In this document: positions 1-32,340 of the stretch, one piece after another
Position numbering within the stretch: the first letter of the stretch is position 1
Layout: each line of letters opens with the position of its first letter
Assembly (NCBI GenBank): GCA_034722055.1
Contig: JAYENL010000176.1
Location: forward strand, 1-32,340
Length of the DNA stretch: 32,340 nt
Origin: Armatimonadota bacterium
GTDB taxonomy: Bacteria > Armatimonadota > Zipacnadia > Zipacnadales > UBA5352
Direction: 5' to 3'
Made by a program: the position numbers and the translations under genes
The notes under the pieces: model-generated
What the model was told of the DNA's origin: nothing
Database searches by the model: none
What the model saw: only the letters and a program-made list of their open reading frames with translations

Positions 1-57
1 GCGGAGCGGAGGGTTACATCGTGATCTGGAGAAGCTCCTGTCCCTGCCCTGCGGCGG

Positions 58-98
58 AAAAGAGAGACGTCAGATCCCGCCCCACGGCAGGAGACGCC
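58..98 (-). terminator. Intrinsic terminator-like hairpin directly after the prepilin-leader mini-ORF
   Basis: Minus strand reads GGCGTC-TCCTGCC-GTGG-GGCGGGA-TCT-GACGTC then TCTCTTTT: two stacked stems (each with a G-U pair) and a U-rich tail, starting 13 nt after the TGA. Confidence 0.55.
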
Positions 99-111
99 CA
101 TTCTTCAGCAG

Positions 112-168
112 TCAGATAATCGCGATCACCACCAGCAGCTCGATGAGCGTGAACCCTCTTCTTCGCAC
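112..168 (-). CDS. 18-aa mini-ORF consisting only of a prepilin-type N-terminal cleavage/methylation motif (MRRRGFTLIELLVVIAII*)
   Basis: Manual translation: GTG at 168, GGAGGT RBS at 176-181 (7-nt spacer), class III signal peptide motif G|FTLIELLVVIAII, TGA at 112-114. Too short for the ORF track. Confidence 0.85.
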   Translation of the reverse strand: MRRRGFTLIELLVVIAII

Positions 169-250
169 CGATGACACCTCCGGGTGCCGTTGAGGTAGAC
201 GGATGGCGGTCACCGACATGACCACAAACCGATCCAACTCGTGTATTAGC

Positions 251-296
251 GTATCTCCTAGTATCAGACCGTATCAGACAAGGCCAAGAAAGTCAA
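251..296 (-). promoter_or_regulatory. Sigma70-type promoter for the mini-ORF with overlapping direct-repeat operator
   Basis: TTGACT (291-296) - 17 nt - TACGGT (268-273) with extended TG. On the plus strand GTATC recurs at 251, 261 and 271, and GTATCAGAC occurs twice. Confidence 0.6.
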
Positions 297-360
297 GGCG
301 ATGGGTGCGGCCTCAGATTGTCGGTCGCAGGTGGGGCGCCCGCAACCCAGGTAGGTACTG

Positions 361-388
361 GGGCGCGGGCGCCCTCGCCCGCGCGCCC
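361..388. repeat. REP-like palindrome, core GCGGGCGCCCTCGCCCGC (also at 15203-15220)
   Basis: Identical 18-bp hairpin core at 365-382 and 15203-15220, both intergenic. Confidence 0.65.
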
Positions 389-749
389 CTTTGACTGAGG
401 TGGGCCAAAGCTCGAGTGGCGCTTCGCGCCACAAGCCGGCGGGGGCGCCGGCCTCCCAGAGCGAGGTAGCGGTTGTTGCCAGGGCGCGGGCGGAGCTGCG
501 TCCGGGGGGAGAGGCGCCACGCGCCTCCGGGCGCCCTGGACCGCGCGTTCCCGCGACAACGCGGATCCAGACTCAGTAAGCGCCTGCCCTTGACTTCGAG
601 CCGCAGTTAATCGAGAGTTAACGAAACATATCGGGGGATCTGTGGGTATATTGAGATAGAGGTGCTGCCCGAGAATACCGCGGGCGCTTCATTGCGTTCG
701 TCATCGTATTCGTCTTAGCGTTGAGATACCACGCAGAGGGGTGAGGCGG

Positions 750-1106
750 ATGCTGCAAGGCATGGCACGGCTGACCACTGCCGGCGACGTGATCAAGGCC
801 GTGGTCGCGCTCTTCGTGGGACTGGGCATCGGCGCAGGGGTCTCGGCGTTCCTCAGCCCCGGGACGCTAAGGGTCTGTGCGCAGTGCATCGTCGGCGCGG
901 CGATGATCGGCGTCATCGGCTCCGCGGGCCTCGGCGTGTTCCGGCGCTACCGCCAGCTCAGCGAGGGCAAGTGCCCCAACCCGCTGTGCCGCGGTGTGGT
1001 GCAGCGCAGCGAGCTTGTGGACAGGGGACAGGTCGTCTGCCCCACCTGCAAGAAGGTGTGGCCAGAGCTGGCGGGGATGCAGTTCCGCGCCACGGCACGA
1101 GGATAG
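750..1106 (+). CDS. Small membrane protein with two hydrophobic helices and a C-terminal zinc ribbon (CPNPLC...CPTC)
   Basis: ORF 741..1106 has two hydrophobic segments and two Cys pairs. ATG at 750 follows GAGGGG; start uncertain. Confidence 0.7.
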   Translation: MLQGMARLTTAGDVIKAVVALFVGLGIGAGVSAFLSPGTLRVCAQCIVGAAMIGVIGSAGLGVFRRYRQLSEGKCPNPLCRGVVQRSELVDRGQVVCPTCKKVWPELAGMQFRATARG

Positions 1107-1173
1107 CCTCTCACGGACTGACAACGCCACGCGGCGCGTACGAGCACGCGCGCGGGCAGGGGACGCGTGCCTG

Positions 1174-2247
1174 TCAGAGCCAGCGTTGGAAAAAGCCAAG
1201 GCCGGTGGCGACGCGGATCTCGTGCCCTCCCTCATGCAGGTCCAGCTCGATGCGCTCGGCGATCCCCAGCCGCTCGTAGTGCTCCCGCGCCGCCTCGAAC
1301 TCCTCCACCACCCACGGCCACCAGGAGACCCCGTCGGCCTTGCCCGTCTGTGACATGACCGGCCGGGGGCAGATCAGCGAGACGAGGTCGCGGTCGCAGA
1401 ACTCCCGCAGCCAGCCGGGCACAAAGATATGCTCCTCGGCCGTGGACAGGTAGCAGGAGTAGCGCGGGTCATCGACGACCATCTTGCGCAGGCGGTGGTT
1501 GAAGAACGCGGTGATGATCGCGGCCCTGATGCGCATCTCCAGGGGGGTGGTGAAGAGCGTGTAGGTGCCCCCGAGGCTGATGCCCCACATGCCCAGGCGG
1601 CCCGTGTCCAGCTCCGGCCGGGTCTCGGCGTAGTCGATCAGCCGGCTGATCTTGGCGATCTCCAGGCCGAAGAGAGTCTTCCCCAGCAGCAGGCACATGC
1701 GCTCGTAGCGGGCGCGCTGGTCGGCGCCGATGATGTTCATCGGCGAGATTACCGCGTAGCCGTGCTCCAGGCAGCGCCGCGCGAAGGCGTGATACAGCCC
1801 GCCCTCGTCGGCAAGGCCGAAGGTGCGCTCGGGCGAGCATGACAGGCCGTGCTGGCAGATGACGGTCGGGAATGGGGCCTCGCCGGTCTTGGGGACGCCG
1901 ATGACCGCTCGCGCCCGCAGCCTCCCGTAGAGCGACAGCGTCACCCACTGGGCGACGAAGTCGTCATTCTCCGCGAAAGGCGCCACCTCCGGCCGCATCT
2001 CCGGCTCTGGTGGGCCGAAGTCGCCCACCGCCTCCAGCCACCGCTCCCGGTTCGGCTGCACCGACTCCAGGAAGGCCTCCTCGGAGGAGTAGTCGCGGGC
2101 CCAGTGCTCCTCCCGGCGAGGCTCATAGTCGAGCGTGAGCTGGCGCAGGAAGTCCTCGGTCTCCCGGCGCAGCAGGCTCTGGCGGTCGTTGATGCCCCGC
2201 TGGATGAGCGCGGGATCGGCCTCGAGGGCGTTCTCGTAGAAGGTCAT
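1174..2247 (-). CDS. Alpha/beta hydrolase (dienelactone hydrolase / esterase-like)
   Basis: Nucleophile elbow GMWGISLGG, an HG oxyanion motif (CQHG), C-terminal catalytic His (EGGHEI), GGGAGG RBS. Confidence 0.85.
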   Translation of the reverse strand: MTFYENALEADPALIQRGINDRQSLLRRETEDFLRQLTLDYEPRREEHWARDYSSEEAFLESVQPNRERWLEAVGDFGPPEPEMRPEVAPFAENDDFVAQWVTLSLYGRLRARAVIGVPKTGEAPFPTVICQHGLSCSPERTFGLADEGGLYHAFARRCLEHGYAVISPMNIIGADQRARYERMCLLLGKTLFGLEIAKISRLIDYAETRPELDTGRLGMWGISLGGTYTLFTTPLEMRIRAAIITAFFNHRLRKMVVDDPRYSCYLSTAEEHIFVPGWLREFCDRDLVSLICPRPVMSQTGKADGVSWWPWVVEEFEAAREHYERLGIAERIELDLHEGGHEIRVATGLGFFQRWL

Positions 2248-2397
2248 GCCTGACCCCTCCCTGGCTCGGTTCGTCGTCTCCGGTCACTTCCACGGCGATC
2301 GGGACGTGTCCTCTCACACGCACGGGAGCGTGAAGGGAGGCGTGTGCCAGCGGAGAAGGGCCACCCCGACACGCCGAGCAGCAGTGGGGAGGTGCCG

Positions 2398-5055
2398 ATG
2401 ATGGTGTGCCTACGCGTGCGGCGGGCAAGCGCATCGTGCATGGGCCTGTGCATCGTGATGATGGTAGTGACGGCCGCGGCGGTCGTGGGCCAGGAGCGGC
2501 CGTCCATGATGATCAGCGACTGCGATGACGCCGCGGCGTGGACGGGCGGAGAGGCTGCGAGGAAGCCACGCACTCAGGGCGAGGGCTCCATCCGCTGGCA
2601 GATGGCGGCGAACAAGGCGTTGCGGCTGGCGCAGGCTCCGCCCGACTGGTCGGAGTACAACGCGCTGGCTTTCGACCTCTACGCCGAGAAGGCGACGGGC
2701 TCACCGCTGTGGGTGCTGATGTCATCAGACAACCCGCAGACAGAGGGCCCGGACTACTTTACGCTTCGCCTGAAGCTCGACCACGAGGGCTGGCGCCACT
2801 ACGTTCTGCCCTTCGACGAGATTGGCTCGGCGCGCAGGCCGATCGGCTGGCACCAGATCGAGCTGTTCCGATTCCATTCAGCATGGGACCCGGAAATCGA
2901 GGTTGACCCGGAGGCGGTGGTCTACGTGGACGACATCAGGCTGGAGCGCCATGACCAGACGGGGCCGCGCATGACCGACGAGGAGCTGTTTGAGGCCCTG
3001 GACCTGCAGCGGCCGGAGCTGGCGGCGGTGCGGGAGGCGGTCGAAGCCGGCGACGTGGAGGCCGCGAAAGCGGCCTGGGCCGGGCATCTGCGCGCCCGCG
3101 AGAGTCCCCGGTGGTTCCAGGACTGGCGGGAGCGCCCGGAGCCGGTGCCGCCGGAGCAGGCCAACACCGGCGTCGCGGACCTGGCGCTCGAGAACACCTT
3201 CCGCTGGCAGGGCGAGGAGTTCTTCCTCGGCGAGGACATCGACTGGTCGCAGAACCAGATGACGGAGGGGGAGTCCGCCACAGTGGAGTGGAATGCGCGG
3301 CTCAACCGGCATCCCATGTTCACCGCCCTGGCGACCGCCTATTGGCGGACCCGCGAGGAGCGCTACGCAGAGAAGCTCGTTGAGCTGTGGGTGGACTGGA
3401 TCGAGGACGCGCCGCTGCTGCTGCACGCCTCGGGAAACTCGCCCTACCACTGGGCCTGGGAGACGCTCAACACCGCCGTCCGCGCCTCCAACACCTGGCC
3501 GGACACCATCTTTCGCACGCTGGACGCGCCAGGGTGGACCGATGAGGCGCTGGTGATGGTCACGAAGTCCTTCGCCGAGCACGCCCGCCACCTGCGCAAG
3601 CACCCCACCTCCGGCAACTGGCTGACGGCGGAGTCCACGGGGCTCTACTACACCGGCGTGCTCTTCCCGGAGTTCGAGGAGGCGCCCCAGTGGCGCGAGA
3701 CGGCCCTGCAGCGCCTCTACGACCAGATGGAGGAGGAGGTGTATCCGGACGGGCTGGAGTTCGAGCTGGCACTCGGCTACGGCCTGTGGGTGCTGCGCAA
3801 CTATTCCGACGTCCTGGACTTCGCCATCCTCAACGACCGGCGCGATGAGGTGCCCGCTGACTGGCTGCAGCGCATCGAGGCCATGTACGACTACGTGCTC
3901 TACGCCTCCATGCCCGACGGCACCGTCCCCGGACTCAATGACTCCGGCAACACCGACCGGGGCAGGTACATGCAGCGCGCGGCGGAGTACTTCCCGGAGC
4001 GCGAGGACTTCGCATGGGCGGCCGGCGCCAGGGGTCACGCGCCCGCGGACACCTCCCGGGCCTTCGACTACTCCGGCCACTACGTCATGCGCTCCGGCTG
4101 GTCGGCCGACGACCTGTTCATGCTCCTGGACGCCGGGCTTTTCGGCTCAGGGCATCAGCACGAGGACAAGCTGACCTTCGTCCTCTACGCCATGGGGCGG
4201 ATGCACGTGGTGGACGCGGGCAACTACATGTATGACCGCAGCCGCTGGCGCCGCTACGTGCTGTCCACGCGGGGGCACAACACGGTGCGCGTGGATGGCC
4301 TCGACCAGCACCGCAGAGGCGTGCGCGACACCTGGGTCCTGGAGCCGCCCTTCCAGCCCCTGGGCAATCCCTGGGTCAGCGGCGATGCCTTCGACCTGGT
4401 GCAGGGCACCTACAACAGCGGCTACGGGGACGAGAACCAGGTGCGAGTGACGCACACTCGGAGCGTGCTGTTCGTGAAGCCCAGCTACTGGATCATTGTC
4501 GATCACCTGTCGCCCCAGGATGAGGCGGAGCACGAGTATGAATCGCTCTTCCACCTGAACGCGAATGACGCGGAGGTGGGCAAGGAGCTGTCCGTGACCT
4601 CCGTGACCGGAGAGGGACAGAGCCGCCTGCAGATCCTGCCGCTGCCGAGAGAGGGTCTGAGCGTGGAGGTCGTCACGGGCATCGAGGAGGAGCTGGTGCA
4701 GGGGTGGGCGTGGACGGTTCCGGGCGATGATCACGCCATCCCGACGGCGGTCTACCGGCTCTCCGGCGCCGGGCGGCAGGCGCTCGCCTCCGTGCTGTGG
4801 CCGGTCGCCGAGGGAGAGCAATCGCCGGTGGCGAGCATCGAGCGCATCGAGACCGGTGTGTCTGCGGCGGTCGCGGGCCAGATGGCGCTGGTGGATGGAT
4901 CGCGCCATCTGTTCGCCTTCCAGCCGGGGCCGGGCGAGATGGAGTTCGGAGGCTTCCGCACCGACGCCGAGGTCGCCTTCGTGGAGGTGCTGCCCGGCGG
5001 TGAGATCGGACGCAGCTTCCTCTACGGCGGCAATAGGCTGGAGCCGGTGCAGTGA
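2398..5055 (+). CDS. Secreted heparinase II/III-like polysaccharide lyase with an N-terminal CBM-like domain
   Basis: Signal peptide after a GGAGG RBS (ATG 2398). Motifs LNRH, SGNWL, YPDG..E, PGLNDS, MRSGW, GHQHEDKL and GHNTVRVDG match the Hepar_II_III architecture. Confidence 0.85.
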   Translation: MMVCLRVRRASASCMGLCIVMMVVTAAAVVGQERPSMMISDCDDAAAWTGGEAARKPRTQGEGSIRWQMAANKALRLAQAPPDWSEYNALAFDLYAEKATGSPLWVLMSSDNPQTEGPDYFTLRLKLDHEGWRHYVLPFDEIGSARRPIGWHQIELFRFHSAWDPEIEVDPEAVVYVDDIRLERHDQTGPRMTDEELFEALDLQRPELAAVREAVEAGDVEAAKAAWAGHLRARESPRWFQDWRERPEPVPPEQANTGVADLALENTFRWQGEEFFLGEDIDWSQNQMTEGESATVEWNARLNRHPMFTALATAYWRTREERYAEKLVELWVDWIEDAPLLLHASGNSPYHWAWETLNTAVRASNTWPDTIFRTLDAPGWTDEALVMVTKSFAEHARHLRKHPTSGNWLTAESTGLYYTGVLFPEFEEAPQWRETALQRLYDQMEEEVYPDGLEFELALGYGLWVLRNYSDVLDFAILNDRRDEVPADWLQRIEAMYDYVLYASMPDGTVPGLNDSGNTDRGRYMQRAAEYFPEREDFAWAAGARGHAPADTSRAFDYSGHYVMRSGWSADDLFMLLDAGLFGSGHQHEDKLTFVLYAMGRMHVVDAGNYMYDRSRWRRYVLSTRGHNTVRVDGLDQHRRGVRDTWVLEPPFQPLGNPWVSGDAFDLVQGTYNSGYGDENQVRVTHTRSVLFVKPSYWIIVDHLSPQDEAEHEYESLFHLNANDAEVGKELSVTSVTGEGQSRLQILPLPREGLSVEVVTGIEEELVQGWAWTVPGDDHAIPTAVYRLSGAGRQALASVLWPVAEGEQSPVASIERIETGVSAAVAGQMALVDGSRHLFAFQPGPGEMEFGGFRTDAEVAFVEVLPGGEIGRSFLYGGNRLEPVQ

Positions 5056-5166
5056 GGAGGGGAGCAAGGAGCCAGGCCGTCACAGCGCGAAGGACCTCTG
5101 GGGTGGTGCCGGAGACCGGCCCACCAGGGGTGGCAGAGGCTGCAACCTGACTGGGGAGAGGGGCAC

Positions 5167-6414
5167 GTGGACTACGCACAGCTTGCTGAGCTGTTCAAGA
5201 TCTTCGCGGTGTCACTGCTGCTGGGGGCCTTCATCGGCCTGGAGCGGGAGCGTGGCGAGAGGCGTCCGCTGGGAATCCGCAGCTTCATGCTGGTCTCCGC
5301 CACGGCCACCGTCGCGGCCCTCATCGCCGAGCAGACTGACCAGGTGTGGGTCCTGCCGGCGGCGTTTCTGGCGCTGGGCGCGCTGCTGGTCATAGGCCAT
5401 CTGGGGTATCTGGAGGAGGGGCGGCGGGGGCTGACCACCGAGCTGGCCGCGCTCATGACCTTCGGCCTGGGGATCATCGTCTACACGGGCCCGATGGAGC
5501 TGGCCATCGCGTTGGGCGTGGTGACCGCGGCGGTCCTGCACTTCAAGCCCCAGCTCCACGATCTGGCGGACCGCACTCGCGGGGAGGACATCTACGCCAT
5601 GGTGCAGTTCGGGCTGGTGGCCTTCGTGGTGCTGCCCGTGCTGCCGAACCGCAACTTCGGCCCGTACGATGTGCTGAATCCCTACCATATATGGCTGATG
5701 GTGGTGCTGGTCTCAGGCATCAACCTGGCGGGCTACGTCTCACTCAAGTACGTGGACGGCCGCCATGGTGGAGTCGTCTCGGGACTGCTGGGCGGTCTCG
5801 CCTCCAGCACAGCCACCACCTTCAGCTTCTCCAAGCGGGCGCGCGACGCCGCGGACTTCGTCTACCCGGCGGGGCTGGCGATCATTGTCGCCACCGCCGT
5901 GACCGCGCCCCGCATGGCGGTTCTGATCGGGGTGGTGAACTCAGACTTCCTGGTGCGAGCCTGGCTGCCCTTGACGTTCATGTTCCTTGCGTCTCTGGCG
6001 CCCTTCGCCTGGCTCTGGCTCCGGGGCGGGGGCAGCCCGAGCAGCGAGCCGCCGGAGGTAAAGAACCCGGCTGAGGTGCGTGCCGCCATCATCTTCGGCG
6101 TCCTCTACGCCCTCGTGAGCCTGGCCCTCGCGGCGGCGCAGCAGCACTTCAGCGACGCGGGAACCTACACGGTCAGCGCCCTGTCAGGACTCACCGGTGT
6201 GGACGCCATCACGCTCAGCACGGCCCGCCTGGCGGGCGTAGATCGCATCGCCAGCGCCCAGGCCATCGACGTCATCGTCATCGCCTACATCTCGAATCTT
6301 GTGGCCAAGGGCGCGCTGGCCGCGATTGTGGGAACGACGGAACTGGCCCGGATGATCCTGCTGGCCTTCGGCTTCACGTTCCTGGCCGGACTCGCGGTCA
6401 TCCTGCTGGTGTAA
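5167..6414 (+). CDS. MgtC/SapB family membrane protein with a DUF4010-like C-terminal region
   Basis: GAFIGLERE...GIRSF, GLTTE, LGGLASSTATT and SGLTGVDAIT motifs; many TM helices. Confidence 0.85.
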   Translation: MDYAQLAELFKIFAVSLLLGAFIGLERERGERRPLGIRSFMLVSATATVAALIAEQTDQVWVLPAAFLALGALLVIGHLGYLEEGRRGLTTELAALMTFGLGIIVYTGPMELAIALGVVTAAVLHFKPQLHDLADRTRGEDIYAMVQFGLVAFVVLPVLPNRNFGPYDVLNPYHIWLMVVLVSGINLAGYVSLKYVDGRHGGVVSGLLGGLASSTATTFSFSKRARDAADFVYPAGLAIIVATAVTAPRMAVLIGVVNSDFLVRAWLPLTFMFLASLAPFAWLWLRGGGSPSSEPPEVKNPAEVRAAIIFGVLYALVSLALAAAQQHFSDAGTYTVSALSGLTGVDAITLSTARLAGVDRIASAQAIDVIVIAYISNLVAKGALAAIVGTTELARMILLAFGFTFLAGLAVILLV

Positions 6415-6573
6415 GGACGACACCGCGACACAGGGCTCTGCGTGACAAGGCCGCCGCGGGTGGTGGCCCTCTGAGGGATGAGCGGAACCCCGCTATGCCG
6501 GCCAGCGGCAGGAGCGGTCGCGTCGCGCCCGAATGCCCACACGAAAGCGACATTTCCACCAAGTGAGGAACCC

Positions 6574-9500
6574 ATGGTGTCTGCAGCCAGCCTTCGCACG
6601 ATGGCGATGGTGACGATGCTCTGCGTATTCTCATCCGCCGCGTACGCGCGACTGCCCGACGCTGCACTGAGGATCACTCTCACCGATGTCGTGGCGGAGC
6701 AATCGGCCGATCCGCTGAGGGTGCCACTCGACGGCCGGGCCGACGCCACGGTCCTGGACGTCCGCATCAGCGCCCAGACGCGGGCAGAGGGCCCCGCGAG
6801 GGTCATCGGCGTTCACCTCCAGGACCTGCGCGGCGGGGATCGCGCGCTGGACCTGGACGTGACGCTGCCGCTGGACCTGACGGGCTGGACGTGGCACCAC
6901 GATATCCGCCAATCCGAGCGGATCGATGCGGCCTCGGAGCTCGCCGAGCGCCAATATCCGCTGATTGTGGTGACGCCGGAGGGCGGCGGCGAGGGCATCG
7001 CCATGGCCATCGAGCCCCACCAGCCGGTCGTCTATGAGCTCCGGGGCGGCTCCGAGGGCCTGACGCTGCACGCGCAGCTCGGCCTGACGCCAGCCGGAGT
7101 CGGCGACCTGCGGAGCCAGGCCCACGTGCGGCTGTACCTGTTCCCCGTGGACGGCGCGCTGGGCTTCCGTGGCGCGCTGGCGACCTACTACGATCTGTTC
7201 CCCGATGCCTTCGAGCGCCTGGCGATGGACGAGGGCCAGTGGCTGTTCGCCTTCGAGAACACGAAGCTGCCGAACCCGGCGCACTACGCCTATCACGAGG
7301 GCGGCCCGGCGGGCTGGCAGTACGATGAGGAGCACGGCATCGGCACCTACCCCTACACGGAGGTCTCCTCCCGCACCATCCACATGCACCGGCTGCCGGA
7401 GGACCGCCAGGACGCGGTGACGGCCTTCGAGGAGTACCGGCAGCGGCAGGAGCTCTCGGCGGCGGAGTGGGGAATGCGCGGCGCCACCGTGGATACCTCC
7501 GTGGCGCGAAGCGGCAGCCGGAGCCTGAGGTGCGAGAAGGACGATCCCCAGCAGTGGGTCGGCGCGGTGCAGGACGTGATGGTGAGGCAGGCTGAGCCGG
7601 AGCCGGTGACCATCTCCGGGTGGCTGAGGGCGCAGGACGTGAGCGGGGAGAATCAGCGCGAGCTGTCGCTCTACGGCGACGTGCAGCTCGCCAGCGGGGA
7701 GTGGCTCTTCGGGCAGATCGCCGGCTTCGAGCCCGGGACGTATGACTGGCGGCGGGCGACCTGCACCGTAGAGAGCGAGCAGCCCATCCGGATGGTGCGC
7801 CTGCACTGCCTCTTCCGGCACGGGCATACGGGGACGGTGTGGTTCGACGACATCTCCGTCACCACGGCCTCGCGTCCGGACGAGAACCTGGTGCAGAACG
7901 CAAGCTTCGAGGAGGCCGGGACCAACCGCGACGTCGCCGCCATCGACGCCTACCACGTCGAGGCCGCCGACGGCCACCCGGTCTTCTTCATCCGCACCGA
8001 CCTCTCTGCCGACGTCAAGCCCGAGACGCCCATGAAGCTGCTGCGCTTCTGCCTCAGCCCCAGCCCCTACCTGCAGAGACCGCGCAGCGGTCTCCCGAGG
8101 GAGGGGGCTCCGGTGCCGCCGGGCCCGGCCACCATCGAGAAGTACCGGCGCATGATCAAGGGGATCCCGGCGCTGGACGGCGCCTACATCGACAGCGTCA
8201 GCGGATGGGCGAGCCGGGAGCTGGACTTCCGCCGCGAGCACTTCCACACCGTCCGCCACAGCTTCACCTACGACCCCCACAGCAAGCGCGTGGTGGCGCC
8301 GGGCAAGCACTACACCTACGACTTCCTGAAGGAGCTCGGCGAGGCCCTGCATCCCCAGGATCGCTGGGTGTTCACCAACATCCACAACACCATGGACACC
8401 TTCCTCCTCTACACCGTCTCGGACGTCCCAGGCATCGAAAGCTCCATCACCAACCACGAGCGCTTCAGCTACATCCGCTCGGCGTCGTACCACAAGCCCG
8501 CGGTGCTGCTGAACTTCCTGAACCTGCTGGGGTTCGATGAGCGCTCCAAGCATGACTACCACTGGCGGATGGCGGTGCTCTACGGCCTCTACCCCAGCAT
8601 CGGGCGCCGGTGCGATGAGGCCTACGAGCTCTACGGCGACCTCTACCGCCGCTTCATGCCCTCCCTCAAGCGCATCTCGGCTGCGGGCTGGGAGCCGGTG
8701 ACACACGCGAGGATGGAGCCGGCGGGCCCGGCCATCGAGCGCTTCGGCAACTCCACCAGCGGCCTGTTCTTCACGATCTACAACGAAGCCGAGAGCGACT
8801 ACGAGGGTAGCCTGACCATCGACGCGCGGGCGTTCGGCCTCATCCGCGACACCCTGGTGGGCTGCGATACGACCACCGGCTCGACCACGCCCGTTGAGCA
8901 GGCTGAGGGGCAGGCGAGGGTGGAGCTGACGCTCCCGCCGGGCGAGGTAGCCGTGATGCAGGTGGGGACGCCAACGCAGGTAGGACAGACGACCCGGGCC
9001 GAGCTTGACGAGGTTGTCACCCACCTCCGGCGGCTGGAGAGCGAGCTGCCGGAGGAGCGGGCCGACCGGGTCCGTGACCTGCGCGGGCGCGTGATCGGTA
9101 TGCATGGAACCGGCCCCGAGGAGCTGACCGCAGACGCCGTGCGCGACCTGGTCGCGCTCTACAACGACGAGAGCATCCAGGGGCGCGCCTGGACGGGCGA
9201 GACGCCCGGTCAGGCGCTGCTGCGGGCGATGCTGCTGGCTGCGCGCATCGAGGCCGCTCATCACGCCCCGGTGGACATAGCGGTCTCCGGCACGCCCGTC
9301 AGCGGCGAGGAGTCGCGCGTGGAGCTTCACTCAGGCGGTGAGGCGGTCGCCGAGGCCGTCTTCCTGCTGCATGACGCCGAGGGGCTGCAGGTTGTGGAGA
9401 CCGACTTCACCTGGCCGCAGGAGGGCCACGGGCCGGGGCTGGTGGACGTCATCGCCATCGGCGTCGGCGACCGGCCGGGCGCGGTGCGGCGGACCCACCG

Positions 9501-10272
9501 CCTGCGGCCGGCCGTCGAGGTCAGGCTGGAGACCGAGGAGCCATGGGCGATGGCCGCCGAGCGCATCCTGACCGCCCGCTGCCACAACAATTCCTCGAAG
9601 CTGCGGCATATGCGCCTGCGGGTCGAGAGCCCGGGTGAGGGCTGGGAGATGACGCCGGCGCAGTGGCGCTCGGTGGACGTCCCGGCGCACGGCTCCATGG
9701 AGGCCGAGTTCCGGGTGCGGGCGCCCGAGGGCACCGTGCGGATGGTGCCCATGCGGGTCGTCGCCGAGGCCGGCCCGGAGCGCATCGGGGCCGAGGCCAT
9801 GGCGCTGTGCGGCCGTCCGGCGGAGCTGGCGGAGAACCTGGCGCGCTCGCCGGGCGTGACAGTCAGCGTGGACAGCAGCTACCCGGGCGGCTACCGCCCG
9901 GAGCCGCTCAACGACGGGCTGCTGTGGCCCGAGAACGTGCACTGGACGAAGCACGCCTGGGCCTCGGCGGAGAGCGGCAAGGACCACTGGGTCGAGTTCG
10001 CATGGCCGGAGCCTGTGGACATCTCCCGTGTCATCATCTACTGGAACGTGGAGAACGAGCGCGTCTTCACCGGGCGCGAGGTGATCGTCGAGGTGCTCCG
10101 CGATGACGGCTGGGCGCCGGTGGCCGAGGCTCAACCGCAGCCTGGCGAGGCGGCCACGGCCATCGTGCTCTCCCCCATCCACACCGAGAGGCTCCGCATC
10201 ATGCAGCCCGCCGGCATGGGCTCGGAGCACCGCCCGAACCTGATGTGGGTCACTGAGGTGCAGGTGGGGTAA
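6574..10272 (+). CDS. Large secreted multi-domain protein: putative glycoside-hydrolase core with an inserted CBM-like module, an Ig-like segment and a C-terminal discoidin (F5/8)-like domain
   Basis: Signal peptide (…SAAYA). GAYIDS resembles a TIM-barrel strand, GTVWFDDISV and NLVQNASFEE are CBM-like strands, and the C-terminus reads NLA…LNDG…W…RLRI…VTEVQV. ATG 6574 follows GAGGA. Confidence 0.65.
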   Translation: MVSAASLRTMAMVTMLCVFSSAAYARLPDAALRITLTDVVAEQSADPLRVPLDGRADATVLDVRISAQTRAEGPARVIGVHLQDLRGGDRALDLDVTLPLDLTGWTWHHDIRQSERIDAASELAERQYPLIVVTPEGGGEGIAMAIEPHQPVVYELRGGSEGLTLHAQLGLTPAGVGDLRSQAHVRLYLFPVDGALGFRGALATYYDLFPDAFERLAMDEGQWLFAFENTKLPNPAHYAYHEGGPAGWQYDEEHGIGTYPYTEVSSRTIHMHRLPEDRQDAVTAFEEYRQRQELSAAEWGMRGATVDTSVARSGSRSLRCEKDDPQQWVGAVQDVMVRQAEPEPVTISGWLRAQDVSGENQRELSLYGDVQLASGEWLFGQIAGFEPGTYDWRRATCTVESEQPIRMVRLHCLFRHGHTGTVWFDDISVTTASRPDENLVQNASFEEAGTNRDVAAIDAYHVEAADGHPVFFIRTDLSADVKPETPMKLLRFCLSPSPYLQRPRSGLPREGAPVPPGPATIEKYRRMIKGIPALDGAYIDSVSGWASRELDFRREHFHTVRHSFTYDPHSKRVVAPGKHYTYDFLKELGEALHPQDRWVFTNIHNTMDTFLLYTVSDVPGIESSITNHERFSYIRSASYHKPAVLLNFLNLLGFDERSKHDYHWRMAVLYGLYPSIGRRCDEAYELYGDLYRRFMPSLKRISAAGWEPVTHARMEPAGPAIERFGNSTSGLFFTIYNEAESDYEGSLTIDARAFGLIRDTLVGCDTTTGSTTPVEQAEGQARVELTLPPGEVAVMQVGTPTQVGQTTRAELDEVVTHLRRLESELPEERADRVRDLRGRVIGMHGTGPEELTADAVRDLVALYNDESIQGRAWTGETPGQALLRAMLLAARIEAAHHAPVDIAVSGTPVSGEESRVELHSGGEAVAEAVFLLHDAEGLQVVETDFTWPQEGHGPGLVDVIAIGVGDRPGAVRRTHRLRPAVEVRLETEEPWAMAAERILTARCHNNSSKLRHMRLRVESPGEGWEMTPAQWRSVDVPAHGSMEAEFRVRAPEGTVRMVPMRVVAEAGPERIGAEAMALCGRPAELAENLARSPGVTVSVDSSYPGGYRPEPLNDGLLWPENVHWTKHAWASAESGKDHWVEFAWPEPVDISRVIIYWNVENERVFTGREVIVEVLRDDGWAPVAEAQPQPGEAATAIVLSPIHTERLRIMQPAGMGSEHRPNLMWVTEVQVG

Positions 10273-10275
10273 CGG

Positions 10276-10352
10276 CAGCGGCAAGCTTCAAGCGGCAAGC
10301 TACCAGCTATCAGTCGTCAGTCATCAGCTATCAGTCATCAGCTATCAGCTAC
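10276..10352. repeat. Degenerate heptamer tandem repeat, 11 units (CAGCTAT/CAGTCAT/AAGCGGC variants)
   Basis: Read directly. Shorter runs occur at 10764-10784 and 12198-12225. Confidence 0.85.
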
Positions 10353-10393
10353 TGCCGAGTGGCGGAGGTTCGGGTATTGTCCCGAGCTGGTTG

Positions 10394-10740
10394 GCCGCGC
10401 CGTTTGGAGGGGCGGGACTACGCTCCCGCCCGGTCGTTCGGATGCAGCCCCATCCCATAGCCGCGCCTTCGATTGCGTAGATCGGGCTTCCAGCCCAACA
10501 ACAGCGAACGGCGTGCGGAGGAGGGCCTCCGCACCACGGACAGAAGCGTGCGTCCCACGGAACGGCGTCGTTTGCCGCGCCGTTTGGCCCCGTCGTTCGG
10601 ATGCAGCCCCATTCCGTAGCCGCGCCTTCGATCGCGTAGGTCGGGCTTCCAGCCCGAGAAACGGCGTGCGGAAGAGGGCCTCCGCACCACGGATAGGAGT
10701 GCCCGTCCCACGGAACGGCGTCGTTTGCCGCGCCGTTTGG
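10394..10740. repeat. BIME-like composite repeat: two tandem ~150-bp units (10433-10587, 10592-10740) plus a flanking hairpin
   Basis: Both units run GTCGTTCGGATGCAGCCCCAT…GGGCTTCCAGCCC…GTGCGGA.GAGGGCCTCCGCAC…CCCACGGAACGGCGTCGTTTGCCGCGCCGTTTGG. Confidence 0.9.
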
Positions 10741-10805
10741 AGGCGTCGGTCTCCACCCCGGCCCATCTATCAGCTACCAGCTATCAGGGCCACAAGCCCG
10801 GGGCG

Positions 10806-11273
10806 CTATCCCCTGGTGACGGGAATCTGGACCTCCGTGACGTTCTGCGAGGGGTCGGCCACCTCGTCCGGGTCAGTCAGGTAGACCTCGCGCGACGGTC
10901 CGGCGATCTCGTAGCCATTAGCCTCGATCCACTTCATCAGGGCCTCGTAGGCCCCGTGTACGCCCTCGAACGGGCCGCGGTGGACTGCCGCCGCCATGGT
11001 TCCGCCCGGCAGCTCGCGCGTCCTGATGTGCTCGTGCTCGGGCGTCTCCCCGACGATCGGGACGGCGACCTCGATGTCCACATCGCTCTCCTTGTACTCC
11101 TCGTCGTGGTAAAGCGCCAGCGGTGGGCCGGCGAACTGCACGCCGCTGGCGCCCAGGAAGGGCATGATCTCGCCGAACATCTCTGCAACGTGGCCGTAGG
11201 TGGGCTTGATCTGACGCAGCGACGCGACGCGCTGTGGCTCCACGTCCTTGAGCACGATCTCGTAGTCTGCCAT
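10806..11273 (-). CDS. Stand-alone GyrI-like small-molecule-binding domain protein
   Basis: HRGPFEGVHGAYEALMKWIEANGY…PSREVYL…TEVQIPV; AGGAGG RBS. Confidence 0.9.
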   Translation of the reverse strand: MADYEIVLKDVEPQRVASLRQIKPTYGHVAEMFGEIMPFLGASGVQFAGPPLALYHDEEYKESDVDIEVAVPIVGETPEHEHIRTRELPGGTMAAAVHRGPFEGVHGAYEALMKWIEANGYEIAGPSREVYLTDPDEVADPSQNVTEVQIPVTRG

Positions 11274-11380
11274 GATCTCCTCCTGCGCACCTCATTGACG
11301 ACCGAGAACTGCGGGCGACGCGGGCAACGTCGGCGCCGAATACGTGGCGGGTTCTGCAACACCGCCGTTCCGTCGAGAGG

Positions 11381-12121
11381 TCACAGCCCCAGCAACTGCG
11401 CGATGCTTCCGCCCAGGATCATCTCCTTCTCCTGGTCGGATACCTTCAGCATCTCGATCTGCTGGATGGCGAGCTCCACGTAGCGAACCAGGTCCGGCAT
11501 GGGATGCGGGCCATCGGTTCCAAAGAGCACGCGCTCAGCACCGATGCGCCCGACGGCGTCCTCGATGGTCCAGTCCAGCACCACCCCCGACGCATCCAGC
11601 CACACGTTGGGATGGTCCTCGGCGAGCTGGATGAAGCTGTCGATGAGCCCGCGGTCGGTGCACAGGTAGCGGCCGAAGTGGGCCACGATAAGCTTCGTCT
11701 CCGGGAAGTCGCTCGCCAGCCTCCGGCCAGTGGCGAGGTCGCCGCCCAGGTCCATGAGCACCGGCACGCCGAAGTCGCCGGCCAGCGTGAAGACCGGGTC
11801 CGCGATGTAGGGGTGCAGGCGGCACTCGCCGATGTGTATCTTGATCCCGTGGAAGCCCCTCTCGTCAAGCGCCTCTTCCAGCTCATCGATCACCGGCCGT
11901 TCGTAGCCCGGTAGCGCATAGACATAGGGGATGAGGCGATCAGCGCAGGTTTCAGCCGCCTCAGCGGCCATCTCGATGGAGCGGCGGGTGGTGGTGGACA
12001 TGGCGAACACCACCGAGCGATCCACGCCCGCCGCGTCCATGATCTCCACGATCTGCTCGGGCCGGTACTCTGTGCGCTCCACGTTCCCGTGCTTGAGGTG
12101 GACGTGCGAGTCGATGATCAT
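11381..12121 (-). CDS. Amidohydrolase family 2 metal-dependent hydrolase
   Basis: IIDSHVH, GIKIH, IVAHFG, VWLDAS and VLFGTDGP motifs; start set at MIIDSHVH. Confidence 0.9.
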   Translation of the reverse strand: MIIDSHVHLKHGNVERTEYRPEQIVEIMDAAGVDRSVVFAMSTTTRRSIEMAAEAAETCADRLIPYVYALPGYERPVIDELEEALDERGFHGIKIHIGECRLHPYIADPVFTLAGDFGVPVLMDLGGDLATGRRLASDFPETKLIVAHFGRYLCTDRGLIDSFIQLAEDHPNVWLDASGVVLDWTIEDAVGRIGAERVLFGTDGPHPMPDLVRYVELAIQQIEMLKVSDQEKEMILGGSIAQLLGL

Positions 12122-12296
12122 GCGCGCATCATCCCTTCGACCGCCGGCCGTAAGCAAGCGGTGGAAGGTTCCGCTCCCGACAGAGCCGAACCTTCGTCAG
12201 CTACCAGCAATCAGCAATCAGCTACGGCAACGGCGAACGGCAGGGCAGTGGGACCGTGGCGCCGGCTTCCAGCCCGCCGGCCGTGGGAGGTGCAGC

Positions 12297-13586
12297 ATGC
12301 TCAGAGCAGGCTTCCACGTTGCTGACATCACCCCGCCATTGGGGGCGGACATCCCCGGCAGCTTGGCGCCTCGCCGAGCAGATGGCGTCAGCGATCCCCT
12401 GAAGGTGCGCGCGGCGGTGCTGACATCTGACCGCCAGGCACTGGCCATCGTGGGCGTCGATGCGGTCTCGCTCAAGACCGGGGATGTGATGCGCGCCCGA
12501 GCGGAGGCGACCGATCTGTCCGGTGTGCCGGCGGACAACATCATCGTCGCGGCCAGCCACACGCACACCGGCGGGCCCAGCAACGACGTGCTGGGAACCG
12601 CCTCGGATGAGCACTACCGGGAGGAGATCGTGCGCCAGATCGTCGGGGCGGTGGCGGAGGCGGAGCGCCGCGCGGTTCCCGCTGAGGTCGCCTGGGCCTC
12701 CGGACGTGCGGAGGGGCTGGCGTGGAATCGGCGCTGGGTGCTGACCGACGGCTCTCACGAGACCCACGCCGATCCCGCGCGGCCCGAGGTCATCGAGCGC
12801 GCGGGGCCCAGCGACCCGGAGGTGCTGGTGCTGGCGGCGCGCGAGCCGAAGGGCCGACTCCTCGGCCTGGTCGCCAACTTCACCTGCCACTGCACGCTCG
12901 CCGGGGGAGCGCGCTTCTCGGCGGACTATCCCGGCGCGTGGAGCGACCAACTCGAGCGGCTGACCGGCGCGCCCCTGGTCTTCCTCAACGGCGCCATGGG
13001 CGATGTGACGCAGGTCAACCCGCTTCTCGACCAGCCCCAGCGAGGCGAGCAGGCCATCCGGCGCTTCGCCCGGAAGCTGGCCGGCGAGACGCTGAAGCTG
13101 CTCGCCGACATGCAGTTCACCGGCGAGGCGCCGATCGCTTCGGCATGCGAGACGCTGGGGATCGACTTCCGCCGCCCCGACGCGGACCAGCTTCAGCGCG
13201 ACCAGGAGACCCTCGCGGAGGCGGACGATGGTGACTACTCGCGCCAGGTCGTCTTCGCCCGGGAGCGACTGGCGCTGGCGGAGTACATCCACCGCGTCGG
13301 CAGGGAGCCATGCGAGATCATCTGCGCGCGGGTGGGCGACTTCGCCATGGCGTCCTCGCCCGGGCAGATGTTCTGCCGCTTCGGCCTGGATTGCAAGCAG
13401 CGCTCGCCCTTCGAGCACACCGCGTTCGTCTCGCTGGCGAACGGCAACGCGGGCTACGTGCCCACCGCAGAGGCTATCGAGAAGGGCGGCTACGAGCCGG
13501 CGCTTTGCAGGGGGAGCAAGCTGGTGCCGGAGGCCAGCGAGCGGATCGTGGATGCGTCGATCCGCCTTCTGGAGGCCATCACGTAG
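12297..13586 (+). CDS. Neutral/alkaline ceramidase-like metal hydrolase
   Basis: DITPP, DPLKVRA, ASHTHTGGP, NRR, NFTCH, SADYPG, GAMGD and GYVPT…GGYE motifs; GGGAGG RBS before ATG 12297. Confidence 0.85.
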   Translation: MLRAGFHVADITPPLGADIPGSLAPRRADGVSDPLKVRAAVLTSDRQALAIVGVDAVSLKTGDVMRARAEATDLSGVPADNIIVAASHTHTGGPSNDVLGTASDEHYREEIVRQIVGAVAEAERRAVPAEVAWASGRAEGLAWNRRWVLTDGSHETHADPARPEVIERAGPSDPEVLVLAAREPKGRLLGLVANFTCHCTLAGGARFSADYPGAWSDQLERLTGAPLVFLNGAMGDVTQVNPLLDQPQRGEQAIRRFARKLAGETLKLLADMQFTGEAPIASACETLGIDFRRPDADQLQRDQETLAEADDGDYSRQVVFARERLALAEYIHRVGREPCEIICARVGDFAMASSPGQMFCRFGLDCKQRSPFEHTAFVSLANGNAGYVPTAEAIEKGGYEPALCRGSKLVPEASERIVDASIRLLEAIT

Positions 13587-13620
13587 AGCAGCGCATGCCG
13601 CCGGGTTTCGGAGGCCCACG

Positions 13621-15144
13621 ATGAGCGATCGGCCGAACGTCCTGCTTATCCTGTCCGACCAGCATAACGCCAAGGTGCTGAGCCACGAGGGCCATCCGGA
13701 CGTGGAGACGCCGAACCTCGACCGGCTGGCAGGGCAGGGCGTGCGCTTCCGCACTGCCATCACCCAGAACCCCATCTGCACGCCCAGCCGCGTGTCGTGG
13801 ATGTCCGGCCAGTACTGTCACAACCACGGCTATCACGGCCTCAGCGGCCCGAATCCGCGGGGCCTGCCCACCATCTTCGGCCACTTCCGCCGCCACGGCT
13901 ACCGCACCGGAGCGGTGGGTAAGATCCACTGCCCCGAGTACTGGATTGAGGATGACACCGACCTCTTCCACGAGACCTGTGACTGCTCCATCGGCGGTCG
14001 GAGCGCGGCCTACGCGGAGTATCTGGCCGAGCGCGGCCTCACCGACCTGGAGGACCACGGGGCCATGCAGGAGTTCGGCGATCGCGGGCGGCAGACGGTA
14101 GAGGGGCGGCCGTCGATGGTCTCCTACGAGGACGGGCAGGAGGGCTGGGCCGTGCGCCAGGCCATCGACTTCATGGACGAGTGCGCGCGGGAGGGCCAGC
14201 CCTTCTTCGCCCACGTGAGCCTCCCCAAGCCCCATCAGTGTTACACCCCGGCGCAGCCCTTCTGGGACCTCTACCGCCAGAGCGAGCTGACGCTGCCACC
14301 CAACGCCGAGTACGACATGTCCGGGAAGGCCCCGCATCTGCGGCGCGCCGCCGAGCGGTGGCGGACGTCCGACTGGCAGCTCTTCGAGCCGAAGACCTTC
14401 GAGGCCGGGCGGCTCCGCAAGCTGCACGGATACCTGGGCAACGTCAGCCACGTGGACTTCGCGGTCGGGGAGCTCATGGACTGGATCGACGAGAGCGGGC
14501 TGGGGGAGGACACCATCGTGGTCTACTCCTCCGACCATGGCGACTACGCCTGCGAGCATAGCATCATGGAGAAGGCGCCGGGGATCTGCGCCGATGCCAT
14601 CACGCGCGTGCCCATGATCTGGCGTTGGGCGGGGCGCTTCAAGTTCGGGCACGCCGCGGAGGAGGTCGTGGAGTCGGTGGACTTCACCGCCACGGTCTGC
14701 GCGCTGGCCGGTCTGCCGGCCTTGGAGACCTCCGACGGCCGCGACATCTCGCATCTGCTGCGCGGGGAGAGCGGCGAGGTGCACCGCTGCGGCGTCACGG
14801 AGTTCGCCTGGAGCAAGAGCCTGCGCCGGGGCAAGTGGCGACTCGTCTACTACCCGCCGGAGATGTTCCCGGACGAATACCCCCAAGGCTTCGGGGAGCT
14901 GTACGACCTTGAGGCCGACCCGTGGGAGATGCAGAACCTCTACTTCGATCCCGAGCACCGGGAGGTGGTCCGGGATCTAACCGACGAGCTGCTGCGGTGG
15001 CTGATCACCACCACGCGGCCCACCACAGTCCACCCGCCCACGCGCTGGAGCAGCCCGCAGGCGGTCACGCGCTACAACAACACCGTGACCGCTGACGGCA
15101 CCACCAGCCCCGATCGCTTCACGCCCGGCGGGAACTACATGTAG
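13621..15144 (+). CDS. Cys-type (formylglycine-dependent) sulfatase, cytoplasmic
   Basis: PNVLLILSDQH, TPNLDRLA, CTPSR, VGKIH, SSDHGD and ELYDLEADPWE motifs; no signal peptide. Confidence 0.95.
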   Translation: MSDRPNVLLILSDQHNAKVLSHEGHPDVETPNLDRLAGQGVRFRTAITQNPICTPSRVSWMSGQYCHNHGYHGLSGPNPRGLPTIFGHFRRHGYRTGAVGKIHCPEYWIEDDTDLFHETCDCSIGGRSAAYAEYLAERGLTDLEDHGAMQEFGDRGRQTVEGRPSMVSYEDGQEGWAVRQAIDFMDECAREGQPFFAHVSLPKPHQCYTPAQPFWDLYRQSELTLPPNAEYDMSGKAPHLRRAAERWRTSDWQLFEPKTFEAGRLRKLHGYLGNVSHVDFAVGELMDWIDESGLGEDTIVVYSSDHGDYACEHSIMEKAPGICADAITRVPMIWRWAGRFKFGHAAEEVVESVDFTATVCALAGLPALETSDGRDISHLLRGESGEVHRCGVTEFAWSKSLRRGKWRLVYYPPEMFPDEYPQGFGELYDLEADPWEMQNLYFDPEHREVVRDLTDELLRWLITTTRPTTVHPPTRWSSPQAVTRYNNTVTADGTTSPDRFTPGGNYM

Positions 15145-15166
15145 CGCCCCTGGGGGATGGCTCACG

Positions 15167-15551
15167 CGCGTTCCACAATTACGCGTTCCACAACTACGGC
15201 AGGCGGGCGCCCTCGCCCGCCTGCGGGCCGAAGGGTCCCTCGATCCTCGAACGACAGGAGACCAGAGGTCTCACGGGCGCGAGCGTAGTCGCGCCCCCTA
15301 AACGGCTGGGCAAACGCCGCCCTCCCGTGGCACGCACGCTTCTCTCCGTGGTGCGGAGGCCCTCCTCCGCACGCCGTTTCTCATTGTCGGGCTGGAAGCC
15401 CGACCTACGCGAAGGGGGGAGGCCGTTTGCCGTTCCGTGGGACGGACACTCCTGTCCGTCCGCCGTTCGCGGAACGGGCCAAGCGTTTGGGGACTACGGG
15501 GAGCGTACTCGCCCTCCAAGCGGCACGGCAAACTGGCGTCGGGCTGGAAGC
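15167..15551. repeat. Second composite repeat cluster, in inverted orientation to 10394-10740
   Basis: About 15275-15412 and 15429-15459 are reverse complements of modules of the first cluster. CGCGTTCCACAA occurs twice (15167, 15182), and there is a REP-like hairpin at 15199-15224. Confidence 0.85.
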
Positions 15552-15704
15552 GGGGCCACACCAAAAAGACCTCCACCTACCCGAAAAACAACCCCCACCT
15601 ACGCGAGGGAAGCGCAGGCTGCCATGCGGGCAGGCAGGTGTGCGGCGCGTGGCGCGCGAAACGGCAGATGCATGCCAGGACCCGTCGGCAGGGAGGACAC
15701 TATC

Positions 15705-17747
15705 GTGCCGCGACTGCTGATCTTCGCGCTCGCGCTGACTCTGACGGCCTGGGGAGCCGCCGCCCAGGTGGTCTCTCCACTGGAGGCTGACGAGCATACG
15801 CTGCTGCTGTACCGCTTCGAGGGCGAGGGCGACGAGGTGGTCGATGAGGGCCCGCTGGGCCTCAACGCGTCGGTCAGCGAGGGCCAGCTCATCCGCACGG
15901 AGGGCATCTGCGGGAGGGCCATCTCGCTGAGCGACCACCAGGCGCTGGTCCTGCCACAGACCCCCGAGGAGCTGCGGGGGATGGACCAGATCTCCGTCGA
16001 GGTGTGGTTCCGCACCACCAACGAGGATCCTACGCACCGCCAGCGGCTGGTGCTCTACTGGGAGCACTACCTGATCAGCATCTTCGAGGGCGGGCGACTG
16101 ACCGGCCATCTCTACGATCAGGACGCCACCAAGTACGTCCTGCGCGGCACAGACGCCATCCGTCCACACGAGTGGTATCACGCGGCGCTGACGTGGGATG
16201 GCCAGCGGGCCAGGCTGTGGCAGAACGGCCGCCAGGTAACCAGCCTCCGCATGACCGGAACCATCAACGCGGCCGTCGGCGGAGGACTGCAGATCGGGAC
16301 GGTGGGCGGGGATTCCTTCATCGGAGAGCTGGACGAGCTGCGCATCTCGAAGGTGGCGCGGACGGCCTTTCCGGCCGCCCGGCAGTACGACTTCTGCCAT
16401 CCCAGCACCACGCTGGCCGTCGCCCCCGGCCCGGCGCGCATGATCTTCGATGCGGTGGTACCACAGGACGTCACTCGCGTGGAGTGCCGCGCGGAGCTGG
16501 AGGGCGGCCCGTCGGGCACGGCCACCATCGCCGAGCTGGAGGCGATGGAGGGGCTGGGGATGCTGGAGGGGGGCGCGGAGGTCGTGCTCACAGTCCCGGG
16601 AGCCATGGCCGGTGAGACGACCTTCACCGGCACGATGACATACCACAGCGGCGGAGAGCAGATCCAGGCACGGAGGGAGTTCACCATGGACGTGGAGCCG
16701 ATGGTGCCGCCGCCGGCGGAGGAGTTCCGCGCGGCGTGGACGCACAGCCACCGCATTGAGGATCCCGAGGACATCTTCTCGCGCATGGCCGCCGGGGGGC
16801 TCAACGCCGCCATCATGCGGGTGCGGCGCGGTGAGACGGCCTACTACAACTCGGCGCTGGGGCCCATCTCGAAGGTGCCATTCGACAACGAGCAGCTTCT
16901 GGAGGAGTGCGCGGCGGCTGCCAAGCGCCACGGCATCGACCTGCATCTTTACGTCAACAACTTCCCGGTGGGCTCGCCGGACTCGGATTACGCCCAGCGG
17001 CTCAAGGAGCAAGGGCGCTGGCAGAAGAACCACCGGGGCGAGGACGTGGCCTGGCTGTGCCCCAGCCACCCGGAGAACCTGCAGCTTGTCGAGGACGCCA
17101 TGGTGGAGCTGGTGCGGGATTACGACATCGCTGGCGTCCAGTACGACTTCATTCGTTACGGCGGCGAGGACGTCTGCTTCTGCGACCGCTGCCGGGCGAA
17201 CTTCGAGGAGCGCATCGGACACGAGGTTGAGAACTGGCCGGAGGACTGTCGGCCGGACGGGCCGCTCTACGATGAGTGGATGGACTTCCGCGCCGGCCTG
17301 ATCACCCAGGCCGTCCGGCGCACCAGCGCGGCCGTGCGGGCCGAGGACCCGGACGCCATCATCACCGCGGCGGTCTTTGCGATGCCCCCGGAGGAGGCGA
17401 AGCTGAGGGTGGGACAGGACTGGGCGCTGTGGTGCCGCGAGGGCTTGCTGGACGCCCTCTGCCCCATGTCCTACACCGGGGACAACGCTGACTACGAGCA
17501 GACGGTGGGGCTGATCCTGGAGGCGGTGGGCGAGTACCTGCCGGTCTACGCCGGGATCGGCGTCCGAGCCAGCCGCAATCGCATGCAGTATCCTGAACAG
17601 CTCGCGGCGAAGCTGAACATCCTGCGGCGGCTGGGGGCACCCGGGTTCTCGATGTTCTGCGTGACGCCCACGACCGATGTGCCCGAGCAGATCCTGATGC
17701 CGCTGCGGGATACGCTCCTGCCCGGCAGGGGCCGAGGCGAGCAGTAG
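15705..17747 (+). CDS. Secreted LamG-like jelly-roll plus GHL10 (glycosyl hydrolase-like 10) protein
   Basis: GTG 15705 after GGGAGG and a signal peptide. LamG motifs LLYRFE, WYHAALTWDG, FIGELDELRIS. GHL10-like motifs FRAAW, WLCPSHPE, GVQYDFIRY, QDW, CPMSY. Confidence 0.85.
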   Translation: MPRLLIFALALTLTAWGAAAQVVSPLEADEHTLLLYRFEGEGDEVVDEGPLGLNASVSEGQLIRTEGICGRAISLSDHQALVLPQTPEELRGMDQISVEVWFRTTNEDPTHRQRLVLYWEHYLISIFEGGRLTGHLYDQDATKYVLRGTDAIRPHEWYHAALTWDGQRARLWQNGRQVTSLRMTGTINAAVGGGLQIGTVGGDSFIGELDELRISKVARTAFPAARQYDFCHPSTTLAVAPGPARMIFDAVVPQDVTRVECRAELEGGPSGTATIAELEAMEGLGMLEGGAEVVLTVPGAMAGETTFTGTMTYHSGGEQIQARREFTMDVEPMVPPPAEEFRAAWTHSHRIEDPEDIFSRMAAGGLNAAIMRVRRGETAYYNSALGPISKVPFDNEQLLEECAAAAKRHGIDLHLYVNNFPVGSPDSDYAQRLKEQGRWQKNHRGEDVAWLCPSHPENLQLVEDAMVELVRDYDIAGVQYDFIRYGGEDVCFCDRCRANFEERIGHEVENWPEDCRPDGPLYDEWMDFRAGLITQAVRRTSAAVRAEDPDAIITAAVFAMPPEEAKLRVGQDWALWCREGLLDALCPMSYTGDNADYEQTVGLILEAVGEYLPVYAGIGVRASRNRMQYPEQLAAKLNILRRLGAPGFSMFCVTPTTDVPEQILMPLRDTLLPGRGRGEQ

Positions 17748-17831
17748 GGGCCCAGCAGCCGACTGCAGGCGACGAATGCGCGGCCCGGGCGCCTCCACGG
17801 GCGCTGCGGGCCGCCTTCACGGGAGCTGACC

Positions 17832-18761
17832 ATGGCACACGAGCGGGACGCCATTGAGGAGCGGTGCGGGCCGATTCTGGACCCGATCCTCCTGTCCGTC
17901 GCCATCATCTGGGGCGGCAACTTCGTGGCCTACAAGTACCTCATGGCCGCGATCCCCGCGCGGGGCCTGCTGGCGGCGCGGTTCATCTCCATCACCGTGC
18001 TGCTCCTGGCGATCCTGGGCGTCCGGGGGCGCCTGCGGCAGGGCAACACCCGCGCCATGTGGGTTCGCCTCTTCCTGGCCGGCGTGCTCATCATGGGCCT
18101 GCAGCAGATCGCCTTCGTGACGGGTCTGGACCTGACCGCAGCCGGCGAGGGGTCGCTGATCTTCTCCACCGCGCCCATTCTCACCGCCCTCATGGCCGCC
18201 GCCATCGGCCAGGAGCGTATCACACCCGCCAACTGGCTGGGGATCGCTGCCGCCATGGCGGGCACGGCCATGGTCATCCTCGGCGGGGCGGGGGCCCTGC
18301 ACGTGCCCGAGACACGGGTGACCGGCGATCTGCTGATGCTGGCGTCCTCGTTCGGCTACGCCCTCTTCATGGTGGTCAGCAAGCCCCTCATGCGCCGGTA
18401 CGGGGCGCTGAAGGTGGTCTCCTTTGCCTACCTCTTCGGGCTGCTGGTGGTAGTCCCGTTCGGGGCCGGGCAGATGGTAGGGGCGGATTGGGGCGCGCTG
18501 AACGCGGCCGGCTGGTTCTCCATGTTCTGGCTGGTGATGCTGGCGGGCGTCTACGGCTTCGTGGCATGGTACTGGCGGATCTCGCGGACCACGCCCTCCC
18601 GCGTGGCCGTCTACCAGTACTTCGTGCCGGTTGTGGCGATGGTGACGGCGGCGCTGCTGCTGGGGGAGCGGCCGTCGTGGCTGCAGATCGTGGGGGCCTG
18701 CCTCGTGCTGGCAGGGCTCTACTTCGCCCGCCGCCGCGACCCCACCGCCTGCCCCACCTGA
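17832..18761 (+). CDS. DMT/EamA family transporter
   Basis: IIWGGNF, two EamA repeats, about 10 TM helices, LLLGERP motif. Confidence 0.92.
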   Translation: MAHERDAIEERCGPILDPILLSVAIIWGGNFVAYKYLMAAIPARGLLAARFISITVLLLAILGVRGRLRQGNTRAMWVRLFLAGVLIMGLQQIAFVTGLDLTAAGEGSLIFSTAPILTALMAAAIGQERITPANWLGIAAAMAGTAMVILGGAGALHVPETRVTGDLLMLASSFGYALFMVVSKPLMRRYGALKVVSFAYLFGLLVVVPFGAGQMVGADWGALNAAGWFSMFWLVMLAGVYGFVAWYWRISRTTPSRVAVYQYFVPVVAMVTAALLLGERPSWLQIVGACLVLAGLYFARRRDPTACPT

Positions 18762-18769
18762 GCCGCTGC

Positions 18770-19147
18770 GCATTAGCGACATCTTGCACGCTCGTGGAAG
18801 GCCAATGCCCGCGGCGCGACACGAACCCGTTTGCCGGCATGGAGGGGCCGCTCCGAGCGTCGCCGCCCCGGCGGCGCGAGGAGTGAGGCCCGCCAGGGCC
18901 GAAGGTTCCACCCCGGCCCATGCCCTTGCCTGACGGTGAACGGCAAACGGCCGGGCCGGGATGGAACCTGCCGCACTGCGCACAACGACCGCGCAGGCGG
19001 CACCCTGGAGTTCAGATAGTGAACTCTTAAGAGAAGCCTGCTGGCTTCTCCATCGCTGCGCTCGGGCGGCCCCTCCAGACGACAACAGCACACGGCTGAG
19101 CCACTGCCCAAATGCATCTCAGGCTTCCCGCAAGATGTTGGTCATGC
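18770..19147. ncRNA. Unassigned highly structured intergenic element (candidate ncRNA or MITE-like remnant)
   Basis: Nested long-range pairings 18779-18787:19130-19138 and 18840-18859:19059-19077 enclose six hairpins. Confidence 0.5.
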
Positions 19148-19272
19148 AGAGCCTGAGCCCCGGGCGCTGCCCGAACGTGGCAAAGAAGCCTCCGGAACGT
19201 GCCCCGAAGCCGTGAATCTCCTCCGCAACGGGCGAGAAACCGAAGAATTCCGCGCATTTTCGGCCGAAAACG

Positions 19273-19301
19273 TTGACACGCGCGCCCCGTGCAGATACAT
19301 T
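19273..19301 (+). promoter_or_regulatory. Sigma70-type promoter of the DUF2188 gene
   Basis: TTGACA (19273-19278) - 17 nt - TACATT (19296-19301). Confidence 0.7.
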
Positions 19302-19344
19302 ATGACCAACACACAGCGTCTCGTCATGACGGAGGGTGATTGGG

Positions 19345-19566
19345 ATGCCTAAGCGAGCGTACCGCGCGGTGCCCGACGGCGAGGGATGGGCCGTGAAGCG
19401 CGAGGGCAATCAGAGGGCCACCTCGCGCCACGACACCCAGAAGGAGGCCTGGGACGCGGCGCGCGAGTGGGCGAAGAAGCATGAGACCAGCGCCTACAAG
19501 CATGGGATGGATGGCACCATCAAGGAGGAGCGCTCTTACGGCTCGGAGTCCCCGCGACCGGGCTGA
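19345..19566 (+). CDS. DUF2188 family small protein
   Basis: VPDGEGWAVKREG..RA…TQKEA…AR…H..DG.I.EERSYG pattern; GGAGG RBS. Confidence 0.85.
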   Translation: MPKRAYRAVPDGEGWAVKREGNQRATSRHDTQKEAWDAAREWAKKHETSAYKHGMDGTIKEERSYGSESPRPG

Positions 19567-19591
19567 GGCCTTCAGACAAAGTCCCGCCATA

Positions 19592-19619
19592 GACGACGCG
19601 CCTGGCCGGGCGTGTCGTC
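19592..19619. terminator. Hairpin between convergent genes
   Basis: GACGACGCGCC-TGGCCG-GGCGTGTCGTC forms an 11-bp stem; no U tract. Confidence 0.45.
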
Positions 19620-20712
19620 ACACATTGTCCTCAATCCACTGCAGCGTCCGTTCCAGCTCCTCGCGATCCGCGGCGCGCGTCTGGTAGAAGAGCCGGTCGG
19701 GTCGCAGGCGCTCATGGAAGCGCGGCAGCTCCTCGACGCTGCAGTAGGCCATGACGCTCTTCCCCCGCTCCTGGACCTCCGCCAGCAGGTCCAGCCACTC
19801 CACCAGCGGCGGTGCTCCAGACCCCGGGACCCACTGGATGCAGTCGATGGCGTCGATGGCCATGAGATCGTCCATGTGCACCAACGCGGTGGGTCCATCC
19901 CAGTGGTAGATGCAGTGATCGAGGTGCTCGGCCTCCGCCTCCAGGTCCGGGAGCACGAAGCGCCGGAAGTGCTCAGGGCCAATCAGCGCCGCGAAGTCGC
20001 ACTGGATGGCGTTGCACGAACCGTCGGAGTAGGCGGAGATCCAACCCGCGCCCGTCCCCAGGCGGTCCATGGCCCCATCCTCGTGGAAGGTGTCGTAGAT
20101 GGGTGCGTAAAGGTCCCGCACCTGGTCATTGGCGCGCTCCACCAGCTCGGTGTGCTCGTAGAGGTCGAGGCACAGATCCGTCGCGCCGCGCAGGCTCTCC
20201 AGGGCGTCGAGGTTGGAGTGCAGGTCGAGATGCGAGACCAGCCACCGGCCCTCCCCCACCTCCGCCATCCGCTGCACCAGCTCCCTCATGCGCCTCCAGT
20301 AGCGGTTCTGCACAATCTCCAGAGGCAACACGTCCCGCCAGTCCTCCACGAAGGGCACCGCCCAGCTCGTGCGATGCTCCTGGTCGCGGGAGAACTCGAG
20401 CTCCGCGCCCAGGAAGGCCGCGAAGATGTCCGGCCCAAACCCAGGCGAGAACATGGGGACGGCGTCCCCGCCCCAGTAGATGGTCTCCATATACCGGTCC
20501 ATGTGCTCGACCAGCTCGTCGAGGGGATCGTGCAGCATGTCCCAGTACGTCGGCCGCCCAACGGGCTCGACGCCCTCCGCGGGGCAGGTGATGATCACCG
20601 GAGGGCGGTCCAGCATCTCGCCCTGCCAGAACGCCTCCCATCGGGCGGCGGCCTCGTGGAAGTCGGGCTTGAGCGCCAGCGGCCCCTCGGCGGCGGTCAT
20701 GGCGGTCACCAT
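19618..20712 (-). CDS. Uroporphyrinogen-decarboxylase-fold / MtaA-CmuA-like protein of unknown function
   Basis: DRPPV, D.LESLRG…LCLDL, IQCDF..LI.PE.F..FVLP, YHWDG and IQWVPG motifs; start at 20712 or 20700. Confidence 0.75.
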   Translation of the reverse strand: MVTAMTAAEGPLALKPDFHEAAARWEAFWQGEMLDRPPVIITCPAEGVEPVGRPTYWDMLHDPLDELVEHMDRYMETIYWGGDAVPMFSPGFGPDIFAAFLGAELEFSRDQEHRTSWAVPFVEDWRDVLPLEIVQNRYWRRMRELVQRMAEVGEGRWLVSHLDLHSNLDALESLRGATDLCLDLYEHTELVERANDQVRDLYAPIYDTFHEDGAMDRLGTGAGWISAYSDGSCNAIQCDFAALIGPEHFRRFVLPDLEAEAEHLDHCIYHWDGPTALVHMDDLMAIDAIDCIQWVPGSGAPPLVEWLDLLAEVQERGKSVMAYCSVEELPRFHERLRPDRLFYQTRAADREELERTLQWIEDNV

Positions 20713-20863
20713 CGTGCGAGAATCGGGCGGAGGCACGCTCTTCGCCGCGGCCGGCCGCAATCCCTTCGTGGCCTGGAGTAGGGCCGCAGGAGGTGCTGGT
20801 GGGGCCCGCGGACAAGAGACCTCCCGCGGGATCGACATCCCCGGCCGAACAGGAGCGATGCAC

Positions 20864-21640
20864 ATGCAGTATGGGATTCGCGAGAATCTGATGGGCGCAG
20901 ATATATCGCTGGAGGAGAAGTTCCGCCGGGCCGCGGAGCTGGGCTTTGACGGCATCGAGATGATCCCCCGGGAGCGGGAGGGGATCCACGGCATGATGGC
21001 GTTCGAGAAGGAGGGCCGGGAGGAGCTGCTGCGGCTCGGCGAAAAGCACGCGCTGGCGATCTCCTCGCTGTCGCTGGCCACGTGGCGGGAGTTCAACTGC
21101 CTGACCACCGATGATCCTCAGTGGCAGCTCGGCGTCGAGCATCTGCTGGAGGCCATCGGCGCGGCGACCGACCTGGGCTGCACCGGCATCCTGCTGCCGC
21201 ACTTCGGGCACATGGAGCCGAGCCTGGACGACCCGCGCCTGGAGCCGGACCTGAGAGGCATCCGGGAGGCGGTCGAGAAGGCCGGCAACTCCGAGATCCT
21301 GATCTGCCTGGAGTGCACCGTGGACCTGGAGACCATGCAGGGGATCGTGGAGACCGCCAGCCACCCGCAGGTGGGGATCTACTTCGACGTCGGCAATCTG
21401 CGCAACACCGGGCACGACCCGGCGGCCATGATCCGGGCACTGGGCGACGGGGTGAAGATGATCCACATCAAGGAGGCCGGCGCGGAGCTGGTAGGGGAGG
21501 GCGATGTGGACTGGCACGACGTGGCGGCGGCGGTCGGCGAGATCGGCTATGACGAGTGGCTGGTCTTCGAGACCGCGCCCACCGATGACCCCATGGCCGC
21601 CATGCGCCACAACCTGCCGGAGACGAGGAGGCACTTCTGA
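20864..21640 (+). CDS. Sugar phosphate isomerase/epimerase (xylose isomerase-like TIM barrel)
   Basis: LGFDGIE, ICLE, YFDVGN, IHIKE, GEGDVDW and WLVFE motifs; AGGAG RBS 8 nt before ATG 20864. Confidence 0.9.
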   Translation: MQYGIRENLMGADISLEEKFRRAAELGFDGIEMIPREREGIHGMMAFEKEGREELLRLGEKHALAISSLSLATWREFNCLTTDDPQWQLGVEHLLEAIGAATDLGCTGILLPHFGHMEPSLDDPRLEPDLRGIREAVEKAGNSEILICLECTVDLETMQGIVETASHPQVGIYFDVGNLRNTGHDPAAMIRALGDGVKMIHIKEAGAELVGEGDVDWHDVAAAVGEIGYDEWLVFETAPTDDPMAAMRHNLPETRRHF

Positions 21641-21659
21641 CGCACCCAGGAGGGGTCAC

Positions 21660-24128
21660 ATGCTCCCGCGATGTCATGCCATAAACGCACTGGCGGCGAT
21701 CGTGGTGATGGCGGCACCGGCAGCAGCTCAGGACTCGCTCGAGATCGTGCACGATGGCGAGGCTCGCGCCGCCATTGTGGTCCAGCCTGGGGCCCCCGAG
21801 CAGCTCCTGGAGGCAGTGGAGGAGATGCGCTCGCTCATTGAGCGCGCTTCCGGCGCATCGCTCGAGGTCGGGGACGCCCCACCGGAGGGCGTGGCGACGA
21901 TCCACGTGGGGCGCACGGCCGCCGTGCAGGCGCTGACCATCGACCTGGCCGACCTCGATGGCGACGGCTTCGTGATCGGGGTCCCGGACGAGGACACCAT
22001 TGTCATACTCGGGCCGACCGACTGGGGCACGGAGTTCGGGATCTACGAGTTCCTGGAGCGCTACGTGGGCGTCCGGTGGTTGATGCCGGGGCCGGATGGC
22101 ACCTACGTGCCCGACCGCGCCACCATTGAGGTGCCCCATGACCCGGTGCGCCAGGAGCCGGCGTTCTTCTCACGCAAGTACTTCGGCCTCAAGCACGAGG
22201 CGCACCGGCTATGGGCCCGCCGTAACCGCCTCCACAGCCGCGTGGAGTTCCACCACCAGCTCTACAAGCTCTTCCCGCACAGCGACGTGGAGGAGCACCC
22301 CGAGTTCTTCCCCATCCGCGACGGCGAGCGCTACTTCCCCCCGCGGGAGACGCATCACACAGGGTGGCAGCCGTGCTTCACCGCACTGGGAATCGTAGAG
22401 ACCGCCGCCGAACGTATCACCGAGTACCTCAACGAGCACCCCGAGGCGGAGTCCTATTCCCTTGGCGTCACCGACAGCAGCGGCCACTGTGAGTGCGAGC
22501 GCTGCCGGGCGCTGGATCCGGGCCGGGAGAACGTGCTGGGCCGCGAGCATCTCTCCGACCGCTACTTCACCTGGGCGAACGCCGTGGTGGAGCGGGTGCT
22601 GGAGGTGCATCCGGACACGTTCTTCGGCTGCCTGGCCTACAGCGAGATCTTCGAGCCGCCCGACCGCGTGCAGGTGCACCCGCGGATCATTCCCTATGTG
22701 ACCTATGACCGCATGAAGTGGATCCACCCCGAGATCCGGCAGGAGGGGCACGACCTGACGCGGAGCTGGGCGGAGGCGTCGCCGAGAGTGGGCTGGTACG
22801 ACTACATCTACGGCTCCATCTACTGCGTGCCGCGCGTCTACGTCCACGAGATGGCGGAGTACTACCGCTTCGGCCACGACCACGGCGTGCGCGCGCTGAC
22901 CGCCGAGGCCTACCCCAACTTCGGCGAGGGCCCCAAGCTCTACGTGTCGCTGAAGCTGCAGTGGGATCCCACACAGGATGTGGACGCGCTGCTGCAGGAG
23001 TGGTACACGCTGGCGGTGGGCGAGGACGCCGCGCCCTACCTCGAGCGATACTACGACCACTGGGAGGACTTCTGGACGCGGCGGATCCTGGAGTCAGACT
23101 GGTTCCGCGAGCGGGGTCAGTACCTACCGTTCTACTCGCCCGCGTATCTGCAGGATGTCGCGCCCGAGGGGGTCGCGCAATGTCGGGAGTGGCTGGAAGC
23201 GGCCGTGCAGGCGACGGAAACGGCGGATCAGCGGGCGCGCGCGCAGGTCCTGCTGCGGGCCTTCGAGTACTACGAAGCGTCGGTCATCGCCTATCCGCGG
23301 GAGGGAGCGGCGCCGAGGCTGGCGTCTGAGGCAGAGGCGCTGGAGCACATCGACCGTTCGTTGCGGCGCACGCAGATGGCGCAGAAGCGCCTGCGGCTGG
23401 CGCTGGAGGAGTTCCCCGGTCATCCCTTCCTGCACTTCGGCACCAGCATCGATCGATACGAGGCCGTGGCCGGCCGGGACTGGGGCGCGACCACGCTGTG
23501 GGCGGTCTTCGACTGGGTGCTGCGCAGCGACGCGGTACGCGAGCGTATTGAGGCCCTGGCCGCGGCGGCGGAGCCGGCGCCTGTCGCCGCACACGCCGAG
23601 GCAATGCTGCTGGCGGCCGAGCCGGGGGACTCATTGCTCCTCAACACCTCCTTCGAGGACGGTGAGGGCCCACGGGCGGAGGGATGGAGCTACTGGCTGC
23701 AGGACGGAGTGGGCGCTCTGACCCGCACCGATGAGCTGGCGTTCGCCGGGAAGCACTCACTCCGCTGCGACGGCGTGCAATACGGCGGACCGCACCAGTC
23801 GGTGGCCTTTGAGGCGGGCCACTATGCGCTGGTCTGCCGGCTGTTTGTGCCTGAGAATGTTGAGCTGGAGGGCCACTGCATTCTGAGCGTGCGCGCTCTG
23901 GACGCCGATGGGCACAACCTGCCGGGCGGAGCGACGGTGCAGCTCACCCCGGTCCGAGGGCGGTGGCAGGCAGCGGCCGCGTTGGCCGACCTTCGCGACG
24001 TCGCGAACGCCGCCAGCGTGCGGGCCGGCGTATGGGCGCGCGAGTGCGCCCCAGACGATCGCGTCTACATCGACGACGTGGCGCTGATGCGCCTGCCAGA
24101 TGGAGAGCACGCAGAGGAAGGTGACTGA
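21660..24128 (+). CDS. Secreted DUF4838-like protein with a C-terminal CBM-like domain (paralogue 1)
   Basis: Signal peptide; GTEFGIYEFLERYVGVRWLMPG, HPEFF, QPCFT, D…HCECERC, CLAY, WDP motifs; C-terminal LNTSFE…YIDDV. Confidence 0.8.
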   Translation: MLPRCHAINALAAIVVMAAPAAAQDSLEIVHDGEARAAIVVQPGAPEQLLEAVEEMRSLIERASGASLEVGDAPPEGVATIHVGRTAAVQALTIDLADLDGDGFVIGVPDEDTIVILGPTDWGTEFGIYEFLERYVGVRWLMPGPDGTYVPDRATIEVPHDPVRQEPAFFSRKYFGLKHEAHRLWARRNRLHSRVEFHHQLYKLFPHSDVEEHPEFFPIRDGERYFPPRETHHTGWQPCFTALGIVETAAERITEYLNEHPEAESYSLGVTDSSGHCECERCRALDPGRENVLGREHLSDRYFTWANAVVERVLEVHPDTFFGCLAYSEIFEPPDRVQVHPRIIPYVTYDRMKWIHPEIRQEGHDLTRSWAEASPRVGWYDYIYGSIYCVPRVYVHEMAEYYRFGHDHGVRALTAEAYPNFGEGPKLYVSLKLQWDPTQDVDALLQEWYTLAVGEDAAPYLERYYDHWEDFWTRRILESDWFRERGQYLPFYSPAYLQDVAPEGVAQCREWLEAAVQATETADQRARAQVLLRAFEYYEASVIAYPREGAAPRLASEAEALEHIDRSLRRTQMAQKRLRLALEEFPGHPFLHFGTSIDRYEAVAGRDWGATTLWAVFDWVLRSDAVRERIEALAAAAEPAPVAAHAEAMLLAAEPGDSLLLNTSFEDGEGPRAEGWSYWLQDGVGALTRTDELAFAGKHSLRCDGVQYGGPHQSVAFEAGHYALVCRLFVPENVELEGHCILSVRALDADGHNLPGGATVQLTPVRGRWQAAAALADLRDVANAASVRAGVWARECAPDDRVYIDDVALMRLPDGEHAEEGD

Positions 24129-24130
24129 GA

Positions 24131-26563
24131 ATGAGAGTGTGCGCGCTGATCACGTGCGTGGTCGTTGCCGGATGCGTGGCGAACGCCGCCCCGGTGACCA
24201 TCGTGCAGGACGGACAGCCGACGGCGGCGATCGTGATCCCGGAGGATGCGCCGGCTGAGATCACCCGAGCGGCAGACGAGATGCTCAGTTGCATCGAGGA
24301 GGCGTCGGGGGCGCGGCTGCAGACCGGCACAGAGCCGGCGGAGGGGCTGGCCGCGATCCACGTCGGAGAGACCGCCTACGTGCAGTCGCTTGAGATCGAG
24401 ATGGACACCGACAGCGTGGACGCGTATACCATCCGGTTCCCCGCACCGGATACCGTCGTGATCCTGGGCGCCAGCCCCTCGGGAACCGAGTTCGGCGTCT
24501 ACGGCTTCCTGGAGCGCTTTCTGGACGTGCGCTGGCTGCTGCCCGGGGAGAGCGGCCGCGACGTGCCGGAGCAAGCGACGATCGTCATTGAGGACGAGCC
24601 GGTGCGGGACGAGCCGGTGTTCATGTCGCGACTGTTCAGCGGCGGGCGCGGTGCTCACAACCGGTGGGCGCGGAAGAACGGAATGCACGGGACAATCCAG
24701 TTCCACCACAACCTCCGCGAGCTCTACAAGCCCGAGGTCTTCGGGGAGGAGCATCCCGAGTTCTATCCCCTCTGGGACGGAGAGCGCTTCAACCCGCTGG
24801 AGAGCGATACGCGCTGGCAGCCGTGCTTCACCGCGCCAGGGATCGTGCAGGCAGGCATCGATCGCATCGTCCAGTACTTCAACGAGCATCCCCAGGCCAC
24901 GTCCTACTCCCTGGGGGTCAACGACACGCGCCGGCACTGCGAGTGTGAGAGCTGCCGGGCGCTGGACCCGGGCCGGGAGAACTTCCTGGGGCTGCCACAC
25001 CTGTCAGACCGCTACTTCACCTGGGCCAACGCGGTCGTCGAGGGCGTCCTTGAGGTGCACCCGGACAAGTACTTCGGCTGCCTGGCTTACAACTGCGTGG
25101 TCGAGCCGCCGGACCGCGTGGAGGTCCACCCGCGGATCATCCCCTACATGACCTACGACCGCATGAAGTGGATCCACCCGGAGATCGAGGCCCAGGGGAA
25201 GGCGCTGACCGAGGCGTGGGCCGAGGCCTCACCCACGCTCGGGTGGTACGACTACATCTACGGCACCCCCTACTGCCTGCCACGCTATTATCCCCACACG
25301 ATGAGCGAGTACCTCAGGTGGGGCTATGAGCACGGCGTGCGCGCCCTTTACGCCGAGGCCTACCCCAACTTCGGCGAGGGCCCCAAGCTCTACGTCTGGC
25401 TGGCGCTGGGCTGGGACCCCTACACGGACGTGGATGCGCTGCTGGATGAGTGGTTCGAACGCTGCTGCGGGCCGGACTCGGCCGACGCGTTGCGCAGCTA
25501 CTACGAGTTCTGGGAGACGTTCTGGACCGAGCGCATCCTCGAGTCTGAGTGGTTCAGCGAGGGCGGGCAGTATCTGCGCTTCAACACGCCGACGTACTTG
25601 AGCGAGGTCACGCCCGAGGAGATCGCGCAGTGCCGGGCGTGGCTGGAGGAGGCCGTCGCCAACGCACACACTGACAAGCAGCGGGCGCGGGGAGAGCTGT
25701 TGCTGCGGGCCTTTGAGTACTACGAGGCCTCGGCGCTGGCCTACCCGCGGGCGGAGGCGGTGCAGGAGAGCCCGGCCACCGAGCAGGAGGCCCTGGCGCG
25801 GCTGGAGGACGGCCTGCAGTCAGTCGCGATGGCCGAGAAGCGGCTGGAGCTGGCCCAGCAGTTCGAGGACCATCCGGTGCTTGTCCATCCCCTGCCCCCG
25901 CAGCGCTACTCGGCCACGCGCGGCACCGGTTGGGGCACCGACCGCATCTGGCAGCTCTACGAGTGGGCCCAGCAGAGCGAGACCGTGCGCCGGAAGCTGC
26001 AGGACCTGGCGGCGAACTCGGAGCACGACGTCGTGCGGGAGAACGCCTCCCTGATGCTCAGCGTCGTGGAGGGCGAGGCCGAGAACCTGGCGACGAACCC
26101 CTCGTTTGAGGAGGGCGACCAGTGGGCGACGGGCTGGACCCAGTGGGTGAAGTTCGGCGTGGGCTCGAAGTACCGCACCACTGAGATGGCGCACAGCGGG
26201 GAGGCATCCGTGTGCTGCGAGGGCATGCGGCGGGGCGGGCCGCATCAGAGCCACGTGCTGGAGCCGGGCAAGTATGCTGCCACGTGCTTCTGCTTCGTCC
26301 CGGAGGGCCAGGAGACGACGGGGACGGGGACGGTGGCGCTGACGCCCATCGACCCCGACGGCAACAACATCGCGGTGGGCGAGCTCTCCGCGACGGTCAT
26401 CCCATCCGGCGGCCGCTGGCAGACGCTGGCCGTGGCCGGCGAAATCCCCTCACAGATCGGCGGCACGTCCGTCGATCAGGTGCGCCTGATCGTCATCGTG
26501 GACGGCTTCGACCCCGACGGAAAGGTCTACCTGGATGACGTGAACCTCTTCCGGGTGGAGTAA
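24131..26563 (+). CDS. Secreted DUF4838-like protein with a C-terminal CBM-like domain (paralogue 2)
   Basis: Same motif order as the upstream paralogue, starting 2 nt after its stop; signal peptide with a possible lipobox VAGC. Confidence 0.8.
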   Translation: MRVCALITCVVVAGCVANAAPVTIVQDGQPTAAIVIPEDAPAEITRAADEMLSCIEEASGARLQTGTEPAEGLAAIHVGETAYVQSLEIEMDTDSVDAYTIRFPAPDTVVILGASPSGTEFGVYGFLERFLDVRWLLPGESGRDVPEQATIVIEDEPVRDEPVFMSRLFSGGRGAHNRWARKNGMHGTIQFHHNLRELYKPEVFGEEHPEFYPLWDGERFNPLESDTRWQPCFTAPGIVQAGIDRIVQYFNEHPQATSYSLGVNDTRRHCECESCRALDPGRENFLGLPHLSDRYFTWANAVVEGVLEVHPDKYFGCLAYNCVVEPPDRVEVHPRIIPYMTYDRMKWIHPEIEAQGKALTEAWAEASPTLGWYDYIYGTPYCLPRYYPHTMSEYLRWGYEHGVRALYAEAYPNFGEGPKLYVWLALGWDPYTDVDALLDEWFERCCGPDSADALRSYYEFWETFWTERILESEWFSEGGQYLRFNTPTYLSEVTPEEIAQCRAWLEEAVANAHTDKQRARGELLLRAFEYYEASALAYPRAEAVQESPATEQEALARLEDGLQSVAMAEKRLELAQQFEDHPVLVHPLPPQRYSATRGTGWGTDRIWQLYEWAQQSETVRRKLQDLAANSEHDVVRENASLMLSVVEGEAENLATNPSFEEGDQWATGWTQWVKFGVGSKYRTTEMAHSGEASVCCEGMRRGGPHQSHVLEPGKYAATCFCFVPEGQETTGTGTVALTPIDPDGNNIAVGELSATVIPSGGRWQTLAVAGEIPSQIGGTSVDQVRLIVIVDGFDPDGKVYLDDVNLFRVE

Positions 26564-26626
26564 GCGGGACCTCTCCACCGGTCACGGCAACTCCCAAAGG
26601 GCGAGGTCCGAACGGGAAGTGAGGCG

Positions 26627-27286
26627 ATGAAGCGCATCATCCTCATCCGCCACGGTGAGTCCGACCATCACCTCCATGGGCTCACCGGCGGGTGGACGGA
26701 GTCGCACCTCACCGCGCTGGGTGAGAGACAGTCCCATGTGACCGGCGAGCGGCTCGCCGAGCTGCTGGAGGGCGTGGAGTTCGGCCTCTACTCCAGCGAC
26801 CTGGCGCGAGCGGCGGAGACTGCGCGGATCGTCGGCGAGCGGCTCGACGTGACGCCGGTCCTCGATGCCGATCTGCGGGAGTTCAACAACGGTGAGGCAG
26901 CCGACATCACCTGGGAGCAGGCCCAGGAGATCCAGAAGCCCCCCACCGAGCCGCTTGTCGATCATGTGCCATATCCGGGCGCGGAGAGCTGGCGGATGAT
27001 GAACGAGCGCGTCTGTCGGTGCCTGGAGCGGGTGGCCGATGAGTGCGCCGACACCGCGGTCATCATCTCCCACACGCTCTCAGGCATGTGCGTGGTGCAC
27101 TGGTGGCTGCGGCTGGGAGTCGAGTGGTGGGACACGATCGCCTACGACTTCGCCCCGTGCTCGCTGACCCTCCTGACCATCAACGTCTTCGAGGAGCGCA
27201 CCATCTCTCGCCTCAACGACACCCGGCACCTGGCGACCGCGGGCTGCGAGAGCGATGCCGGGTCCATGCGCGCGGCCGGAGGCTGA
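26627..27286 (+). CDS. Histidine phosphatase (phosphoglycerate mutase-like) family protein
   Basis: LIRHGES, SSDLARAAETA, LRE, GAES, ISH and LNDTRHL motifs. Confidence 0.92.
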   Translation: MKRIILIRHGESDHHLHGLTGGWTESHLTALGERQSHVTGERLAELLEGVEFGLYSSDLARAAETARIVGERLDVTPVLDADLREFNNGEAADITWEQAQEIQKPPTEPLVDHVPYPGAESWRMMNERVCRCLERVADECADTAVIISHTLSGMCVVHWWLRLGVEWWDTIAYDFAPCSLTLLTINVFEERTISRLNDTRHLATAGCESDAGSMRAAGG

Positions 27287-27326
27287 CTGCAGGTCATCGG
27301 TCACATTTCGCCAGCTTTGGCTACGC

Positions 27327-27405
27327 AGACGACTGACGACAAACGGCCGGCGGGTCTAAAGACGCCGCCACTCCGGACGGCGACGGCACTGGGCGCCGTC
27401 CCTAC
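27327..27405. repeat. Short heptamer run followed by two REP-like hairpins
   Basis: AGACGAC-TGACGAC-AAACGGC, then GGCGGGTCTAAAGACGCCGCC, then GGACGGCG…CGCCGTCC-CTAC (GTAG on the opposite strand). Confidence 0.55.
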
Positions 27406-27452
27406 GCGCTTCCGGTCACCCTGCGAAGCCACACGCGGAGCGGACAGCCAAG

Positions 27453-27481
27453 TTGACGGCCCCGCGTGACGGTGCTAAGAT
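27453..27481 (+). promoter_or_regulatory. Sigma70-type promoter of gatCA
   Basis: TTGACG - 17 nt - TAAGAT with extended TG. Confidence 0.75.
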
Positions 27482-27528
27482 TGCCGGCAGCGACCGGGTC
27501 CACAGTGTCGCACGGAGGGACCATCCCC

Positions 27529-27822
27529 ATGGCTGATGTGTCGCGCGAGGTCGTTGAGCACGTCGCGCTGCTGGCCAGGCTGGCGCTCAGCGACGAGGAG
27601 AAGGATCGGCTGCAGCACGAGCTGGGCCGCATCCTGGAGCACGCCGACCGCCTGCAGCAGATCGACACCGATGACATTGAGGGCACCTCGCACGTCATCC
27701 CCATGACCAACGTCTTCCGCGAGGACGAGCTCGGCGAGTCCCTCGACGTCGAGGAGGTCGTGTCCAACGCTCCCGACGCCGCGGAGGAGTTCTTCCGCGT
27801 GCCCCGCATCGTCGAGGAGTGA
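27529..27822 (+). CDS. gatC: Asp-tRNA(Asn)/Glu-tRNA(Gln) amidotransferase subunit C
   Basis: VEHVALLARL…IL…L..IDT…NVFRED…NAP…FFRVPRI; GGAGG RBS; directly upstream of gatA. Confidence 0.96.
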   Translation: MADVSREVVEHVALLARLALSDEEKDRLQHELGRILEHADRLQQIDTDDIEGTSHVIPMTNVFREDELGESLDVEEVVSNAPDAAEEFFRVPRIVEE

Positions 27823-27900
27823 ACGGCTGTCCAGGCGGGGGCGCCTGGACTCCAGCTTCGGCCCGCCCCACGGACGCCAGGAGACCGGACGGAGGAAGAG

Positions 27901-29361
27901 ATGAGGCTGCACGAGCTGACAGCATCTGAGCTGAGCGAGCGTCTGGCCTCAGGCGAGACGTCCGCGGCGGAGGTCGCTGAGGCGCACTCCGCGCGCATCG
28001 ACGAGGTTGAGGAGCGCGTTGACGCCTTCATCGAGCTGACGCGGGAGCGGGCGCTGGAGCAGGCGCGGCAGGTTGACGACTGGCGCGCGGGCGGCGAGAA
28101 GCTCGGTCCGCTGGCGGGCGTCCCCATCGCGATCAAGGACGTCCTGTGCACCAGGGGCGTGCCCACCACCTGCTGCTCGAAGATCCTGGAGGGCTTCAGA
28201 CCGCCCTACGATGCCACCACCGTGCGGCGCTGCCGCAACGCCGGCATGCCCATGCTGGGCAAGACCAACATGGACGAGTTCGCCATGGGGTCATCGACGG
28301 AGAACTCGGCCTTCAAGATCACCCGCAACCCCTGGGACCTGGAGCGAGTTCCCGGCGGCTCATCGGGCGGCTCGGCGGCGGCGGTGGCGGCGGGCGAGGC
28401 TCCCGTCGCGCTGGGCTCGGACACCGGCGGCTCCATCCGCCAGCCGGCTGCCCTGTGCGGCATCACCGGCCTCAAGCCCACCTACGGGCGCGTCTCGCGC
28501 TACGGGCTGATCGCCTACGCCTCCTCGCTCGACCAGGTGGGGCCGCTGGCGCGCGACGTCCGCGACTGCGCGCTGGTCATGAACGTGCTGGCGGGCAAGG
28601 ACCAGCGGGACGCCACCTCGGCCGAGATCGACGTGCCGGATTACGTGGAGGCCCTGACCGGCGAGGTCTCCGATCTGCGGGCGGGCGTGCCCATGGAGCT
28701 GATGGGCGAGGGCATCGACCCGCAGGTGAGGTCCACGGTGGAGGCGGCCATCGGCGAACTTGAGGAGCTGGGCCTGGCGGTCGAGGAGGTTGAGATGCCC
28801 AACCTCGACTTCTCGCTGCCGGTCTACTACCTCATCGCCCCGGCGGAGGCGGCCAGCAACCTGGCGCGCTACGACGGCGTCCGCTACGGCCATCGCACCG
28901 GGGAGGACGTGGACGACATCTACGATCTGGTCGCCAAGAGCCGCGGTGAGGGCTTCGGACCCGAGGTGCGGCTGCGCATCATGCTGGGGACCTTCGCCCT
29001 CAGCGCCGGGTACTACGATGCCTACTACCTGAAGGCCCAGAAGGTGCGCACGCTCATCAAGCGGGACTTCGACGCGGCCTTCGAGGACCACGACGTGCTG
29101 CTCTCCCCCACCTCGCCGACGGTGGCCTTCGGCATTGGCGAGAAGGCCGACGATCCGCTGCAGATGAAGCTGGCGGACATCTGCACGATCCCCGTGAACC
29201 TGGCCGGCATTCCGGCGCTGTCGATCCCCTGCGGGATGGCTGACGGCATGCCGGTGGGCCTGCAGATCATGGGCCGGCCCTTCGAGGAAGACGTGATCAT
29301 GCGCGTGGGCGACGCCTATCAGCAGGCCACGGGCTGGCACACGAAGCGGCCGGAGCTGTAG
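27901..29361 (+). CDS. gatA: Asp-tRNA(Asn)/Glu-tRNA(Gln) amidotransferase subunit A
   Basis: Amidase signature GKTNMDEFAMGSS, PGGSSGGSAAAV, GSDTGGSIRQPA, plus GatA-typical NLARYDG and SAGYYDAYYLKAQKVR. Confidence 0.98.
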   Translation: MRLHELTASELSERLASGETSAAEVAEAHSARIDEVEERVDAFIELTRERALEQARQVDDWRAGGEKLGPLAGVPIAIKDVLCTRGVPTTCCSKILEGFRPPYDATTVRRCRNAGMPMLGKTNMDEFAMGSSTENSAFKITRNPWDLERVPGGSSGGSAAAVAAGEAPVALGSDTGGSIRQPAALCGITGLKPTYGRVSRYGLIAYASSLDQVGPLARDVRDCALVMNVLAGKDQRDATSAEIDVPDYVEALTGEVSDLRAGVPMELMGEGIDPQVRSTVEAAIGELEELGLAVEEVEMPNLDFSLPVYYLIAPAEAASNLARYDGVRYGHRTGEDVDDIYDLVAKSRGEGFGPEVRLRIMLGTFALSAGYYDAYYLKAQKVRTLIKRDFDAAFEDHDVLLSPTSPTVAFGIGEKADDPLQMKLADICTIPVNLAGIPALSIPCGMADGMPVGLQIMGRPFEEDVIMRVGDAYQQATGWHTKRPEL

Positions 29362-29564
29362 GCAGTCGAGGGGGGCCGGCTTCGTTGGGGCTCATCGCCC
29401 CTCCTCAGGTCGGCCCCTCGTCGTGATGTCGCGCATTGGTTTCGCGTGGGCGCCCCGACCGGGGCGCTCGCTTCGTGTACGAGTGCGCGTCCGGAAAGGA
29501 CACCGCCCGCGCAGAAGCGAATACCTCTCCTGCGCGGCAGAGCTACGCGAGGGAGGGGAGCGCC

Positions 29565-30506
29565 ATGCCGAACCGCACTGAGAGGCCGCTGAGTTGCTCC
29601 TTCTGCGGCCGACGTAAGGACCAGGTGACGGAGCTGATCGCCGGGCCCGGCGTCTACATCTGCGCCGACTGCGTGGAGCTGTGCAACCAGATCCTCCAGG
29701 GCAAGCAGGAGCGAGAGCTGGGACAGACGCCGGCCATGCACGAGCGGCTCGCGGACCTCGTCGAGATGTCGCGCGAGCTGGGCGACCCCGGCAGCGACTA
29801 CCTCCTCCTGGGCGAGGGCAACACCTCCGCAGCCGCGGACGAGGAGAGCTTCTTCGTGAAGGCCTCGGGCGTGTGCCTCGGGGAGATCGACGAGAGCGGC
29901 TTCGTGCGCGTCTCGCGGGAGGCGGTCAGAGCGCTGCTGGGCGAGGAGGCGCTGACCGACGACGAAATCGCGGAAGGCCTGCGCGAGGCCGCCATCGAGC
30001 CCGAGGGCCTGCGACCGTCCGTGGAGACCTTCCTGCACGCCATGCTGCTGGACCTGCCGGGCATCGAGTTCGTGGGGCACTCGCACCCCACCGCCGTGAA
30101 CGCGCTGTTGTGCTCGCAGCAACCTGAGGAGGCGGTGCGCGGACGGCTGTTCCCGGACGAGGTGGTGTGCTGCGGCCCGGAATCGGCGTGGGTGCCCTAC
30201 ACCGACCCGGGCCTGCCGCTGGCGCACGCGGTCGGGGAAGCGGTGGATGCGTACGTCGAGCGCTGGAACGATGCGCCCGTGGTCATCCTGATGCAGAACC
30301 ACGGTCTGATCGCGCTCGGCGCAACGCCCGCGGAGGTGCTCAACGCCACGGCCATGGCCGTCAAGTCCGCCTGGATCCGCCTGGGAGCCGCCGCCTGGGG
30401 CGGCTTCCGCTCGCTGTCGGAGAGCGAGCTGGATCGAATCTACACCCGGCCCGATGAGGAATACCGCCGCGAGCTGCTCTCGCGCATGGGCAAACGCGAC
30501 GGCTGA
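29565..30506 (+). CDS. Fusion of a ClpX-type C4 zinc finger and a class II aldolase/adducin domain
   Basis: CSFCG…[15 protein letters not shown] is in frame with [22 protein letters not shown] and MQNHGL; GGAGG-rich RBS before ATG 29565. Confidence 0.88.
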
Positions 30507-30534
30507 GCCGCCATCGATACCGGAGGATGTGCGC

Positions 30535-32340
30535 ATGAGCGACTACGAGAGCTTCGTGGATGGCACCTGTGCCCTCCCCGAGACCAACGTGGCCTGGCCG
30601 CTGTACGGGACGGGGCTTGAGAATCTGGGCGATGACCGGAAACCGGCGGCGTGGGAGATGCCGGAGATCGGCCCTGATGAGCTGCTGGCGCGCGTGGACG
30701 CCTGCGGGCTGTGCTTCTCGGACATCAAGGTGATACGCCTGGGGCCTCAGCACCCCCGCATCTTCGGCCGCGACATGGAGAGCGATCCGGTGGTGCTGGG
30801 CCACGAGGTGGCGCTGACCATCGTGCAGGTGGGCGAGGAGCGAGCCGACGACTTCCAGGTCGGCGACCGCTTCGTGGTGCAGGCGGAGATCTACTACCAT
30901 GGCGAGAACCTGGCCTTCGGGTACGCCCTCCACGGCGGGCTGGAGCAGTACGTGGGCATCGGCCGGGAGATCCTGGACGGCGACGACGGCTGCTACCTCA
31001 TCCCCATCCCCGACGACATCGGCTACTCCGAGGCGGGGCTGGCCGAGCCCTGGGCCTGCGTGGTGTGCGCCTACCGCGTCGAGCACCGCAAGAACCTGGC
31101 CGAGGGGGGCGTCGCGGCGGTGGTGGGCGGAGAGGGCTGCCGCGAGGGCTTCCGGCCCGGCCGACTGGCCGACGGCCCGGCACCGTCGGTGATCGTCACG
31201 CTCAACCCGCCTGCGGGTGTCGAGGACCTGCTGCAGACCGCGGCCTCATACGGCGTGCGTATCATCCGGGCCTCCAGCGAGCAGGAGCTGGCCGAGATCG
31301 CCGCCGAGCGCGGCGGCATCGACGACCTGGTGCTGCTGGACCCGAGCCCCGATCAAGTGGAATCGCTGGCAGAGCACCTCGCCGATGACGGCGTACTGTG
31401 CCTGATGATCGACGAGCCGCTGGAGCGGCCGGTGGCCGTGGACGCCGGGCGCATCCACTACGACGGCACGCGCTACGTCGGCGCCGCCGGGCTGGATATC
31501 AGCGAGGCCTACACGGCCACGCGCTCCGTCCAGGCGGTCGAGGGCGGCAGGATGTTGATCGTGGGCGCGGCCGGGCCGATGGGTCAGATGCACGTGCAGC
31601 GGGCCCTGGAGCACCCGACCGGGCCCTCCCTGGTGGTGGCCACGGACATCGACGATGAGCGGCTGGCGACGCTGCCGGAGCGCTACGGGGCGATGGCGGA
31701 GAAGAGTGGTCGCGAGCTGGTGGCGATCAACCCGGCGGCGCTGGGGCCGGAGGCGACCGCGGCGCGGATGGCGGAGCTGGCGCCGCAGGGCTTCGACGAC
31801 GTGGTGGTGCTGGTGCCGGCGGCTCCGGTCATCGGCCAGAGCGCCGGATACCTGGGCGAGAGGGGCATGTACAACATCTTCGCGGGCGTGGCACGCGGCA
31901 CCATGGTGGAGATGGACGTCTCCGACGTGGCGCTGAAGGGCGTCCGCTATACGGGCACCAGCGGCTCGGCCATCGAGGACCTGCGGACCACCATCGACAT
32001 GACCGACCGCGGGGAGCTGGCCCCCAATCGCGCGGTGGCGGCCATCGGCGGGATCGGCGCGGTCTGGGAGGGGCTCCGGGCGGTGAAGGAGGGCGACCTG
32101 ACCGGCAAGGCGGTGATCTATCCGCACGTGCGCGACCTCCCGCTGACGCCACTGGAGGAACTCGCGGACGTGGAGTCGGAGGTGGCGGAGCAGCTCGACC
32201 AGGCGGGGGCGTGGACCAAGGCGGCCGAGGAGACGCTGCTCCGGCGACACGTCCGCGGCTGCCCCAGTCCGGCTCAGGGGCCGTACAGAAACCTGGAGGA
32301 CCGGGTGGCGCTGGTCACCGGCGGCGCGCAGGGGCTGGGG
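30535..32340 (+). CDS. Zn-dependent medium-chain dehydrogenase (sorbose-1-phosphate reductase-like) fused to the start of an SDR domain; truncated by the window end
   Basis: Manual translation from ATG 30535 (GGAGG RBS) has no stop to the window end: CGLCFSDIK, LGHE, LAEPWACV, IVGAAGPMG, then LEDRVALVTGGAQGLG. Absent from the ORF track. Confidence 0.88.
   Translation, partial: MSDYESFVDGTCALPETNVAWPLYGTGLENLGDDRKPAAWEMPEIGPDELLARVDACGLCFSDIKVIRLGPQHPRIFGRDMESDPVVLGHEVALTIVQVGEERADDFQVGDRFVVQAEIYYHGENLAFGYALHGGLEQYVGIGREILDGDDGCYLIPIPDDIGYSEAGLAEPWACVVCAYRVEHRKNLAEGGVAAVVGGEGCREGFRPGRLADGPAPSVIVTLNPPAGVEDLLQTAASYGVRIIRASSEQELAEIAAERGGIDDLVLLDPSPDQVESLAEHLADDGVLCLMIDEPLERPVAVDAGRIHYDGTRYVGAAGLDISEAYTATRSVQAVEGGRMLIVGAAGPMGQMHVQRALEHPTGPSLVVATDIDDERLATLPERYGAMAEKSGRELVAINPAALGPEATAARMAELAPQGFDDVVVLVPAAPVIGQSAGYLGERGMYNIFAGVARGTMVEMDVSDVALKGVRYTGTSGSAIEDLRTTIDMTDRGELAPNRAVAAIGGIGAVWEGLRAVKEGDLTGKAVIYPHVRDLPLTPLEELADVESEVAEQLDQAGAWTKAAEETLLRRHVRGCPSPAQGPYRNLEDRVALVTGGAQGLG

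Follow-up and report, generated by a model that had tools for sequence, protein, structure and literature searches.

A 386-bp gene-less insert with IS50/Tn5-type ends encloses a RAYT-type REP pair at an EamA stop codon in an Armatimonadota bacterium

The IS50 (Tn5) subgroup of the IS4 family and MITEs such as Chunjie are the closest described systems to the outer part of the element analyzed here. The IS50 end consensus listed in Table 1 of PMC2266710 reads CW------Y---CA-A--W, and 8–10 bp duplications of the kind considered below are presented in that paper as a signature of DDE transposases; for Chunjie, PMC3184786 gives a 21-bp terminal inverted repeat (TIR) and a 9-bp direct repeat. The interior is closest to REPINs and RAYTs, for which inverted palindromic units and a variable spacer are described in PMC3337134, PMC6006769, and PMC8266576. 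PMC8266576 refers to the spread of REP repeats as poorly understood. In bioRxiv 2021.07.10.451892, REPINs are kept apart from MITEs, the two classes differing in their enzymes and lifetimes. Some ISs target REPs, the examples in PMC1525189 being ISRm22 of the IS4 family and the IS110 members ISPpu9, ISPpu10, and ISPa11.

The DNA studied here (the window) is a stretch of 32,340 nucleotides from contig JAYENL010000176.1 of assembly GCA_034722055.1 (genome G000). A first-pass annotation, based on the letters of the window, had placed a multi-stem element at 18770–19147. The actual unit extends four bases further at each end, to 18766–19151, with a 9-bp direct repeat outside. It is 386 bp long, gene-less, and bounded by 21-bp inverted repeats of the IS50/Tn5 type, and the flanking 9-bp repeat, CCTGAGCCG/CCTGAGCCC, spans the stop codon of an EamA gene. 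We consider it very probable that this non-coding insert, with its IS50/Tn5-type ends and 9-bp duplication enclosing a RAYT-type REP pair, was pasted at the EamA stop in trans by a DDE transposase of the IS50 type. The observed parts of this model are the ends, the duplication, the empty site, the copies, the complete IS relative, and the agreement between the core and the arms that flank RAYT genes. The features of the locus are as follows.

17832–18761, plus strand: flanking EamA-family transporter gene (PF00892), outside the element
18757–18765, plus strand: left copy of the target-site duplication, CCTGAGCCG, including the EamA stop codon (18759–18761); 8/9 identical to the right copy
18766–18786, plus strand: left terminal inverted repeat, IS50/Tn5 type, decayed; 6/7 IS50 consensus positions
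18787–18840, no strand assigned: left shell spacer, common to copies; no significant likeness to IS subterminal DNA
18841–18919, plus strand: left-hand long unit of the REP pair, GGAGGGGCCGC ... AGGTTCCACCCCGGCCC, containing internal hairpins; RAYT genes have flanking arms with this head and tail
18920–18952, no strand assigned: variable spacer of the doublet; a RAYT gene occupies the corresponding place at G000:C193
18953–19076, minus strand: right long REP unit, inverted and split by a 47-bp insert; from sequence comparison with RAYT arms
19006–19052, no strand assigned: 47-bp double-hairpin insert without target duplication; 15 copies, precisely absent from sister copies
19077–19130, no strand assigned: right shell spacer; a profile of 19079–19155 matches 23 loci
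19131–19151, minus strand: right terminal inverted repeat; 5/7 IS50 consensus positions, 16/21 identical to the left repeat
19152–19160, plus strand: right copy of the duplicated target site, CCTGAGCCC; in the alignment, the G001 orthologue has its stop codon here
19273–19301, plus strand: flanking sigma-70-like promoter, outside the element, also at the empty site
19345–19566, plus strand: flanking DUF2188 gene, outside the element, also at the empty site

A blastn search of 18700–19250 against G000 revealed related sequence in 83 clusters at E 1e-3. Coverage increases steeply at 18770 and drops after about 19153; related DNA is present in 14 of the 17 same-family genomes. The 21-nt end motif, with consensus CTATGCATTACCCACATCTTG, was used for a motif scan of G000, which gave 70 matches (19 after shuffling of the genome) and yielded 13 pairs in inverted orientation. 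Ten of these pairs were kept as complete shells; two longer alternatives (C154 and C221) and one mixed pair were left out. When a 1-base shift and lengths of 8–10 were allowed, a target duplication was found in eight of the 10 complete shells, the other two having none, compared with one of 90 mismatched-flank controls. A profile seeded with the left shell alone recovered only itself. Across genomes, the motif occurs with up to two mismatches in 11 of 18 family genomes (reversed control, 0), and exact matches are found at 30 loci in the genome collection. The consensus of the shell family fits the IS50 consensus at 7/7 positions.

The insertion is also supported by an empty site in the same-genus genome G001, whose flanks align with 16332–18762 and 19201–20658 and leave 44 nt between them. 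Orthologous EamA genes were inspected at 11 loci; the 700 nt downstream of each contain neither a REP foot nor a TIR, so that the element is absent from all of them. The sequencing data examined comprised four DNA runs of one study; their contigs contained no joint skipping the whole element and thus no empty allele was seen there. Several related genomes also have the sigma-70-like promoter and the DUF2188 gene (19273–19566) downstream of EamA, some of them with extra leader DNA. Further along the window, two tandem paralogous DUF4838 genes (21504–26563) are in register at a spacing of 2,450 nt.

A complete relative was found in a related genome. Locus L091 is a 1,466-bp IS4-family IS with nearly the same ends, both fitting the IS50 consensus at 7/7 positions, and an 8-bp duplication. 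Its 460-residue ORF scores 420 bits with NF033590 (cut-off 160) and also matches PF14706 and PF02281; the protein carries the YREK motif, and its last codons fall in the right TIR. The left TIR of the window element is identical to the right end of L091 at 16 of 21 positions, and the end of L091 that matches the right TIR (19131–19151) encodes the last codons and the stop of the transposase. The size, ends, duplication, and YREK motif of L091 fit the IS50 subgroup as described in PMC2266710. L091 and L098 are autonomous ISs that combine shell-type ends with a DDE/YREK transposase, and relatives of the L091 transposase occur in five of 17 same-family genomes, at full length in two.

No such enzyme was found in G000, an assembly of 330 contigs that is 92.7% complete: PF14706 gave no matches, nor did the L091 protein or a local tblastn with four transposases, and the flanks printed for the four PF01609 matches contain no shell-type TIR. 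The earlier statement that the window holds no cognate enzyme agrees with our scan of its 16 ORFs. Given the decayed ends and the lack of a cognate transposase in the assembly, the window copy is probably immobile now. Beyond the 21-bp TIR, the shell spacers have no significant likeness to L091 or L098 (scores matched or exceeded by 30 to 424 of 500 shuffles); hence, the comparison does not establish a simple internal deletion of these ISs, and the true parent may be another IS.

The core (18841–19076) consists of two long REP units, inverted relative to each other, with a spacer between them. The commonest 16-mer of G000 is 18904–18919, with 164 occurrences, and the genome contains 168 long REP halves, which are abundant between genes. 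Six Y1 transposase matches were found in G000, one of which, at C193, lies between arms that share head and tail with the two halves of the core and, like these, face inward; it encodes a protein that passes the NCBIfam RAYT model NF047646 (92.1 versus a cut-off of 80). The long arm is present at seven of the 10 best-scoring RAYT loci returned (C193 and six further loci), and the GGAGGGGC foot at 25 of 30 RAYT homologue loci. Close alignments link the left half of the core to the arm preceding the gene of G014, and the right half to arms next to that of G003. Because RAYT-flanking arms match the core, the core looks like a RAYT cassette without its gene and, judged by sequence, like a REPIN in the sense in which PMC3337134 uses the term.

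The REP units are about 77–80 nt long without the insert and 58–87 nt beside RAYT genes. In the window copy, the REP feet are ATGG and CTGG instead of the canonical GT[AG]G; a GTGG foot is present in three of four full arms at C193, and the family conserves (T/C)GGAG. The RAYT at C193:22993–23505 (L111) has D at position 4 after the catalytic Y, as does its orthologue at G001:C185 (L112), whereas most homologues shown have N; the position would correspond to N119, which is essential in the E. coli enzyme. The Y1 loci C100, C256, and C30 of G000 have RAYT-like genes between long direct repeats of REP units, which look as if the gene had been inserted with duplication of its flank.

The element had been called unrelated to the REP family of the window. 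This holds by sequence, as blastn inside the window gave matches of 15–21 nt only (E 0.035 or worse), but not otherwise: the GGAGGGGC foot is common to the element and a repeat at 10406, and the element is itself built of REPs. Positions 10390–10765 and 15295–15470 of the window are other REP mosaics with GTAG-type units, the foot at 10406 being the single GGAGGGGC foot among them, and short tandem repeats of the ATCAGCT type lie at 10300–10355 and 12194–12228.

The 47-bp insert in the right REP unit is found in 13 long REPs of G000 and inside two IS66-family genes. Sister REP copies lack it precisely, and G000 also contains empty IS66 alleles (C249 and C165), one being 99% identical to the filled C281 copy, with no duplication left. 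A joint skipping the 47 bases was seen in three of the four DNA runs. In the IS66-family genes (C281:6144–6190 and C145:9019–9065; L173), the insert occupies the same site within flanks that are only 83–88% alike, possibly as a result of two site-specific insertions. No enzyme for the insert adjoins the 16 loci read. Two metagenome matches to it were discarded as chance matches within unrelated genes. Integrase-core (IS3-like) gene remnants in five related genomes carry one hairpin of the insert by itself, at a site common to them (L156–L159, L162, L166, and L176); in L176, the only member of this set that was scanned, PF13683 was below the cut-off.

Copies of the element gain and lose whole hairpins. 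In G000, a REP foot lies within 140 nt inward of 22 of 23 type-1 TIR ends, and the 13 end pairs include no core-less shell. Among 58 distinct ends in other genomes, a set that includes sister copies and whose rows are therefore non-independent, 25 have a GGAG-type REP inward, two have another REP class (plus two by eye), seven have a transposase C terminus, 13 reach the end of the contig, and 11 are unclassed. One shell without REPs, L078, was also seen. Seen from the REPs, a loose pattern placed a type-1 TIR within 125 nt outward of 25 of the 168 long halves, most halves being shell-free. A second shell family in G000 has a different IS50-like end and a different doublet, with duplications at 10 of 11 complete copies compared with six of 100 controls.

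Examples of this second MITE family, such as C184:8802–9033 and C281:27060–27266, have CTTACCTTTACCCACA-type ends, 9–10 bp duplications, and another GGAG-type REP doublet, and the ISs L099, L103, and L154 have ends similar to these. The TIR of the window family also surrounds a different REP class in L084, L092, L076, and L082, whose record titles name Anaerolineae/Anaerolineales except for L092, which is titled Rhodospirillales and carries a 231-bp element almost identical to that of L084. Shell ends were found beside a REP foot in 5 of 32 type-1 and 15 of 40 type-2 cases, compared with 117 of 3081 windows of a crude intergenic background. At L074:747–2463, a Pfam-confirmed IS110-family gene splits a REP inside an IS50-type shell; the same arrangement is seen from G000:C276:4533 onward, where it is cut by the contig end.

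All stems named in the first-pass annotation were located. The stem ACATCTTGC (18779–18787) pairs with GCAAGATGT (19130–19138), GGAAGGCC (18796–18803) pairs with GGCTTCC (19122–19128), and 18840–18859 pairs with 19059–19077; the hairpins are at 18861–18876, 18887–18900, 18903–18969, 18970–19001, 19008–19026, and 19031–19050. Both strands fold far more stably than expected by chance (z = −9.04 on the plus and −8.60 on the minus strand), and none of 100 shuffles per strand was equally stable. The minimum free energy structure of the plus strand lacks the GGAAGGCC/GGCTTCC pair and, as named, the hairpins 18861–18876 and 18887–18900, which are present in the centroid. Rfam gave no match at gathering score over the window, and near the element a loose cut-off gave chance-level matches (best E 0.068), which leaves the element without a known RNA family.

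Such folding raises the question of a role in RNA. The element could have arrived as a MITE and then been co-opted as a 3′ structure of the EamA mRNA (stabilizer or terminator) or as a stable RNA, a secondary role that would be compatible with the main model but that we regard as unlikely. The element starts 5 nt past the EamA stop on the same strand, so that read-through would transcribe it, and REPs are reported to influence mRNA stability and termination in PMC6006769 and PMC3184786. Across 18 copies, the helices of the plus strand comprise 1279 conserved, 27 compensatory, 91 G–U, 75 A–C, and 192 other cells. The compensatory cells favor co-option, but they are outnumbered by the other mismatches, and G–U and A–C cells are about equally frequent, with no clear strand. 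Of six copies folded, three were about equal on both strands and three were better in this orientation; these counts and the mixed folding therefore pick no strand. Moreover, there is no promoter-like or terminator-like site at the ends of the element, the only nearby promoter-like site on the plus strand being 19273–19301, upstream of the DUF2188 gene, and the absence from the orthologous loci also speaks against co-option. Conservation of the hairpins is expected under recognition of single-stranded DNA too.

We judge it very unlikely that the whole unit is a RAYT-mobilized REPIN/BIME mosaic with the IS50-like ends as passive flanks. The shell-free majority of the long REP halves would fit such a mosaic, as would the presence in G000 of a RAYT with these arms and no detected IS50 transposase, and the ends start with CT, the dinucleotide cut by RAYTs according to PMC8266576. 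This reading does not accommodate the 8–10 bp duplications directly outside the TIRs, or the fact that the same TIR bounds a complete IS4-family element. Y1/HUH enzymes are not known to leave target duplications. The first-pass annotation had suggested a free-standing novel ncRNA gene or an IS110- or IS200/605-type orphan guide RNA; this is hardly credible, since the strong folding without an Rfam family, the IS110 gene inside one related shell (L074), and the clearly better z in this orientation for three of six copies are set against a dispersed and modular element that in the window copy folds equally well on both strands, has IS50 ends, a target duplication, and an empty orthologous site, and gains or loses hairpin modules between copies, while the L074 gene interrupts a REP and thus fits REP as an insertion target.

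The alternative suggestion of the same annotation, a non-autonomous remnant of a mobile element, was right. The proposed IS110- or IS200/605-type ends proved to be IS4/IS50-type DDE ends with a target duplication; the core belongs to a RAYT, a relative of IS200/605 transposases.

According to our preferred model of an IS50-type MITE carrying a REP doublet, cut-and-paste by an IS50-type enzyme would have made the 9-bp duplication. The shell may have acquired its core when a REP doublet inserted into the interior of an IS50-type element or took its place, probably with RAYT as the active enzyme, and a third small element would later have put 47 bp into the right REP of the subfamily founder. The stems would then represent hairpins for recognition of single-stranded DNA, together with the inverted ends, with no selection for a functional RNA. 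The order of assembly itself is not observed, as there is no core-less shell among the 13 end pairs and no type-1 TIR near any of 36 RAYT loci.

Like the IS50 subgroup and MITEs such as Chunjie, the element has CT-starting 21-bp TIRs that fit the IS50 consensus, direct repeats of 8–9 bp (here up to 10), a length below 500 bp, no transposase, many intergenic copies, and stable predicted folding. It differs from them in that a REP doublet belonging to an unrelated transposase system fills the interior; no significant likeness to the ISs compared is seen beyond the TIR, and the assembly yielded no cognate transposase. With REPINs, it shares inverted palindromic units, a variable spacer, a high intergenic copy number, and units that also flank a single-copy RAYT gene, but its doublet is enclosed by DDE-type ends with a target duplication. 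Compared with the REPs described in PMC6006769 and PMC8266576 (21–65 nt), the units are longer, with branched internal hairpins, and conserve the foot (T/C)GGAG, with GT[AG]G in some copies only, although the supplementary REP tables of these papers could list such feet. As with the REP-targeting ISs of PMC1525189, shell ends often adjoin a REP foot and the L074 IS110 gene splits a REP; in those systems, however, the IS sits inside the REP, whereas here the REP doublet is cargo within IS ends. The component kinds are known and their combination is a variant; a REP doublet inside a MITE is not described in the literature searched, which included PMC3184786, PMC10969869, and bioRxiv 2021.07.10.451892 and was largely without subscription journals and supplements.

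These results carry a warning for RNA discovery, as nested mobile DNA is here the source of a multi-stem fold with a z of −9. With somewhat less than even confidence, we propose that IS50-type DDE transposases are a routine second vehicle of REP doublets: in this lineage, a number of independent shell families would each carry a REP doublet between IS ends, and in Chloroflexota-titled records the same TIR surrounds a different REP class. In a bolder form, RAYT itself would build such MITEs, the doublet replacing the IS interior. The window element is both REPIN and MITE: its REP doublet bears the DDE footprint of its most recent move, and the enzyme that brought the REP repeat to this site probably belonged to a different kind of mobile element. 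As about 15% of the long REP halves (25/168) lie inside type-1 ends, part of the REP population of this genome may be amplified without RAYT.
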